64,000 bases of DNA from Candidatus Omnitrophota bacterium. Lineage in GTDB: Bacteria; Omnitrophota; Gorgyraeia; B26-G9. The stretch is taken from positions 1,280 to 65,279 of the forward strand of contig JAHITE010000123.1 in the NCBI GenBank assembly GCA_018817585.1. Reading direction: 5' to 3'. Shown piece by piece: positions 1 to 64,000 of this stretch (position 1 is its first letter; each line of letters starts with the position of its first letter). A program made the translations under genes and the position numbers. Below the pieces are notes generated by a model that saw only the letters and a list, made by a program, of their open reading frames with translations, had not been told where the DNA came from and made no database searches.

Positions 1-241
1 TGCCAAAAACCGATATCTCGGCGCATTGGCGGTATTTTTCCACACTGAGCACAACATGTATATCAATAATGCTATTTAGATATTTCTCGAAACCCTCAAC
101 TTTTTTACTAACATATTCCTTTAACGCAGTGGTTATGTCAAAGTTGCGACTGCTGATTCTAAGTTCCACTATTAATCCTCCTTTTTTTAATAACAATGCA
201 GTAATAATATCACTATTTAGGACAAACGTCAAGGATGTCCT

Positions 242-970
242 CTACATAGCAAAACCTTCTCCCAGATATATCTTTTTAGCCTCGGGATTATTGATAAGTT
301 CCTGAGCTGTTCCAGACAAAAGTATTCTGCCTTCAGTCATAATATAACTTCGATCTGTAATGCTTAAAGTTTCCCGTACATTATGATCTGTTAACAATAT
401 GCCTAAACCTTTTTTCTTTAAATCAGCAATGATCTGCTGCACTTCGAATACAGCAATCGGATCAACTCCGCTAAACGGTTCATCCAAAAGAATAAACGAA
501 GGATTGGTAACCAGACAGCGGGTTATCTCCAGGCGGCGGCGTTCTCCGCCAGAAAGTGTATAAGCCTTGCTTTTTGCCAACTGAGTCATTCTCAGCTCTT
601 CCAGCAGCTGTTCCAATCGCTGCTTTCTTTCTTTTTTAGAAATTTTCAGGGTTTCCAGAACAGCCATTATATTTTCTTCAACAGTTAATTTACGAAAAAT
701 CGAAGGATCCTGGGCTAAATAACCAATACCGCAGCGCGCTCGTTTATACATAGCCATATGGGTGATTTCTTTATTATCAAAAAATATTTTGCCTTTATCC
801 GGAGTAATTAGTCCAACAACCATATAAAAAGTAGTTGTCTTGCCCGCGCCATTGGGGCCAAGCAAACCCACGACTTCCGCTCGATGAATATTTATACTTA
901 CCTGATTAACAATCTGTCTTTTTTTGTATGATTTACAGATTAATTCAGTTCTTAAAAGATGCTCTTCCAT
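242..970 (-). CDS. lptB: LPS export ABC transporter ATP-binding protein LptB
   Basis: Walker A GPNGAGKTT, ABC signature LSGGERRRLE, Walker B ILLDEP; about 240 aa; lies just downstream of kdsC as in lpt/kds clusters. Confidence 0.85.
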   Translation of the reverse strand: MEEHLLRTELICKSYKKRQIVNQVSINIHRAEVVGLLGPNGAGKTTTFYMVVGLITPDKGKIFFDNKEITHMAMYKRARCGIGYLAQDPSIFRKLTVEENIMAVLETLKISKKERKQRLEQLLEELRMTQLAKSKAYTLSGGERRRLEITRCLVTNPSFILLDEPFSGVDPIAVFEVQQIIADLKKKGLGILLTDHNVRETLSITDRSYIMTEGRILLSGTAQELINNPEAKKIYLGEGFAM

Positions 971-984
971 GATCTCAATTCCTA

Positions 985-1500
985 TTATGAATACTTTTTA
1001 ACTAAATCATCCCATTTATTCTGAGCTTTGAGAATAAACTCAATTGCTTCTCTGACCGCTCCATATCCCGCGTCTTTAGCGGTAACATAATCAACACAAT
1101 GCTGAATATCATCACAAGCCTGCGGTACTGTCACGGCAAATCCCGCGACATTCAACACCGCCAAATCAAGCAGATCATCACCAATATAACACGCTTGCTC
1201 AGATTTTAGCTTATATTTTTTAAGAATTTTATTAAAAACGATTAATTTCTTATCGGTTTTCTGACAAACCATATTAATCTTTAATTCTTTGGCTCTTCTT
1301 TGCACAGCTTTAGAAGTTTTGCTGGTAATAATCGCTGATTTAATTCCCGCTTTGGACAAAAGAACAAAACCAAATCCGTCCTGCACATGAAATCTCCGAT
1401 AATCATCGTTATAATTACCATAGCCAATAGTGCCGTCGGTAAGAACGCCGTCAACATCGACAATTACGATTTTTATTTTTTTTGCTTTTTTTGTTTTCAT
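985..1500 (-). CDS. kdsC: KDO 8-phosphate phosphatase (HAD family)
   Basis: HAD motif I VDVDGVLTDG; about 170 aa; sits between kdsD and lptB. Confidence 0.85.
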   Translation of the reverse strand: MKTKKAKKIKIVIVDVDGVLTDGTIGYGNYNDDYRRFHVQDGFGFVLLSKAGIKSAIITSKTSKAVQRRAKELKINMVCQKTDKKLIVFNKILKKYKLKSEQACYIGDDLLDLAVLNVAGFAVTVPQACDDIQHCVDYVTAKDAGYGAVREAIEFILKAQNKWDDLVKKYS

Positions 1501-2465
1501 ACTACCCCGGCTTTAAGTAAGTCCTGAACATCCAGCAGCCCCACCGGATGTTTATTTTCATCAACAACCGGGATTTCATCAATTTTCTTTTCTTTAAAAG
1601 TTTTCAGAGCTTCCGCGGCAAGTTTATTTTTAAAAATAGTTGTCGGATTTTTAGTCATCACTTTCGATACAGGACAAGCCAGAATGTCAGATTCGGTTTC
1701 AATATGTCTTCTTAAATCGCCGTCAGTAAAAATCCCCACGACTTTTTTATTTTTATCAATAATTGTCGCGCAGCCTGCCCGCGATTTCGTAATCTGCAAT
1801 AAAACAGTTTTCACTTTATCTGACTGGAGAACAATTGGATTTTGCGCGCCTTTGCGCATCAGATCTTTTACTGTTAACAGTTTTTTGCCCAGACTTCCGC
1901 CAGGATGATAAAAAGCATAATCCTCGATTTTAAAACCTTTTTTTTCCAAAACCGCCACAGCTAAAGCATCGCCCATAGCTAAAGTAGCGGTAGTACTGGC
2001 AGTCGGCGCGAGATTAAACGGACAAGCTTCTTTTTTAACCCCCACATTCAAAACAACATCACTATATTCGGCAAGCACTGATTTCATATTTCCGGTAAAA
2101 CCAATTAACCGCACTCCGATCTTTTTAATAATCGGCAGCAATTTTGTCATTTCCTCGGTTTGGCCGCTATTGGATATGGCAATCACAATATCATCTTTTG
2201 TCACCCTGCCCAGATCGCCATGCACTGCTTCTCCAGGATGCAAAAACAAACTGGGAATCCCCAGGCTGGCCATGGTTGCTGATATTTTAATACCAATCAG
2301 TCCCGGTTTACCCATGCCGGTAATTACAACTCTACCCTTGCAATCAGCAATTAAATTTACAGCCTGATCAAAATTCTTATTAATTCTAGGGATTAAATCA
2401 ATTATCGCTTTTGCTTCAATTCTTAAAACTTGCCGAGCGATTTTTTGAAACATTGTATCAGACAT
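1497..2465 (-). CDS. kdsD: arabinose-5-phosphate isomerase (SIS domain plus tandem CBS)
   Basis: SIS domain (VVITGMGKPGLIGIKISATMASLG) followed by a CBS pair; about 320 aa; overlaps kdsA and kdsC by a few nt, consistent with an operon. Confidence 0.85.
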   Translation of the reverse strand: MSDTMFQKIARQVLRIEAKAIIDLIPRINKNFDQAVNLIADCKGRVVITGMGKPGLIGIKISATMASLGIPSLFLHPGEAVHGDLGRVTKDDIVIAISNSGQTEEMTKLLPIIKKIGVRLIGFTGNMKSVLAEYSDVVLNVGVKKEACPFNLAPTASTTATLAMGDALAVAVLEKKGFKIEDYAFYHPGGSLGKKLLTVKDLMRKGAQNPIVLQSDKVKTVLLQITKSRAGCATIIDKNKKVVGIFTDGDLRRHIETESDILACPVSKVMTKNPTTIFKNKLAAEALKTFKEKKIDEIPVVDENKHPVGLLDVQDLLKAGVV

Positions 2466-3318
2466 TTACAATCTCCCATATTTTTTTCGCCTTTATCAAT
2501 AATTTTTCCAGGTTTTTTACTGCCAGCATATTTGGACCATCACACTTGGCCTTATCCGGATTAACATGCACCTCCAGAAAAAGCGCGTTTGCTCCAGCGG
2601 CTATAGAACTAAGCGATAATGTTTCCACAAATTCCCGCTGCCCCAATGATTTCCCTTTACCAGCTCCTGGCAGCTGCACACTGTGAGTGGCGTCAAAAAC
2701 AACCGGATAACCAAATCTACGCATGATTGGCATTGAACGCATATCACTGACCAGATTATTATAACCAAAAGTATTGCCCCGCTCAGTAATAATAATCTTG
2801 CAATTACCCCTGCTTTTAATTTTATTCGCGGCATTTTCCATGTCTTGAGGCGCCATAAACTGCCCTTTTTTAACATTAACTATTTTTTGCGATTTAGCCG
2901 CGGCCACTAAGATATCAGTCTGGCGGGAAAGTAATGCTGGAATCTGAATAACATCAACCACTTGTTTGGCCTGAGCAACCTCAGCCGCATTATGAATATC
3001 AGTGATCACCGAAACTTTTATTTGTTGTTTGACTTTTTTAAGAATCTCGAGTCCGGATTTTATTCCCGGGCCGCGATAAGATTGCACTGAAGTCCGATTG
3101 GCCTTATCATAACTAGCTTTAAAAATAAAGGGAATCTCCAGTTTTGCGCACATGGTTTTCAATAAATCCGCGTGTTCTAAAGCCATTTTTTCAGATTCAA
3201 TAACACACGGTCCGGCAATAAGAAAAAAAGGGTACTTATTCTTTTTTTTGTTTGATTTAAAATCAAACATCGTTTCTGGAAATTTTTTCATATACTCTGA
3301 GTTTATCCTAAAGTACAA
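2458..3318 (-). CDS. kdsA: 3-deoxy-8-phosphooctulonate synthase
   Basis: FFLIAGPCVIESE at the N-terminus, DAHP/KDO8P synthase family, about 280 aa. The true start is probably an internal Met downstream of the annotated one. Confidence 0.85.
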   Translation of the reverse strand: MYFRINSEYMKKFPETMFDFKSNKKKNKYPFFLIAGPCVIESEKMALEHADLLKTMCAKLEIPFIFKASYDKANRTSVQSYRGPGIKSGLEILKKVKQQIKVSVITDIHNAAEVAQAKQVVDVIQIPALLSRQTDILVAAAKSQKIVNVKKGQFMAPQDMENAANKIKSRGNCKIIITERGNTFGYNNLVSDMRSMPIMRRFGYPVVFDATHSVQLPGAGKGKSLGQREFVETLSLSSIAAGANALFLEVHVNPDKAKCDGPNMLAVKNLEKLLIKAKKIWEIVNV

Positions 3319-3467
3319 AAAATTAAAAATTAAGTAATCTACGGAAAGATATTTCCCTTTGAATTAACGCGGAACAACAGCATTATGTTTATTAAATAAC
3401 TACTATAGTTTACAGCATAAGACTGATTAATTCAAGAAAAAACTGACAAACAAATATAAGAGAAACC

Positions 3468-3508
3468 TCCTGCTTTTAAAAAGCAGGAGGTTTCTCTTAT
3501 TCAATTAT
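3468..3508 (-). terminator. long perfect hairpin downstream of the giant YD-repeat gene (rho-independent terminator)
   Basis: AAGAGAAACCTCCTGCTTTT-AAAA-AGCAGGAGGTTTCTCTT is an approximately 18-bp perfect stem, with T-rich sequence following on the minus strand. Confidence 0.6.
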
Positions 3509-3538
3509 AACCCTTAGAATTAAAGTACATTACATCTA

Positions 3539-5962
3539 TTAACCATTTGATGTTGTTCTAGTCAAGAATCCATTAGGATCATAGTAGAAAATTCCTGACA
3601 AAACACCTTGAGCATTGTAGGAGAAATTCTGTCTTCCACTAACATCAAAGGTAACTGAAGAAGTGATTGCACCTTCATTGTAGTTAACAGATTTCAACAT
3701 AAATCCATTCTTATCATAAGAATACTTAGATTGTAATGCGCCCTGAATAAATGAACCGTCAGCTTGTTTGGTCATTAAATATGATTCTGTCTGTTGTCCA
3801 TACTTGTTAAAGTATGTTCTGGTTGTCTCAGAAGTCCAAGTACCAGAAGGAATCGGGTCACCCTGATCATTATATGCCTTCATCACGGCAAAGCTGGTTG
3901 TATAGTGTAAGAATCCTTGAGCAGAGTAGGTATACTGCTGAACAAGCGCGGAATTTCCTTCTGGCGTATGATTCCATACCTGATTAGGTCTGGAATAAAC
4001 ATCATAAGTAATATGACTGACCAAGCTGCCTTCTCGCCCATAACTATTGGTCTGGTCTATGCCGCCATAGATATTATAGATGTTTTCCTGGTTCTTAAAT
4101 CCGCCGCCTTCAGCAATAGAACCATCAGCATTCACAGAATAATTAGCTACAGCATTCGCATTATAGTCAGCTCCTTGCGGATCAGTACTTTGCGCGTACT
4201 GATAGCCATCTTTAGTACTAACCCCGGTAAACAGCTGATAAGTAGCAGTTGCTTTTGAGTAAACATCAAAGGTTGTATATGAAGTTTGCACACCATTATT
4301 ATAGTTTACTGTCTGAGCTAATTGACCTCTATCATTATAGTAGTATTGGGTTGTTGTTACTCCTTTGAAGTTCTGAGACTCGGTTGGTCTACCGGTATTA
4401 TCATATATCAGGGATCCAGTAACAGCTTTATCTTCACCATAGTTAGTGGTTTTAGCAATAAAACCGTTTGAAGTATAGTAATTTTTCGATGTCTGAACCC
4501 CAACCTGATTATAGGTTGTTTCCGGACGTCCGTATTTATTATATACGCTGGTTCCTGTGTATACAGAAACATCATCAGAGGTATCAGTTGCCGTACCATT
4601 TGTATTCATTGAATACATTACCGCGCCGGTAACAAACCCAGTATTCGATGATCCAGAGAATTCAGATTTCCCATCCCATTCTGTACTATAAACAAATACC
4701 TGAGACACTGATGCGACTCCATTGTAAACAGAATAAGATGATACTGGTCTGCTCTTGCTGTCATATTCAGTATATCCAACTACCTGATAATAACCATGCT
4801 CAGTAACTCCCGCGGCATTAGTTACATCAACTGCCCATTGGCCAGTAGCAGCAGCATCTTCCTGAAACGCGAGATTTGTGGATTTAATCATAAATCCTGC
4901 GTCATTATACTCAAAACTGCTTACTACATAACCTTCAGCATTATTGGTATGAGTTTGTTTTCCATAATCATTATAATAGGTTGTTCCAGTTACCGGACCT
5001 TTAGCTTCAGTGCCTGGATCACCATATGATGTACTGCTTGCCAGAAAACCATTATCATTATACTGAAAATCCTGAACAATCGCGTTTCTTTCATTATAAG
5101 CTGCTACTGGTCTGCCGTATTCATTAAAAACGGTTTTACCTGTATAGCTATTGTTAATCCCATAATTGTTTGTTTGGCTCATGAATCCAGCACGAGAATA
5201 TACAAATGCCGTTGTCTTTTCACCAAGTTCATTAAAGGATTTTTCCTGCTGACCATATTTATTAAATGTTGTGTATCCAGAAACCTCATTATTATCTCCA
5301 TAACTAACCGTCGCTGTTAAAAATCCAGTATTAGCTGCCTGACCAACTAGTCCAAGAGTACTTGTTTCACTGGAAGCATCTGTATTGTATATAAAATCCT
5401 GGACTTTTGTAGCTGTTCCTGATTCAGAAACAGTATAAGAACCAACTGGTCTACCCGCGCCATTATATTCTGTATATCCAGTTAAAACTTCATTATTACC
5501 ATAACTGTTTGCCTGAGTCATAAAGCCTTGCGTATCATACGCGTAATCAGCTACTTTTGCTCCGACTTCATTAGTCTGGTTAACAGCCTTACCATAAGCA
5601 TCATAAGTTGTTATTCCGGTTAAAGTCGGTGCCATTGCTCCATTCTGAAGACTTGGTTCACCATAAGTATTGCTTGATTCCATAGATCCGGTAAACGCGT
5701 TATAATTAAAATTCTGGACTAATGTTCTCCGATTATTATAACTTTCTTCCGGACGGCCAAGATCATTAAAAACAGTACTACCTGTGCTAGCATTATCTAG
5801 TCCGTAATTGTACGCTACATCCATGAAACCTTGACTTGAATAACGATACTTTGTTGTTGTTTCCCCAAATTCATTTTTAGAAATAAGCTGTCTTCCATAT
5901 TTGTCAAATTCTGTGCTTCCGGTAACAACTCCATCTTTTCCATAGTTACTTGTGCTAGTCAA
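3539..5962 (-). pseudogene. C-terminal 807-codon continuation of the giant YD/Rhs-like repeat protein; same frame as 6038..10315, separated only by one TAA
   Basis: The roughly 40-aa repeat (YxYNxxGFLxxTxxYGxxxxVTGxTxFDxYGRPxxxYN) runs straight across the stop. No ATG and no RBS: the ORF track begins it on a TTG. Frame phase matches (5962 and 10315 are both 1 mod 3). Confidence 0.6.
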
Positions 5963-6037
5963 GAATCCCTGTTGATAGACATATGTCTGGATAAGCGCTC
6001 CTTGACCTTCCCCTTGAGTATCCCAATAACACTGATA

Positions 6038-9000
6038 TTACTCTATCGGACGAGAATTATCATTAAACAAGGTATATCCGGTTACAGCATAAAAACCGCG
6101 CTGACTATCGCCGTTTGTCGAATCAGAAAGATCATTCAGATTATTATGAACAGCATTAACTGCCACTGAATCAGCTGCATAGCCTATCTCAGCAGTTGAA
6201 TCGGTTGTAGTATCTGCGACAAATGCCAATGATGTTGTTTTGGTCATAAATCCCTGAGAGTCGTATTCATAAGCAGATACAGTAATCCCCATATCATTTT
6301 CGCCTCTTAGCGCTTTACCATAACCATCGTATATTGTCTTTCCAGTCTTAGCCTGATTTTCCCCATAACTGGTACTTGCCTCTAAGAATCCGTATTGATT
6401 ATACTCAAATGTCTGAGTTAATCCCTTTAAACCAGTACCGCTTGAGGCCATATTAAAAGCTTCAGTCGGCCTGCCCATTTTATTAAACACGGTTTTTCCA
6501 GTATACGCGCCCTGCAGCCCATAGTTATTTGTCTGTTTAAGGAAACCTTGATTTGAATACACATATTTGGAGACAACAGCGTTGTCTTCATTATAAGTGA
6601 CGTTTTGTCTGCCATAATCATCAAATATTGTTTTTCCATTATCCACACCATTACGACCAAAGTTATTAGTCTGAACCATGAACCCATCTTTGTATACATA
6701 TTCCTGAACTTTTGCCGACTGCTGTCCGTTAACGCCGTCATTATAAACAGAATATGTAGCAACTGGTTTGGACTTTTCATTAAATTCCGTGTACCCAGTC
6801 AGAATAGTATTTACTGTAGACACTCCATCAACAGTAGTAACCATAATGTTACCATTTTCGTCTGTTTGCGCGCCATAGGACTCAGACTTTGTCATAAAAC
6901 CACGTTCATTATAGGCATATTGCTGAATTGTTACACCTTCCGCATTATCTACAGAAGTAGCTTTGCCATATTTATCATATTCAGTTTTACCTGTATATGT
7001 TGGCATATATTTAGCAGTTGCTGAAGTTGTTGATTTAGCAAACGCAATTAAATCTGTTCTATCAACATCACCATCTGAATCATAATCAAAACTAGCAACA
7101 TAATTAGCATCACCGGTAACTGATTTATAAGCAGCGCTAAAAGCAGTTGAACCGCTAAAAGAATCCTCAAACAAAGCCTGATCAGTCGCGTCAACAGCTC
7201 CGTCATCATTAAAATCAAAATCAGTAGAATAAGTTCTATCTCCTCTGACTGATCCAAGGGCCTCACTAAATTTATCCAATTTAGCAAGATCTACTACTGT
7301 TGCCTCGCCCCAAGTCATACTTGATTCAAGAAAACCATCATCGCCATAAACAAATGTTTGAGTTACCCCTTTTAAGTATGGCTGCCAAGCTGGATTATCC
7401 AGATCAGCTGAAGTTAATCCTTCGGAAAGAGCTGAAACAAGATCATCAGGAAGAGCAACTGCTTTAGAACCATAATTATTAAACGCGGCAACTGGTCTTG
7501 AAAAATTATCAAAAACAGTAAACCCGGTAACTCTTTTATTCGCTCCATAAGAAACTGTACTCGAAAGGAATCCGCCTGCAGAATAGTTATATTTTTGAAC
7601 TACTTGATCTGTTTCCCCAAGCGCTTCATCTCCTTTATTATAAGATTCGTTTTGTCGTCCATAGCTATCAAAAGTAGTATATCCAGTAACCGCCTGTTGA
7701 TCTTTATTCTCGCCACTAGTAGCAATTACGCCATCTCCATTTGAATCATAAAAATCACCAAAGGTTGTTGTTTTCTGAACAAAATTTGAATAATTTGTTG
7801 ATGTAACATTCACATAAATTGCTCTGCCATTGGCATCCACTTCACCAGTAGCTTGTTTTTCTGTTTTTTCATAAGAATATGAGAATCCCTGGGTTTTTGC
7901 GGTCTGAATACCCAAACTTGCCCCATTATCATCAAATCCCTCATACATTGAGTAAGAAGCCATTGGTTTGCCATCTCCGCCAAAAACAGTATAGCCTGTT
8001 ACTGTAGGAAGATTAACTGTTGGCAGATCCAGATCCCCAACAGGACGATCCGCGGAATTAGAAAGCTGCGCAACAGACCAATCAGTTACGTTTTCTACTG
8101 CTGTTCCCGCTGCATTCCAAGCCTGCGCTCCGCCAAATTCAGAAACCTGAACTTTATAAGCAGAAATAGCCGCACTGGAGTTTCCGTCTTGTTCTAAAGA
8201 CTGACCAAGCATATGATACGCAGTACCAACACTGTTGATTAAATATTCATTACCGCCTTTTGCTCCGTCACTAAACCACATAATTATTGTTAACGCGACC
8301 TTTTTAGTTAATTCAGCATCTCCTGAATTCCAAGCATTCCACATTGCGGACACAAAAGCACTGTCACTGAGATTTCCACCAGTAGCAGCAATAGCTTCTC
8401 CTGTATATGCCGGATCCCACAATGCTAAAATTGCTTCCTGATCAGCCATGGTTGAGGCAATAGATTCATTGACCCCTTCTGCCGCACTCATGGTAAAGCT
8501 TTGAACAAGCATCCCGCATTCATCATATACATATTTTTGCACTAAGCTTCCAGTGTGATTATAAACATCTGTTGGCTTACCCTTATCATTATATAATGTG
8601 GAACCGGTTGTAACTCCGTTTTCTCCGAGATTCTTTGTTTCGGTTAAGAATCCGTCCGCATTATAAATAAACAATTGGCTTCCTGAGCCTTGAGCATTGC
8701 TAGCAGTAGTTGGTCGGCTTAAACGATCAAATGTTGTCGTACCAGTAGTTTTACCACCAAAACCATAACTAACTGTTTGCGCAAGAAAACCATTGCTGTT
8801 ATATTTATACTCCTGTTGTTTTTCCATCACAGGATTACTGTCCGCATCCACAACAATATTACCCAAATCATCACGCACCAAAGCATAAACAGCTTCTGGT
8901 CTGCCTTTTTTGTCATATTCAGTTTTAGAAGTTGTAATGTACTGAAAATTACCACTTGCGTCTAAAACTGCCTCGCCATAAGCTACATCATTTTCATCAG

Positions 9001-10315
9001 TATTTCTAATAATACCCAGCGAATATGTGCTCTCTAATGTCCCGTTTGCTTTATACGCGTATTCCTGAATTTTTACTTTATTCCCGCCATCACCTAACTG
9101 CCAAACCTCATCCGGACGGCCTTGCCCGTCAAAAAGCGTCATCGAAGTTCTTGCCTGAGAGCCCAAAGAATTGATCGCGCCCAAAGAAAATGTCTGCTGT
9201 AAAAAGCCATGCTCATTATATTGATATTCCTGAACTTTGACTCCAACATGATTATATGTTCCGGAAACCTGTCCATACTCATTATAATCGGTCCAGCCAG
9301 TAACAATACCTTCTTCTCCTAAATTAGTAATTGAAGTGATATTATTCGCGGCGTCATAATTATAAGCACCGATTGGCACCAAATGATCAACTACTGTTTC
9401 CCCGGTTAAAGGATCAATAACTTCATTACCATCAGCATCAACTTGATTAACAACATCAAAAATAGTGGTATAATATCCATTAACCACTTCCGTGATTTGA
9501 TTTGAAATCACATCAGTAACTGAAACCAAGATCTCATTAGAATCATACTGAAATGTTTTAGTAATTGTACCCTCAAGATTTGTTACATAGGAAGGACGAA
9601 TACCGTCTTGTTCAAAATGAGTTGTATTCCCGTTCTGATCAATAAATGTTTCCAATATTCCTTTTGAATTATAAGTATAGTCCCCAACCTGCACAGCAGT
9701 TCCGTCCATATTTGTATACATAATATAATCAGGACGCTGATTAGAGTCGTATATTGTTTTATTTCCCCATTGATCAGTAGAGCTTACCATTATTTCAACG
9801 CCATTTTTATCCAAACCATATTCATACGTAATTAAACCTTGTGCTGACGTGGATAATAACTGGCCATATTGGCTATATTGTCTTGTTTCAACAAGCGCGC
9901 CATTTTCATTATAAAGCTTAACAGTCGCGCCATCAAGTTCATACTTATAAGTTAAACTTTCACCGGTTTCGTCATTTTTAACTTTAATAGTTGCTCCGTT
10001 TAAAGTATAACTAACCTCAGTATAACCTTCCGCGGTTTTACTTACCTGAGCCGAAGCCCCTTCTCCCGAGTAAATATAAAGATCACCATTGGAAGTGGTA
10101 ATTACCTTTGGGGGAGGCGCTACTTGCTGATTCAGATCAGCTGATTCACTTTGGTCTGCAACCTGACCGCCAAATACCCCTTGAATTACTTCCTGGGACA
10201 TTAGCATGTCTTCCATTGCAGTTATATCAAAAGCAAACGCGAGATTCATGGTTGTCACATTAACAATAAAACAAACAAGCACTAAATAACTATAAAAACG
10301 AATATATTTGTTCAT
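6038..10315 (-). CDS. giant secreted YD/Rhs-like repeat protein, N-terminal 1425 codons (signal peptide, YD-like repeats, non-repeat insert, dockerin-like Ca-binding module)
   Basis: N-terminal signal peptide MNKYIRFYSYLVLVCFIVNVTTMNLAFA; dozens of degenerate YD-type repeats; AGGAGA RBS ahead of the ATG; ends at TAA 6038-6040 in mid-repeat. Confidence 0.75.
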   Translation of the reverse strand: MNKYIRFYSYLVLVCFIVNVTTMNLAFAFDITAMEDMLMSQEVIQGVFGGQVADQSESADLNQQVAPPPKVITTSNGDLYIYSGEGASAQVSKTAEGYTEVSYTLNGATIKVKNDETGESLTYKYELDGATVKLYNENGALVETRQYSQYGQLLSTSAQGLITYEYGLDKNGVEIMVSSTDQWGNKTIYDSNQRPDYIMYTNMDGTAVQVGDYTYNSKGILETFIDQNGNTTHFEQDGIRPSYVTNLEGTITKTFQYDSNEILVSVTDVISNQITEVVNGYYTTIFDVVNQVDADGNEVIDPLTGETVVDHLVPIGAYNYDAANNITSITNLGEEGIVTGWTDYNEYGQVSGTYNHVGVKVQEYQYNEHGFLQQTFSLGAINSLGSQARTSMTLFDGQGRPDEVWQLGDGGNKVKIQEYAYKANGTLESTYSLGIIRNTDENDVAYGEAVLDASGNFQYITTSKTEYDKKGRPEAVYALVRDDLGNIVVDADSNPVMEKQQEYKYNSNGFLAQTVSYGFGGKTTGTTTFDRLSRPTTASNAQGSGSQLFIYNADGFLTETKNLGENGVTTGSTLYNDKGKPTDVYNHTGSLVQKYVYDECGMLVQSFTMSAAEGVNESIASTMADQEAILALWDPAYTGEAIAATGGNLSDSAFVSAMWNAWNSGDAELTKKVALTIIMWFSDGAKGGNEYLINSVGTAYHMLGQSLEQDGNSSAAISAYKVQVSEFGGAQAWNAAGTAVENVTDWSVAQLSNSADRPVGDLDLPTVNLPTVTGYTVFGGDGKPMASYSMYEGFDDNGASLGIQTAKTQGFSYSYEKTEKQATGEVDANGRAIYVNVTSTNYSNFVQKTTTFGDFYDSNGDGVIATSGENKDQQAVTGYTTFDSYGRQNESYNKGDEALGETDQVVQKYNYSAGGFLSSTVSYGANKRVTGFTVFDNFSRPVAAFNNYGSKAVALPDDLVSALSEGLTSADLDNPAWQPYLKGVTQTFVYGDDGFLESSMTWGEATVVDLAKLDKFSEALGSVRGDRTYSTDFDFNDDGAVDATDQALFEDSFSGSTAFSAAYKSVTGDANYVASFDYDSDGDVDRTDLIAFAKSTTSATAKYMPTYTGKTEYDKYGKATSVDNAEGVTIQQYAYNERGFMTKSESYGAQTDENGNIMVTTVDGVSTVNTILTGYTEFNEKSKPVATYSVYNDGVNGQQSAKVQEYVYKDGFMVQTNNFGRNGVDNGKTIFDDYGRQNVTYNEDNAVVSKYVYSNQGFLKQTNNYGLQGAYTGKTVFNKMGRPTEAFNMASSGTGLKGLTQTFEYNQYGFLEASTSYGENQAKTGKTIYDGYGKALRGENDMGITVSAYEYDSQGFMTKTTSLAFVADTTTDSTAEIGYAADSVAVNAVHNNLNDLSDSTNGDSQRGFYAVTGYTLFNDNSRPIE
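7045..7225 (-). other. dockerin-like / EF-hand pair Ca-binding module inside the YD-repeat protein
   Basis: Two 12-residue loops, DFNDDGAVDATD and DYDSDGDVDRTD, each followed by a hydrophobic helix (QALF / LIAF): the classic dockerin duplicated-loop pattern. Confidence 0.5.
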
Positions 10316-11058
10316 GACTGCTCTCCTTTCATAATTTTAAAATTATAAGTTGAAATAAAAAAGTGATAATCAGAATTTAATATTATAGTAATATGATTAA
10401 ATAATAATATCGTAAAATTTTTAGCCATCTAACAAACTCCCTCCTTTCCCTTTTATTTTTATAGACAAAATAATAGCCAAACTGCTTAATTTTCGTCAGC
10501 CCGGCTGTCATAGCTTATAGTCGCGTTGTCGGTGCGCTCGGCGATCATTGCTTCAGCTTTAGACCCGTAGCTTTGCCCCAGCTTTACTAGCCAGGTCCCG
10601 CCGCATTTTGGCGGGAGTCCCCATCTTTCAATGAGTTTGCCTTTTCGGATTACTCCAAAAAACTAAACTTATGAAAAGTCTTTAATTGTAGACATAATAA
10701 TTAATATTTATAAAAGACTAATCATTTAGCATCTCAGAGCTTAATTTGCGGATACAAATAGACTTAGATTTAGAGGACTGTTTTTTTCGAGGATAATAAA
10801 TTCGTATTTGGATAAAAATAGGGTTACAAGTATAAATATTTTATTTTGTTCCCTCTACGAAACAATCCAGTCCCTCTTGACCATTGCCATACACAAATTG
10901 GCGCTCTTTTACTTCTAATTAAATATACCATGAATTCAAAACTTTTGCAAATTTAATAAAATTTATTAAAACTACTATTATTAGTACATTACTAATTATA
11001 ATTAAAAACTGTTTTAATAACTTTTTAAGCATTATTTTAGTTTAAAAAACACTGACAA

Positions 11059-12273
11059 TTAAACTTGCTCCTGCCTGATAAAACAATCCATTAACTCATA
11101 CCCATTAGCAAAAATAAACTGGCTTTTTTTCGCTTCAAATTCATTATAAAAGCCAATATCATCTTTTGCCACACCGCTGCCATACATTAATAAACACACT
11201 GGATCTGAAGTATGAGTTTTTAAGGCAACCGGCGTAGGATGATCCGGCAGAATTAAAAGCCGATAATCTTTTACATCTTTAAGCCCAGCCAAAACAGTTC
11301 CCAACACCAGCTTATCAAAACTCTCGATTGCCGAAATTTTTGCTCTGGCATCGCCATTATGTCCAGCTTCATCAGGCGCTTCCACATGAATAAACACAAA
11401 ATCGTCTTTTTCCAGCGCTTTTAGCGCATACCTGGCTTTTGCTTCATAATCAGTATCATAATATCCGGTTGCGCCAGGAACATTGATTGCTTCTAAACCA
11501 GCAGCACAGCCAATACCTTTAATCAAATCAACCGCGGAAATAACCGCTCCGGACAAACCATATTTTTCCTTAAATGAAGGCAAAATAACTTTTTTACCCT
11601 GGCCCCATAACCAGATCATATTAGCCGGGCTTTCATTTAAATCCCGCCGCACTTGATTAATTTCCTGCAAATCCAGAATATCTCTAGAGCGCAGCATAAT
11701 ATCATTAATAACTCCGGCTTTTTTCTTATCCAGCATATATTTTTCAATTTTCTGGCCCATAATGTCATGCGGCGGATAACACTTCACTTTACAAAGTTCA
11801 TGATTTAAATCTTTAACAATCATTAAATGCCGATAACTAACCCCTGGATAAAATACTATACCTTGTTTTTTAAAATTCTTATTCAACACTTTTATAAGAA
11901 CCTGAGCTTCCTTAGTCGTAATATGACCAGCACTATAATCAACCAAATAACCATTGCCTTCAGTTATAAAATTACAGCGGAAAGCCACTTCATCTTCTTT
12001 AAGCTCTATGCCCAAATGCGTTGCCTCCAGCGGCGCTCTTCCGGAAAAATACTTATTGGGATCATAGCCGAAAATTGCCAGATTAGCCACATCACTGCCC
12101 GGAATCATTCCTTCAGGAACAAAAGAAGCCTGTCCGATTTTACCATCTTTGGCCAGCATATCCATATTTGGCGTACGGGCAACTTCCAAGGGAGTTCGCC
12201 CTGCCAGATCATCCAAAGGATAATCCGCCATGCCATCCGGGACCATAACTATGTATTTCATTTTTTTCGACAT
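11059..12273 (-). CDS. archaeal-type cofactor-independent phosphoglycerate mutase family (ApgM-like); in this context a candidate non-orthologous homoserine kinase
   Basis: N-terminus MKYIVMVPDGMADYP...RTPNMD is typical of the ApgM metalloenzyme family; about 400 aa; last gene of the hom-thrC operon, and no thrB is present. Confidence 0.7.
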   Translation of the reverse strand: MSKKMKYIVMVPDGMADYPLDDLAGRTPLEVARTPNMDMLAKDGKIGQASFVPEGMIPGSDVANLAIFGYDPNKYFSGRAPLEATHLGIELKEDEVAFRCNFITEGNGYLVDYSAGHITTKEAQVLIKVLNKNFKKQGIVFYPGVSYRHLMIVKDLNHELCKVKCYPPHDIMGQKIEKYMLDKKKAGVINDIMLRSRDILDLQEINQVRRDLNESPANMIWLWGQGKKVILPSFKEKYGLSGAVISAVDLIKGIGCAAGLEAINVPGATGYYDTDYEAKARYALKALEKDDFVFIHVEAPDEAGHNGDARAKISAIESFDKLVLGTVLAGLKDVKDYRLLILPDHPTPVALKTHTSDPVCLLMYGSGVAKDDIGFYNEFEAKKSQFIFANGYELMDCFIRQEQV

Positions 12274-12295
12274 TTTAATTTAACCTGTTTTATTT

Positions 12296-13360
12296 TTAGT
12301 CTAGTTTAATTTTTTCTAAAATAGCCTCAACCACCGGCGAAACATACTCCGGCTCTTTTATGCTGGAAATCGCTTGGTCCGGATCTTTTAAACCATGTCC
12401 GGTTAAAACACAGACAATATTTACTTTCTTTTTATTTTTAAAATATCCGGCTTTAGCTAATTTTATAATTCCGGCAACTGAGGCTGCTGATGCCGGCTCG
12501 ACAAACACACCTTCAGCTTGAGCCAGGAGTTTATACGCTTGTAAAATTTCCTCATCAGTTACGGCATTAATCAAACCCTTTGACTCATCACGCGCGGCTT
12601 CCGCGCTTTTCCAGCTGGCTGGATTGCCGATTTTAATTGCCGTGGCAATGGTTTTAGGATCGCTAACAATAGCACCGTTAACAATCGGAGCCGAACCTGC
12701 TGCCTGAAAACCAAGCATTACCGGCAGGTCAACAATTTTATTAGATTGTTTATACTGATTAAACCCCTTCCAATAAGCCGTAATATTACCCGCGTTACCC
12801 ACAGGAATAGCCAAATAATCCGGCGCTTTACCTAAGGAATCACAGACTTCAAAAGCAGCGGTTTTTTGACCTTCAATCCGAAATGGGTTTAAAGAATTTA
12901 CCAATGTTACTGGATAATTATCAGTGATTTCTCTGACCAGTTCTAAAGCTAGATCAAAATTACCATCAATTGCTAAAACTTCAGCTCCGTGAATCAAGGC
13001 CTGCGCTAATTTACCCAGAGCAATCGCGCCATGGGGAATCAGAACAATGCATTTTAAACCCGCGCGCGCGCTGTAAGCTGCTGCCGAAGCAGAGGTATTA
13101 CCAGTGGAAGCACACATAACTGCTTTTGCCCCAGCTTGTTTAGCTTTGGAAATAGCCATGGTCATCCCTCTATCCTTAAATGAACCAGTAGGATTAAGTC
13201 CCTCATATTTTAAAAATACATTGGCATTTTCATTGATTAAAGCACTGATTTTTGGCGCGAAAATTAAAGGAGTATTTCCTTCGTTTAAAGAAACTACCGG
13301 AGTATTGGCATCAACTGGTAATAATTCCCGATACTCCTCAATCAAACCTTTCCAACCCAT
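12296..13360 (-). CDS. thrC: threonine synthase
   Basis: PLP-lysine motif [11 protein letters not shown]-terminus [12 protein letters not shown], about 350 aa. The start is probably [10 protein letters not shown] (13360) rather than the upstream ORF-track start that overlaps hom. Confidence 0.85.
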
Positions 13361-13364
13361 GTGT

Positions 13365-14660
13365 TTAAATCCTTTCCGTACGAATTGCCACACTTTTTCT
13401 TTTTATAACCGGCAAATTATTAATCTCAAGCAAAGCCTGCGCAATGTCTTTTTCCTTGGCATCATGCGTCATCATTACCACATGAACTGATTGCTCTTGT
13501 CTTCTGCCTTTTTGAATAACACTGTAAATACTAATATTGTTTTTACCTAAGATAGCCGCGATCTGCGATAAAACCGCTGGTTCATCCAAAGCGGAAAATC
13601 TAAAATAATAACGGGTTTCAATATTATCTATTAAATTAACTTTTAACTTTTCAGGATCAATATTAACCAGACAATTATCTTGCCTTAATGAACCCTGCAT
13701 TTTTTGAGCAATAGAAATAATGTCCGAAACAACCGCGCTGGCTGTTGGTAATTGGCCGGCTCCCGGACCATGCAGCATTTGTTCACCGACAAAATCACTG
13801 CGTAAAAGTATCGCGTTGGAAACGCCGTCAACATTAGCCAATATATGCTTTTTCGGTAAAAGCGTGGGATGAACTCTTAATTGCACTGAACCTTCTGATT
13901 TTTTAGCAATTGCCAATAACTTTATACAATAGCCCATTTCCGCGGCATAACGAATATCACATAAATCTATATTTTCAATACCCTCAACATAAACATCTTT
14001 AAAATCAACTTCATGCCCAAAACTCAGTCTGGCGAGAATTGCGATTTTATGCGCCGAATCACCACCATTAATATCCAGACTGGGATCACTTTCCGCGTAT
14101 CCTTTTTTTTGCGCTTCTCTTAAAGCGATTTTAAAATCACAGCCTTTTTGCGCCATCTGGGAAAGAATATAATTGCTCGTTCCATTAATGATTCCATAAA
14201 CAGTTTCTACGCGATCAGCCACCAGCCCTTCTCTTAAAGTGCGGATAATGGGAATCGCCCCGCCAACACTGGCTTCATAATAAACATCCACCCCATTTGC
14301 TTTTGCCGCTTCAAATATTTCCGCGCCTTCTTCAGCCAGCAAAGCTTTATTGGCCGTAACCACAAATTTTTTATTTTTAAGCGCTTGGAGGATAAACTCT
14401 TTTGCCGGATGAATTCCGCCGATCAGCTCAACAACTATCTGAATATTTTGATCATTAAGTATTTTCTGAACATCCGATGTAAGAATATTCCGGTCAATAT
14501 CAAGCCCGCGAGTTGATTCAATATCTAAATCACATATCCAGGCAAGACTGATATTTAATCCCAGTTTTTTTTCCAGGGTTTTAGCCTTCTGCTGGAGAAC
14601 TTTAACCACTCCGCTGCCGATTGTGCCAAAACCAATTAAACCAACATTAATTTTGTTCAT
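13365..14660 (-). CDS. hom: homoserine dehydrogenase with C-terminal ACT domain
   Basis: NAD-binding [13 protein letters not shown], homoserine dehydrogenase catalytic core, C-terminal ACT regulatory domain; about 430 aa. Confidence 0.85.
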
Positions 14661-15079
14661 TTTTTCTCTTTGTCTATTTTTGCCGACAAATGAATTTTAT
14701 TATCTTCACTGGCGCAGTTTTTAATTGTCTGTTCAAGAATCAACAAATCCTTATCATCAACTTTTATAAATTTAATCCCAATATCAAATAATAATTTTTT
14801 ATTTTTTTCCTGTTGCACATAAACAACTTCTGCCAAAACCTCTACCAAATGAGCAACCTTAGGTAAACGTAAAGTCACATGGAGAATTGTTCCCATCGGG
14901 AAATTATAATCAGTGGTAAAACAAATACCGCCTAAACTCACATTACGGGTAAGCGTCATATCAGTTTTATTAATTTCGCCAGGATAAACATAATAACTAA
15001 CTACGAAGTTAGTGTTTATCCTGATAAATTGGCGTCTTTCCTGAGGAGTATAGTAACCACGAGAATCAGATGTTTGCAT
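14657..15079 (-). CDS. PilZ-domain protein (c-di-GMP effector), first gene of the threonine operon
   Basis: PilZ motifs RRQFIR (RxxxR) and NVSLGG (D/NxSxGG); 4-nt overlap with hom. Confidence 0.6.
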   Translation of the reverse strand: MQTSDSRGYYTPQERRQFIRINTNFVVSYYVYPGEINKTDMTLTRNVSLGGICFTTDYNFPMGTILHVTLRLPKVAHLVEVLAEVVYVQQEKNKKLLFDIGIKFIKVDDKDLLILEQTIKNCASEDNKIHLSAKIDKEKK

Positions 15080-15132
15080 TTTTACCCCGAATTGGCTTTA
15101 AAGTTAACTACAAGAATAATCACCTGTTAAAA

Positions 15133-15210
15133 TGGTCGGGGCGAGTGGACTTGAACCACCGACCTCTTGAACCCCATTCAAGCGCGCTAGCCAAACTGCG
15201 CCACGCCCCG
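15133..15210 (-). tRNA. tRNA-Pro (anticodon GGG)
   Basis: The reverse complement folds as a cloverleaf: acceptor CGGGGCG/CGCCCCG, D-arm GCGC/GCGC, anticodon stem CTTGA/TCAAG with loop AUGGGGU (U33, GGG, G37), T-arm GGTGG-TTCAAGT-CCACT, encoded CCA. Confidence 0.85.
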
Positions 15211-15382
15211 TATTGAATCTAAAACTTTGGATAAACTATCCGCAGATTCAATAAAAATATTAAACACTTTATTTTTAATAAAGTCTAAATTTTATAAAAA
15301 CAATTTAATTTCTTAGATAGATTACTACAAAGCAAGCTAAATTGCAAGCAAAATATTCTTTTTTATCGTCGAAAAAACTGAG

Positions 15383-16372
15383 TTATATCTCATTTTTCTT
15401 CTGTCTTTGCATCAATAAACGCATTGCCGAAATCGGCGCTACCTCTTGATACAAAACTTTATAAACAGCCTGGGTAATCGGCAAGACAACATTATATTTT
15501 TTAGCAAGCTTAAGCGCGGTTTTTGTGGTAAGCGCTCCTTCGACAACCATTGAGGTATTTTTAAGGATATCTGCCATTTTTTTTCCGCTGCCAATTTGTT
15601 CGCCAAACCAACGATTGCGGCTTCTCAGACTAAAACAAGTAGTTACCAGATCACCCATTCCCGCCAGACCATTAAAAGTCTTATAGCAAGCTCCCATTGC
15701 CACTCCCAGCCTGGTAATTTCCGCAAGCCCCCGCGTAAGCAAAGCGGCTTTTGTATTCACGCCAAAACCAAGCCCATCAGAAATTCCGCAGGCAATAGCA
15801 ATTATATTTTTAAACGCGCCGGCCAGCTCAATGCCATGCAAATCACTGGCCGTATAAACTCTAAACTCTGGAGTCATAAAAACATCCTGAACCATGCTTG
15901 CCAATTTTTTATTAGTTGACGCGCAGACAGCGGCTGAAGGAATAGCTTTAGCAACTTCATACGCGATATTCGGCCCGGACAAAGCAGCTAAGCGAATATT
16001 GCCCAACTCTTCTTTTATCACAACCGACATACATTTAGCCGTCGCGGCTTCAATGCCTTTAGCCACAGTCAGGTATCCGACTTTTTTTAGCTTATATTCC
16101 GCTATTTTTCTCAATACTGGCCGCATAAATTGCGAAGGCACTGCTAAAACAATCAGATTTGCCTGATCAAGGACTTTTCCCAAATCATTTGTAATTAAAA
16201 TTTCTGAAGGGATTTTAATCCCGGGAAGAAATTTTTTATTTTCTTGTTTTTTTACTAATTGATTTACATTTTCCGGAAACGCGCCCCATAAAGCCGTGCT
16301 TATCCCTTTATTTTGCGTAAGCACGGCCAAAGCCGTACCCCATCCGCCATCGCCGATTACTGCTACTTTCAT
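15383..16372 (-). CDS. gpsA: NAD(P)H-dependent glycerol-3-phosphate dehydrogenase
   Basis: MKVAVIGDGGWGTALA Rossmann motif; about 330 aa; overlaps plsY. Confidence 0.9.
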   Translation of the reverse strand: MKVAVIGDGGWGTALAVLTQNKGISTALWGAFPENVNQLVKKQENKKFLPGIKIPSEILITNDLGKVLDQANLIVLAVPSQFMRPVLRKIAEYKLKKVGYLTVAKGIEAATAKCMSVVIKEELGNIRLAALSGPNIAYEVAKAIPSAAVCASTNKKLASMVQDVFMTPEFRVYTASDLHGIELAGAFKNIIAIACGISDGLGFGVNTKAALLTRGLAEITRLGVAMGACYKTFNGLAGMGDLVTTCFSLRSRNRWFGEQIGSGKKMADILKNTSMVVEGALTTKTALKLAKKYNVVLPITQAVYKVLYQEVAPISAMRLLMQRQKKNEI

Positions 16373-16986
16373 TTTTTTACAAATACCTTTCTTTCTCTGC
16401 CGGTCAGCAGCCTATTTATATTCGCCTTGTGCTTAGCGACAATTATCACGCATAAAATTGAAGCCAGAATCACATAAGCATAAGGCGCTTTTAATCCCAG
16501 CATAAAAAACGGAATTAATATACTACAGACAATCGAGCCTAAAGATACATATTGGGTTATACCCACAACCAATAAAAAAACCAGCATACCCATTAAAACA
16601 GCAACCGGACTCAAACAAAGCAAAACCCCGGCGCTGGTGGCAACCCCTTTGCCGCCTTTAAACTGCAAAAACACATTAAAAACATGCCCGCAAACAACAG
16701 CAAGACCTAGCAATGTTTTGATTATCGGCAAGAATATTTCCACTCGCTGATCAATAAAGTTAGCAATAAACACAACCGCAATCACGCCCTTTAAGATATC
16801 AAATCCTAAAACCAGCAAACCCGGAAGTTTTCCTAAAACCCGGGCGGCATTAGTTGCTCCGGTATTACCGCTGCCGCATTCTCGGATATCTTCGCCCTTG
16901 AGCATTTTAACCAAAATATAAGCGGAAGAAACTGTTCCCAATAAATACGCCACGACAATACCTAATAAAACCAGAAAAATATTCAT
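16369..16986 (-). CDS. plsY: glycerol-3-phosphate acyltransferase PlsY
   Basis: GSGNTGATNAAR motif; multi-TM; about 200 aa. Confidence 0.9.
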   Translation of the reverse strand: MNIFLVLLGIVVAYLLGTVSSAYILVKMLKGEDIRECGSGNTGATNAARVLGKLPGLLVLGFDILKGVIAVVFIANFIDQRVEIFLPIIKTLLGLAVVCGHVFNVFLQFKGGKGVATSAGVLLCLSPVAVLMGMLVFLLVVGITQYVSLGSIVCSILIPFFMLGLKAPYAYVILASILCVIIVAKHKANINRLLTGRERKVFVKK

Positions 16987-18305
16987 CAGGAAATTCCTTT
17001 CTTTCTGACAATAATTTTAATTGGCGTGCCTTGAAAATTATAACTGCTTCTTAGCCTGCTTTCAATAAACCGTAAAAAAGGCGGTTTTACTAATTGCGGC
17101 TTATTAACAATCATCGCGAATACCGGAGGATTTACCCGCAGTTGAGTAATGTACTGAATTTTTAAATGCGGACTTTTCCCATCGCGGCGCTGATGTTCAT
17201 GAATCTTGTCCAGGGTTTCCGCTAAATGATTTTGTTTAATTTTCTTTTGTGAATTATTCCAGGCCTCATGCGCTAAAGCCAAAGCCGCATGCACATTTTT
17301 TCCGTTTTTCGCGGAACATAATATGCTAAAAGCAAAATTCATATAAAATGCTTGCGCGCTCAAAGTATGCTGACACTCCGCGATATCAAGTTTAACTAAA
17401 TCACATTTATTAATCGCGATAACACAGCATTTATCCTCTTCCTTGATCAAGCTTAAAATATGCAGATCATCCCGGCGTAAGCCGATTTGCGCGTCAATTA
17501 AAACAATGCAGACATCCGCGCGCTTAATCGCCTGAATTGTTCGGGAGCGGGAAAATAGATCAATAGCTTCTTTCGGCATTTTTTTTCTTTTGATTCCCGC
17601 GGTATCAATCATTAAATAATCATGCCCATCGATACTAACCCGCGTATCCACCGCATCCCGGGTTGTCCCCGGTACATCGGAAACAATAACTCTTTCTTCG
17701 TTTATCAGCGTATTAAAAAAAGAAGACTTGCCCACATTCGGTTTACCGATCAACGCGACTTTTAAAGCAGACTCTTCAACTTCTTTTTTGCTATCTCCTG
17801 GTTTTAAATGCTCCACAACCACATCCAGCAATTCATCAATATTTAAACCATGCAGCGCTGAAACAAACAACATTGGTTCAATCCCCAGCTCATAAAAATC
17901 AGTCAGCTGCGCGATTTTCGACATATCATCCACTTTATTCACAACCATAATAATTTTCCGATTGGCTTTTCTTAAAAAATTTAATATTCCCCAGTCTTCG
18001 GGAGTTAAACCAGCGGTTGAATCAACAATAAATAAAATCAGGCCAGCCTGCTCAATTCCTTTTTGCGCCTGCTTAATAATCTGATCAGACATTTGCGTTT
18101 TGGCTTCAAAATGAATTCCTCCGGTATCGACTAATTGAAATTCTTTTTTCCCCCAAGTCACAGTAGCATAAACCCGATCCCGCGTCACGCCGCTGGTTGG
18201 TTCAACAATCGACTGCCTTTTTCCCACCAGCCGGTTAAATAAGCATGACTTGCCGACATTCGGCCGCCCGGATATTGCCACCAGCATTTCTTTATCTATA
18301 TTCAT
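16986..18305 (-). CDS. der: ribosome biogenesis GTPase Der (EngA)
   Basis: Two tandem GTPase domains (GRPNVGKSCLFN and GKPNVGKSSFFN) plus a KH-like C-terminus; about 440 aa. Confidence 0.9.
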   Translation of the reverse strand: MNIDKEMLVAISGRPNVGKSCLFNRLVGKRQSIVEPTSGVTRDRVYATVTWGKKEFQLVDTGGIHFEAKTQMSDQIIKQAQKGIEQAGLILFIVDSTAGLTPEDWGILNFLRKANRKIIMVVNKVDDMSKIAQLTDFYELGIEPMLFVSALHGLNIDELLDVVVEHLKPGDSKKEVEESALKVALIGKPNVGKSSFFNTLINEERVIVSDVPGTTRDAVDTRVSIDGHDYLMIDTAGIKRKKMPKEAIDLFSRSRTIQAIKRADVCIVLIDAQIGLRRDDLHILSLIKEEDKCCVIAINKCDLVKLDIAECQHTLSAQAFYMNFAFSILCSAKNGKNVHAALALAHEAWNNSQKKIKQNHLAETLDKIHEHQRRDGKSPHLKIQYITQLRVNPPVFAMIVNKPQLVKPPFLRFIESRLRSSYNFQGTPIKIIVRKKGIS

Positions 18306-18339
18306 CTTTATCCCTGCTCTCTAAAAATCGTCGCGCAAA

Positions 18340-18891
18340 CTATTTGCCTGCACTGAGTAATCTATTGCTTTTGTAAATATAATCAAGACCCGAAGCAACG
18401 GTAATAACCGCCGCGACATCCCATAATAAAAAAGAATATGAGAATTGCAAAAGGATGCCAATCACAGTTGCCATTTGCGAAAAAGTCGTTAATTTTCCCC
18501 AGATGCTCGGCTCAATTTTCAAGTTACTGGTAGTCAGATGAACCAGCAATGAACCTAAAGCTAAAATCACATCCCGGGATATAAATAAAATCAGTACCCA
18601 GATCGGAAGTCTGATCTTAAAAGAGATACTATTGGCAAAAGCCAGCACAATAAAACTTGCGCTAAGCAAAAGTTTATCCGCCAGGGGATCTAAAAAAGAA
18701 CCTAACTTGGTTTGCATATTTCTCGTTCTGGCAATATATCCATCCAAAACATCACTAATCCCGGCAGCCAGGAATATTCCCACAGCCAAAAAACGCAAAT
18801 AATCTTTTTGCGGTGAGCAGTAAATAATGCTCCCCACAAAAAACGGGATTAACAGCACCCTGAATATTGAGATCCAATTAGCTAGATTCAT
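18340..18891 (-). CDS. pgsA: CDP-diacylglycerol--glycerol-3-phosphate 3-phosphatidyltransferase
   Basis: CDP-alcohol phosphatidyltransferase motif DVLDGYIAR...G...DPLADK; about 180 aa; membrane protein. Confidence 0.8.
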   Translation of the reverse strand: MNLANWISIFRVLLIPFFVGSIIYCSPQKDYLRFLAVGIFLAAGISDVLDGYIARTRNMQTKLGSFLDPLADKLLLSASFIVLAFANSISFKIRLPIWVLILFISRDVILALGSLLVHLTTSNLKIEPSIWGKLTTFSQMATVIGILLQFSYSFLLWDVAAVITVASGLDYIYKSNRLLSAGK

Positions 18892-18935
18892 AATTTTATA
18901 TTTAAGTTAGCTTTAATTTATACTTTTTTGAAAAA

Positions 18936-19475
18936 TTATTCAATTATCCGCATGCGATACGGCGGCCAATATACAAGCATTGCTTTGCCAATCAGATTTT
19001 TTCGCGGGACAAAGCCCCAATAACGTGAATCACGGCTATTGGCGCTATTATCGCCTAAAGCAAACAAGGCATCATCTGGAATCTCGATTTTCTGACCACC
19101 CTCACCATAATCACCGCGATTATAATAATAATTTTTTCTCAGATTTTTATCATCAATTATATTGTCATTAATAAAAATCCTGCCGTTTTTAATTTCTAAA
19201 GATTCATTACTCAGCCCGATTAATCTTTTAATAAAAGCCAGCTTAGTATCCTCAGGATATTTAAACACAATCACCTCGCCCCGTTTGGGATCGCGGAATT
19301 TGTAAATAAATTTATTAACCAGAATCCTATCGCCTTCAATCAATGTCGGGCGCATAGAACCCGTGGGGATTTTAAAAGCCTGCACTACAAAAGTTCTGAT
19401 AATCATTGCCAGGACAAAAGCAATCAACAAAGATTCCGCGTATTCTTTAATCACTGCCTTAACTTTATTATCCAT
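18936..19475 (-). CDS. lepB: signal peptidase I
   Basis: Catalytic Ser box GSMRPTL and box E GDNSANSRDSRYWGFV; about 180 aa. Confidence 0.9.
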   Translation of the reverse strand: MDNKVKAVIKEYAESLLIAFVLAMIIRTFVVQAFKIPTGSMRPTLIEGDRILVNKFIYKFRDPKRGEVIVFKYPEDTKLAFIKRLIGLSNESLEIKNGRIFINDNIIDDKNLRKNYYYNRGDYGEGGQKIEIPDDALFALGDNSANSRDSRYWGFVPRKNLIGKAMLVYWPPYRMRIIE

Positions 19476-19488
19476 TTAATCATCCTTT

Positions 19489-21285
19489 TTAATCATTGAT
19501 TTGTAATATAGCCCGAAAAGCTTCTTGAGGAATCTGGACCTTACCGAATTGCTTCATTCGCTTACGCCCCATTTTCTGCTTTTCCAAAAGCTTTCTTTTT
19601 CTGGAAATATCTCCACCATAGCATTTTGCCGTAACATTTTTCCCCATGGCTTTTACATTTTCCCGGGCAATAACTTTAGCGCCGATCGCCGCCTGAATCG
19701 CTACTTCATACAGCTGCCGGGGAATAAGCTCTCTAAGTTTCGATACAATTTGCCGGCCTTTATATTGCGCGTTATCGCGAAACACGAGAAATGACAAAGC
19801 ATCACAGGCTTCTCCATTAATCAGAATATCCAGCTTAACCAGCCGGGTTGCCCGATACCCGATAAATTCATAATCAAGCGAACCATATCCCCTGGTAATT
19901 GATTTTAGTTTATCAAAAAAATCAACAATCACTTCCCCTAAAGGAAATTCATAAGTAAGCATCACTCTTTGTTCATCAAGAAATTCTTTATTAACGTAAA
20001 TTCCCCGCTTAGATTGAGATAAAGACATGACCACACCCAAACAATCTTCCGGGACAATCATAAATGCTTTAATATAAGGTTCTTCAATATCCTCAATTTG
20101 TGTTGGTTCCGGAAATTTAGCCGGATTATCGATTTCAATCAGATCGCCGTTTGTTTTTAAAACACGATATACTACGCTGGGAGCTGTAGCAATTAAGTTA
20201 ATTTCAAATTCGCGCTCCAGTCTTTCCTGAACAATATCCATGTGCAAGAGCCCTAAAAATCCGCAGCGAAAGCCAAAACCCAGAGAAGGACTGCTTTCCT
20301 GCTCAAAAATAAAACCATAGTCAGTTAATTTAAGCTTATGCAAAGCATCCCGCAGATTATCAAAATCAACACTGCTGACTGGATATAATCCACAGAAAAC
20401 CAAAGGATGAACTTTTTTAAATCCCGGCAAAGGTTTTTCCGCCGGGTTCTTAAAATCAGTAACTGTATCACCAATTAAAACTTCCGCCGGATCCTTGATA
20501 TTACAAACAATATAGCCTACTTCACCACAGGATAATCTATCCACTTTTTCTGGCTTAGGATTAAAAATTCCGGTTTCCAACACTTCATATCTTTTACCTG
20601 AATCCATAAAGCTGACATGCATCTTTGGCTCAATAATCCCATTAACCACCCGCAAATAAACCACAACTCCCTTATAATTATCAAAAACCGAGTCAAAGAT
20701 TAAACACTGTAAAGGATTATCTTCGCTGCCGCCGGGATGCGGGATATCCCGCACAATCCTTTCCAGGATTTCCACAGCCCCTTTTCCATCTTTAGCGCTT
20801 GCCAGCAAAGCCTCTTCTTCAATGCATAGCACATCATGAATTTGATGCGCTACCACGTCCGGCTGCGCGTGCGGCAGATCAATTTTATTAATCACGGGAA
20901 TTATTTTTAAATTCTGCTCAGTGGCCAAATAAAAATTAGCCACTGTCTGGGCCTGAATTCCCTGGGCCGCGTCCACCAGTAATAAAGCGCCTTCACAAGC
21001 CGAAAGCGATTTAGCAACTTCATAACTAAAATCAACATGGCCAGGAGTATCAATAAGATTTAATTGATATCTTTGCCCGTCCTTTGAATTAAAATATATT
21101 CTTACCGCCGAAGCTTTGATCGTTATTCCCCGCTCCCGCTCAAGCTCCATATCATCGAGCATTTGATCATGAAACCCCCGCTTTTCAATTGATTGGGTTA
21201 TCTCCATTAAACGATCAGCCAAAGTTGATTTGCCATGGTCAATATGAGCAATAATACAAAAATTTCTAATGTTTTTTCTTTTCAT
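19489..21285 (-). CDS. lepA: elongation factor 4 (LepA)
   Basis: GTPase G1 [12 protein letters not shown]-like domains, LepA C-terminal domain; about 600 aa; directly upstream of lepB. Confidence 0.95.
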
Positions 21286-22661
21286 AATAATGCACAGCCA
21301 AAATCGATCAAGGCCTTTGTTCTTTTTAAGGTTTTTGATTCAGCGTAAATCCGCGCCACTGGTTCAGTTCCCGAAGAACGAATCAACAGCCAGCTTTCAT
21401 CACGCATAATAAATTTCGTACCGTCATATGTCTTAACTTCCACCACGTCCTGTCCTAAAATATTTTTCAGACGCGCTATCGGCTTAGTTACCTTTATTTT
21501 TAAATCGCGCCGCAAATAGAAAAATTTGCCAAATCGTTTTTGCATATCATTAATAATTTCAATTATCCCCTGTTTACGACAAGCCATTAATTCCAAAAGC
21601 AACAAACCGGAAAGCACCCCATCGCGTTCCGGCATATAGTTTTTAAACCCAATTCCCCCTGACTCTTCACCGCCGATCAGCACATCTTCTTTTATCATTT
21701 TCGCGGCGATATTTTTAAAGCCAACCGCTACTTCTTCCAACTCCAGATTGTAAAAAGCGGTAATTTTATCAACTAATGTAGTGGTGGTAATGCTTTTAAC
21801 AACCTTGCCTGTCATTTTTTTATTCTCCACAAAATGCAGCAAAATTAAACATATTGCCAGATGCGAACTAATCAGCTGCCCATCCGGACACATTGCCCCG
21901 ATTCGGTCCGCGTCACCATCTAAGGCAATAGCCAAATCATACGATTTAAGTTTCAAAGCTTTATCTAAAGCCAGCAAATTCTCGGCAATCGGCTCAGGAT
22001 TAACTCCGCCAAACAAAACATCATGATTTGCCCGAATCGTCTCCACTTGACAAAGGGAATTCTTTAAAACAGTTTCCACGATTCCAGCCCCGGCACCATG
22101 CATCGCGTCAACCAGAATTCGAAATTTATTTTTTCGAATAATCCCCATATCCAGATAATTTTTTAAAAAAACAATATAAGGCCTCAGCATATCAACATTC
22201 ATAATTTTTGCCGGCTTATCTGATTTCAGTCTGGGAACATTCAATCCGCCCCTGATTATCAGCTCGATTTCATTAGTCATGTCTTTAGACGCGGTTGCTC
22301 CGAATTCATCTTTAATTTTAAATCCGTTAAAATCATAGGGATTATGACTAGCAGTCAGGACAATCCCGCAAGCAAGCCGATTAGCGCGCACATACAAGCT
22401 GACTGCCTGAGTAGGAATCGGCTGCTCTGTTATAAAAACCGGCACACAATTTTGACTCAAAATATTTGCTGTTGCCTGAGCGAATTTATTTGATAAAAAA
22501 CGTTTATCATAGCCCAGAGCAATTCCCTTTTTATAACTTGACTGCTTATACTTTTTCAAGTACACAGACAAAGCCAGACTAATCCGCTGGACATTTTCAA
22601 AAGTAAAAGTATCCGCGATAATTCCCCGAAACCCGTCTGTTCCGAATTTAATTTCCTGCAT
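21282..22661 (-). CDS. phosphomannomutase/phosphoglucomutase family (alpha-D-phosphohexomutase)
   Basis: Active-site Ser loop [13 protein letters not shown] and metal-binding loop DGDADR; about 460 aa. Confidence 0.75.
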
Positions 22662-23304
22662 TTCTCAACCTTTCAATTGCCCGCGCTCTGTTTTTCGCTT
22701 TAAACACATAAGAACCGGCAACCAGCATATCCGCGCCATTAGCTACCACTAAAGGCGCGGTCTGATCAGTAATTCCGCCGTCAACTTCAATAATGCCTTT
22801 AAAAATTTTGCGCAGCCGGCTGATTTTCGGCAATACTCCAGGCATAAAACTCTGTCCGCCAAATCCCGGATTAACACTCATCACTAAAACCAAATCAGCA
22901 TAAGCTAAAAATTTTTTTATTTTACTCAAAGGCGTTGCCGGATTAAAACTGATTCCCAGCATGATCTTATGTTTATCCAGCTTTGCTTTAATTTTTTTAA
23001 TCAAACTCAAACAGGAAACTTCACAATGAACGGTTATAATTGAACTGCCGGCATTAATAAAATCATCCAAATAGAACCAGGGATCATCAATCATCAAATG
23101 CACATCTAAAGGAAGCTTTGTCCGTTTCTTAATGCTCGCGGTAACCGCGGAACCAATACTTATATTCGGCACAAAGTGTCCATCCATAACATCCACATGC
23201 ACCCAATCAGCGCCGGCTTTTTGAATTGAATTAACCTCTTTTTCCAAACAACTGAAATCCGCTGATAAAATTGAAGGCGCGATCAGCAGTTTTTTCTTTC
23301 GCAT
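22648..23304 (-). CDS. rpe: ribulose-phosphate 3-epimerase
   Basis: APSILSADF...HVDVMDGHFVPN; TIM barrel; about 215 aa. Confidence 0.9.
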   Translation of the reverse strand: MRKKKLLIAPSILSADFSCLEKEVNSIQKAGADWVHVDVMDGHFVPNISIGSAVTASIKKRTKLPLDVHLMIDDPWFYLDDFINAGSSIITVHCEVSCLSLIKKIKAKLDKHKIMLGISFNPATPLSKIKKFLAYADLVLVMSVNPGFGGQSFMPGVLPKISRLRKIFKGIIEVDGGITDQTAPLVVANGADMLVAGSYVFKAKNRARAIERLRNAGN

Positions 23305-24587
23305 TAAAACCTCCGTAAAATATTAATTAGTTTTTTCCGCTTTTGATCATCCACCGGGCCGACAACCGAAAGATTGAGCTTATTTTTAGTAAATATTTTC
23401 TTTGCCAAAAACTTTACTTCCTCAGCTGTGACCTTTTCTATACCTTGAATAACTTTTTCCACATATTGCGGCTTGCCATCAGTCATAATGCTTTCACCAA
23501 ACCAACTCATGTGTTCAAGAGTATCTTCCAAACCCATTAATAATTGTCCGCGGCAGTATATTTTAGCCCGGCTTAATTCGCTTTTTTTAACATTAACCTG
23601 AGAAATCTTTTTTAACTGTTCAAGAATTAAGTTTAAAGCATTTTCCGTATTCTTATTTACCACTCCGGCATGCACAATAAACGCGCCGGTATCACTGAAT
23701 CTTTTGGTTGCTGTGGCAATTTCATAAGCATAGCCGTTTTTCTCTCTGACTTCATTAAATAAACGGCTGGACATATTTGCTCCTAAAATAACATGCAGCA
23801 AGGTCATCGCGTGGCGCAGCGGATCTCTCCGGCGCAAAGCATGAAACCCTAGACATAAATGCGTCTGCTGTGTATCTTTTTTCAAAAAAACATAATTTGG
23901 CTTTTTCTGGTCAATAACCACCGGCGCGTAAGACAACTCTTGTCTTTTATTTAAATCATTGTTTTTATTTTTTAAAATTTTATTCAGATAATTTAATATC
24001 TGGCTGTGCGAAATATTTCCGCAAGCCGTAACTAAAACATTGCTCAAATCATAATATTTCTTCATAAACCTGAGCATAAAATCTTTATCAATTGCTTTTA
24101 AACTATCAAAATCACCTGCCAAATTTCGGCCTAACGCATGGTTTGGCCAGAGCAATTCTAGTAAGCGGTCATAAGCCAAGTGATTCGGCAAATCAAAATA
24201 CATTTTAATTTCTTCAAAAATTACCAAACGCTCCTTGGTAATATCGCTTTTTTTAAGCAAAGGGTTAGTAATTATATCCAACAAAACATCTAAAGTGCTT
24301 TGGCTATGCTTGTCTAGGACTTTAGCCATAAAGCAGGTTACTTCCTCGGAAGTAAACCCATTTAACAAACCGCCCAAACCTTCAATTGATTCTTTGATCT
24401 GGCGATAAGTACGTTTTTTTGTACCCTTAAAAACCATATGCTCAATAAAATGAGAAATACCGCTGGAGGATTTTGCTTCATATCTGCCGCCCACTCCGAT
24501 CCAAACACCCAGAGCAACACTTTTTGCTTCCGCTGCTCTACAAGTGGCAACTTTTAAACCGTTTTTCAATTCACTTATTTCATACAT
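23304..24587 (-). CDS. M16-family zinc peptidase (insulinase-like)
   Basis: Inverted zincin motif HFIEHMVFKGT (HxxEH) with downstream Glu; about 425 aa. Confidence 0.8.
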   Translation of the reverse strand: MYEISELKNGLKVATCRAAEAKSVALGVWIGVGGRYEAKSSSGISHFIEHMVFKGTKKRTYRQIKESIEGLGGLLNGFTSEEVTCFMAKVLDKHSQSTLDVLLDIITNPLLKKSDITKERLVIFEEIKMYFDLPNHLAYDRLLELLWPNHALGRNLAGDFDSLKAIDKDFMLRFMKKYYDLSNVLVTACGNISHSQILNYLNKILKNKNNDLNKRQELSYAPVVIDQKKPNYVFLKKDTQQTHLCLGFHALRRRDPLRHAMTLLHVILGANMSSRLFNEVREKNGYAYEIATATKRFSDTGAFIVHAGVVNKNTENALNLILEQLKKISQVNVKKSELSRAKIYCRGQLLMGLEDTLEHMSWFGESIMTDGKPQYVEKVIQGIEKVTAEEVKFLAKKIFTKNKLNLSVVGPVDDQKRKKLINILRRF

Positions 24588-24671
24588 ATATTATAAAAAT
24601 CATTCTGGTTTTATTTAATTTCAAATACTTAACTTATAGATTTTACTCAATTTAGACTAATATGTCAAACA

Positions 24672-24707
24672 AAAAAGCTCCTCAACTGGAGGAGCTTTAA
24701 AAAAAAT
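24672..24707 (-). terminator. rho-independent terminator (perfect hairpin + T-run) downstream of small ORF 24735..24932
   Basis: Stem GCTCCTCC-AGTT-GGAGGAGC followed by TTTTTTGTTTG on the minus strand. Confidence 0.7.
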
Positions 24708-24734
24708 CATAAAAATAGCTAAAATCTACTATGT

Positions 24735-24932
24735 TCAGTGTTTCATTAACTGCTTAATTTGTGCCTCGGTTTTTGTGAGCTTAACATTCAAAGCATACTT
24801 TGTAACATAAAGTTCATTGTTTTTATAAAAATAATAGGCTATATATAATGACCCGATAAAGTTGACCAACCCAGAATCTTGGTCTTGCTGAACCTGAAAT
24901 CTGCGCTGTATGAATAAATTATTATTATTCAC
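24735..24932 (-). CDS. small hypothetical protein (65 aa)
   Basis: A stand-alone ORF with its own terminator immediately downstream; no recognisable domain. Confidence 0.3.
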   Translation of the reverse strand: MNNNNLFIQRRFQVQQDQDSGLVNFIGSLYIAYYFYKNNELYVTKYALNVKLTKTEAQIKQLMKH

Positions 24933-25204
24933 AACAACCTCCTTTCCCTTTAATTTATATGTACATTTTAAAAGTGCTTAATAATATAACAATATAAATC
25001 TTATAACAAAAGTATACCATATGGAATTATTATGTGCAAGTCGTAAGACAGCGCTTAGCGGAAAGCGTTTAGTGAATAGATAATAATTATTAGTTATGAG
25101 TTATAAATTACGAATTGAAATAGTTTTTAGCTCTTAAATTGCGGATTAAAACATCTAATTTATCTTTTGCTTTAGCGCTATCCTCTAATCGCTATACTCT
25201 GCCC

Positions 25205-26179
25205 TTAGAATTTACAGGAAATGCCGAATTGGTGCAGATAATCCTCATTGCCTACCGCAGGATCCTGCCAATAAACAAACGTATAGTCAAAGTAATAACA
25301 TACAGGATGCGTTACAAAAAATTCCGCATACTGCCAGCCCAATCCCAAAGAGTAATATTTACTGGAATCCATGCTTGAATTAGGATTATGCGCTCCCAGC
25401 CTCAGAGAGAAATCGTCATTAAAATAATGTTCCATGCCCAAGCGTACATTTTGACTGTAATCAGATCCTCGATCCTGCGTATTACCAGTTAAATCATAAA
25501 TATCACAAGTTAATACAGTAGACTCATTCATATAATAAGCCAAACCCGGACGCCAGACTCTGATCAATCGACTATTTACCCCATGAATCGTAAAAGTCGG
25601 CTCATTAATATTTTCCACCAATAAACCCAAAGCCATTTTTTCCGACATATACCAGAGAAATCCCGCGTTTAAACTTATTGCTGTATCGCTGGAACTAATC
25701 CCGGGAATTTCTGATTTAAAATTAAAATAATTTAAAGAAACTCCCCAAGCCATATTTTCACTGGAAAAGAATTGACGGCCATAAGCAATACCTGGCTGCA
25801 TCAAAATTGTTTTACTGCGAGTTATTTCGTTTTCATAAGTACTGTTTTGATAATAGACCCCAACTGATCCGCTTTTAGAATCGGTCTGCCCCAGCTGCTT
25901 AGTATATACAATATAATCATCACTAATAAAATCACCAGTAATATAATCATTTCTCGCATTGATTGTTGCCGAAGCGCTAAATTCCTGGTCTTTTTGCCAG
26001 GCAAGACCAGCCGGATTCCAAGTACTGGCATTAGCATCATCAGCCAATGCGACAAATGCTCCGCCCATGGAAACCGGTCTGGCTCCGCCTTGAGCTGCCC
26101 AAACATTTTGATTACAAATAACCATTAACCCCATTATTAATAAAATAATAAAAAATCTTTTGCTTAAATATTTGCGCAT
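25205..26179 (-). CDS. outer-membrane beta-barrel protein, FadL/PorV-like
   Basis: Signal peptide; N-terminal motif RPVSMGGAFVALADDANASTWNPAGLA as in FadL/PorV-type barrels; alternating amphipathic strands; C-terminal Phe (..ISCKF). Stop/start abuts the peptidase gene. Confidence 0.55.
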   Translation of the reverse strand: MRKYLSKRFFIILLIMGLMVICNQNVWAAQGGARPVSMGGAFVALADDANASTWNPAGLAWQKDQEFSASATINARNDYITGDFISDDYIVYTKQLGQTDSKSGSVGVYYQNSTYENEITRSKTILMQPGIAYGRQFFSSENMAWGVSLNYFNFKSEIPGISSSDTAISLNAGFLWYMSEKMALGLLVENINEPTFTIHGVNSRLIRVWRPGLAYYMNESTVLTCDIYDLTGNTQDRGSDYSQNVRLGMEHYFNDDFSLRLGAHNPNSSMDSSKYYSLGLGWQYAEFFVTHPVCYYFDYTFVYWQDPAVGNEDYLHQFGISCKF

Positions 26180-28713
26180 TATAAATCACCTTTATTAAGC
26201 AGATCAGCTAATTTAACCAAAGAACTAAGACCATAGCGTACTGCTTTTTTAGCCGCGTCATTAGCTCTGATCATATCTGCCAGTTTTGGCCCAATTATAT
26301 AATAAACAGCCACAAATTCCCTGCCTCGATAATCAGCCATTAATTGTTTATCTCTAAATTTCCGCAGTAATACCACTTCCGGAGCTTGTTGGTCTCCATA
26401 GCAGGCTGTTGCCACAAAACAACTACTACTGCTGCTCGATGAATCAGCACTGCCTGAGCCTCCTAATACAGTTGTGCTGGCCCGGTTATTAGCAGCCACC
26501 GCTCCTTCATAAGTAGTCCCATTATAGCCAAAAGCAACATAATGATAAGTTGTATCAGCCTTAACATCAGTATGATTATAAGTTTCGGTTGTTCCTGGCG
26601 TAGCAGCCTTAGAAACCAGCAATGTACCGTCAGTCTCACTGGTAGGATAGGTTCCGTCCGTGCGATAGCGAATCATTACCTGAGTTAAATCCGCCCGGAT
26701 TGAATTTTTCCAGGATAAAGTCACCCAGCTGCTGTTGGCAAAAGCAATATTATTTGCTGTAAAATTTGTTGGTGATAAAAAAGCCGCGCTTAAAGGAGTT
26801 TGCGGATCGCCTAATAAATTAGTCGCGAAATAAGCCCAGCGCTCAGCATCATATGAGGCAACCAAGCCAATTGTTTCCTGCTTTGCCAATTGTAATGCTT
26901 TGCCGATATTTACATTTCCATCACGCACCACTGAGTCCCAGAATTCGCGATGAATCCGCTGCGATGCGCCATTAGTCCCTCCGGGATTATACCAGCCATA
27001 CCTTGAGTTGCCGATAAACGAAAATGCCCCATTAGCTTCTGTAGTAAAATGCTCTAAAATACAATCTGAAGCACCATAAATCCCGTCACTCTGCCGATTA
27101 TCAAAAGCTCCGGAATAACAGCCCTGAGTATAACCAAAAAAATACTCAGTGTTTGTTAAGCCATCAACATCAGCATTCGACATTGTCTTAGCAACTACAG
27201 TATTAGTAGCATGCCCCAAATGATTAATGACGTGAACACCCGCGTTAATAATTGCCACTAAACTGCTCGTAATCCAAGTAGCATCCTGATCATATAGATT
27301 ATTAAAACTAAAATAACCAGATTCTGACATACCGCTGGTGGAATAACCATTAGCGCTGGATCCATTACGAATTTCTTCCAAATATGGTTTTGCGTAAGTA
27401 TCTGTAACCAATTCACCCGCCATGCAAGCCCGGGTAAGATAATCCGCGTTAGAATTTTCATAAGCAATTGTTTTTTTTACAAAATTAGCCAACTCAGCCG
27501 TGGAATCAACCGGAGCCCGGCCAATATAGACCTCAGCAGTTAAATCAATACTCCCGCCGCCAGGCCCATCACCGATCTCTCCATATATCCCATTATTATT
27601 AAAATCAAAATCCCCATCAAAACAAGCATAATACATATCACAGGGAATATTATTATCAGGATCTAAATGTGCCGGGTAATCATTATTTACCTTGCCATAA
27701 AATCCTCTATAGGGAATTATCGGCGCTGCTTCGGTTTCTCCAGTAGCAATGCCACCGCCGTCAGCATCACCGACTAAAAGCACATATTGAGTTAAATTAT
27801 CTGTACAATAAGCAATAATAAAATCGCGCAGATTTCCCGCGTTATCCGATTTAGCAGTATAATTCGCATAAACCCAAGTTGTGTCAAATATTTCAGTAGA
27901 TATTCCCTTAGATTCTTTATGAGTTTTAAGATCATTCAGATTATTTACACCAACATAGTTTTTAAATCCTAAGCTCGTAATAATTAAATAATCGACCGTA
28001 GCTAAAGGAGCTGCCAATGAGGTTATAGCATTTTGACTATACGTACTAATATCTTCCGGATTATCTACAAAATCATTTACAGCCTTTTGATCAGCAGCAA
28101 TACCGCGATAAAACTTATTATTCGTACTCAGCGTCGCCAGCTCATCGGATAAGACAATATTAAGATTAAGATTATCATAATAAGCTAATTTACCAGTTGC
28201 CGGAATATATTCCACGGGAAAAAGATTAATAATCAGGATTTTATAACCACGCATTTCCTGCGTGGAAACAACTTTGTAGACAGATTCAGGATAAGCAGTA
28301 TTACGGCTATAGATTTCAGGATTAGGCAAAGTGGGATTAATCGGTCCCGCATAATCTGTTCGCGCTGGGGCTTGTGCCGGCTCAACAAAATAAGTACCGT
28401 AAACATATTTTTTACTGGTCCAGCCTAGAGTTACATTGCTGACTTTTTTCCCTTGAGGAATCAAATATTTTATGGTTTTAATTGGCAGCAAAGGTTCACC
28501 TGGTGCGGCAAAATTTTCCAAACCTTTAATTTTAACCCGATGATAATTATTTATTTTAGTAACTTCTACTGAATCAAGCTGTGTGCTAATCAGATTATTT
28601 TTAATTTTTAAAGAAAAACTCTGTTCTTCGCCAGCAGAATAAGCATTAAAATTAAATAAAAAAACAAAAACGCAAACACAGAAAAATATCCAGGTTGTTT
28701 TACTGCTGTACAT
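26179..28713 (-). CDS. secreted C25 (gingipain-like, clan CD) cysteine peptidase with FN3-like domain, poly-Ser linker and a conserved Cys-containing C-terminal domain
   Basis: Signal peptide; His-Gly/Cys dyad context INHLGHATNT ... GYTQGCYSGAFDN; FN3-like WxxLxW...Y..Y segment; SGSADSSSSSSS linker; C-terminal CFVATACYG...LLRKFRD...YY..GP..A domain. Confidence 0.6.
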   Translation of the reverse strand: MYSSKTTWIFFCVCVFVFLFNFNAYSAGEEQSFSLKIKNNLISTQLDSVEVTKINNYHRVKIKGLENFAAPGEPLLPIKTIKYLIPQGKKVSNVTLGWTSKKYVYGTYFVEPAQAPARTDYAGPINPTLPNPEIYSRNTAYPESVYKVVSTQEMRGYKILIINLFPVEYIPATGKLAYYDNLNLNIVLSDELATLSTNNKFYRGIAADQKAVNDFVDNPEDISTYSQNAITSLAAPLATVDYLIITSLGFKNYVGVNNLNDLKTHKESKGISTEIFDTTWVYANYTAKSDNAGNLRDFIIAYCTDNLTQYVLLVGDADGGGIATGETEAAPIIPYRGFYGKVNNDYPAHLDPDNNIPCDMYYACFDGDFDFNNNGIYGEIGDGPGGGSIDLTAEVYIGRAPVDSTAELANFVKKTIAYENSNADYLTRACMAGELVTDTYAKPYLEEIRNGSSANGYSTSGMSESGYFSFNNLYDQDATWITSSLVAIINAGVHVINHLGHATNTVVAKTMSNADVDGLTNTEYFFGYTQGCYSGAFDNRQSDGIYGASDCILEHFTTEANGAFSFIGNSRYGWYNPGGTNGASQRIHREFWDSVVRDGNVNIGKALQLAKQETIGLVASYDAERWAYFATNLLGDPQTPLSAAFLSPTNFTANNIAFANSSWVTLSWKNSIRADLTQVMIRYRTDGTYPTSETDGTLLVSKAATPGTTETYNHTDVKADTTYHYVAFGYNGTTYEGAVAANNRASTTVLGGSGSADSSSSSSSCFVATACYGDQQAPEVVLLRKFRDKQLMADYRGREFVAVYYIIGPKLADMIRANDAAKKAVRYGLSSLVKLADLLNKGDL

Positions 28714-30220
28714 CTGCTTTATCCTCCCACTCCCGCCATTTATAAACAGCCTGATCCAAAGCTTTTTTCATTGCCTGATCCCGCTTTTCTTTAATATCCA
28801 TTTCCCCTGTATTCTGATTAACAATATGCGGCGTAATAAAAACAACTATTTCTTTTTTCACATTCGACGTGCCCTGGCTTTTAAAAAACATTCCCAAAAC
28901 AGGAATACTGCCGAGTATCGGCACTTTTGATTGCGTCTGCGATACAGTATCTTTGATTAATCCGCCCAAAACAATTGTTTTTCCGTCCCGAACAATAACT
29001 GTGGTATCTGCCTGGGTTGTGTCCACTGCCAAGGAATTATTAACCTCAGCCACCCTTCTGGCGGAACTGACTTCCGGATGGATTTTAAGCGTAATAAAAC
29101 CATCATCACTGATTTTCGGAGTAACTGTAAGCTTTACGCCCACATCAATAAATTTAGTTTCTTCGGTCTGGGTATTTGAATCTTTATCAATATAAGTTAC
29201 TAAATATGGTTCCGAAGCACCCACCAGAATATTCGCCTCATTATTATTCATAACCGTAATCCGCGGATTAGAAAGGATATTTGTATCTGTCATGCTTTCC
29301 AAAGCCTGAATCGTGACTTGATATTGATCAGCGCTCAGAGTTCCGATTCTTAAAGTTCCGCCATTACTCACGCTCACGGGTAAAACAGCAGACACATTGA
29401 TCGTATCTCCGTCCGTATCATTAAGATATTCCCAATTTACACCCAGCCCCTTACTTTTGTCAACTGAAATCTCTAAGATTTTGGCTTCAATCAATACCTG
29501 CTTTGATCTTTGATCCCAGTTTTTTATCAACATATCAATTTTAGCAATTGTCTCAGCAATCACCCGAATAACTAAACTATTTGTTCTTTCATCAATAAAG
29601 ATTTCCCCTTCCTGCTTGGGAATTAATTCCGTAAGCTTGGCCATCATTTCCTTAGCATCAGCATAATTTAAGTTATAAACCTTGGTAATCATCTTATGAT
29701 CAAGCGCCGCGATTACTTCTTCAGCCTCAGCAATATTAGCCACTGTATCCGTAATAATAACCTGATTAGCCATTGAATTTATTTCTACTCTGCCGCGGGG
29801 AGATTTTGTGGAATTAAGCACTTGTCTTAAATCCGCGACTTTGACATTGCTTAAGAAAAATACCCGGCTGACTAATTTTTCAGTCTGTTCCTGCTGCAAA
29901 ACATCCTGCTGCGTCAAAACCCGGATAATTCCCTTGTCTTCAACAAATAAAAAATTATTCGCGGTTAAAATAGCATCCAACGCCTGGATAACCGTAATAT
30001 CATTAAGCTTGGCAGTTACCCTCCCCTGCACATTCCGGCTGGCAACAATATTAACCTGCCCCTGTTCAGCCAGCAATCTTAAGACATCAAGAATACTCAT
30101 ATTCTTAACATCCAGATCGATTTTAACTGTATTCATATCCGCGGCATACAAATGTTCAAAAGAACACAGCAGGCTTAATAGCGTTAATAATGTGACTAAA
30201 CATAAAAATTTATTTTTCAT
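28700..30220 (-). CDS. secretin (GspD/PilQ family), compact form
   Basis: Signal peptide; N-domains plus secretin domain with C-terminal hallmark KKEIVVFITPHIV; about 500 aa; overlaps the peptidase gene by 14 nt. Confidence 0.8.
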   Translation of the reverse strand: MKNKFLCLVTLLTLLSLLCSFEHLYAADMNTVKIDLDVKNMSILDVLRLLAEQGQVNIVASRNVQGRVTAKLNDITVIQALDAILTANNFLFVEDKGIIRVLTQQDVLQQEQTEKLVSRVFFLSNVKVADLRQVLNSTKSPRGRVEINSMANQVIITDTVANIAEAEEVIAALDHKMITKVYNLNYADAKEMMAKLTELIPKQEGEIFIDERTNSLVIRVIAETIAKIDMLIKNWDQRSKQVLIEAKILEISVDKSKGLGVNWEYLNDTDGDTINVSAVLPVSVSNGGTLRIGTLSADQYQVTIQALESMTDTNILSNPRITVMNNNEANILVGASEPYLVTYIDKDSNTQTEETKFIDVGVKLTVTPKISDDGFITLKIHPEVSSARRVAEVNNSLAVDTTQADTTVIVRDGKTIVLGGLIKDTVSQTQSKVPILGSIPVLGMFFKSQGTSNVKKEIVVFITPHIVNQNTGEMDIKEKRDQAMKKALDQAVYKWREWEDKADVQQ

Positions 30221-30723
30221 AGTCTTAACTCGAATATTTCATCATCTTTTTTCAGAATAACTCTGTCTGATTTAACTTCCTTAACAATAAAACCCTCAAC
30301 ATTTTCATTGCCATAACAGTAAAAAGAGCGATCATTAGTCACATTGCTGATTATTGCCTGAGGGCCTTGCGCTCCAGAAACAATACCCAAAAGCTGTAAT
30401 TGCCCGAGGCTTAAATCCGCTTGTTCGGTTTTTACCGCTAAATCTTTTTTTTGTCCGGAATTAATTCCAGATTGCGTGATAAATAATTTTCTGCGCGTAA
30501 GAATCCGTTCATAATATTTTTCTGATTTTTTTACTAGCTCTAAACTCGCTATTGCCGGCATTGTTTTTTTACCCATTTTAGTCTCAATATCCATATTCTG
30601 GACACTAAAAAATAATATGCTGAAATAAATCAGGATTAATCCCGCGAAAAACATTAATCCTATATTAACACGATTTATATATTTATCTTTAAAAATAATT
30701 CTATTCAATAAATCATTTGCCAT
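30217..30723 (-). CDS. PilP/GspC-like inner-membrane secretin-interacting protein
   Basis: N-terminal TM helix; C-terminal beta-domain ...LQLLGIVSG..PQAIISNV..GFIVKEVKSDRVILKKDDEIFELRL resembling PilP/GspC HR domain; 4-nt overlap with the secretin gene. Confidence 0.45.
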   Translation of the reverse strand: MANDLLNRIIFKDKYINRVNIGLMFFAGLILIYFSILFFSVQNMDIETKMGKKTMPAIASLELVKKSEKYYERILTRRKLFITQSGINSGQKKDLAVKTEQADLSLGQLQLLGIVSGAQGPQAIISNVTNDRSFYCYGNENVEGFIVKEVKSDRVILKKDDEIFELRL

Positions 30724-30732
30724 AATAAAAAA

Positions 30733-31254
30733 TTAGTCCTTCGCGAGAATAGCACTTAACAGTAACTGCACTTTTAAAGGCTCGCCTTCTGCCTGAGCAT
30801 TAATTTGCGTGTGTTTAATTGAAAACATATATGGCGATTTGTCTAAAGCATAAAAAAAACTGCCCAAATTTTTTAATTCACCTTCTGTTTCCAATTTAAA
30901 ATCAAATTCATTATAGATACCATCTTCTTTTAGCGGAAATGGCTTTACATTGGTCACATTAAGTCCTGCCATTCCGGCTTTACTTTTAACATCCTGTAAA
31001 ATATCTGTTAGCGCTGGCTTGCCGGAATTGGCCTGAAATTTTTGAACAAAATCATTATATTCTTTTTCAATCACTGTTTTGCCATTAAGGATCTGATTTA
31101 TTTGACTTAAACCTGTTTCCGCGGCCTGAATCTTTGAATTAATTATAGTATACCGAGGATAAGCAAACTGGAAAAAGAAAAAATACAAGCCAATGCCTAA
31201 AATAAGACATAAGTATAATGACATTAGAAATAATTCTCTGCGCATTAAGCTCAT
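30733..31254 (-). CDS. PilO/GspM-like bitopic membrane protein
   Basis: N-terminal TM helix, coiled-coil segment, C-terminal ferredoxin-like region; size and position match PilO upstream of PilP-PilQ. Confidence 0.4.
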   Translation of the reverse strand: MSLMRRELFLMSLYLCLILGIGLYFFFFQFAYPRYTIINSKIQAAETGLSQINQILNGKTVIEKEYNDFVQKFQANSGKPALTDILQDVKSKAGMAGLNVTNVKPFPLKEDGIYNEFDFKLETEGELKNLGSFFYALDKSPYMFSIKHTQINAQAEGEPLKVQLLLSAILAKD

Positions 31255-31889
31255 AAATAATTATTTTCTCGTGTTTCCTGGCTGATAGTTGTCGATGATC
31301 CATGCCCGGGAAAAACCAATGTTTGCGGATCCAACCCCTTTATCAGCTTCTGATTAATTGAATTAAGCAAGGCTTCAAAAGATCCGCCCGGTAAATCAGT
31401 TCGCCCGACTCCATGACAAAACAAAGTATCTCCGCTGAATAAGACATCCCTTACTTGCAGACAAATACCGCCGCGGGTATGTCCGGGAGTATGCAATACT
31501 TTAAGCTGTAAATCACCAATAGAAATAATATCATTGTCTTTTAAAATCTTTATTTTTGGCTTAAATTCCTGGCCGGTCCCAAAGCAGGCTGAAAGATTTT
31601 TTTCGCTGTTTACCAGCATTTCCGCGTCATCCGCGTGAATATAAACCGGCAAATCAAAATGATTCAAACATCCAATATGGTCATAATGCCCATGCGTTAA
31701 AACCACTGCTTTAAGCTTAAGTTTTTCCTGATTAACTACTGCCTTAATTTTAACTATATCCGCGCCCGGATCAATAATTACAGCATTAAGGGTATTACTG
31801 CAACCCAAAACATAACAATTAGTCTGCAAAGGACCAACAATGATTGTTCTGACGATTATTCCTTTATCCATGTTTTGACTTTTTCCCAA
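31251..31889 (-). CDS. MBL-fold metallo-hydrolase (glyoxalase II-like)
   Basis: HxHxDH motif VLTHGHYDHIGC; about 210 aa. Confidence 0.75.
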   Translation of the reverse strand: MGKSQNMDKGIIVRTIIVGPLQTNCYVLGCSNTLNAVIIDPGADIVKIKAVVNQEKLKLKAVVLTHGHYDHIGCLNHFDLPVYIHADDAEMLVNSEKNLSACFGTGQEFKPKIKILKDNDIISIGDLQLKVLHTPGHTRGGICLQVRDVLFSGDTLFCHGVGRTDLPGGSFEALLNSINQKLIKGLDPQTLVFPGHGSSTTISQETRENNYL

Positions 31890-32344
31890 GGATAATCCGC
31901 TTCCAGTTGTTTTTCAATATTATTTAATTGCTGTTTTATTCGAATAGTTTGAAATTTAGACAAGTTTATGTTTTTCAAATCACTAAGCAACGGTTTAATT
32001 ATATCTGAAACAGTTGCATACTCCTGCTTATATTCGTCTAAAGCTAATCCCTGCATTAGTTTAATATACTTAGAAGCATTATGTACCATGCGGTAAGTCC
32101 ACAGCTTATTTTCCTGAAATGAGGTTTGGGCTTCTTCCAAAGAAGATACTGCCAATAAATGATATTGATTGTAAAGTTCTTGACTGGATTTAGGGGCAGC
32201 AATCGTCTCTTCGTACTCAAGCACTGGGGTATTTGGTTCAGACAACTGCTTATCATCAGGGCCGCCGATTTCTACTCCGGCGACAAAACCGCATAAAAAT
32301 AATGCAGTTATAATAATACTGATCAAATATAAATATTTTTTCAT
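31856..32344 (-). CDS. hypothetical periplasmic/anchored protein (signal peptide), first gene of the secretin operon
   Basis: N-terminal hydrophobic signal/anchor; no conserved domain recognised. Confidence 0.35.
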   Translation of the reverse strand: MKKYLYLISIIITALFLCGFVAGVEIGGPDDKQLSEPNTPVLEYEETIAAPKSSQELYNQYHLLAVSSLEEAQTSFQENKLWTYRMVHNASKYIKLMQGLALDEYKQEYATVSDIIKPLLSDLKNINLSKFQTIRIKQQLNNIEKQLEADYPWEKVKTWIKE

Positions 32345-32418
32345 CGTCCCTGACCAAGCCTTTGCGCTAGATATTCAGCAATCCTTGCTTTCCTTATCTT
32401 AGTTTGAGCTTTAGGAAT

Positions 32419-32447
32419 ATTATAACTAATTCTTTTTATTTCCACAA
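32419..32447 (-). promoter_or_regulatory. near-consensus sigma-70-type promoter driving the secretin/peptidase operon
   Basis: On the minus strand: TTGTGG (-35, plus 32442-32447), 17-nt spacer, TATAAT (-10, plus 32419-32424), about 70 nt upstream of the ATG at 32344. Confidence 0.5.
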
Positions 32448-32458
32448 GTCTTTTTTTA

Positions 32459-32488
32459 GTGTCAGATACTGCAGTGTCAGATACTGCA
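32459..32488. repeat. perfect 2 x 15-bp tandem direct repeat GTGTCAGATACTGCA immediately upstream of the -35; candidate operator
   Basis: Read directly from the sequence: two identical adjacent 15-mers between the acyP stop (32491) and the promoter. Confidence 0.7.
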
Positions 32489-32490
32489 CC

Positions 32491-32766
32491 TTAAAAAGTT
32501 ATTTCAAAACCCTTAAAATCATTTCCAGCCTTATCCCAGGAAATTTGCTTATCCCGGACATACTGACTCAAAACCGCATCGATTTTTGCTAAAAAATCCA
32601 GAAGAGTTTGTTGTTTTGCTTCAGCAATTAATTCCACCCTTCCGTCAGCCAGGTTTCGCACTAAGCCCAGAACCGCGAACTCAGTAGCAATATTTCTTAC
32701 CTGATAACGAAAACCCACTCCCTGAACCATTCCTGAATAATAAACATGTATTTGTTTTGATCTCAT
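32491..32766 (-). CDS. acyP: acylphosphatase
   Basis: VYYSGMVQGVGFRY signature; 91 aa. Confidence 0.85.
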   Translation of the reverse strand: MRSKQIHVYYSGMVQGVGFRYQVRNIATEFAVLGLVRNLADGRVELIAEAKQQTLLDFLAKIDAVLSQYVRDKQISWDKAGNDFKGFEITF

Positions 32767-32891
32767 TATACCTTCTTTTCAACTTTGATTTATCAATTAT
32801 TTTAACAAATTAACCGCAAACACGTCAAGGGAACTTTATTTGCTTTACTAAAACTAATGATTTAGTGTAAAATAATTTAAAAGGATTTAAG

Positions 32892-33836
32892 ATGATAAAG
32901 AAAAATATATTTTCTATTGGTTTAGACAGTCAAACAATCGAATCGCTTTATGCTTATTTAGCTGATGGTTTTGATTTTATTCTTATTGAGACAGCCGAAG
33001 ACTTGATGAGTAAAATTAAAAAATACAAAGTAAGTTTAATGTTTTTAAACAATCATTTACCTGACTTTGATAACTGCCAAGAGCTGTGCATTGCTCTGCG
33101 TTCTCAGCCAAACACAGAAACAGTGCCTTTAATTGTCCTGACCAATGACCAGCCGGAATCACTTCAAAAAGAAAAAATCTCGCTGTTTCAAGCCGGGTTG
33201 ATTGACGGTTATTTTTCCATGCCCTTGAATGCTGAAGAAGTAACCGCGTACTCAAATGTTTTTCTACAGCGCCAGGCTTTACAAGAAGAACTGGAAGAAA
33301 CAAATAAACTGCTGTCCCAAATTTCTACCACTGATGAATTAATGCAAATTTATAACCGCCGCTATTTAATCCATCGCTTAGAAGATGAGCTGCTCAGAAT
33401 AAAACGCTATAATTATCCGCTTTCGGCAATTATGATTGATTTAGATTATTTTAAAAAGATAAATGACCAGTATGGGCACGCCCAGGGGGACAAAGCACTC
33501 AAAGGATTAGCGCTTTTTTTAAAGCAAAACATTCGGGCAATGGATATTCTTTGCCGCTATGGAGGCGAAGAAATTGTGATTCTCCTGCCCCACACCAATG
33601 CCAAAGGCGCTTCGCTGACTGCGGAACGCCTTCGTAGCCACATCAAGGCGCATAATTTTGGAGATAGCGACAATCCGCTCTGCTTTACTGTAAGTATTGG
33701 CCTGGTTACTTTTGACAGACAAGATGACCTCAATGTCGACAAAGTTATCAGCGCTCTTGATATCCAGCTTTATAAAGCCAAAAATAGCGGCCGAAATAAG
33801 GTTTGTGAAGTTCTATACAAAGACACTATCTTGTAA
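32892..33836 (+). CDS. diguanylate cyclase (GGDEF) with N-terminal phosphorylation-incompetent pseudo-receiver domain
   Basis: GGDEF domain with RYGGEEI active-site variant, I-site RAMD five residues upstream, substrate-binding region around KINDQYGH; the REC-like N-terminus has Asn where the phospho-acceptor Asp should be (LMFLNNHLPDFD). Confidence 0.75.
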   Translation: MIKKNIFSIGLDSQTIESLYAYLADGFDFILIETAEDLMSKIKKYKVSLMFLNNHLPDFDNCQELCIALRSQPNTETVPLIVLTNDQPESLQKEKISLFQAGLIDGYFSMPLNAEEVTAYSNVFLQRQALQEELEETNKLLSQISTTDELMQIYNRRYLIHRLEDELLRIKRYNYPLSAIMIDLDYFKKINDQYGHAQGDKALKGLALFLKQNIRAMDILCRYGGEEIVILLPHTNAKGASLTAERLRSHIKAHNFGDSDNPLCFTVSIGLVTFDRQDDLNVDKVISALDIQLYKAKNSGRNKVCEVLYKDTIL

Positions 33837-34038
33837 ACCCTAATTGATCCCTATTAAATCAGATACAAGTCACCAGGGTTATGGTTATGGTAACGATGCC
33901 CGTTTCGTTTTAGGGCAACGTCTATCGGCTTAAAATTTTTAACCGTGACCGTTAAGCGTTACAGATACGGGCTTCGTCACCAACTACCCTTTACCCGTTC
34001 TTTTTCTATATTCGGTTCTCTGTCTTCCTAAGCGTAAT

Positions 34039-34338
34039 TCACATCCCTGGAATTTTAAGATCACCCATAACTGACTTTAATTGTTCAGCAGCAACCTTCT
34101 GGACTTTATCTGACGCCGCGTTAATGCCGTTAACCAGTTCTTTTTCCAAGCGCTCCTTTTTATCCGCGACAAGCAAAGCCTCATTAATCACTACTGCGAT
34201 TACTCTTTGAGTTCCGCTCATTGTAATTTTAATTTGGCCTTGAGCTGTTTCATGATCAATAATAACTTTTTCCAAACCTTTTTTAATATCATTCATCTTT
34301 TTCTGTGCTTCAAAAATATTTTTTAATTTACCCAGCAT
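34039..34338 (-). CDS. ybaB: nucleoid-associated protein YbaB/EbfC
   Basis: MLGKLKNIFEAQKKMNDIKKGLEK... YbaB family. Start set at the MLGKL Met; the ORF track extends 16 codons further upstream (to 34386). Confidence 0.8.
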   Translation of the reverse strand: MLGKLKNIFEAQKKMNDIKKGLEKVIIDHETAQGQIKITMSGTQRVIAVVINEALLVADKKERLEKELVNGINAASDKVQKVAAEQLKSVMGDLKIPGM

Positions 34339-34506
34339 TACCGCCTCCTTATTGGTTGTTTCGCGTTTACGCGTTCTGTTTTTCACTTTATAACTTTACA
34401 AACTTTCTACTATGTACTTCTGCCTTGAAGTTAGTATCATAATACATTTTGAAATATTTTTCAATTATTTATTGTCAATAAAAAAACCCTATGTTAACAT
34501 ATTAAT

Positions 34507-35544
34507 ATGAAACAAAATTTAAAAATCTTAATCAATCAGCAATTACGCTCTTTTATCCTGGCCCGATTAAAAAACTATAAACTTAATCGGATCAACAGCG
34601 TCCTGGATAAAAGCATTAAAGAATTTATTTTTCGCGATGGTAAAAGAGTCAGGCCGATATTTTTTCTTTTAGCCTACAGCGGTTATTCCCGCAAGAAACA
34701 ACTGAGCGATGATCTAATTCAAACTTCCTTAGCCTTTGAGTTATTGCATGACTTCCTTTTGGTACATGATGATATTATTGATAATGCTGATACCCGCCGC
34801 GGCAAACCAACCATGCACCGAATGCTTCAAAAAGCCCTGAAACAGCCGGAAAAAATCGGAAAAGATTTAAGCATTATTGTCGGAGATATCATTTATGCTT
34901 TAGCCCTTGAAGCCTTTCTTATGGCAAAAGCTATTCAGACAAATAAAGAAGCTGCTTTACATATCTTTCTCAGTTCCACCATCCTGACCGGAGCTGGAGA
35001 GTTTATTGATGTTCTCAATGGCTTAAGTCCAATCACCAAAGTAGGCTTAAAGCATATCCGAATGAATTATTTATTAAAAACTGCTGAATACACATTTAAA
35101 TCACCGTTGGCCTGTGGTTGCGTGCTGGCCGGAGCACCGAGAACCGAAGTAAAAAAACTGCTCCAGCTCGGTGAATTTCTTGGTGAGGGTTTCCAGATAA
35201 ACGATGATTTAATCGGAATTTTCAGCCAAAGCAAAAAAATCGGAAAATCTGTTTTAAGTGATATTATTGAAGCAAAAAAAACTCTCCCCTTATTCTTAGC
35301 TTATAAAAAAGCCTCTTTATCTGATAAAGCTTTTATTAATAAATCTTTGGGTAATACAAATCTTAAATACTCGGATCTGCAGAAAATCCGAAAAATAATT
35401 ATTGATACTGGCGCTTACGCGCGGACAAAACAAGCAATAAACAAACTAATCGAAAAATCAGAAACATTAATTGACTCTTTAAAAATGCATACAAGTCAAA
35501 AACAATTGTTTAAAAATTACATTCTTTCCTTTATTAAAAACTAG
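34507..35544 (+). CDS. polyprenyl diphosphate synthase (trans-isoprenyl diphosphate synthase family)
   Basis: First Asp-rich motif LLVHDDIIDN and second FQINDDLIG; about 345 aa. Confidence 0.75.
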   Translation: MKQNLKILINQQLRSFILARLKNYKLNRINSVLDKSIKEFIFRDGKRVRPIFFLLAYSGYSRKKQLSDDLIQTSLAFELLHDFLLVHDDIIDNADTRRGKPTMHRMLQKALKQPEKIGKDLSIIVGDIIYALALEAFLMAKAIQTNKEAALHIFLSSTILTGAGEFIDVLNGLSPITKVGLKHIRMNYLLKTAEYTFKSPLACGCVLAGAPRTEVKKLLQLGEFLGEGFQINDDLIGIFSQSKKIGKSVLSDIIEAKKTLPLFLAYKKASLSDKAFINKSLGNTNLKYSDLQKIRKIIIDTGAYARTKQAINKLIEKSETLIDSLKMHTSQKQLFKNYILSFIKN

Positions 35545-35552
35545 GTTTACTT

Positions 35553-36392
35553 ATGAAAACTATCACAATCACAAAAAGCGCGGGATTTTGCTTTGGAGTT
35601 CGCCGGGCATTACAATTAGCCGAGCAAACAGCCAGCGCTAATAAAAAAGTCTACATGCTCGGAGAAATTGTCCACAATCCCCGGGTTGTCAATGACATTA
35701 AAAAAACCGGGGTTATTAAAATTAATGAACTGCGCCCGCAGCACAACGGTATTCTTCTAATCCGGGCGCATGGAGCGCCAAGGGAAACTTATAAAAAAGC
35801 GGAAAAGCTGGGATATACAATCATTGATGCTACCTGCCCGATGGTAAAAGAAATCCATTCCATTGCCCGGGAATACGAACAGAAAAAGTTCAAGATTATT
35901 ATTATTGGCGATAAAAAACACGATGAAGTTATCGGAATTAAAGGTAATTTAGAAACCGAACCAATCATTATTGCCAAAAAAAAGGAAATCACGCCAAAAG
36001 CATTTTACCGGGTTAGCAAAGCAGCCGTGGTTGTTCAATCAACCCAGAATATTGACAAAGTATTAGATATTGTGGAGAAGCTGGAAAAACACATTAAAAA
36101 AGTAGTATTCTGCAATACTATTTGTCTGCCCACCCGCTTAAAACAGCAAGAAATTCAGGAGCTTCCGGCAACACAGGATATGATGATTATTATTGGCGCA
36201 AAAAGCAGCGCGAATACCAAACGTTTGTATGAATTATCCAAAAAAATAAATCCTAATACTTATTGGGTAAATTCAAAAACTGATATTCGAAAAAGCTGGT
36301 TTAAAAACAAACAAAAAATCGGAATTGGCGCCGGCGCCTCAACTCCCGAATACATTATTAAAGAAATTGCTTCTTATATCCGCTCAATTTGA
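35553..36392 (+). CDS. ispH: 4-hydroxy-3-methylbut-2-enyl diphosphate reductase
   Basis: GFCFGVRRAL N-terminal Cys motif, VHNPRV, LytB fold; about 280 aa. Confidence 0.9.
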   Translation: MKTITITKSAGFCFGVRRALQLAEQTASANKKVYMLGEIVHNPRVVNDIKKTGVIKINELRPQHNGILLIRAHGAPRETYKKAEKLGYTIIDATCPMVKEIHSIAREYEQKKFKIIIIGDKKHDEVIGIKGNLETEPIIIAKKKEITPKAFYRVSKAAVVVQSTQNIDKVLDIVEKLEKHIKKVVFCNTICLPTRLKQQEIQELPATQDMMIIIGAKSSANTKRLYELSKKINPNTYWVNSKTDIRKSWFKNKQKIGIGAGASTPEYIIKEIASYIRSI

Positions 36393-36398
36393 ATAATA

Positions 36399-36799
36399 AT
36401 ATCACAAGGTCACAATGACACCAGGTCACAAGAGATAAGTTATTAGTTGTTTGACTTGGCAAAAACACATCTTTTCGCTAAGCCTGAGTCTGCATCGTGC
36501 AGGCCCAGCCGCGCGTTCTCACTATTTTGACATCCCTGTCAAAATTACGCTCGAAAGCGCCGCTCAAAGAGAATTTTTGCCAATGCGTCCTTCGTCCTAG
36601 CGTAGCGATCGTCTTTCATCATTCGGTCTTCCGCAATACGCGATACTCACGACGCAATACAGAAACATAGGTTTAATTTTTTTTAGAGTTTATATTTTTG
36701 GATTTATTTAGGATTTAGAGTTTAGAGTTTTTTAAAAAAAGTGTCAACTATTTTATGTAGCTTTTAACTTGTGTCCTTGTGACTTGTGTCTTTGTGACC
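36399..36799. mobile_element. MITE-like non-autonomous element: about 32-bp imperfect terminal inverted repeats (GTCACAAG-rich) flanking a GC-richer non-coding core
   Basis: Left end ATCACAAGGTCACAATGACACCAGGTCACAAG (36399-36430). Right end CTTGTGTCCTTGTGACTTGTGTCTTTGTGACC (36768-36799), whose reverse complement is GGTCACAAAGACACAAGTCACAAGGACACAAG. The element sits between the ispH stop (36392) and the HIT stop (36800); no ORF inside. Confidence 0.5.
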
Positions 36800-37219
36800 T
36801 TATACAAGGATGCCTCTGATTTTTTCAGTAATCGCCGCGACTTCGGATTCAGGATAGGCTTCTTTTTGCTGATTGCCCCAAACAACATTCGGCCAGCAAT
36901 AATCAGTGGGATTGCGCCCGACAATATGGATATGCATTTGACTGACAATATTCCCAATTGCCGCCACATTCAGTTTGCTTACTTGCGGATAAGCTGATTT
37001 AACAAAATTCGATATTAGATTTATTTCATTTAAAAGTACGGTTTGCTGATTTTGATTTAACTCACAGAGCTCTTTGCTATCAGTTTGCGGAACCAGAATA
37101 AACCAAGGCACAAGCTGATTATTCATCAATAATAAGACGCTCAAATCCAGTTTTCCCAAAACAAAACAGTCAGCAGCCAACCTCGGGTCTAAAATAAAAT
37201 TATTTAGCTTTAAATCCAT
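36800..37219 (-). CDS. HIT-family (histidine triad) nucleotide hydrolase
   Basis: Histidine triad SQMHIHIVGR; about 139 aa. Confidence 0.75.
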   Translation of the reverse strand: MDLKLNNFILDPRLAADCFVLGKLDLSVLLLMNNQLVPWFILVPQTDSKELCELNQNQQTVLLNEINLISNFVKSAYPQVSKLNVAAIGNIVSQMHIHIVGRNPTDYCWPNVVWGNQQKEAYPESEVAAITEKIRGILV

Positions 37220-37233
37220 ATTCTCCGCGCTTT

Positions 37234-37476
37234 CTAAATAATAACTTTGAATTTTTTATTTTCAAATTCAATAATATCGCCGGTAACAATTTTTTTGGCT
37301 TTACGGGTTTCTATCTGATTATTAACCTTAACATGCCCCTGCGATATTTCCAATTTAGCATGACCGCCGCTTTGCACCAAATCATGCAGTTTAAGGATCT
37401 TACATAATTCACAAGGCTGATGCGCTAATTTGATGGTTTTATATTCTTCCATATTCCCTCTTTGATTTTCAATCAT
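37234..37476 (-). CDS. S4-domain RNA-binding protein (YaaA-like)
   Basis: Matches B. subtilis YaaA: LHDLVQSGGHAKLEISQGHVKVNNQIETRKAKKIVTGDIIEF; 80 aa. Confidence 0.7.
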   Translation of the reverse strand: MIENQRGNMEEYKTIKLAHQPCELCKILKLHDLVQSGGHAKLEISQGHVKVNNQIETRKAKKIVTGDIIEFENKKFKVII

Positions 37477-37487
37477 TTATATCTTTT

Positions 37488-37518
37488 AAAAAAAAGGGAA
37501 GCGTTAAAGCGTCCCTTT
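37488..37518 (-). terminator. rho-independent terminator downstream of the 1115-aa gene
   Basis: On the minus strand, hairpin GGGACGCTTTAACGCTTCCC followed by TTTTTTTT. Confidence 0.6.
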
Positions 37519-37551
37519 AAAAACAATAAATCAAATTAATTCTGATTAATT

Positions 37552-40500
37552 TTAGCCCAACTGGACATCGATCCTGCTGATCTTACCGTCTCTGAGCATT
37601 TGCGCGTATTCACTATCCAGCACACTGCTTTCCACATTTACCCGATTGCCATTATCCAAAGCAATCCGCATTGATAAAGGCTTTACTCCGCCTTTACCAT
37701 AAGTATTTTTATTCTTAGGATTATGATAAATAACTAAAGTCGAATTTAAGAATTTAAAAGCATATGAGTTTTTCGGCAAATCAATAATCACATGCTTATC
37801 CTTGCCCAAGCAATACTCAAAAACTGCTTCTTCCTGAGTAAACATCCACGCTGGCAAAGCTGGCTCAAACCGCGCGATCAAGCCCTTGTTTTCATTTAAG
37901 CGAAAAGGATTTTGCCCAACATTCATCCACAACCACATGGTAATAAACTCAGCAGTAGAACCGCTTAGGCGGGCCACAAATCCATTACCGTGCAGGGTTT
38001 TATCAGGAAAAGCACTGCTAACCAGAAATGAGGAGTTTTCCAAAATACTTCGGCCGTATCTTTCCGCCGGCTGGAATGGTATCAGCACGTTTTTAAACTC
38101 AGTAAAAAACTCTTCATATAAACCATTGCGTAATAATTCCAAGATGAACTTATATTCCATATGCAGCCAGATTGACTCATTTTCCAACCATCCGGGAGTA
38201 AATACTCTGGCGCGACCAATATCTTTAGTCACTTTTTCCAAAGAAGCATTTACTTTAAACATTTTCAATGGTTTATCATACAAAGCGCTCTTTCGGGTAT
38301 TAGCATAAAGCGCTTTTACTTTTTTAGCATCCTGAACGCATCTTAAAGCATGAACCTGCGCTTCTAAAAACAAGGGCAAGGGTTTTTGTTTAAACTGTTT
38401 TGGCTGCACGCAGAAAAGACCATCTTTGCTTTTTTTAAATCCATCGCGGGTTTTAATTTTATTAAATTTAGTTACTTCATTTATAAAATAAGTATGATAT
38501 AAACCGGTTTTTTTATCTTTAGAATTAGCCAGGCTTATTTCCAGCTTTGCTGACATCTTCATTAAAATTGCTTTAATTTCTTTAATTTTCAAATCAACTA
38601 ATTTGCCATTAATTCCTCGGGAGATTTGTTTACGGTAAGTTTCTTTAAGCGCGTAAGACTTATCCCAATAAAGCATTTCCCGACTCTTGGTCTTGCTCTT
38701 AAGATAATTATTAACTAATCCCACAAGCCCTTGAATAAAATCATCCAATTCTTTCGGAACACTGACCAGTAAATCAGATTCGAGTTTCAGCTGCTCTATA
38801 CAGTTTAAAATAAAATCAATCAACCGCTTAAGCTCAAAGGTTTCGCATACCGATGAACCAAACAATCCGGGCAGACCATTTAAAGCATCATACCAACCCG
38901 GCTTATTCGCTTCCATTTCAATTCCACAGCCAAAAGCATCCAAAGATGCCATTTTATTAGTCAGCAGACAAAGCATTTTACTCAGTAATGTGGTTTTATA
39001 AATACTGCCGTTTCCCTGCTCAGTTCTAATTGCCCAATCATCACTGTTTTTCGCTCGGCAAAATTCAGATTCATCTTTAACGCCGTCTAAACCAACCGCG
39101 TGATACTGCCGAACCATATCATTATAAAGAATATATTTTTCATCACGGTTTTTAACTTTCACACAGTTATTAAAATAAACAAATTGTTTTTTATTCAACA
39201 GAATATCACTGAGTCTTTCCGGATAAATTGCCAGATAAGACTCCAAAGCATCCAGATTATAAGTCCAATGATCAACCCAGAATCCTTCACCGTGTTCCGC
39301 GTTTTGCTGACGTTTGCAGCTGGAAAGCAATTCAGTAAGAAATTTTTCTTTGCTTACCTTTAAATTAATCCCATTAATCTCTAAAAATATAAATAAATCG
39401 CCCAAAGCAAATTGTTTTTTAATAAACTTTTCTACTCTTAGCGCGTCGCTTTTCTTTTCCAGCACTACTTTGATATTTTTAAATGACTGATTGTCTTTAA
39501 GCTTAAATCTATCACCATAAACAACCAGAGGATTAAACCCATCCAGCTGAATAAGATTAAAAAAAACAATTATATTGGCATCCTGAACCATAGGATTAAA
39601 CCAAACATCATCCCGCCGATTCTGATTAACATCCCGGTAATTTCCATTTCCCTGCGACAAATATGTCGGCTCTATTAAGAAATTATTATAATCCCGCTCC
39701 AGATCCCCATGCTTACGGGAATAAACATGATAAACATGTGATTTCTCCTTACCCTCCAGAGTTATTGCCAATCCGCCTCTTAAAACATTGTCCAGATATG
39801 TTTGCTTACAATAAAGATCATATGTCGAATTTCCGCTCTTAGTAAAAATATTACTCTGAACTTTGGCGACTTCTTGCTTATATTCACAAGCTTTATTGAT
39901 TAAAAAATCATTATTATTTGCTTTAGCGATCAATGCCTGCAATTGCGCTTCTTCCCGGGCATAGCCGATCAAGCTGGTAATTGTCACTTCTTCCTGCGGC
40001 TTTAAAACCAGATCAATATAACTAAACGCCGAAGGAGTTTTGCTGGAAGTTATCTGCTCCTGTGGTACTTTAAAGTTTTTTTGACAGAAAAAACGCGGAT
40101 ACTGAAAGGTTTTATTTTGACCAAATACCACATCCGGATCAACAATAAACTCAGTTTTCTTATTAGAATTATTAGTATTGGCGTAACTATAATAGAAATT
40201 TCCACCTTTTATATACAGGACTTGCGGACTGTCCGAAGGATCAACCGCCAATTTATAAAACGGTGCTTTAAATTTTGTCACAAACTCTACCTGCATCCAG
40301 GCTTCAATTGTCCTGCCAATATCTTTTAAAAAACGGTCATTGGCGCCGCAAGGAATCACCTGCGCTAATCCATCGATAATTTCCAAAGATTTAGGCTTAT
40401 TTGAAATATTTTTTATGGTTAAATTACGCACCAGACAGCCCAGAGGCTCATTGGACATAGTAAAATATTTTGCTTCGATTTTTAAACCAATTGTCCGATT

Positions 40501-40899
40501 ATCTTCCTGAACACTGAAATCTTCCGGACTGATAAACATCTTGCGTTCTAAGAGAGTTTGCTGATTTTGCAGCTGATTACGAAAAGGTTCATAACAGGAA
40601 TTTTCTTTATCATTTATGCTTTTAATAAATGTTCTAAAACCGCGTCGGGAAGCAAACTGCCAGGCTTTATTCGCCGGAAAAAACTCAAGAATCGCGTTTT
40701 TCTTACTTTCCACGCCAAAACTGGCAATACCTTGACCGCGATTCACATAAAAAACCCACATCGGAATACCAAATAAGCCCGCAATCCCTGGAAAGAAACT
40801 TGCAAACGGTTTAGCCAAGTCATAATTGGTAATTACAAATTTTCCGTCATCCTGCAAATAGTATTCGACATTACGATCTTTCTTCACGCTTGCTCCCAT
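37552..40899 (-). CDS. large (alpha/alpha)6-type glycoside hydrolase/phosphorylase-like protein (GH94-related?), 1115 aa
   Basis: N-terminal beta-sandwich-like region FFPGIAGLFGIPMWVFYVNRGQGIASFG; central motif GNGNYRDVNQNRRDD resembling the catalytic Asp region of GH94/GH65-type phosphorylases; size similar to beta-glucan phosphorylases. Family assignment is tentative. Confidence 0.35.
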   Translation of the reverse strand: MGASVKKDRNVEYYLQDDGKFVITNYDLAKPFASFFPGIAGLFGIPMWVFYVNRGQGIASFGVESKKNAILEFFPANKAWQFASRRGFRTFIKSINDKENSCYEPFRNQLQNQQTLLERKMFISPEDFSVQEDNRTIGLKIEAKYFTMSNEPLGCLVRNLTIKNISNKPKSLEIIDGLAQVIPCGANDRFLKDIGRTIEAWMQVEFVTKFKAPFYKLAVDPSDSPQVLYIKGGNFYYSYANTNNSNKKTEFIVDPDVVFGQNKTFQYPRFFCQKNFKVPQEQITSSKTPSAFSYIDLVLKPQEEVTITSLIGYAREEAQLQALIAKANNNDFLINKACEYKQEVAKVQSNIFTKSGNSTYDLYCKQTYLDNVLRGGLAITLEGKEKSHVYHVYSRKHGDLERDYNNFLIEPTYLSQGNGNYRDVNQNRRDDVWFNPMVQDANIIVFFNLIQLDGFNPLVVYGDRFKLKDNQSFKNIKVVLEKKSDALRVEKFIKKQFALGDLFIFLEINGINLKVSKEKFLTELLSSCKRQQNAEHGEGFWVDHWTYNLDALESYLAIYPERLSDILLNKKQFVYFNNCVKVKNRDEKYILYNDMVRQYHAVGLDGVKDESEFCRAKNSDDWAIRTEQGNGSIYKTTLLSKMLCLLTNKMASLDAFGCGIEMEANKPGWYDALNGLPGLFGSSVCETFELKRLIDFILNCIEQLKLESDLLVSVPKELDDFIQGLVGLVNNYLKSKTKSREMLYWDKSYALKETYRKQISRGINGKLVDLKIKEIKAILMKMSAKLEISLANSKDKKTGLYHTYFINEVTKFNKIKTRDGFKKSKDGLFCVQPKQFKQKPLPLFLEAQVHALRCVQDAKKVKALYANTRKSALYDKPLKMFKVNASLEKVTKDIGRARVFTPGWLENESIWLHMEYKFILELLRNGLYEEFFTEFKNVLIPFQPAERYGRSILENSSFLVSSAFPDKTLHGNGFVARLSGSTAEFITMWLWMNVGQNPFRLNENKGLIARFEPALPAWMFTQEEAVFEYCLGKDKHVIIDLPKNSYAFKFLNSTLVIYHNPKNKNTYGKGGVKPLSMRIALDNGNRVNVESSVLDSEYAQMLRDGKISRIDVQLG

Positions 40900-41051
40900 C
40901 CTGTTTTAAATTTTCAGTTTTCAGTCCCGGAAAGTATTTTTTTACCATGAAAATGATTTTTGTAAAGCCAATTAAGAACTTAAGCTACCAGATATTAAGC
41001 GGATGCCCAGACTATTAAACTGGATATAAAGCAGGTTTATTATACTTTTAG

Positions 41052-41402
41052 TCATGGATTCTGCACTTTTAAAAAATTTTCTAAGTACGCTTTGTCCTGT
41101 TTATCCATATAAGTAACTTCAACACCCGCCAGATAAGTTGTTTTCCCCGAAACAGGATCAATGCTTTTTTCTCCAATCCATCTAACATTGCCTTCTGCTA
41201 CTGTCATATCCGGATTATTCGGTACATCAATATTAAGTTCAAGATTATCATTTAAATTTAAGCTTGAAGACGAAGTAATCTTTACGCCCTCCAAACTAAT
41301 ATCCTGAGTAAAAGCTTCATGTTTTTGTTCCGGCTGGCCTTCAAAGTTAAATCTAATAAAAACCGATGATAAAGCTCTTTGGGCTTGGCGTCTTTCTTTC
41401 AT
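41052..41402 (-). CDS. PilZ-domain protein (c-di-GMP effector)
   Basis: RRQAQR (RxxxR) and DISLEG (DxSxxG) motifs; 116 aa. Confidence 0.55.
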   Translation of the reverse strand: MKERRQAQRALSSVFIRFNFEGQPEQKHEAFTQDISLEGVKITSSSSLNLNDNLELNIDVPNNPDMTVAEGNVRWIGEKSIDPVSGKTTYLAGVEVTYMDKQDKAYLENFLKVQNP

Positions 41403-41545
41403 AACATTCTCCTTGTCTAACCATAGATTATAAAACCATATAAAAACTCAAGTTTTACATCATTTTATTTTCAGATATATTCTACCATCACTCTGACATT
41501 TTATCAAGAAAAAGAGAAATTAAATAAATTAGCGATATTCTTTTA

Positions 41546-41920
41546 TTAATGCCCACATCCGCCGCCATGACCAGCACAGCCATGTTCTGCTTTTAATTCT
41601 GTTTGTTTCTTATCTGTAAATAAATCTATATTAAACTTCACAGTCCCTTGCCGCGCTCGATAAACCTTAACTCCCTTACTGTTTAATTTATTAATCGCTC
41701 CCGCACCGATACCGCCGACCACAATCGCATCCACAGTCTTTCCATCTAAGGCTTTCAGCGGATTACACATACCATGGTCATGACCTAAGTCTTGATTATC
41801 TACAGTTTCCAATGCTTTTGTTTGTGTGTCAAAAACCAAAAAAGCCGGAGCTAAACCAAAATGACCAAACACCTGACTATCTAATCCCTTATCCTCTTCC
41901 ACCGAAAAACATATTTTCAT
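41546..41920 (-). CDS. dinitrogenase FeMo-cofactor-binding (NifX/NifB C-terminal) family protein with Cys/His-rich tail
   Basis: Family-typical MKICFSVEE...GHFGLAPAFLVFD...AIVVGGIGAGAINKL; C-terminus HGCAGHGGGCGH. Confidence 0.65.
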   Translation of the reverse strand: MKICFSVEEDKGLDSQVFGHFGLAPAFLVFDTQTKALETVDNQDLGHDHGMCNPLKALDGKTVDAIVVGGIGAGAINKLNSKGVKVYRARQGTVKFNIDLFTDKKQTELKAEHGCAGHGGGCGH

Positions 41921-42172
41921 CGCGTTTCTCCCATCTGTTTTAGTTTATTGAGTTTTAAAACGGTTAAGACATAAACCTATTCATTTAATCATGCGCGGTT
42001 ATTATAACATAAAAAATCATTTAAATTAAATATGCTCCGCTGGTTTATATTTATCCTGATTTTTTCTGTTTATTTATGCTCTGGATATTTTTCCTTTACC
42101 ACTACTGCGCCTTTGGATACAGACATGCGGGTTTTATTGTTCTGAAAAATAAAAGACTCTTTACAGTACAGA

Positions 42173-42841
42173 TTAAATTGCCGCAAAACGCTCTAAGGAT
42201 TTTTTAACTAAACAAGCTGTTCCGTTATTAATGATATCTTTTATCTGCTCGAGGGTTAGACCTGCGCCTAAGGCAATATTTGTTGCCTTTTCCCGGGTAA
42301 TTAAGTTGTCTGGACCATGACTATCTGTATTTACAACAAAGCCTGTTCCATACTGCAAGCCAAGCCTAGCCACATGGCCATTACCCAGGCAATGCCCAGC
42401 CCTGGCGCTGATTTCCAGATAAATACCTTTACTGGCAGCCAGTTTAACATCATCAGCAGTAATCAATCCAGGATGGGCCACAATATCCACACCAGCCTCA
42501 ATTGCCGCGCGATTAGTGCCAGAGATAACTGGCTCAGACAGAGTCTCCCCATGACCAATAACCAAACAAGCGCCTAAACTCCGAGCATAGGCAGTTAAAT
42601 CCTTAAAATCTTCTAAAGGAATATGGGTAAGTTCCACCCCGGGAATTAATTTAATATCGACTTTTTTCGATAAATCTTTGCATACTTTCACTAAGGCAGA
42701 TAAAACATGTTCAATATTTGAGCGGTCCACATGATCTGTTATCCCCAATACTTTATAGCCCATAACATGGGCCCTTCTGACTAGTTCAGAAGGAACTAAA
42801 CAGCCGTCACTAAGAATAGTATGTGTATGTAAATCAATCAT
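42173..42841 (-). CDS. PHP-family phosphoesterase
   Basis: MIDLHTHTILSDG...LGITDH metal-binding motifs. Start moved to MIDLHT (42841) because the longer ORF-track version overlaps tRNA-Arg. Confidence 0.75.
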   Translation of the reverse strand: MIDLHTHTILSDGCLVPSELVRRAHVMGYKVLGITDHVDRSNIEHVLSALVKVCKDLSKKVDIKLIPGVELTHIPLEDFKDLTAYARSLGACLVIGHGETLSEPVISGTNRAAIEAGVDIVAHPGLITADDVKLAASKGIYLEISARAGHCLGNGHVARLGLQYGTGFVVNTDSHGPDNLITREKATNIALGAGLTLEQIKDIINNGTACLVKKSLERFAAI

Positions 42842-42858
42842 TTTGACCTCATGAATTA

Positions 42859-42935
42859 TTGGTGCCCCTGAGACGAATCGAACGTCTGGCACTTGGTTTA
42901 GGAAACCAATGCTCTATCCTTCTGAGCTACAGGGG
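42859..42935 (-). tRNA. tRNA-Arg (anticodon CCU)
   Basis: Reverse complement GCCCCTGTAGCTCAGAAGGATAGAGCATTGGTTTCCTAAACCAAGTGCCAGACGTTCGATTCGTCTCAGGGGCACCA: 7-bp acceptor, D-arm GCTC/GAGC, anticodon stem TTGGT/ACCAA with loop UUCCUAA, T-loop TTCGATT, encoded CCA. Confidence 0.85.
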
Positions 42936-43058
42936 CAGCATGATAGTTGTACTTTCCGTAGCTTCTTATCCCGCCGCATTTTGGCAAGGGCTACACTTTT
43001 TCGATTTAGGTTTTGGCTATTATTTTGCGGCACAATTCCTCTTAAATTTAATTTTCAG

Positions 43059-44006
43059 TTATTTTTTTAAAGATTTTGCTTTTTCTTTTTCATACCTTGC
43101 TTTTATTTTATCCAGTTTTTCTAAATTGCTGATTATCGTCTGTTTTCGAAAATCATCGCTTTTATCTAAAACTTTATAAAAATAAATTCCCGCGTCATAA
43201 AAATTTTTTTCAATTAACTTAAAATCATCCTGCGCGAATAAATTTACCAAATCAAAATTATACAAGCCCAGCATATAAAAAATATCATCCTCCGGATATT
43301 CGCGGGCTAATGCTTCTAATTGCTCGATTGCTTTTTGATAGGACAGATATCCTTCTCCGGCAATTGCTGTAAAAATTCCATATCTTGCTGTTTGTTCATC
43401 GATCCCCTGAGCGGAATCAAGAAAAAAATCCTCACGCTGCGAAGCGCGTAAATACTGCTTATAATAATCCAGCATATTAGCCCTATCACCCTGCTCATAA
43501 TAAACCGCTGCCAGTTCAGCCAAAGCTCTTTTTACACTGCGGGAATCCGGGCCTTTTAATTTTTTAAATACTCTTTTGTTCTTAGGATAATTCTTAAGAA
43601 CTTCTTCATAATTTTCCAATGCTTTAACATAATCCTTCTTAATATAATACAAAAAAGCAACATACCGGATTAGTTCAATTTTGCCAGGCTCCATAGACAG
43701 TATGCCCTTACCTAAATTTATGGTCTTATCGATTTCTTCCGGAGTTTTAGTCTTAAGAAACTGCGCGATGAAATTATTTTTCGCTTGATTAAAATCAGTA
43801 ATTAAATAGGTATTATCCTGTCTTGAACCGCTTTTTTTAAATGAAGAGCCAGTATCAAACATCATCGCAATAAAGCTCCGAATATTTGAATTAAAAGCAG
43901 CATCAATCTCTTGCCACTTGGGAATAACAACCGTAAACAGTAAAATTATGCCAATTATCGCGCAGACAATCTTTGCAATAAATACAACTGTTTCTCTATC
44001 CATCAT
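43059..44006 (-). CDS. TPR-repeat protein with N-terminal membrane anchor
   Basis: One N-terminal TM helix followed by several TPR-like helical pairs (..ALENYEEVLKNYPKN.., ..ELAAVYYEQGD..). Confidence 0.5.
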   Translation of the reverse strand: MMDRETVVFIAKIVCAIIGIILLFTVVIPKWQEIDAAFNSNIRSFIAMMFDTGSSFKKSGSRQDNTYLITDFNQAKNNFIAQFLKTKTPEEIDKTINLGKGILSMEPGKIELIRYVAFLYYIKKDYVKALENYEEVLKNYPKNKRVFKKLKGPDSRSVKRALAELAAVYYEQGDRANMLDYYKQYLRASQREDFFLDSAQGIDEQTARYGIFTAIAGEGYLSYQKAIEQLEALAREYPEDDIFYMLGLYNFDLVNLFAQDDFKLIEKNFYDAGIYFYKVLDKSDDFRKQTIISNLEKLDKIKARYEKEKAKSLKK

Positions 44007-44054
44007 ATTTAACCTGCGTTTAGCGTTTAGTCAATGGTCAATTAATTTTAAAAA

Positions 44055-44152
44055 TCGTAGGGGCGCTGCTTGCCTGCGCCCGTTTATTAATAATTTCATT
44101 TGTTTTTGGTAATTGTATATTATTACGGGCCGGGACAAGCGCGGCCCCTACC
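44055..44152. repeat. pair of GC-rich hairpins that together form an imperfect inverted repeat around an AT-rich spacer
   Basis: Hairpin 1: TCGTAGGGGCGCTGCTTGCCTGCGCCCGT. Hairpin 2: ACGGGCCGGGACAAGCGCGGCCCCTACC, whose reverse complement resembles hairpin 1. About 40-bp AT-rich spacer. Lies between the apt terminator and the TPR gene. Confidence 0.5.
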
Positions 44153-44194
44153 TAGTGTTTTTCTTTTATTTTAGCATTTTATCCAAAGAAAAGC

Positions 44195-44233
44195 AAAAAA
44201 AAGGGTACGGATAATCTGTCCGCGCCCTTTTGG
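44195..44233 (-). terminator. rho-independent terminator of apt
   Basis: On the minus strand, hairpin CCAAAAGGGCGCGGACAGATTATCCGTACCC followed by TTTTTTTT, about 20 nt after the apt stop. Confidence 0.55.
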
Positions 44234-44252
44234 TTTAATATCTAAGCAAACA

Positions 44253-44777
44253 TTAATATTTGATCAAGGAAGTAATTGAATATCCTTTAAGTTTTTTTCT
44301 GCCTTTCAGGAACTCCAGCTCGATCAAAAAACCTATGCCTGCTATTTTAGCTTTAGATTTTTTTAACAGCTGACAAACAGCATTAATCGTCCCGCCAGTT
44401 GCCAAAACATCATCCACAATCAGGACGCTGCCTTGCGCTTTGATCGCGTCTTGGTGAATTGCCAAGGTATCTTGCCCGTACTCTAAGTCATAAGTAACTT
44501 CATAGGTTTTATAAGGCAATTTACCCTTTTTTCTTACCAATACCAATCCAGCATTAAGCTTATAAGCTAAAACTGCTCCAAAAATAAATCCGCGGGCCTC
44601 GACACAAACAACCGCATCGATTTTTTTTCCTTTATACTGCTTATACATTGTATCCACTGTTTGTTTAAACCGTTTAGGGTCTTTTAACAAGGTAGTAATG
44701 TCTTTAAACATTATCCCTTTTTTAGGAAAATCCGGAACATCTCTGATTGATTGGGCAAGTAAGGCTAATGTTTTCAT
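44253..44777 (-). CDS. apt: adenine phosphoribosyltransferase
   Basis: PRPP-binding VLIVDDVLATGGT; 174 aa. Confidence 0.9.
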   Translation of the reverse strand: MKTLALLAQSIRDVPDFPKKGIMFKDITTLLKDPKRFKQTVDTMYKQYKGKKIDAVVCVEARGFIFGAVLAYKLNAGLVLVRKKGKLPYKTYEVTYDLEYGQDTLAIHQDAIKAQGSVLIVDDVLATGGTINAVCQLLKKSKAKIAGIGFLIELEFLKGRKKLKGYSITSLIKY

Positions 44778-45586
44778 TGATCAGCTTCCTCCATAAAACC
44801 CTTAAGTTTTTTCAAAGCATTGTTTTCTATCTGTCTGACGCGCTCCCGGCTGATTTTAAAACTCTTAGCTGTTTCTTCTAATGTCCGAAAAGTTCCATCT
44901 TGCAGTCCATATCGAAGAACTAATATCTGTCTTTCCCGCTCAGACATTTTTTCCAAAAGCTCAGCAATTTTTTCCTGCCTAAGCATTCGGCTTAATTCTT
45001 CAAAAGGGGAAACTACAGATTCATCTTCGATTAAATCCATAAATTCCCCTGAAGAATCTTCACCAATTGGTTTGTGCAATGAAGTTGTCCGCGTCACAAT
45101 CTCGCTTAAACCCTGCGCTTTTTTAATTGTTATCCGCATCTTCTTGGCAATTTCCTTAATCGCCGGAGTTCGCCCTAATTTCTGAGTCAACTGCTCAGTA
45201 ATCCGTTTCCACTTGGTGATGGTTTCAGTCAAGTAGACAGGAACGCGGATAGTTTTACTTTGATTAGCAATTGCTCTGGTTATGAATTGACGGATCCACC
45301 ACGCCGCGTAAGTACTAAATCTATAGCCTTTGCTTGGTTCAAATTTCTCAACCGCGCGCATCAGCCCTAAATTTCCTTCTTCAATCAAATCCGTAATTGG
45401 CACGCCCAAAAAACTGTATTTTTTGGCGATGTTAACTACCAATCGTAGATTTGAATTAATCATTAACTTACGAGCATTAGCATCACCACGTTTTGCTTTT
45501 TTAGCAACCTTCATCTCATCTTCCGGAGATAAAAGTGGGATGTTTTTTATATCTTTTAGATATAATCGGATCGGATCCATCACCAT
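44774..45586 (-). CDS. sigA: compact sigma-70-family RNA polymerase sigma factor (probable primary SigA/RpoD by synteny)
   Basis: Region 2 YAAWWIRQFITRAI, region 3, region 4 TLEETAKSFKISRERVRQIENNALKKL; only 270 aa; position after glyQS...ppdK mirrors the Firmicute sigA locus. Confidence 0.75.
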   Translation of the reverse strand: MVMDPIRLYLKDIKNIPLLSPEDEMKVAKKAKRGDANARKLMINSNLRLVVNIAKKYSFLGVPITDLIEEGNLGLMRAVEKFEPSKGYRFSTYAAWWIRQFITRAIANQSKTIRVPVYLTETITKWKRITEQLTQKLGRTPAIKEIAKKMRITIKKAQGLSEIVTRTTSLHKPIGEDSSGEFMDLIEDESVVSPFEELSRMLRQEKIAELLEKMSERERQILVLRYGLQDGTFRTLEETAKSFKISRERVRQIENNALKKLKGFMEEADQ

Positions 45587-45592
45587 AATTTA

Positions 45593-48286
45593 TTATTTCT
45601 TTCCTTTGCTTTCTTCTAAAGCAGCCTGAGCCGCGGCTAAGCGAGCTATCGGTACCCTAAAAGGAGAACAGCTAACATAGTTAAGGCCAACACGATGACA
45701 AAATTTTACTGATTCAGACTCTCCACCATGTTCTCCACAGATTCCGCATTTTAAATTCGGCTTAATTTTTCTGCCTAAATTAACTGCTGTCTGAACAAGC
45801 TTACCAACACCGTTCTGGTCAATCGTCATAAACGGATCATCAGATAATATTTTCTTTTCAATATAATCCGGCAAGAAAACTCCCGCGTCATCACGACTGT
45901 AACCAAATGTCATCTGAGTTAAATCATTAGTTCCAAAAGAGAAGAACTCGGCTTTTTCCGCTATTTCATCAGCAGTAAGCGCGGCCCGAGGAATTTCAAT
46001 CATTGTTCCCACCATGTATTTAACTTGGGATTTTGCTTTACTGATAATCGCGTCCGCAGTCTCTCTGACAATCGGTTCTAAGAAATCAAATTCCGCTTTA
46101 GTTCCAATTAAAGGAATCATGATTTCCGGAAGAACTTTAATTCCCTTTTTCGCCATATTAACCGCTGCTTCAATAATCGCGGTTGTCTGCATTACACACA
46201 ATTCAGGATAGGTGATTGACAGACGGCATCCGCGATGTCCCAGCATTGGGTTTAATTCATGCAGCTTAGTTACATATTCAAGAACCTTAGCTGTAGAGAT
46301 GTTTAAACGCTTTGCCATTTCTTTCTGTCCAGCAGCATCATTCGGTAGGAACTCATGTAATGGCGGATCAAGTAGACGAATAGTTACTGGGAATCCGTTC
46401 ATTTCTTTAAAAATTCCTTCAAAATCTTTCCGCTGGTAAGGCAGAAGTTTTTTCAATGCTTTTTGGCGGCCTTCAGTATCCTGCGCAAGAATAAACTCGC
46501 GAATTGCCCAAATTCTCTCACCTTCAAAAAACATATGCTCGGTTCTGGTTAAGCCAATACCTTCAGCGCCTAATCTGCGCGCAGCCAATGAATCTTTCGG
46601 AGTATCGGAATTGGTTCTTACGCTGAGCTTGCGATACTGATCAGCCCATTGCATAACCTGTACAAACATCTTATAAATCGGATCTTTCTTTGCCTGCGCA
46701 TTATTTTCAACAACCCCAGAGATTACCGGGCTTGATGAAGTTTTAATATGGCCTAACATAACTTCTCCAGTTGTTCCATCCAAAGAAATCCAATCGCCCT
46801 CTTTAATTACTAATTTACCCACAGTTATCTGCTTTTTAGCATAGTTGATATTTAAAGCGCTGCAACCGGCAATACAGCATTTACCCCAGCCGCGAGCCAC
46901 AACTGCTGCATGAGAAGTTACACCACCTGTTGAGGTAAGAATTCCCTCAGCCGCTGCCATTCCAGCAACATCTTCCGGTGAAGTCTCATGACGCACCAAA
47001 ATAACATTCTTGCCTTTTTGTTTCCAAGCCACTGCTGCATCAGCAGTAAAAACTACCTGACCTGAGGCTGCCCCTGGACCTGCAGGCAAACCTTTAGCGA
47101 TTTTTTTAGCAGCTGCACTAGCTTTAAGATCGAAAATCGGAAACAAAAGCTGATTTAACTGATCGCCCTCAATCCGCATCAAAGCTTCATCAGGTGTAAT
47201 CATTTTTTCTTTAACCATGTCCACAGCTATTTTAACTGCAGCCAGGCCGGTACGTTTTCCGGTACGAGTCTGAAGCATAAACAATTTGCCTTCCTGAATC
47301 GTAAACTCAACGTCCTGCATATCTTTATAATGTGTTTCTAATTTATTCCGGATATCATTGAGTTCTTTATAAATTGCTGGCCATTCTTTTTTAAGATCAC
47401 TGATCGGCTCTGGAGTTCTGATCCCGGCAACAACGTCTTCTCCTTGAGCATTAATTAAAAATTCGCCAAAAAATTCAGTACCGCCATTAGAAGGATTACG
47501 AGTAAAAGCAACCCCTGTTCCTGAAGTATCACCCATATTACCAAATACCATTGCCTGTACGTTCACGGCAGTACCAAGTAACCCGGTAATTTTATTAATT
47601 CTTCGGTAGATTACCGCTCTCGGAATATTCCAGGAACCAAATACAGCATTAACTGAAGCCATTAACTGTTCTTTGGCGCTGGATGGAAAAGGTTTTTTTA
47701 CATGTTTCTCATAAACCTTTTTATATTCTCCACAAAGCTCTTTAAGTTGATCTGCGTTTAGATCATTATCTAACTTGGCTTTGTATTTTTTCTTTATTGC
47801 CGATAGTTTTTCTTCAAAATGTTCATGATGCACTCCCATAACTACATCGCCGAACATATCAATAAACCGACGATAAGCGTCCCAGGCAAGTCTTGGATTA
47901 TTTGTCTTTTTAGCCATACCTTCGACTGCCGCATCATTAAGTCCAAGATTAAGAACAGTGTCCATCATTCCCGGCATAGATGCCGCAGCACCGCTTCTAA
48001 CTGATACTAACAACGGATTATTAGCATCGCCTAATTTAGCATCCATTGTTTTTTCCAGCTTAGCGATATTTTCATCAATCTGCTTTTGAAGTTCATCCGG
48101 ATATTTATTACCATTTTTATAGTAATAATCACAAACTTCGGTTGAAATCGTAAACCCAGGAGGAACCGGAACACCGATACTTGCCATTTCCGCAAGATTA
48201 GCACCTTTACCACCGAGAAGAGCCTTCATGGATTTGTCGCCTTCGGATTGTCCTTTACCAAAAAAATACACATACTTTTTTGCCAT
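45593..48286 (-). CDS. ppdK: pyruvate, phosphate dikinase
   Basis: N-terminal ATP-grasp (GGKGANLAEM), central phospho-His domain (TSHAAVVARGWG), C-terminal PEP-utilising TIM barrel; about 900 aa. Confidence 0.95.
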   Translation of the reverse strand: MAKKYVYFFGKGQSEGDKSMKALLGGKGANLAEMASIGVPVPPGFTISTEVCDYYYKNGNKYPDELQKQIDENIAKLEKTMDAKLGDANNPLLVSVRSGAAASMPGMMDTVLNLGLNDAAVEGMAKKTNNPRLAWDAYRRFIDMFGDVVMGVHHEHFEEKLSAIKKKYKAKLDNDLNADQLKELCGEYKKVYEKHVKKPFPSSAKEQLMASVNAVFGSWNIPRAVIYRRINKITGLLGTAVNVQAMVFGNMGDTSGTGVAFTRNPSNGGTEFFGEFLINAQGEDVVAGIRTPEPISDLKKEWPAIYKELNDIRNKLETHYKDMQDVEFTIQEGKLFMLQTRTGKRTGLAAVKIAVDMVKEKMITPDEALMRIEGDQLNQLLFPIFDLKASAAAKKIAKGLPAGPGAASGQVVFTADAAVAWKQKGKNVILVRHETSPEDVAGMAAAEGILTSTGGVTSHAAVVARGWGKCCIAGCSALNINYAKKQITVGKLVIKEGDWISLDGTTGEVMLGHIKTSSSPVISGVVENNAQAKKDPIYKMFVQVMQWADQYRKLSVRTNSDTPKDSLAARRLGAEGIGLTRTEHMFFEGERIWAIREFILAQDTEGRQKALKKLLPYQRKDFEGIFKEMNGFPVTIRLLDPPLHEFLPNDAAGQKEMAKRLNISTAKVLEYVTKLHELNPMLGHRGCRLSITYPELCVMQTTAIIEAAVNMAKKGIKVLPEIMIPLIGTKAEFDFLEPIVRETADAIISKAKSQVKYMVGTMIEIPRAALTADEIAEKAEFFSFGTNDLTQMTFGYSRDDAGVFLPDYIEKKILSDDPFMTIDQNGVGKLVQTAVNLGRKIKPNLKCGICGEHGGESESVKFCHRVGLNYVSCSPFRVPIARLAAAQAALEESKGKK

Positions 48287-48336
48287 TTCTAAAACTACCC
48301 CTTTCCATCATTTAACAATTAACAACATTAATAAAA

Positions 48337-49662
48337 TTAACCTAATTTTTCCTGCAAATATTTATCCAACTGATCTAAGCTTATTCTTTCCTGCAGCATA
48401 GTATCGCGATCCCGGATTGTAATCATATTATCTTCTGTAGACTGAACATCCACGGTAAGACAATACAAAGTACCGATTTCATCTTGACGGCGATAAAGCT
48501 TGCCAATTGAAGCAGTATCGTCGTATTTTACCACATAATTTTTCTTTAAGCCACTAATAATTTTTTTAGCCATTTCAACAATTTGTGGGTTCTTTTTTAG
48601 CAGCGGTAATACAGCGATTTGAAACGGGCAAAGCTCTTTATGCAAGCCCAAGACAACCCTTGTTGCTCCTTTCACCGCCTCTTCACGATAAGCGTCAACC
48701 AAAAATGCGAGTGTTGCTCGGTCAACACCACCGGACGGCTCAATAACATGCGGCAGATATTTCAGATTAGCCGCTTGATCAAAGTACTGCAGATCTTTAC
48801 CACTTTGTTTTGCATGTTGGCTTAAATCAAAGTTTCCTCGATTAGCAATTCCTTCTAACTCTGACCAGCCGAAAGGAAATTCATATTCGATGTCAGTACA
48901 GCCGCTGGCATAATGCGCCAGTTCATCATCAGCGTGAATCCGCAGCTGTAGTTTTTCTTTTTTTATTCCATATTCCTGATACCAGGCAAATCTTTGCTCA
49001 ACCCATTGTTTATATGCTTCTGAAGCATTATCCGGATTTACAAAATATTCGATTTCCATCTGCTCAAATTCCCGGGTGCGAAATGTAAAATTACCGGGAG
49101 TGATTTCATTGCGGAAACTCTTACCAATCTGAGCAATCCCGAACGGTAATTTTCTGTGCCGGGAATTAACCACATTTTGAAAATTAACAAAAATTCCCTG
49201 CGCTGTTTCCGGTCTTAAATAAGTAATCGCGCTTTCATCTTCAATTGGCCCAAGAAATGTTTTTAGCATCAGATTAAACAAACGCGGCGGATTTTTAATC
49301 AAATCTATTTCTGCCTGACAATCCGGACATTTACGCAGATCCCCGGATCCCGGCAAGTGATCAACCCGAAAACGTTTTTTACAGGCTTTGCAGTCAACCA
49401 AAGCATCAGTAAAACCATCCGTATGTCCGGAAGCTTTCCAAGTCGCTGGATGCATTAGGATCGCCGCGTCCAGGCCTTCCATATCATCTCTGTGATGCAC
49501 CACTGAATTCCACCAAGCCTGTTTTACATTGCGTTTTAATTCAACACCCAAAGGACCATAATCCCAGGTACTGCCCAATCCGCCGTAGATTTCAGAACTG
49601 GGAAAAATAAACCCACGGCGTTTACATAAAGAAACAATTGTATCCATTGTTACATTAGACAT
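48337..49662 (-). CDS. glyQS: glycine--tRNA ligase (dimeric class II GlyQS type)
   Basis: N-terminus FIFPSSEIYGGLGSTWDYGPLG; class II motifs; about 440 aa. Confidence 0.9.
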   Translation of the reverse strand: MSNVTMDTIVSLCKRRGFIFPSSEIYGGLGSTWDYGPLGVELKRNVKQAWWNSVVHHRDDMEGLDAAILMHPATWKASGHTDGFTDALVDCKACKKRFRVDHLPGSGDLRKCPDCQAEIDLIKNPPRLFNLMLKTFLGPIEDESAITYLRPETAQGIFVNFQNVVNSRHRKLPFGIAQIGKSFRNEITPGNFTFRTREFEQMEIEYFVNPDNASEAYKQWVEQRFAWYQEYGIKKEKLQLRIHADDELAHYASGCTDIEYEFPFGWSELEGIANRGNFDLSQHAKQSGKDLQYFDQAANLKYLPHVIEPSGGVDRATLAFLVDAYREEAVKGATRVVLGLHKELCPFQIAVLPLLKKNPQIVEMAKKIISGLKKNYVVKYDDTASIGKLYRRQDEIGTLYCLTVDVQSTEDNMITIRDRDTMLQERISLDQLDKYLQEKLG

Positions 49663-50413
49663 TAGCTAACCTCAACTTCTTTAAAAATTCAAGACTCTTA
49701 AATTGTATTCCCAAATGAAAATCAATAAACCTTCGCAAAATCTGTTCTAATTCAACACTGATACTGCTGATTATTTTAAATGACTGCAAATCTTCTAATT
49801 TTGTTTTTTCAATATGCTCAATTGTCGCCACTGTTCCCTGCATTAAATTATGAGCATTAATATCAAAATTGTAGCATTTTTCGCACAGCAAACCGCCCAA
49901 AACATAACTGAATTTGCTCATTGTAAACATCTGACTGGTACAATGCACACAATAATCAAGGCGCGGCTTAAATCCGGAAAGATCCAAAAACTTTATTTCA
50001 AAGATTTGCGCAATGTTATTTATTTTATCGTTTTTATCAAGAAATTTCAAGAACTTCATTACTAAATCGAAAATTTCTCGATTCTTTTCACCAAAAGGAA
50101 TTGCCGCGCTGATCAATTCAATAATATAACTGGCTAATCCGAATTTTTCCACATTTTTGTCAATATTCGGAAAATGTTCAATTAGATCAGCCTGGCTGAC
50201 AATATGCAAATCGCTTTTCAGACTTTCATAAAAAACAATTGCATTATGAGTAATCGGACTAAAACTTGAACCAAATTTATCAATTTTTCTTCTTGCGCCT
50301 TTTGCCTGTGCATGAATTTTGCCAAAATCAGAAGTAAACAAGCTAACCAAATAACTTGTCTCGCGATAATCTCTTCTATTTAGCACTATGGCATCAGTTT
50401 TATGTATCAGCAT
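49655..50413 (-). CDS. recO: DNA repair protein RecO
   Basis: N-terminal OB fold (GIVLNRRDYRETSYLV), C4 zinc motif CVHC...CEKC; about 250 aa. Confidence 0.8.
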   Translation of the reverse strand: MLIHKTDAIVLNRRDYRETSYLVSLFTSDFGKIHAQAKGARRKIDKFGSSFSPITHNAIVFYESLKSDLHIVSQADLIEHFPNIDKNVEKFGLASYIIELISAAIPFGEKNREIFDLVMKFLKFLDKNDKINNIAQIFEIKFLDLSGFKPRLDYCVHCTSQMFTMSKFSYVLGGLLCEKCYNFDINAHNLMQGTVATIEHIEKTKLEDLQSFKIISSISVELEQILRRFIDFHLGIQFKSLEFLKKLRLANV

Positions 50414-50414
50414 C

Positions 50415-51119
50415 TTATAATCTTAAAAGGAAAAATATTAAACTGGTTAAGCCTAAACCAACCAAAGACCCGGCAATTACTTCTTTTAAACTGTGAAACC
50501 CTGGTCGGATTCTGCTTTGCGCGACCAGCAAAGCCAAAATAAATATCAGAACAATCAGCAGTTTACTGGGAGATAAAAAAAGAGTTATTGACCAGACGGA
50601 AAAAGCCAATGCGGAATGACCCGAGGGCATTCCGCCGCGCAAAGGCTGGCCTCTGCCGATTTTCGCTTTGGAAAATATAACTGTTAAGAGTACAATCAAA
50701 AAAGAAATAAAGGTTATGTGCAAAGGATTATTCCGAATATAATCAATGCTCGTTTGAATCGTATTTTTTGGTAAATTGGTCAAAAATAAAAGATAACCGA
50801 CAAATACCGAATTAATTGCCGCTACCAAGACTGATCCGGCAGCAATATCTTTGATAATTCTCGCCAAAGGATGAAACTCATCAGTAATCAGATCAATGAT
50901 CAGCTCAGTGGCAGTATTCAGCATCTCAGCCAGCAGCACAAACGATATCGTAATCAGTAATAATATAAGTTCTGGTTTTGACAAGTTGCAATACAAACCT
51001 AAAAGCAGCATAATAATGCCCGCCAGAAAATGAAAACGCATATTTCTTTGGGTTTTCAGAACATAAAGAATCCCTTCAATCGCGTAATTAAAACTGTCAA
51101 ACAATCGGCGTTTATGCAT
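50415..51119 (-). CDS. dgkA: fusion of prokaryotic diacylglycerol/undecaprenol kinase (DgkA) with a PAP2 lipid phosphatase domain
   Basis: N-terminal half is DgkA-like (3 TM, ..AEMLNTA.E..). C-terminal half carries PAP2 motifs KxxxxxxP, PSGH, SRxxxxxH (KIGRGQPL / PSGHSA / SRIRPGFHS). Confidence 0.65.
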   Translation of the reverse strand: MHKRRLFDSFNYAIEGILYVLKTQRNMRFHFLAGIIMLLLGLYCNLSKPELILLLITISFVLLAEMLNTATELIIDLITDEFHPLARIIKDIAAGSVLVAAINSVFVGYLLFLTNLPKNTIQTSIDYIRNNPLHITFISFLIVLLTVIFSKAKIGRGQPLRGGMPSGHSALAFSVWSITLFLSPSKLLIVLIFILALLVAQSRIRPGFHSLKEVIAGSLVGLGLTSLIFFLLRL

Positions 51120-51576
51120 ACCTTTCCATCAGCTCCTCTTGCATTTTTTTCATTTGCTTAAATTCTAATTTAGTTTTATCGCTGAATCCTAATAAATGGA
51201 GTATGCCATGAATAAGGTAGAGATTTACTTCCGATTCAATGCTCAACTTTAATCGGCTGGCTTGAGATTGGGCAGTTTCCACAGATAATATTACGTCCCC
51301 GAGAATTTGCGGATTAATTTTTCCAAATTCACCATCAGACATTCTAAAGGCCAGCACATCAGTCGGCGAATTCTTATTTAAATAACGTTTATGCAAATCC
51401 GTAATCTGTGGATCATCAACTAAAACAATGCTTAATTCCCCGGAATCAATTCCCCGAGATCTAAGCACATTATTTGCCAAAGTTTTCAGTTTACGGCTGT
51501 TTATTTTTATTTTTTTCTGAAGATTCTTTATGCTTATTTTGTTCATTAGTAAATTGTTTAATGTCCGGATATTCAA
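51112..51576 (-). CDS. ybeY: rRNA maturation endoribonuclease YbeY
   Basis: HGILHLLGFSD zinc-binding motif; about 150 aa. The N-terminus given by the ORF track overlaps pgpH, so the true start is probably an internal Met. Confidence 0.85.
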   Translation of the reverse strand: MNIRTLNNLLMNKISIKNLQKKIKINSRKLKTLANNVLRSRGIDSGELSIVLVDDPQITDLHKRYLNKNSPTDVLAFRMSDGEFGKINPQILGDVILSVETAQSQASRLKLSIESEVNLYLIHGILHLLGFSDKTKLEFKQMKKMQEELMERYA

Positions 51577-53149
51577 TCCTTGTGTGAAAAATACCGTTTA
51601 GAATATGGATAAAAACATTTGATATTGTATGCAAATCTTTCAAGGTTAAATCGCAGCCGTCTAATTGTCCGTCAATAAATTTATTATTAATCAGGCGATT
51701 GACAATGGCCTTGATTTTCACTGGAGTGGGAGCCGGCATGGCCCGGGATGCTGCCTCAACCGCGTCAGCCAGCATGACAATAGCCGCTTCTTTTGACTGC
51801 GGTTTTGGTCCGGGATAGCGAAAATCTTCAGCCTGCACACTGTTTTTTTCCTGACCATTCTGTTCCAGCGCCCGATGATAAAAAAACTGAACAATATCAT
51901 CCCCATGATGCTGCACAATAATATCATTAATTGCTGATCCCAATTTATATTTTTTAGCCAGGTCTGAACCTTCTTTAACATGATTAATGATTATCAGACT
52001 GCTGATTGTCGGACTTAAATTTTCATGTTTGTCTTCTGAATGCGCTTGATTTTCCGTAAAATAAGGAGCCATGCGTAATTTTCCGATATCATGAAAATAA
52101 CCTCCCACCCGCGCCAGTAAAGTATTTGCCCCCACTGCTTCAGCCGCTGATTCAGCTAAATTACCGACAACTAAACTATGATGATAAGTCCCCGGAGCTT
52201 TTAACACTAATTCCTTTAATACCGGCTGATTCAAATCTGATAATTCCAGCAAACTAACATTAGTCGTTATCCCAAACAAGACTTCAAACACCGGCAAAAA
52301 CGCGGTAACAATAACTCCGGAAATAATTCCACTGGCCAAGCCCCAGGCTCCCTGCTTAATAATATAATTAATTGAAATAAAATTTATCATCCCCATCGCC
52401 ACAATCGAAATCATATTAGTTAAACCAATTAAAATTCCGGCTTTGGTCAAATCTCTTCTTCTGCGGACATTGATCACCGAATAAATACTTACAATCCCGC
52501 CGGCAAGCATAGCCACCATTACATCCAATCTAACACCAGTTAAAACTCCGATAAAAATACTCAAAATAACCGTAGCCATCAAAGAAACACCTGGATCAAC
52601 CAAAATAGCCACCAGCATTGAGACACTGGCAATCGGAATTAAATAAACGCTCCAACCTGATAATATTATGGCTTTAGCCCCTAAAATCAGGAGCAATGAC
52701 ACTAAACACAATAATACAACATTTTTTAATTCAGTCAGAACCTTAAGCTTGCGGATAGTTTGATAAGTAACAGTTATAACACAAAATATAATCATTAGCA
52801 GTAAAATCCCCAGAATATAATAAAGATTTTTCGGCTGTTTTTTATTTTTTTTCAGCTCAGTATTTGCCAGATGCTGGGTTTTATTGATCTTTTGTCCGCG
52901 TTCAACAATAATTTCATCCTTTTTAACATTGATTTCTTTTCCGTCAATATCAATAAACGAGAATTCAAACGGCGCGTATATATCCTGCTGAGATATCTGT
53001 CCGACTTCAACTGCCGGCTGGGGAACTAAAAAACCCTTGCCCATAAAAATAGTTGCCGCGACAGTCAAAAAAACAAAAATAGCAATAATCAGATTTATCG
53101 CGCTCTGATTATTGCTATTATCTTTTTGAGCTATACTGTTTTTATTCAT
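51491..53149 (-). CDS. pgpH: 7TM receptor with intracellular HD hydrolase (PgpH-like c-di-AMP phosphodiesterase family)
   Basis: Extracellular N-domain, 7 TM helices, HD domain (HHSLVVGNLAE...FHDIGK); operon position upstream of ybeY-dgkA as in Firmicutes. Confidence 0.8.
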   Translation of the reverse strand: MNKNSIAQKDNSNNQSAINLIIAIFVFLTVAATIFMGKGFLVPQPAVEVGQISQQDIYAPFEFSFIDIDGKEINVKKDEIIVERGQKINKTQHLANTELKKNKKQPKNLYYILGILLLMIIFCVITVTYQTIRKLKVLTELKNVVLLCLVSLLLILGAKAIILSGWSVYLIPIASVSMLVAILVDPGVSLMATVILSIFIGVLTGVRLDVMVAMLAGGIVSIYSVINVRRRRDLTKAGILIGLTNMISIVAMGMINFISINYIIKQGAWGLASGIISGVIVTAFLPVFEVLFGITTNVSLLELSDLNQPVLKELVLKAPGTYHHSLVVGNLAESAAEAVGANTLLARVGGYFHDIGKLRMAPYFTENQAHSEDKHENLSPTISSLIIINHVKEGSDLAKKYKLGSAINDIIVQHHGDDIVQFFYHRALEQNGQEKNSVQAEDFRYPGPKPQSKEAAIVMLADAVEAASRAMPAPTPVKIKAIVNRLINNKFIDGQLDGCDLTLKDLHTISNVFIHILNGIFHTRIEYPDIKQFTNEQNKHKESSEKNKNKQP

Positions 53150-53161
53150 ATATGCACCTTT

Positions 53162-53404
53162 TTATCCTGTATAAAAAATTCCGCGTTTTTTAATCAGCCA
53201 ACGACCCAAAATGCCTGCCTTTAACCATTCAGTTAATCCTCTGGCCAAAACCATGCTGCATTTTTCACCTATTTTTGAAAGAGTTTGCTTGCGGGCTATT
53301 AAATTTATGGGGAGTTTTTTGTTTAAAAATTCTAAATTCGCATCAACCCTGTTAAAAAGCATATTATTTTCCTGATAATCATGAAGTTTATCGGCTATTA
53401 TCAT
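53162..53404 (-). CDS. small hypothetical protein (80 aa)
   Basis: An ORF immediately upstream of pgpH in the same orientation; no recognisable domain. Confidence 0.25.
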   Translation of the reverse strand: MIIADKLHDYQENNMLFNRVDANLEFLNKKLPINLIARKQTLSKIGEKCSMVLARGLTEWLKAGILGRWLIKKRGIFYTG

Positions 53405-53434
53405 ACTTTTTAACTCTAAAAATTATCCTGAAAA

Positions 53435-54082
53435 TTATTCCGGAATCTTGATCATTTGTCCAGGATATATTTTGTTAGGATTTTTTAGAGAATCTTGATT
53501 AAAATCATAAATCTTTTTCCATTTTGTACTTGTTCCGTAAACATTTTTGGAAACTTTTTGTAAGGTATCACCTGGTTTTATTTTGTACATAGAAAAAGAA
53601 GTTTGAGTTTGAGCTTGAGTTTGAGCTTGAGTTTGAGCTTGAGCTGGCTTTGGCAGAACAACTTCCTGCTCAATTGCTTCTTCAGTTACCGTATAGCTTT
53701 TTTCATCTGGTAAAACTATTTCTTCGACAGCAGTTTCTTCTGTTGATTTGGACTGCCGCTGATTCATACTCGCTGGTCCGCCATAAATATAACCTCTATT
53801 GCCCCAGATTTCTTTGTCCGGGGTTGACTCAGACTGTCTAAAGTTTTTCCACTCCGGATATGGCGGAACCTCCATGGTAACTTGATAAACTTTTCTGGTA
53901 GTAACCCGCTGTTTTGCCTGATCTTCAGGAGGAATTGAACCAGAAATAAACCCTTTATTTCCGCTAATATCCTGATCTACTCTCGGCTCGTCTACTGTAA
54001 CCATAGAAAATCGCTTAACACAACCGCTTATATTTAAACTCAGCACTGATAAAATTATAATCAACGGCAACATTTTTTTCAT
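53435..54082 (-). CDS. LysM-domain lipoprotein with (QAQT)n low-complexity linker
   Basis: Lipobox LNISGC; C-terminal LysM YKIKPGDTLQKVSKNVYG...IYPGQMIKIP; AQAQTQAQTQAQTQ repeat. Confidence 0.7.
   Translation of the reverse strand: MKKMLPLIIILSVLSLNISGCVKRFSMVTVDEPRVDQDISGNKGFISGSIPPEDQAKQRVTTRKVYQVTMEVPPYPEWKNFRQSESTPDKEIWGNRGYIYGGPASMNQRQSKSTEETAVEEIVLPDEKSYTVTEEAIEQEVVLPKPAQAQTQAQTQAQTQTSFSMYKIKPGDTLQKVSKNVYGTSTKWKKIYDFNQDSLKNPNKIYPGQMIKIPE
53601..53646. repeat. tandem hexanucleotide repeat (TTGAGY)n, about 7 units, encoding the QAQT linker
   Basis: tttgagtttgagcttgagtttgagcttgagtttgagcttgagctgg, read directly from the sequence. Confidence 0.8.
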
Positions 54083-54157
54083 TTTTCAGACCTCCTGCAA
54101 TCAGTAGCAAACAATCTTCAATTTTTATTATTTATTTAAAGCATTTTTTATTATAAT

Positions 54158-55918
54158 CTATTCCTCTTTTATTGTCAAATGCAGCTCATCCAGCTGCGCT
54201 TGAGCAATTTTCGACGGAGCTGAGGTCAAAGGACAAAATGCTTTTTGGGTTTTAGGAAAAGCAATAACATCTCGGATACTGCTGCTGCCAGTCATCAGAG
54301 TTAATAAACGATCCATCCCCGGAGCAAAACCACCATGAGGAGGCGCCCCATATTTAAATGCCTTGAGCAAGAATCCGAACTTGGCTTCAATTTCTTCTTT
54401 ACCCAAGCCTAAAATAGAAAATATTTTTTCCTGCAATTCAGGATTATGAATACGAATACTACCACTACCGAGTTCCGTTCCATTGACAACCAGATCATAA
54501 GCGCAGGATCTTACTCTCGCTCTATCGGTATCCAAAAACTCCAGGTCTTCTGGTTTAGGAGACGTAAACGGATGATGTTCGGAATCCCATCTTTTCTCCT
54601 CTTCATTATATTTAAACAGCGGAAAATCAGTTACCCATAAAAAATTAAAATCATCGCTTTGATCAAGTTTCAACATTCCGGCAACATTAACCCGCAACTG
54701 CCCGAGAACACTCAATGCGGTTTTCTGTTTATCCGCAACCAAAAGTAAAAGATCTCCTGGTTTTGTTTTAAATTCAACTGTTAAATTTTTTAATAAGGAA
54801 TCGCCTAAATGTTTTTTTACCGGCGACTGAAAATCATTTTCCTGAACTTTTATCCAAACCAAGCCTTTGGCTCCCAAATCAATTGCCTGTTTGGTCAGAT
54901 CATCGAGCTGTTTAAGCGTAAACTGCGCGCCGCCCGGAGCTTTCAAACCCATGATCTTGCCTTTAGACTCTATAACTTTTTTAAACACCATAAACTCGCT
55001 TGATTCGGCTAAAGAATTAAGATCTTTTAATTCCAGATCATAACGTGTATCCGGTTTATCTGAGCCAAAACAAAGGATTGCCTGCTCATGAGTTACACGC
55101 AAAAAAGGCGTTACTAGTTTTTTATTCATGGTTTTTTGAAAAACTTCAGCTAGAAGCCGCTCTAAAAGATCATATATTTCCTCTTCTTCGACAAAAGACA
55201 TTTCCATATCCAGCTGAGTGAATTCCGGCTGACGGTCTTTACGCAAATCTTCATCGCGAAAACATTTGGCAATCTGATAATATTTATCAAACCCGGAAAC
55301 CATTAAAATCTGTTTAAATAATTGGGGTGACTGCGGCAAAGCAAAAAACTCTCCATTATTCAATCGGCTGGGGACAAGATAATCACGCGCTCCCTCAGGA
55401 GTGCTTTTAGTCAAAATCGGAGTTTCAATTTCTAGAAAACCCTGCTCACAAAGAAAACTGCGGATCACATTAAACACCTTAGAGCGCAGAATCAGATTAT
55501 CTTTCATTTTTTTTCTTCTTAAATCCAAATAGCGATAAGCCAGTCTCAGTTCTTCGCCAACATCCTTATCATCATTTACTTCAAAAGGCAAAGCCTGCGC
55601 TTTATTTAGAACCTCTAATTGCTCAATGATTATTTCAATCTGTCCGGTTGCGATTTTTGGATTAATTGTACCTTCTGGTCTAGCGCTGACTTTTCCCTGC
55701 ACTGAAATAACAAATTCACTGCGCAAAGACTGCGCTAATTCATGCACTGACGAATTGACCTGAGGGTCAAAAACAATCTGAGTAAGCCCTTCTCGATCGC
55801 GCAGATCAATAAAAATCAATCCTCCATGATCGCGGCGCGAATTAACCCAACCACTTAAAACAACCTGTTTATTTTCATCTTTCAGATTCAGCTGACCACA
55901 ATTATGAGTTCTTTGCAT
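54158..55918 (-). CDS. aspS: aspartate--tRNA ligase
   Basis: N-terminal OB anticodon-binding domain, class II motifs (FRDEDLR.DRQPEFTQLD, GGxxxGxDR); about 590 aa. Confidence 0.9.
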   Translation of the reverse strand: MQRTHNCGQLNLKDENKQVVLSGWVNSRRDHGGLIFIDLRDREGLTQIVFDPQVNSSVHELAQSLRSEFVISVQGKVSARPEGTINPKIATGQIEIIIEQLEVLNKAQALPFEVNDDKDVGEELRLAYRYLDLRRKKMKDNLILRSKVFNVIRSFLCEQGFLEIETPILTKSTPEGARDYLVPSRLNNGEFFALPQSPQLFKQILMVSGFDKYYQIAKCFRDEDLRKDRQPEFTQLDMEMSFVEEEEIYDLLERLLAEVFQKTMNKKLVTPFLRVTHEQAILCFGSDKPDTRYDLELKDLNSLAESSEFMVFKKVIESKGKIMGLKAPGGAQFTLKQLDDLTKQAIDLGAKGLVWIKVQENDFQSPVKKHLGDSLLKNLTVEFKTKPGDLLLLVADKQKTALSVLGQLRVNVAGMLKLDQSDDFNFLWVTDFPLFKYNEEEKRWDSEHHPFTSPKPEDLEFLDTDRARVRSCAYDLVVNGTELGSGSIRIHNPELQEKIFSILGLGKEEIEAKFGFLLKAFKYGAPPHGGFAPGMDRLLTLMTGSSSIRDVIAFPKTQKAFCPLTSAPSKIAQAQLDELHLTIKEE

Positions 55919-55949
55919 GTTATTCCTTTTAGCTTAATTTTATTAAAAA

Positions 55950-57110
55950 TTATTTACCCATTCCCACTCTTTGCGCCTGCTGGAATATTTTTCCTTCGGT
56001 TTGAATTGAAGGGGCAATTATGATTTCAGTTAGGTTCATTTCTTTAATTGTTTTCGCGCCAAGCGATCCCATCGAAAGCTGCAAAGCTCCCATAAGATTC
56101 TGAGATCCATCATCCAGCCGGGCCGGGCCAAAAAGGATTTCTTCTAATGTTCCGGTTGTCCCTACGCGGATTCTTGTGCCTCTGGGCAAATTCGCGTGCG
56201 GCGTAGCCATACCCCAATGAAAACCGCGCCCCGGAGCTTCTTTGGTTCTGGCAAAAGCTGAACCAACCATAACCGCGTCAGCACCGCTGGCAAAAGCTTT
56301 GCAGATATCTCCGCCGGAACGCATTCCGCCGTCGGTTATAATCGGCACATATCTGCCGGTTTTTTTCATATAATAATCCCGCGCTTCAGCACAATCACAG
56401 GTTGCAGTTACTTGCGGAACACCGATCCCTAAAACCCCGCGGGTAGTACACGCAGCCCCAGGTCCAATCCCTACAAGCAGAGCACTTATTCCTGCTTCAA
56501 AAAGCTCAAGCGCTACATCATGCGTAACACAATTTCCCACAACCACAGGAATTTTCATTTTAGAACAGAATTTTCCAATATCCAGCACTTCATATTCTGA
56601 AGAAACATGCTGGACTGATGTAACTGTTGACTGAACCACAAAAATATCAGCTCCAGCTTCCTGTGCTAAAGCGCCAAATCTTTCTGCCCGCTGAGGAATC
56701 GCGCTTACAATACAAGGAACTTTTGCTTTTTTAATCTGTTCAATTCTTACTGATACTAATTCTTCTTTAATCGGCTCATTATATATGCCCTGAACCAGCT
56801 TGGTTGCTTCTTCCGGCGTTGCATTAGCAATTCTATCCAAAACCTCATTAGGGTTTTTATATCGTGTCTGAACGCCTTCTAAATTTAAAACCGCGAGTCC
56901 GCCGAGTTTTCCCATGGCTATAGCAAAATTAACATCAACAACTCCATCCATCGCCGCGGCAATAATCGGAACCTTATACTTAACACCACCCAGAATGAAA
57001 CTGGAATCAACTTCATTAGGATTGATCGTAACCATTCCCGGGACAAGTGCGATCTCATCAAATCCATAACAGCGACGTGCTTTTCTGCCTTTTCCGATAA
57101 ATTCTGCCAT
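55950..57110 (-). CDS. IMP dehydrogenase / GMP reductase family protein lacking the CBS subdomain
   Basis: Catalytic Cys loop GIGPGAACTTR, phosphate-binding GGxxxGxDxxKA; 386 aa; no CBS pair insertion. Confidence 0.7.
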   Translation of the reverse strand: MAEFIGKGRKARRCYGFDEIALVPGMVTINPNEVDSSFILGGVKYKVPIIAAAMDGVVDVNFAIAMGKLGGLAVLNLEGVQTRYKNPNEVLDRIANATPEEATKLVQGIYNEPIKEELVSVRIEQIKKAKVPCIVSAIPQRAERFGALAQEAGADIFVVQSTVTSVQHVSSEYEVLDIGKFCSKMKIPVVVGNCVTHDVALELFEAGISALLVGIGPGAACTTRGVLGIGVPQVTATCDCAEARDYYMKKTGRYVPIITDGGMRSGGDICKAFASGADAVMVGSAFARTKEAPGRGFHWGMATPHANLPRGTRIRVGTTGTLEEILFGPARLDDGSQNLMGALQLSMGSLGAKTIKEMNLTEIIIAPSIQTEGKIFQQAQRVGMGK

Positions 57111-57250
57111 TGTTTTTACCTCCCCTTATGCTCTTAACCAATTATTTAATAACAGTTTGTAATATATACATAATAAACTATTACTTATAGAAATTTTGAG
57201 AGTTTAATATAGCATAGAATCGAGTATGTGTCAATTACTTAAACTTAAGA

Positions 57251-57766
57251 TTACTTAAACTTAAGAGACAAATCAGCGTATAACTTATCAAACATCAGAA
57301 ATGTTTTCTCAAATCCCTGTTCCGAGCTGGTCGATGCCTGCAGCACTGCTGCGACTTCCTGTTTAAACTCAACTATTTTTGAGTTTGGTTCCTGCGCCCA
57401 ATAATTTATCTCTATTTCATGAATAAGTTTGCCGATTTCTTTTACTCCATCATCAGAAATTTTATATTTATTTATTACAGTCTCAAAGGCGCAAAACTCG
57501 GCTGTTCTTCTAAACTCAGCATCCGGAGTATCAAAAGCAATTCCTTCGCTAATGATCTCTCCCTTTGGATAAAATTTAAATATCGCGTTCTTATCTACAA
57601 AATTCTTGATCAGCCAGGCAGTCGCGCAAGTATCCACTTCTAATGTATCCCAGGTTGAGTATACTGAAGCTTTAGTTTGCCCAAAAACAACAGTCGGCAA
57701 AAATAATAAGCCGATTATTCCCACCAACACAGGTATAATTAGTTTACTTTTTTTAGAATAAATCAT
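57251..57766 (-). CDS. hypothetical exported protein
   Basis: N-terminal signal/anchor; no recognisable domain; directly upstream of the ABC transporter genes. Confidence 0.3.
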   Translation of the reverse strand: MIYSKKSKLIIPVLVGIIGLLFLPTVVFGQTKASVYSTWDTLEVDTCATAWLIKNFVDKNAIFKFYPKGEIISEGIAFDTPDAEFRRTAEFCAFETVINKYKISDDGVKEIGKLIHEIEINYWAQEPNSKIVEFKQEVAAVLQASTSSEQGFEKTFLMFDKLYADLSLKFK

Positions 57767-57768
57767 TT

Positions 57769-58461
57769 TTATTTTACTCCCATGAATTTTTTCACAAACA
57801 GATTATTCGGACTATTTCTGATCTCCGTCAAACTGCCTTTTTGCTCGATTTTACCTTGATGCAGCAAAATAACATTATCAGTTATTTGAGCCGCTTCAGC
57901 CTGATCATGGGTGACATAGATCATAGTTATATGCGTATTTTTCCGCAAATCAAGAATCAGTTTTATTAAATCATCTTTTAGTAAAGGGTCGATACTGCTC
58001 AAAGGTTCATCCAGTAAGAGTATTTTAGGATTAGATATCAGGCTTCTTGCCAAAGCCAGTCTTTGTTTTTCACCGCCGGAAAGCTGCTGCGGATATGCCT
58101 TTGCTTTATCCAGCAAACCAACCGCGCTAAGCATATCAGTTACTTCGGTTTTAGTGTTTTTCTTATTCAAGCAAAAAGCCAAATTTTCTCTAACGCTCAT
58201 ATGCGGCCATAAGGCCAGATCCTGAAACACCATACTTACCTGGCGTTTTGAAGCAACGGCATTATTCATATTTTTCCCGTCAAATAATATCTGCCCCTGT
58301 TCCGGAGCATCCAATCCAGCAATCAACCTGAGAATTGTTGTCTTGCCGCTGCCCGATGGGCCAAGGATTACTAATCTATCCGCCTTTTTAACCGCGAAAG
58401 AAATATCTTCCAGAATCTTATTTTGCTGTTTAGATTTGCTGATGTTTTTTAATTCAATCAT
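57769..58461 (-). CDS. ABC transporter ATP-binding protein (Fbp/Thi-type importer)
   Basis: Walker A GPSGSGKTT, signature LSGGEKQRL, Walker B LLLDEP; 230 aa. Confidence 0.85.
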   Translation of the reverse strand: MIELKNISKSKQQNKILEDISFAVKKADRLVILGPSGSGKTTILRLIAGLDAPEQGQILFDGKNMNNAVASKRQVSMVFQDLALWPHMSVRENLAFCLNKKNTKTEVTDMLSAVGLLDKAKAYPQQLSGGEKQRLALARSLISNPKILLLDEPLSSIDPLLKDDLIKLILDLRKNTHITMIYVTHDQAEAAQITDNVILLHQGKIEQKGSLTEIRNSPNNLFVKKFMGVK

Positions 58462-60023
58462 ATTTCTCCATTGATTAAAAGTTTATGCTTATATTTATTA
58501 TACATCAAATATAGTACTAAAATCGGCAGCATAATAATTAAAACTAAAATCACAGATAAGCCGCAGACAAGTTTATGCGCCCCATAATGCATCAAAGTAT
58601 ATATTCTTATCGGCAGAGTTGCCTCACCTGCCGGGATAACCAATAATGTCACACCCAGCTCAGCCATGCAAAGCGCGAAGCACAAAACCCAGCTGGAAAT
58701 TATCCCGGGCCATGCCATAGGTAATAAAATAGTTCTCAACCTTTTTGTCCAGGATGCGCATGCAAGCTCTGCTGATTCTTCAAGATTGCGATTGATCTGA
58801 TTAATATTTGAACTAATCGCTCTTATCGCGAAAGCCGCGAACCTGGCGGTATAGCCAAAAATTAAAACCAGAGATGTCTGATAGATAATTGATGTTAGGG
58901 GTCTATTCCAAAAGCGGATCATTGCCACCCCGAATATTGCCGAAGGAATAGCAAACGGGATAATTGAACACAGATCAATAAATAAAGACATCTTCCTTCC
59001 CGCGCGAGAAAGCGCGTACCCCAGAGGAAATCCAATCAGACAAATAAAAGTTGCCGATACACTTGAGAAAAACAAACTGTTTCTAATTTGCGGCCAGGCT
59101 GTTTTAAACGCGGTTGCATAGGTTGACAGGCTACCCGCGCCTTTAATCAGCATAAACATCGGAAATCCTACTGATAAAATAAATATCAGCGTACAAAATA
59201 ATACTGCTAAGATTTTCCACCTGTCTAAGTTAAAAACTATTTTATCAGCATTTTTTGCTCTTAAAGTTACATATGATTTATTGTTCATGAGATACCTCTG
59301 CCAAAGTACCAGTAAAAGACAAACCCCAACCATGGGTAAGGATAATAATACTGCCTTTGTTGTATCATAAAACGCGCTAAACTGAACAAATATCTCAACC
59401 GGATAAGTATTTAAACGAAGCAAGTCAGGCACCCCATAATTAGACACACTAAACACAAATACCAGAATTGCGCCGGATACAATATATGAGTTAATCAAAG
59501 GCAAAGTTATTTTAGTAATTATCTGTGCTTTCGAATGAGTTAAAGCAGCTGCTTCCTCTAACCTGCTATCAACTGAATTTAAACCGGTTATAGTCATTAT
59601 CATAATAAACGGAAAGTAAGCCAGTCCAAGAATAAAACTAACTCCCAGCCAACTATAAATCAATGAATTTCCTGCTAACCCACAACCCGTGATCAGCTTT
59701 ATCCAGCCAATTGATGTTATATGCGCAGGAATAAATAAAGGTAACAAGCCGGAAAACAAGAAGAACTTTTTAAAAGGAATATCACTGCGGCTGATAAAAA
59801 AACCATATCCCACACCTAAGACGAGAGCAAACACCACACTCCCCAATCCAACCAGCATACTGTTCTTAAAAAGCGCGATTTGCCTGGCATTTAATAAAAA
59901 AGCCTCCGCGATATTATCTACAGAAGCTAAACACTCAGCAAAAATAAGCAATAAAGGCCCAAGAACTATAATCAAAAATAGGACAAGACAAAAAACAATT
60001 ATTGGTTTAGGCAAAAAACTCAT
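58458..60023 (-). CDS. ABC transporter permease with two fused transmembrane domains (iron(III)/thiamine-type)
   Basis: 521 aa, about 12 TM helices in two repeated permease modules; overlaps the ATPase gene by 4 nt. Confidence 0.75.
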   Translation of the reverse strand: MSFLPKPIIVFCLVLFLIIVLGPLLLIFAECLASVDNIAEAFLLNARQIALFKNSMLVGLGSVVFALVLGVGYGFFISRSDIPFKKFFLFSGLLPLFIPAHITSIGWIKLITGCGLAGNSLIYSWLGVSFILGLAYFPFIMIMTITGLNSVDSRLEEAAALTHSKAQIITKITLPLINSYIVSGAILVFVFSVSNYGVPDLLRLNTYPVEIFVQFSAFYDTTKAVLLSLPMVGVCLLLVLWQRYLMNNKSYVTLRAKNADKIVFNLDRWKILAVLFCTLIFILSVGFPMFMLIKGAGSLSTYATAFKTAWPQIRNSLFFSSVSATFICLIGFPLGYALSRAGRKMSLFIDLCSIIPFAIPSAIFGVAMIRFWNRPLTSIIYQTSLVLIFGYTARFAAFAIRAISSNINQINRNLEESAELACASWTKRLRTILLPMAWPGIISSWVLCFALCMAELGVTLLVIPAGEATLPIRIYTLMHYGAHKLVCGLSVILVLIIMLPILVLYLMYNKYKHKLLINGEI

Positions 60024-61045
60024 TTCAGAAAAAGTCCTGTTAAAAATTCCCCGGAGTCTTTTAATTTATGAGCTACTGCTTCAAAATCAACAGCCATTAC
60101 AGCCAGCGCGTCATAATCCGGCACATGCTTTGGTTTTTTAACATCTTTGCGCAGTGGTATCTGCATACTCTGTGAAAAAGCCAGCTTTTGCTCAACTTCT
60201 CTACTTAAGATATAATCAATCAGCTGCCTTGCCTCATCAGGATGCGGAGCGTTCTTTATCAAACAAACTGTATTTGGAATAAGTAAAGTTCCTATACCCC
60301 CGGCATCAGGATATATCATCCCCACATTCTTTCCTTCACTGATTGCCACCCAGGCATCATCAGTATCGGTAAACCCAATAGCTAATTCCCCATCAACCAC
60401 CCGGTCACGGGAAACTGAGTTGCCGGGAACCATCACTACCCCATTAGCCTCTAAAGATTGAAAATACTGTTTGGCTTTCTCATCACCTAAAGCCACAAAC
60501 AATGCCGCGCAATGAGTCGCCGTTGTCCCAAACAATGGATTAGCCAGGGCAAATTTACCATTCCATTTCACATCACTTAAATCAAAAATAGATTTTGGCA
60601 GATCATCAGCCTTGACTAAATCCTTATTATAGATCAAAACCCGAGCACGCGCTGCAAACCCTGTCCAGAACCCGTCTTTATCTTTAAATTGCTCAGGAAT
60701 ATCCGCGGCTTGAATAGATAAATATGGAGCAAGTATTCCTTTATCCTTTAATAAAATACTCCTGGCTATCTCATTATTCCAAAACACGTCAGCATTAGAA
60801 TTGTCTTTTTCCGCGATTAAACGGTTCACCAATCCTGTTGTTTTAGCTGCTTCTGTATCATAAACAACTTTTACCTTTATCCCAGTTTTCTGTTCAAAAT
60901 CCTGGATAATCGGTTCAGAAAATATCTGATCCAATGCTGTATATAATACTACTTGTTTTTGTTGCTCTGCTCTTACCTGAACCCCAGATACTGCAACGAT
61001 CCCAATAACTAAAAATAAGCTAATTATATTCCGTAAATTTATCAC
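60020..61045 (-). CDS. periplasmic substrate-binding protein of the iron(III)/thiamine ABC importer family
   Basis: Signal peptide; family-typical N-terminal VVLYTALDQ...; about 340 aa; overlaps the permease gene. Confidence 0.7.
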   Translation of the reverse strand: MINLRNIISLFLVIGIVAVSGVQVRAEQQKQVVLYTALDQIFSEPIIQDFEQKTGIKVKVVYDTEAAKTTGLVNRLIAEKDNSNADVFWNNEIARSILLKDKGILAPYLSIQAADIPEQFKDKDGFWTGFAARARVLIYNKDLVKADDLPKSIFDLSDVKWNGKFALANPLFGTTATHCAALFVALGDEKAKQYFQSLEANGVVMVPGNSVSRDRVVDGELAIGFTDTDDAWVAISEGKNVGMIYPDAGGIGTLLIPNTVCLIKNAPHPDEARQLIDYILSREVEQKLAFSQSMQIPLRKDVKKPKHVPDYDALAVMAVDFEAVAHKLKDSGEFLTGLFLK

Positions 61046-61071
61046 TTATCTTCCCCCTTTAGAATTTTATC

Positions 61072-61542
61072 TTAAACTGGGTTTGCCTCTTTATTCCCCG
61101 GATAATAATTTTTTATCCACTTCTGAATTTTAGGATCATCAGGCTTATGGGAAAAATATTTCTTAGATACAAGTTTTTTAAATTCTTCGTAAGGATCTTT
61201 TTTATCTCCGGCTTTGCGTAAATGTTTTTCGTCATTCAAGTATAGATATAAAATAAGCTTTGGCTGGCTAGAAAAACAAAAAAATAATCTATACCGCTGC
61301 AGGCCCTGCTTATAACGACGATATTTTTTAAGCTCATCGCGCAGGCGATATTCTTCCCGGTTTGGATCCTGAGGAATAATTTCTTGATCAGCTTTACGGA
61401 TACGATAAGCAAGTTTTACAATCTCATGTTGCTGAAATTCTTCATTACCAAGTTTGCTGCGCAATTCTATTACTTGTTCTTTTAATTTTGCTATCCGTTG
61501 AAAGTAAAAATCATGGTATTTTAAAAGATAACTACTCTTCAT
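61072..61542 (-). CDS. yhaV: YhaV-family type II toxin (ribonuclease)
   Basis: C-terminal segment RYRLFFCFSSQPKLILYLYLNDEKHLRKAGDKKDPYEEFKKL aligns with E. coli YhaV GRYRLFFRYSEKEKVIILGWMNDENTLRTYGKKTDAYTVFSKML. Start set at an internal Met so the protein is about 156 aa. Confidence 0.75.
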   Translation of the reverse strand: MKSSYLLKYHDFYFQRIAKLKEQVIELRSKLGNEEFQQHEIVKLAYRIRKADQEIIPQDPNREEYRLRDELKKYRRYKQGLQRYRLFFCFSSQPKLILYLYLNDEKHLRKAGDKKDPYEEFKKLVSKKYFSHKPDDPKIQKWIKNYYPGNKEANPV

Positions 61543-61834
61543 CGGCAGCAGTAACTCCCTTAAGAAGTTCGTCCCATTCCTTATCCCAAACCTCTTTTGC
61601 CGCATGAAGTTTTTCTGGATGTTTCATAGCGTCAACTGTCAACGCGTTAATAAATTTAGAAAACAACGATTCTGATTCAATAGTATCCAATTCTGTTTTG
61701 TGACGAATGCTTAATTTCTTTGAAGTACCTTCTAAAATAACTTCAATAGTGTCTGCGTTTTTAACAAAATCCATTGGGATATCTACCGCGTAACTACCAC
61801 CATGTTTAAATAATTTTCTCACAAATACATTCAT
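61532..61834 (-). CDS. prlF: PrlF/SohA-like AbrB-fold antitoxin
   Basis: N-terminal swapped-hairpin motif KHGGSYAVDIPMDFV; segment FSKFINALTVDAMKHPEKL resembles PrlF FLRFLDADIQNNPQK; acidic C-terminus; overlaps the toxin start. Confidence 0.6.
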   Translation of the reverse strand: MNVFVRKLFKHGGSYAVDIPMDFVKNADTIEVILEGTSKKLSIRHKTELDTIESESLFSKFINALTVDAMKHPEKLHAAKEVWDKEWDELLKGVTAADEE

Positions 61835-61842
61835 AATATATT

Positions 61843-61883
61843 CCTCCTGCTATAAGTATACATAAAAATATACACTTTGTCAA
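61843..61883 (-). promoter_or_regulatory. consensus promoter, palindromic operator candidate and strong RBS for the prlF-yhaV operon
   Basis: On the minus strand: TTGACA, 17-nt spacer, TATACT, then AGGAGG 5 nt before the ATG. A GTATA...TATAC palindrome overlaps the spacer and -10. Confidence 0.55.
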
Positions 61884-62061
61884 CAGCACGCACACGCACA
61901 AATCCTTACCATAATGAAACTTTGAGTATCAGTAACACTCTCTCTATAAGCCTAAATGTGCCGTCCTGGTTATGATGCCGTTTCCAAACCCGCATTGGAT
62001 TGTGATTGTATCTTCCACTCATGCCAACTACTTTCTAATGTAGAGGTCTGGAGTTCCCCTC

Positions 62062-62382
62062 TTATTTTCCCCAGACAATAATAGTGGGTGGAGTTCCAGG
62101 TATTGAAAGTTCTAAAAATTCAAGTCCGTTCGATCCCTCTTCTGTTAAATCAATATGCACTAATATATTATTAGAAAAAAATATTTCTATACTATCCTCT
62201 TCTTCTTTGATTTTTTTTACAACTAAATTTTGAATGGAACAAATTTTTTTATCATCTGATAAGTAATATTCGTTATAAATATTTAATATTATACCTCTCT
62301 CAAAAAATATTTGAGTATAATCATGGATTTCTAAAATTTTATTCACCGTAAGTCCTTCTAATATTTTCAATTGAGATTCCAT
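62062..62382 (-). CDS. putative immunity protein for the adjacent Rhs-CT toxin (106 aa)
   Basis: Small acidic cytoplasmic ORF starting 10 nt after the toxin-domain ORF: the typical toxin/immunity arrangement. No recognisable domain. Confidence 0.35.
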   Translation of the reverse strand: MESQLKILEGLTVNKILEIHDYTQIFFERGIILNIYNEYYLSDDKKICSIQNLVVKKIKEEEDSIEIFFSNNILVHIDLTEEGSNGLEFLELSIPGTPPTIIVWGK

Positions 62383-62391
62383 AATTTACTC

Positions 62392-63120
62392 CTAATTAAT
62401 ATTGTAGTGTGTTTCTGCAAAAGAACCAGTTCTTCCCGTATAAGGATTTACGCCTTGATTGTAGCCATTTGAATATTTTATATAACCTTTTGGAGCACGT
62501 AATGTAGCGTCCATTATTCTCATTGTTGATACTTGTCCATTAGTACCTCCTTTACCTCCTGTAAAAGCAGCCCCAGTTATATTTCTCGATTCGTTTATAA
62601 CTGCGGTTGGCCCTATTGCTCCTTTTGGAACGGGATACACTGTCCCATCAGAGGAAACAACAAAATCAGGAGCAGGTGCTTTTGTTGCAGACTTAGAAGA
62701 GTTGGTTGAAGTGCTAGAACCTCCAGCAGCAGACAAACCTACAGATAAAATAGTAGCAACAAGCGAAACATCCGTTAGCATCCCTGGCGCAGTCTGCCAG
62801 GAAGGATTTGACATAAACGTACCAGTACCTTCACCTAAATGACCTATTGCTGCCGGAGTTTGAAATACTCCCATCCCAAATTCCATCACCGTAGTAATTA
62901 CTGTGGCCTCATATATCCCTGCAGCATCTGTGGCCATACCGGAAATAATAATATCCTTAGCCTCTTCCGTTTGCATAGATGCCCACAAGGCAAGCCTGTC
63001 ATACCACAACCCTTTTTCCCCGCACAACCCCATCGGATCGACATAATTCAAGGGGTTATTGGAGACGTAGGAATAAAGATTAATCCCTCCATAATATCCT
63101 ATAGGATCGGTTTGCAGCAA
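62392..63120 (-). CDS. orphan Rhs C-terminal cassette: end of the Rhs core (..DPIGYYGGINLYSYVSNNPLNYVDPMGL) plus a variable C-terminal toxin domain; lacks an ATG start
   Basis: The canonical Rhs core terminus PxxxxDPxGL (autoproteolysis site) is followed by about 210 aa of unrelated sequence. The frame opens right after a TGA, with only TTG/CTG at its head. No rhs body upstream. Confidence 0.65.
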   Translation of the reverse strand: MLQTDPIGYYGGINLYSYVSNNPLNYVDPMGLCGEKGLWYDRLALWASMQTEEAKDIIISGMATDAAGIYEATVITTVMEFGMGVFQTPAAIGHLGEGTGTFMSNPSWQTAPGMLTDVSLVATILSVGLSAAGGSSTSTNSSKSATKAPAPDFVVSSDGTVYPVPKGAIGPTAVINESRNITGAAFTGGKGGTNGQVSTMRIMDATLRAPKGYIKYSNGYNQGVNPYTGRTGSFAETHYNIN

Positions 63121-63205
63121 TACACGGTACGTTCATTTTGAAAAAATTTCGTAACTGCCGATACCTATACCAGTTAAAAATATTCAGCTAAAAATCAAAG
63201 AGCGG

Positions 63206-63550
63206 TTAAATACCTATTTTTTCTTCTACTTTTGTTATTCTTTTTTCGTGGTTATCTATATTAGTATCAAGTTTCTTCTCGACCCGGTCTATTTTTCTGC
63301 TATTTTCCATTACCGCCATTTTTACCGTACCTAACTCTGACTCCACATTGCCAAGCCTTGTTTTTATTTCGCCGATATTCTTATTCATTTCTCCATGCTG
63401 CTCAGCAATAAGACTAATGCTTTTATTGACCTGCTCCAGCAATACTCTGGTCTCCCGCTCCGAATCGTATGCCGGGGTTTTTCCCTTTTTCCCTGCCATC
63501 TTCTTGTTCCTCCTGTTACCTTTGTTAATACTAAAAGTATATCCCATCAC
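63206..63550 (-). CDS. small coiled-coil hypothetical protein
   Basis: Heptad-rich sequence (..IGEIKTRLGNVESELGTVKMAV..VEKKLDTNIDNHEKRITKVEEKI); sits between the integrase and the Rhs-CT cassette. Confidence 0.3.
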   Translation of the reverse strand: MMGYTFSINKGNRRNKKMAGKKGKTPAYDSERETRVLLEQVNKSISLIAEQHGEMNKNIGEIKTRLGNVESELGTVKMAVMENSRKIDRVEKKLDTNIDNHEKRITKVEEKIGI

Positions 63551-63572
63551 TCATACTAATTCAATGCTCTTT

Positions 63573-64000
63573 TTAAACCACTCTCATTCTTTCCCGGGGA
63601 TGGTACCGGCTAATCGCGGTTTTTAATTCCTGGGGCACGATGCGCGTATATATTTCCGTGCTTCTTGGACTGGTGTGTCCAAGTAGCTGCTGAATGATTC
63701 TTAGATTACTGCCGTTTTCTAAAAGATGCGTAGCACAGCTGTGCCTGATGCTGTGTACTCCAATGTTTTTATCCAGCCTTAGTTTTCTGATGTATTTTTT
63801 TACCAGGTAACGTAATGCCTTTTGCGTTATCCGGGTTCCGCTTAAACTAATAAAGACTGCTTTTTCTCTTACGTGTTTGCATAGTTTCATGCGGCTGGTT
63901 AAAAGATAGTTCTCTACGGCTTGTTTTGCTTTTTCTCCGATGGGCACGATCCTGTCTTTACGGTTTTTCGGGATTCTGATATGAATGCTTCTATCTTTTA
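63573..64000 (-). CDS. tyrosine recombinase/phage-type integrase, catalytic C-terminal domain (ORF continues past the window edge)
   Basis: Box II HSIRHSCATHLLENG...LLGHTSPRSTEIYTRI with catalytic His/Arg/Tyr. The reading frame is open upstream to position 64000, so it is truncated by the window and not necessarily by a stop. Confidence 0.75.
   Translation of the reverse strand, partial: KDRSIHIRIPKNRKDRIVPIGEKAKQAVENYLLTSRMKLCKHVREKAVFISLSGTRITQKALRYLVKKYIRKLRLDKNIGVHSIRHSCATHLLENGSNLRIIQQLLGHTSPRSTEIYTRIVPQELKTAISRYHPRERMRVV

Follow-up and report, generated by a model that had tools for sequence, protein, structure and literature searches.

Inverted octamer arrays between the convergent ispH and HIT genes of an Omnitrophota bacterium: a probable decayed member of a dispersed repeat family

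In the 64,000-nucleotide stretch of DNA analysed here (the window), ispH, encoding 4-hydroxy-3-methylbut-2-enyl diphosphate reductase (PF02401; 35553-36392, plus strand, stop codon at 36390-36392), and a HIT-family gene (PF01230; 36800-37219, minus strand, stop codon at 36800-36802) are convergent and separated by a spacer of about 400 bp (407 bp). The encoded IspH protein is 100% identical to P0001, named Candidatus Omnitrophica. What kind of DNA fills this spacer, and how did it come to lie there? A preliminary description, based on the letters of the sequence, proposed a MITE-like element with inverted-repeat ends between the two stop codons or, alternatively, a structured non-coding RNA flanked by protein-binding repeats. 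The element with inverted ends is real: the spacer is bounded by two inverted arrays, each of four octamers with the consensus GWCACAAG, and the 335 bp between them are ORF-less, as had been noted, the largest frame being 57 aa long and without a Pfam match.

The two octamer arms and their predicted folding

The left arm is made of four tandem octamers, ATCACAAG GTCACAAT GACACCAG GTCACAAG (36401-36432), the last of which names the arrays. It does adjoin the ispH stop codon as the preliminary description had it, starting 8 nt after the stop and not 7. The right arm, CTTGTGTC CTTGTGAC TTGTGTC TTTGTGAC C (36768-36799), abuts the HIT stop codon exactly as described and is the reverse complement of GGTCACAAA GACACAA GTCACAAG GACACAAG. 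The ends were also rightly called imperfect reverse complements built from iterated half-sites: the arrays are complementary over 37 nt at 73%, and their 14-nt cores at 93%. The flanks ATAATAAT and TTATACAA prolong the inverted repeat and do not form a direct repeat, and no target-site duplication is visible at the window copy. A two-unit pattern, allowing up to 3 mismatches, has 5 matches in the 64-kb window, all within the two arrays, against a shuffle expectation of 0.21 (none of 100 shuffles reached 5), and TRF reports a period of 8 at both arrays.

Minimum-energy folding predicts that on either strand the arms can pair into a closing stem of about 35 bp, the whole element reaching -127 kcal/mol (z -7.4) on the plus strand and -120 kcal/mol (z -5.6) on the minus strand, while for the interior by itself the gain over shuffles is weak (z -2.3 and -2.5). 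The predicted pairing between the two arms of one element (-31.1 kcal/mol) is only slightly stronger than pairing with the arms of other elements (-29.7 kcal/mol; permutation p 0.02), so that any selection on the stem would be weak, a result that also fits recognition of the units by a protein. The idea that the arms are a co-evolving RNA helix was rejected on this small difference and on a strand asymmetry that is not clear (p 0.07). We also discarded a replication origin or terminus, since judged by their sequence the arrays are not DnaA boxes.

A dispersed arm family associated with the S23p gene

The preliminary description had suggested a search for further copies of the terminal repeats, and such copies exist. 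Expressed as a 20-base pattern, the arm occurs at 33 loci in species-representative genomes and at 28 loci (contigs) in metagenomes; the chance expectation of about 2 matches applies to the genome collection (596 billion bases), the metagenome collection being far larger. Groundwater samples such as JGI 3300014656 and 3300027822 are among the sources of such contigs. At least seven Omnitrophota MAGs have copies, as do two Planctomycetota MAGs, and one MAG, JACQXZ01, carries 23 compact copies on 17 contigs, near-identical to each other over about 150 bp. The unit and layout of the left arm recur in these members, and an arm-spacer-arm arrangement is repeated with spacers of either 5-93 nt or 256-435 nt. 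Left-type arrays are also present in two related loci, L004 (1678-1702) and L071 (1510-1537). Variant units that do not pair mutually (GACAC, TTGCAAC) occur as well, and the sequence of the unit is conserved across phyla. The arms thus belong to a dispersed, multi-copy inverted-repeat family shared between genomes; no arm match was found in the viral collection, and literature searches on the octamer, on Omnitrophota repeats and on mobility of four-helix-bundle genes returned no description of the family.

Members of the family mostly adjoin a gene start, with 24 of 35 compact copies lying within 100 nt of one, whereas the window copy sits between two gene ends. In the JACQXZ subfamily, 13 copies are oriented towards the downstream gene versus 3 that are not; the corresponding numbers in other genomes are 7 and 6, and a general bias of orientation was therefore rejected.

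The longer spacers (366-435 nt) contain a gene of about 117 aa encoding a four-helix-bundle protein (PF05635, S23p, "23S rRNA intervening-sequence protein"), which is flanked by arms in L034, L046, L062 and L066. Two other spacers hold remnants of it, a truncated gene in L055 (tblastn 3.7e-7) and, recognised by eye only, a remnant in L060, where tatatcctttttccat is the reverse complement of the ATGGAAAAAGG start. The association is also seen from the side of the protein: three homologues picked solely by protein similarity (L077, L078 and L080-85) all have arms on both sides, and the first of these belongs to the MAG that has the 23 compact copies. Over-long homologues that open with translated arrays (for example GHKVTS or SHKVTRT) amount to at least 13 of 18. 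In other lineages of the gene the arms are built from different 7-8-mers (L034, 5924-6298; L078, 108-563; and the viral contig L075). The viral collection holds only two four-helix-bundle loci, and one of them, L075, is the contig whose tandem arrays, also inverted, are made of a different unit. These observations associate the arms with the four-helix-bundle gene.

The searches turned up no transposase gene bounded by such ends, and the only cargo gene seen, PF05635, is not a known transposase. A single Y1_Tnp ORF (IS200-like, E 1e-10) adjoins a compact copy in L034, with no other in L001-L069; this observation is anecdotal, and a link to RAYT was rejected on account of its single occurrence.

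The interior and the same junction in relatives

Between the arms, the spacer is a succession of small modules. A linker, AGATAAGTTATTAGTTGTTTGAC (36433-36455, plus strand), leads from the left arm to the inner module. Over its first 14 nt it is similar to the stretch that follows the arm in L071, AGACAAGTTTATAG, and a non-significant likeness to the opening codons (LVVWQK) of the four-helix-bundle gene may be taken as suggestive only. Next comes a 128-nt module (36456-36583, minus strand) with perfect 10-bp inverted ends, TTGGCAAAAA and TTTTTGCCAA, which encloses the palindrome of the preliminary description, ATTTTGACAtcccTGTCAAAAT, that is ATTTTGACA-tccc-TGTCAAAAT (36524-36545). A GC-rich segment with other short periodic units follows (36584-36662), including TAGCGTAGCGAT at 36598-36609 and a minus-strand run of heptamers, GTATTGC GTCGTGA GTATCGC GTATTGC, at 36633-36660; in relatives, similar runs of TAGCG and GTATCGC follow ispH and precede ispA. 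The module and this segment together make up the GC-richer core that had been pointed out (GC 0.50 over 36456-36662, versus 0.38 in the window). The AT-rich stretch beyond it (36663-36740; GC 0.19 over 36663-36767) has periodic units of 7-11 nt such as TTTAGAG and GGATTTA, with the expected TTTAGAG tandems located at 36714-36727 and 36682, and a comparable T-rich periodic stretch stands ahead of the second arm in L062. A sigma-70-like match, TTGACA-17-TAAACT (36719-36747, minus strand), agrees at 10 of 12 positions and points into the interior. Its TTGACA is kept in L002 and L071 and its -10 hexamer in neither, so this weakly indicated site is at most a putative promoter. The last element is a conserved box, GTGTCAACTATTTTATGTAGCTTTTAA (36741-36767, plus strand), part of which, GTGTCAAC, is common to L002 and L071. 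Its final 9 nt, AGCTTTTAA, abut the right arm, and in that position intact elements have AAAAG(C/T)TTTTAA, where the four-helix-bundle ORF ends (..K S F *) directly at the arm.

This short match raises the possibility that the interior descends from the four-helix-bundle gene. However, neither Pfam searches of all frames nor a six-frame search with the HMM of the family nor a DNA profile gave a match, and the interior as a decayed copy of the gene was rejected; the remaining resemblance consists of the 9-nt 3' match and the non-significant 5' likeness. Since the interior has no significant similarity to the gene at the protein or DNA level, any descent of the window copy from a gene-bearing element rests on the arms, their spacing and the 9-nt match. 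Six-frame peptides of the interior had no relative among 5.8 billion proteins, and blastn against the window and against related loci totalling about 283 kb (L001-L041) found no other copies of it.

We compared the ispH-HIT junction with that of related genomes. L002, with an IspH that is 98% identical, retains the right arm together with about 55 nt of the adjoining interior; the rest of its interior is wholly different, and it has no left arm. In L071 (IspH 88% identical), a left-type arm is followed by the 128-nt module in inverted orientation, and the right arm is absent. This homologue of the module (1581-1709; 89% column identity between the minus strand of the window and the plus strand of L071) came from a later look-up of the same junction, outside the L001-L041 set searched by blastn. 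The central hairpin is disrupted in it, and it is the only homologue; the first 19 nt of the module are also found after an array in L004. Of other copies of the core, which the preliminary description had proposed to look for, those of this module are the only ones found, and none of the remaining interior recurs in the window, the related loci or the protein collection.

More generally, one or both arms are missing in relatives with 85-88% IspH identity, and partial or different fillings occupy the junction in L002, L071, L074, L005 and L007. The right arm, on the other hand, is identical and in the same place beside the HIT stop codon in four independent assemblies (L002, L030, L058 and L001). 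Contig L001 terminates within the right arm. The junction is a different mosaic in each relative, and this variation between close strains is as expected of mobile DNA. The empty site and target-site duplication that the preliminary description had proposed to look for did not appear: no clean empty ispH-HIT site was found among the relatives compared and no duplication at the window copy, so that mobility at this locus is only putative. Moreover, since L002 has the right arm alone and L071 a left-type arm alone, the two arms could be independent arrivals and not the ends of one old element. A two-arm invertible switch or promoter was rejected because L002 lacks one arm.

Origin of the spacer and its relation to known elements

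The reading that we favour, with a probability of roughly 60%, is that the window copy is a decayed, gene-less member of a selfish family of octamer-arm repeats, filled with other small repeats. In intact members of the family the arms enclose the PF05635 gene of about 117 aa, the design of 23S rRNA intervening sequences, set among ordinary genes, and the compact hairpins of about 75-110 nt, as in the genome that carries 23 of them, would be derivatives without the gene. The window copy may have entered just past the ispH stop codon, in the same direction as ispH. It would have kept its arms at the spacing of gene-bearing members (335 nt versus 366-435), and the 9 nt before the right arm do resemble the end of the presumed lost ORF; the place of the lost gene would have been taken by the 128-nt unit with its 10-bp inverted ends, by other heptamer runs and by the AT-rich periodic stretch. 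Such DNA would be selfish and without a dedicated function, and the family's mode of movement is something that we infer. Transcripts reading through from ispH or HIT might fold the arms into a double-stranded stem that RNase III could cut and, as in rRNA intervening sequences, this cut would define the 3' ends of both convergent mRNAs. The setting between gene ends, where most members lie by a gene start, speaks against this reading.

Among known systems, the closest design is that of the intervening sequences (IVS) of 23S rRNA. IVS with an S23p gene are known in Coxiella burnetii, Leptospira and Xanthomonas; the Coxiella IVS is about 430 nt long, has a 28-bp terminal stem and an S23p ORF, is excised by RNase III and carries on its 5' side three to four GACAGAT heptamers whose number varies between strains (PMC4990558). 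Likeness extends to size (about 400-430 nt), to the terminal stem (28 bp in Coxiella versus a predicted 35 bp or so in the window copy) and to tandem repeats of 7-8 nt, with four octamers per arm in the window copy where Coxiella has three to four GACAGAT. It also includes the PF05635 ORF in the loop of intact members, and decay of the ORF, internal deletions and a patchy distribution that suggests horizontal spread. Unlike IVS, the arm family lies between protein-coding genes and not in helix 25 or 45 of 23S rRNA (no rRNA was found in the window), both arms of the window element are wholly tandem octamers, and the window copy has no ORF; its processing by RNase III would follow by analogy.

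Bacterial MITEs and palindromic intergenic repeats (Correia, ERIC, RUP, BOX, Nezha) are small, gene-less, multi-copy and intergenic, with inverted ends; they are modular, accept nested insertions and differ between close strains. The arm family shares with them size, multiple copies devoid of a gene, inverted ends, intergenic location, modularity with nested insertions and strain differences, but the window copy shows no target-site duplication, is not repeated as a whole and has no known cognate transposase, and the ends of the family are arrays of an 8-bp unit instead of a unique transposase site of 20-30 bp. REP/REPIN sequences with their RAYT (Y1 HUH) transposases (cf. PMC3733652) are inverted doublets that form hairpins in tens of near-identical extragenic copies. 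The likeness lies in hairpins, copy number, extragenic place and the single Y1_Tnp of L034; the arm units, however, lack a GTAG/CGTC head, each arm is an array of octamers, about 32 nt long, and not a single palindrome of 20-40 nt, and a Y1 gene was seen once.

Arrays of TAACTGA have been described in Beggiatoaceae, Cyanobacteria and Bacteroidetes (PMC4679880), and heptamers in Nostoc (10.1101/2022.06.06.494920). With these the arm family has in common 2-10 tandem units of 7-8 nt in intergenic regions, often few nt from a start codon, and a spread across phyla with no known vector; those arrays, however, are nearly always direct (169 direct sets versus one inverted), and the arm family typically forms inverted pairs tied to a specific gene family. 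Cyanobacterial STRR are further intergenic tandem heptamer arrays. Operators with a period of 7-8 bp are typical of ribbon-helix-helix repressors, as in the 8-bp met boxes of MetJ, the 7-bp heptads WATCACW of the omega protein and the ParG boxes. This likeness (period, 2-10 direct and inverted units, TCAC in the unit) should be treated as a lead only, and no such protein was identified for the arm family.

Other explanations of the locus have to be weighed against this reading. The classical MITE hypothesis, in which the whole 400 bp would be a non-autonomous transposon inserted once between the stop codons, with the arrays as ends bound by a transposase whose gene lies elsewhere, accounts for the inverted ends, the small ORF-less body, the multi-copy arms in related genomes and the break of an assembly inside an arm (L001). 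On a smaller scale the 128-nt module, with its own inverted ends and found in either orientation, is itself MITE-like. We nevertheless regard a single insertion as improbable: the interior beyond that module has no copy in the window, in the 283 kb of related loci or among the 5.8 billion proteins, the closest relative shares one arm and 55 nt of interior and differs in everything else, no target-site duplication is visible, and the gene-bearing copies encode PF05635 with no transposase found for these ends. Of the MITE interpretation, then, the multi-copy family of ends and the variation between strains stand, and insertion of the 400 bp as one unit does not. The same module is relevant to the proposal that the GC-rich core is a structured RNA gene flanked by the arrays, for which one could cite its GC content above that of the window, a predicted 10-bp helix closing a 128-nt domain with a 9-bp hairpin, and the promoter-like site on the minus strand. 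Rfam, however, gave no relevant match at E up to 10 in 35800-37400, none at the gathering threshold across the window and nothing relevant in L002, L020 and L015. The predicted fold of the interior surpasses that of shuffles by a small margin only (z about -2.4), the hairpin is broken without compensation in L071, where the module is also inverted relative to the flanking genes, and the region is missing in the 98% relative. A conserved RNA in the interior was consequently rejected, and an RNA gene appears very improbable.

The arrays may bind a protein, which formed part of the same early proposal. The octamers could be cooperative sites for a small DNA- or RNA-binding protein that regulates an interior promoter or the neighbouring genes, on the model of met boxes (MetJ) or omega heptads, or with the four-helix-bundle protein itself as the binder. 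Conservation of the unit across phyla, including the non-pairing variants, cis pairing barely above trans, the proximity of compact copies to gene starts and a TTGACA box 20 nt inside the right arm would fit such a role, and in Beggiatoaceae and Nostoc a role as regulator sites has been suggested for heptamer arrays that immediately precede start codons (PMC4679880; 10.1101/2022.06.06.494920). However, 23 copies in one genome, near-identical over about 150 bp, point to proliferation rather than to a regulon; the window copy, lying between gene ends, has no obvious target, the putative promoter lacks a conserved -10 hexamer, and no candidate regulator was identified, so that operator arrays seem unlikely, if less so than a MITE. 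A further proposal is that the stem was exapted to terminate or process the convergent transcripts and to shield ispH and HIT from antisense read-through. The spacer contains no clear intrinsic terminator for either gene (one weak site at 36786-36813), the distance from arm to stop codon is 8 nt on the ispH side and 0 nt on the HIT side, a stem of about 35 bp is predicted on either strand, and the right arm is conserved by the HIT stop codon in four independent assemblies. Relatives with 85-88% IspH identity nevertheless live without one or both arms, and 335 nt between the arms would be a poor design for a terminator; we give this proposal as little credit as the classical MITE.

More tentatively than the decayed-member reading, S23p genes with inverted arrays of 7-8-mers might make up a large class of selfish elements that has gone unrecognised, with rRNA intervening sequences as its best-known site and a unit that co-varies with the protein lineage. 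The pentameric protein would then recognise its own arrays, hence the co-variation, and MITE-like offspring could include the 23-copy hairpins, the ispH-HIT locus and perhaps the intergenic heptamer arrays of other phyla.

By itself the locus is of modest interest, because the odd 400-bp spacer would be decayed repeat DNA and neither a novel RNA gene nor a functioning transposon. For annotation, the N-terminal extensions of S23p proteins should be suspected of stemming from arrays, and many assembly breaks in Omnitrophota bins may have the same source. The family is of wider importance, as it would tie the unexplained tandem 7-8-nt intergenic arrays known from several phyla to the S23p genes that rRNA intervening sequences carry, genes whose role and mobility have been in question since the 1990s, and would place S23p-type elements outside rRNA, in thousands of copies and with gene-less derivatives. 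Through this tie two questions become testable: binding of S23p to the arrays, and the arms as RNase III sites. If the latter is true, the element would be able to sit harmlessly inside operons.

Structure of the ispH-HIT spacer

The spacer between ispH (PF02401; + strand, ending at 36392) and the HIT-family gene (PF01230; - strand, ending at 36800) is 407 bp long, and the IspH encoded here is 100% identical to a protein named as Candidatus Omnitrophota. Octamer arrays form inverted ends between the two stops, as the preliminary description had stated. The left arm (36401-36432) reads ATCACAAG GTCACAAT GACACCAG GTCACAAG and starts 8 nt past the ispH stop, not 7 nt as first counted, while the right arm (36768-36799; CTTGTGTC CTTGTGAC TTGTGTC TTTGTGAC C) is flush with the HIT stop. 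Each array is an imperfect reverse complement of the other (73% over 37 nt, 93% over cores of 14 nt). When 3 mismatches or fewer were allowed, a two-unit probe matched the 64-kb window five times, always within the two arrays; 0.21 matches were expected in shuffled sequence and none of 100 shuffles attained five. The other features observed previously were also confirmed, namely a GC-rich core (0.50 GC vs 0.38 for the window), a TTGACA...TGTCAA palindrome and TTTAGAG tandems in the interior, and the lack of any real ORF there. Elsewhere the window holds intergenic tandem arrays of TTAGTTA x5 (25069-25104) and AGTTTG x7 (53600-53643), and GTTTTCA x3.3 (40903-40925) just upstream of a 1115-aa gene; none of the three is of the GTCACAAG type.

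The interior comprises a linker, a 128-nt module (36456-36583) with perfectly inverted 10-bp ends (TTGGCAAAAA and TTTTTGCCAA), a GC-rich segment of other heptamer-like runs and a periodic stretch of 19% GC. Its minus strand carries a sigma-type match, TTGACA-17-TAAACT, whose -10 hexamer is not conserved in relatives. A structured ncRNA had been proposed as the alternative to a mobile element, and this is not borne out for the interior: folded alone, it beats shuffled sequence by only a small margin (z about -2.4 for both strands), and Rfam returned nothing relevant around the site at E up to 10, nor anything relevant to the element over the window at gathering threshold. The interior was therefore rejected as a known RNA family or a convincing RNA. 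The whole element folds far better than shuffles (z -7.4 and -5.6 for the two strands) owing to a ~35-bp stem closed by the two arms, a long stem which in the predicted fold is available on either strand. Away from the element, a c-di-GMP-I riboswitch aptamer lies at 10492-10651 on the minus strand (42.2 bits vs a gathering threshold of 35).

The same junction in relatives

At locus L002 (IspH 98% identical) the right arm and ~55 nt inside it (through GTGTCAAC) adjoin the HIT stop, and the remainder up to the ispH stop is unrelated to the window, with no left arm. At L071 (88%) ispH is followed by a three-unit left-type arm, then a 128-nt module, the GTGTCAAC box and a 230-nt long-hairpin repeat, and the junction has no right arm; the module is 89% identical to window 36456-36583, in opposite orientation relative to ispH and HIT. 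L074 (85%) has an 88-aa ORF after ispH instead, just 49 bp follow ispH in L005 (75%), and in L004 (90%) ispH has no HIT neighbour; there a left-type array, with the 128-nt module's first 19 nt behind it, sits in the ybaB-ispA spacer. The same right arm adjoins HIT in four assemblies, one short contig terminating inside it. Since the junction is a different mosaic in each relative, the 400 bp did not arrive as one unit, and the spacer is a composite of smaller modules that have separate histories. The claim of a single MITE inserted whole thus named the wrong unit of insertion, while its arms are indeed members of a repeat family; the junction is strain-variable, with partial or different fillings (L002, L071, L074, L005).

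The 128-nt module occupies the same junction in the window and in L071 (1581-1709), with the same arm on its left and the same GTGTCAAC box on its right, and its opposite orientations suggest either that it was inverted in place or that a tiny MITE-like unit inserted independently. A separate repeat of ~230 nt (L002 2920-3132 and 4010-4242; L020 6859-7131; L071 about 1770-1975; L018 1386-1436) adjoins octamer arrays in close relatives and is absent from the window. It folds as one long rod of 79 predicted pairs with ends AAGATGAT and ATCATCTT, shows compensatory changes at four pairs among three copies, and has no Rfam match. A GC-rich hairpin module (..GATCCTCCTTCGCCAAG.CTATGGAGGACAG..), also absent from the window, follows ispH in L004 (3870-3965, preceded by CGCAGATGAACGCAGATGGACGC repeats) and L002 (2785-2850).

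Neighbouring intergenic regions differ as well, even between near-identical strains (L002 3896-4630 vs window 37477-37551; the L004 and L002 ybaB-ispA spacers vs window 34339-34506), by 200-730-bp insertions of the same small-module kinds, the window having the short versions. In the species closest to the window, L020 (6699-6790, equal to L061) carries between divergent genes a long pure tandem array of GGACACAAGGTCACAAG, about five and a half 16-mers, then runs of other 7-9-mers and the 230-nt repeat.

The arm family and S23p genes

Other copies of the terminal repeats were searched for in two collections with a 20-base pattern (TCACAANGACACNAGN{0,1}TCACAAG), and the arms proved to be multi-copy, with 33 loci in species-representative genomes and 28 metagenome contigs; by our arithmetic about two matches are expected by chance, a figure for the genome collection only (596 billion bases), the metagenome collection being far larger. 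The MAG JACQXZ01, labelled Actinomycetota in its own database record (37% GC), has 23 matches on 17 contigs. These copies are near-identical across ~150 bp (arm 1 GGTCACAAA GTCACAAG GACACAA GTCACAAG; loop TGAAGAAATTTTTAAC; arm 2 CTGTGAC CTGTGAC TTGCAAC TTGTGAC), often with conserved modules on either side. No fewer than seven MAGs of Omnitrophota and two of Planctomycetota hold further matches. The layout throughout is arm, spacer and inverted arm. Compact copies have spacers of 5 to 93 nt, and for long copies the range is 256 to 435 nt; the window, with 335-343 nt between its arms, belongs to the long class. A gene starts within 100 nt of 24 of the 35 compact copies; lying between two gene ends, the window copy departs from this pattern. 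An orientation bias (13 vs 3) is seen in the JACQXZ subfamily only.

Several neighbours of the arms were also recorded. At L034 (1025-1612) an IS200-like Y1 transposase ORF (PF01797, E 1e-10), reading HDVHLVV where the HUH motif is expected, starts against a compact octamer palindrome, a single instance. In L029 a compact copy is immediately followed by a tRNA, and at L080/L084 (about 1285-1500) a tRNA gene stands between a compact octamer palindrome and a four-helix-bundle gene flanked by arms. The tandem 16-mers GGACRCCAGCYCACAA matched in L027 (about 2100-2240; Novipirellula, a high-GC Planctomycete) may be a related array or a coding repeat.

Three long copies (L034, L046, L066) have as their 366-435-nt spacer a gene whose ~117-aa product matches PF05635 (E 5e-34 to 1e-38), the family of the 23S rRNA intervening-sequence (IVS) protein, known too as S23p or the four-helix-bundle protein. 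L062 has a frameshifted copy beside a compact arm pair. L055 (tblastn 3.7e-7) and L060 (read by eye; reverse complement of the ATGGAAAAAGG start) retain its first codons only, and look like internal-deletion derivatives. As these loci had been retrieved via the arm pattern, we performed the reverse test, starting from the protein. A search with the L046 product (E <= 1e-20) gave 2682 relatives, many on contigs of about 1 kb. Three homologues taken without regard to DNA (L077, L078, L080-85) were all flanked on both sides by inverted GTCAC(A/C)(A/C)G octamer arrays. One of them, L077, belongs to the MAG with the 23 compact copies and lies inside the rnf operon, where its downstream arm passes straight into the next gene's ribosome-binding site. 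Of 18 over-long homologues, at least 13 open with translated arrays, visible as peptides like GHKVTS or SHKVTRT. Other lineages of the gene have other arm units: AACCCAATG (L034 5924-6298), CTGATAT (L078 108-563) and GGGAATTG (an unrelated viral contig, arms 405-420 nt apart).

Nature of the window copy

The window element was thus shown to belong to a repeat family that proliferates, varies between strains and is tied to S23p genes: its arms match the GWCACAAG family and its spacing that of gene-bearing copies. Just ahead of the right arm, the 9 nt AGCTTTTAA (36759-36767) correspond to AAAAG(C/T)TTTTAA, the ORF end that adjoins the downstream arm in intact copies. The lost ORF accordingly has the + strand as its sense strand, which is co-directional with ispH, as in L077. 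A search of the interior for a trace of the four-helix-bundle gene gave nothing significant.

The closest known system is the IVS of Coxiella burnetii, a 428-nt selfish element in 23S rRNA whose ends carry inverted repeats that pair into a 28-bp stem cut by RNase III, with 3-4 tandem GACAGAT heptamers, strain-variable in number, upstream of a decaying S23p ORF (PMC4990558). Size, arms, short tandem units and S23p cargo are common to both; unlike it, the GWCACAAG family sits between ordinary genes, has both arms made wholly of octamers and leaves many gene-less derivatives. Published accounts of intergenic heptamer arrays near start codons, from Beggiatoaceae, Cyanobacteria and Bacteroidetes (PMC4679880) and likewise from Nostoc, leave them unexplained; those arrays are almost all direct rather than inverted, and no link to S23p genes was made there. 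A literature search found no description of the GWCACAAG family.

Concerning function, transcripts reading in from ispH or HIT would offer the arm stem as an RNase III substrate, which would set both 3' ends. Pairing within an element is only slightly stronger than pairing between arms of different elements (-31.1 vs -29.7 kcal/mol, p 0.02), and non-pairing variant units are conserved across phyla. Both results weaken a purely RNA-structural role and leave room for recognition of the octamers by a protein.

We infer that the window element is selfish DNA in decay, and it is best described as a relic, stuffed and without an ORF, of an IVS-like S23p element. Taken by itself, the ispH-HIT locus is decayed repeat DNA of an ordinary kind; the GWCACAAG family that it exposed is worth a systematic survey.
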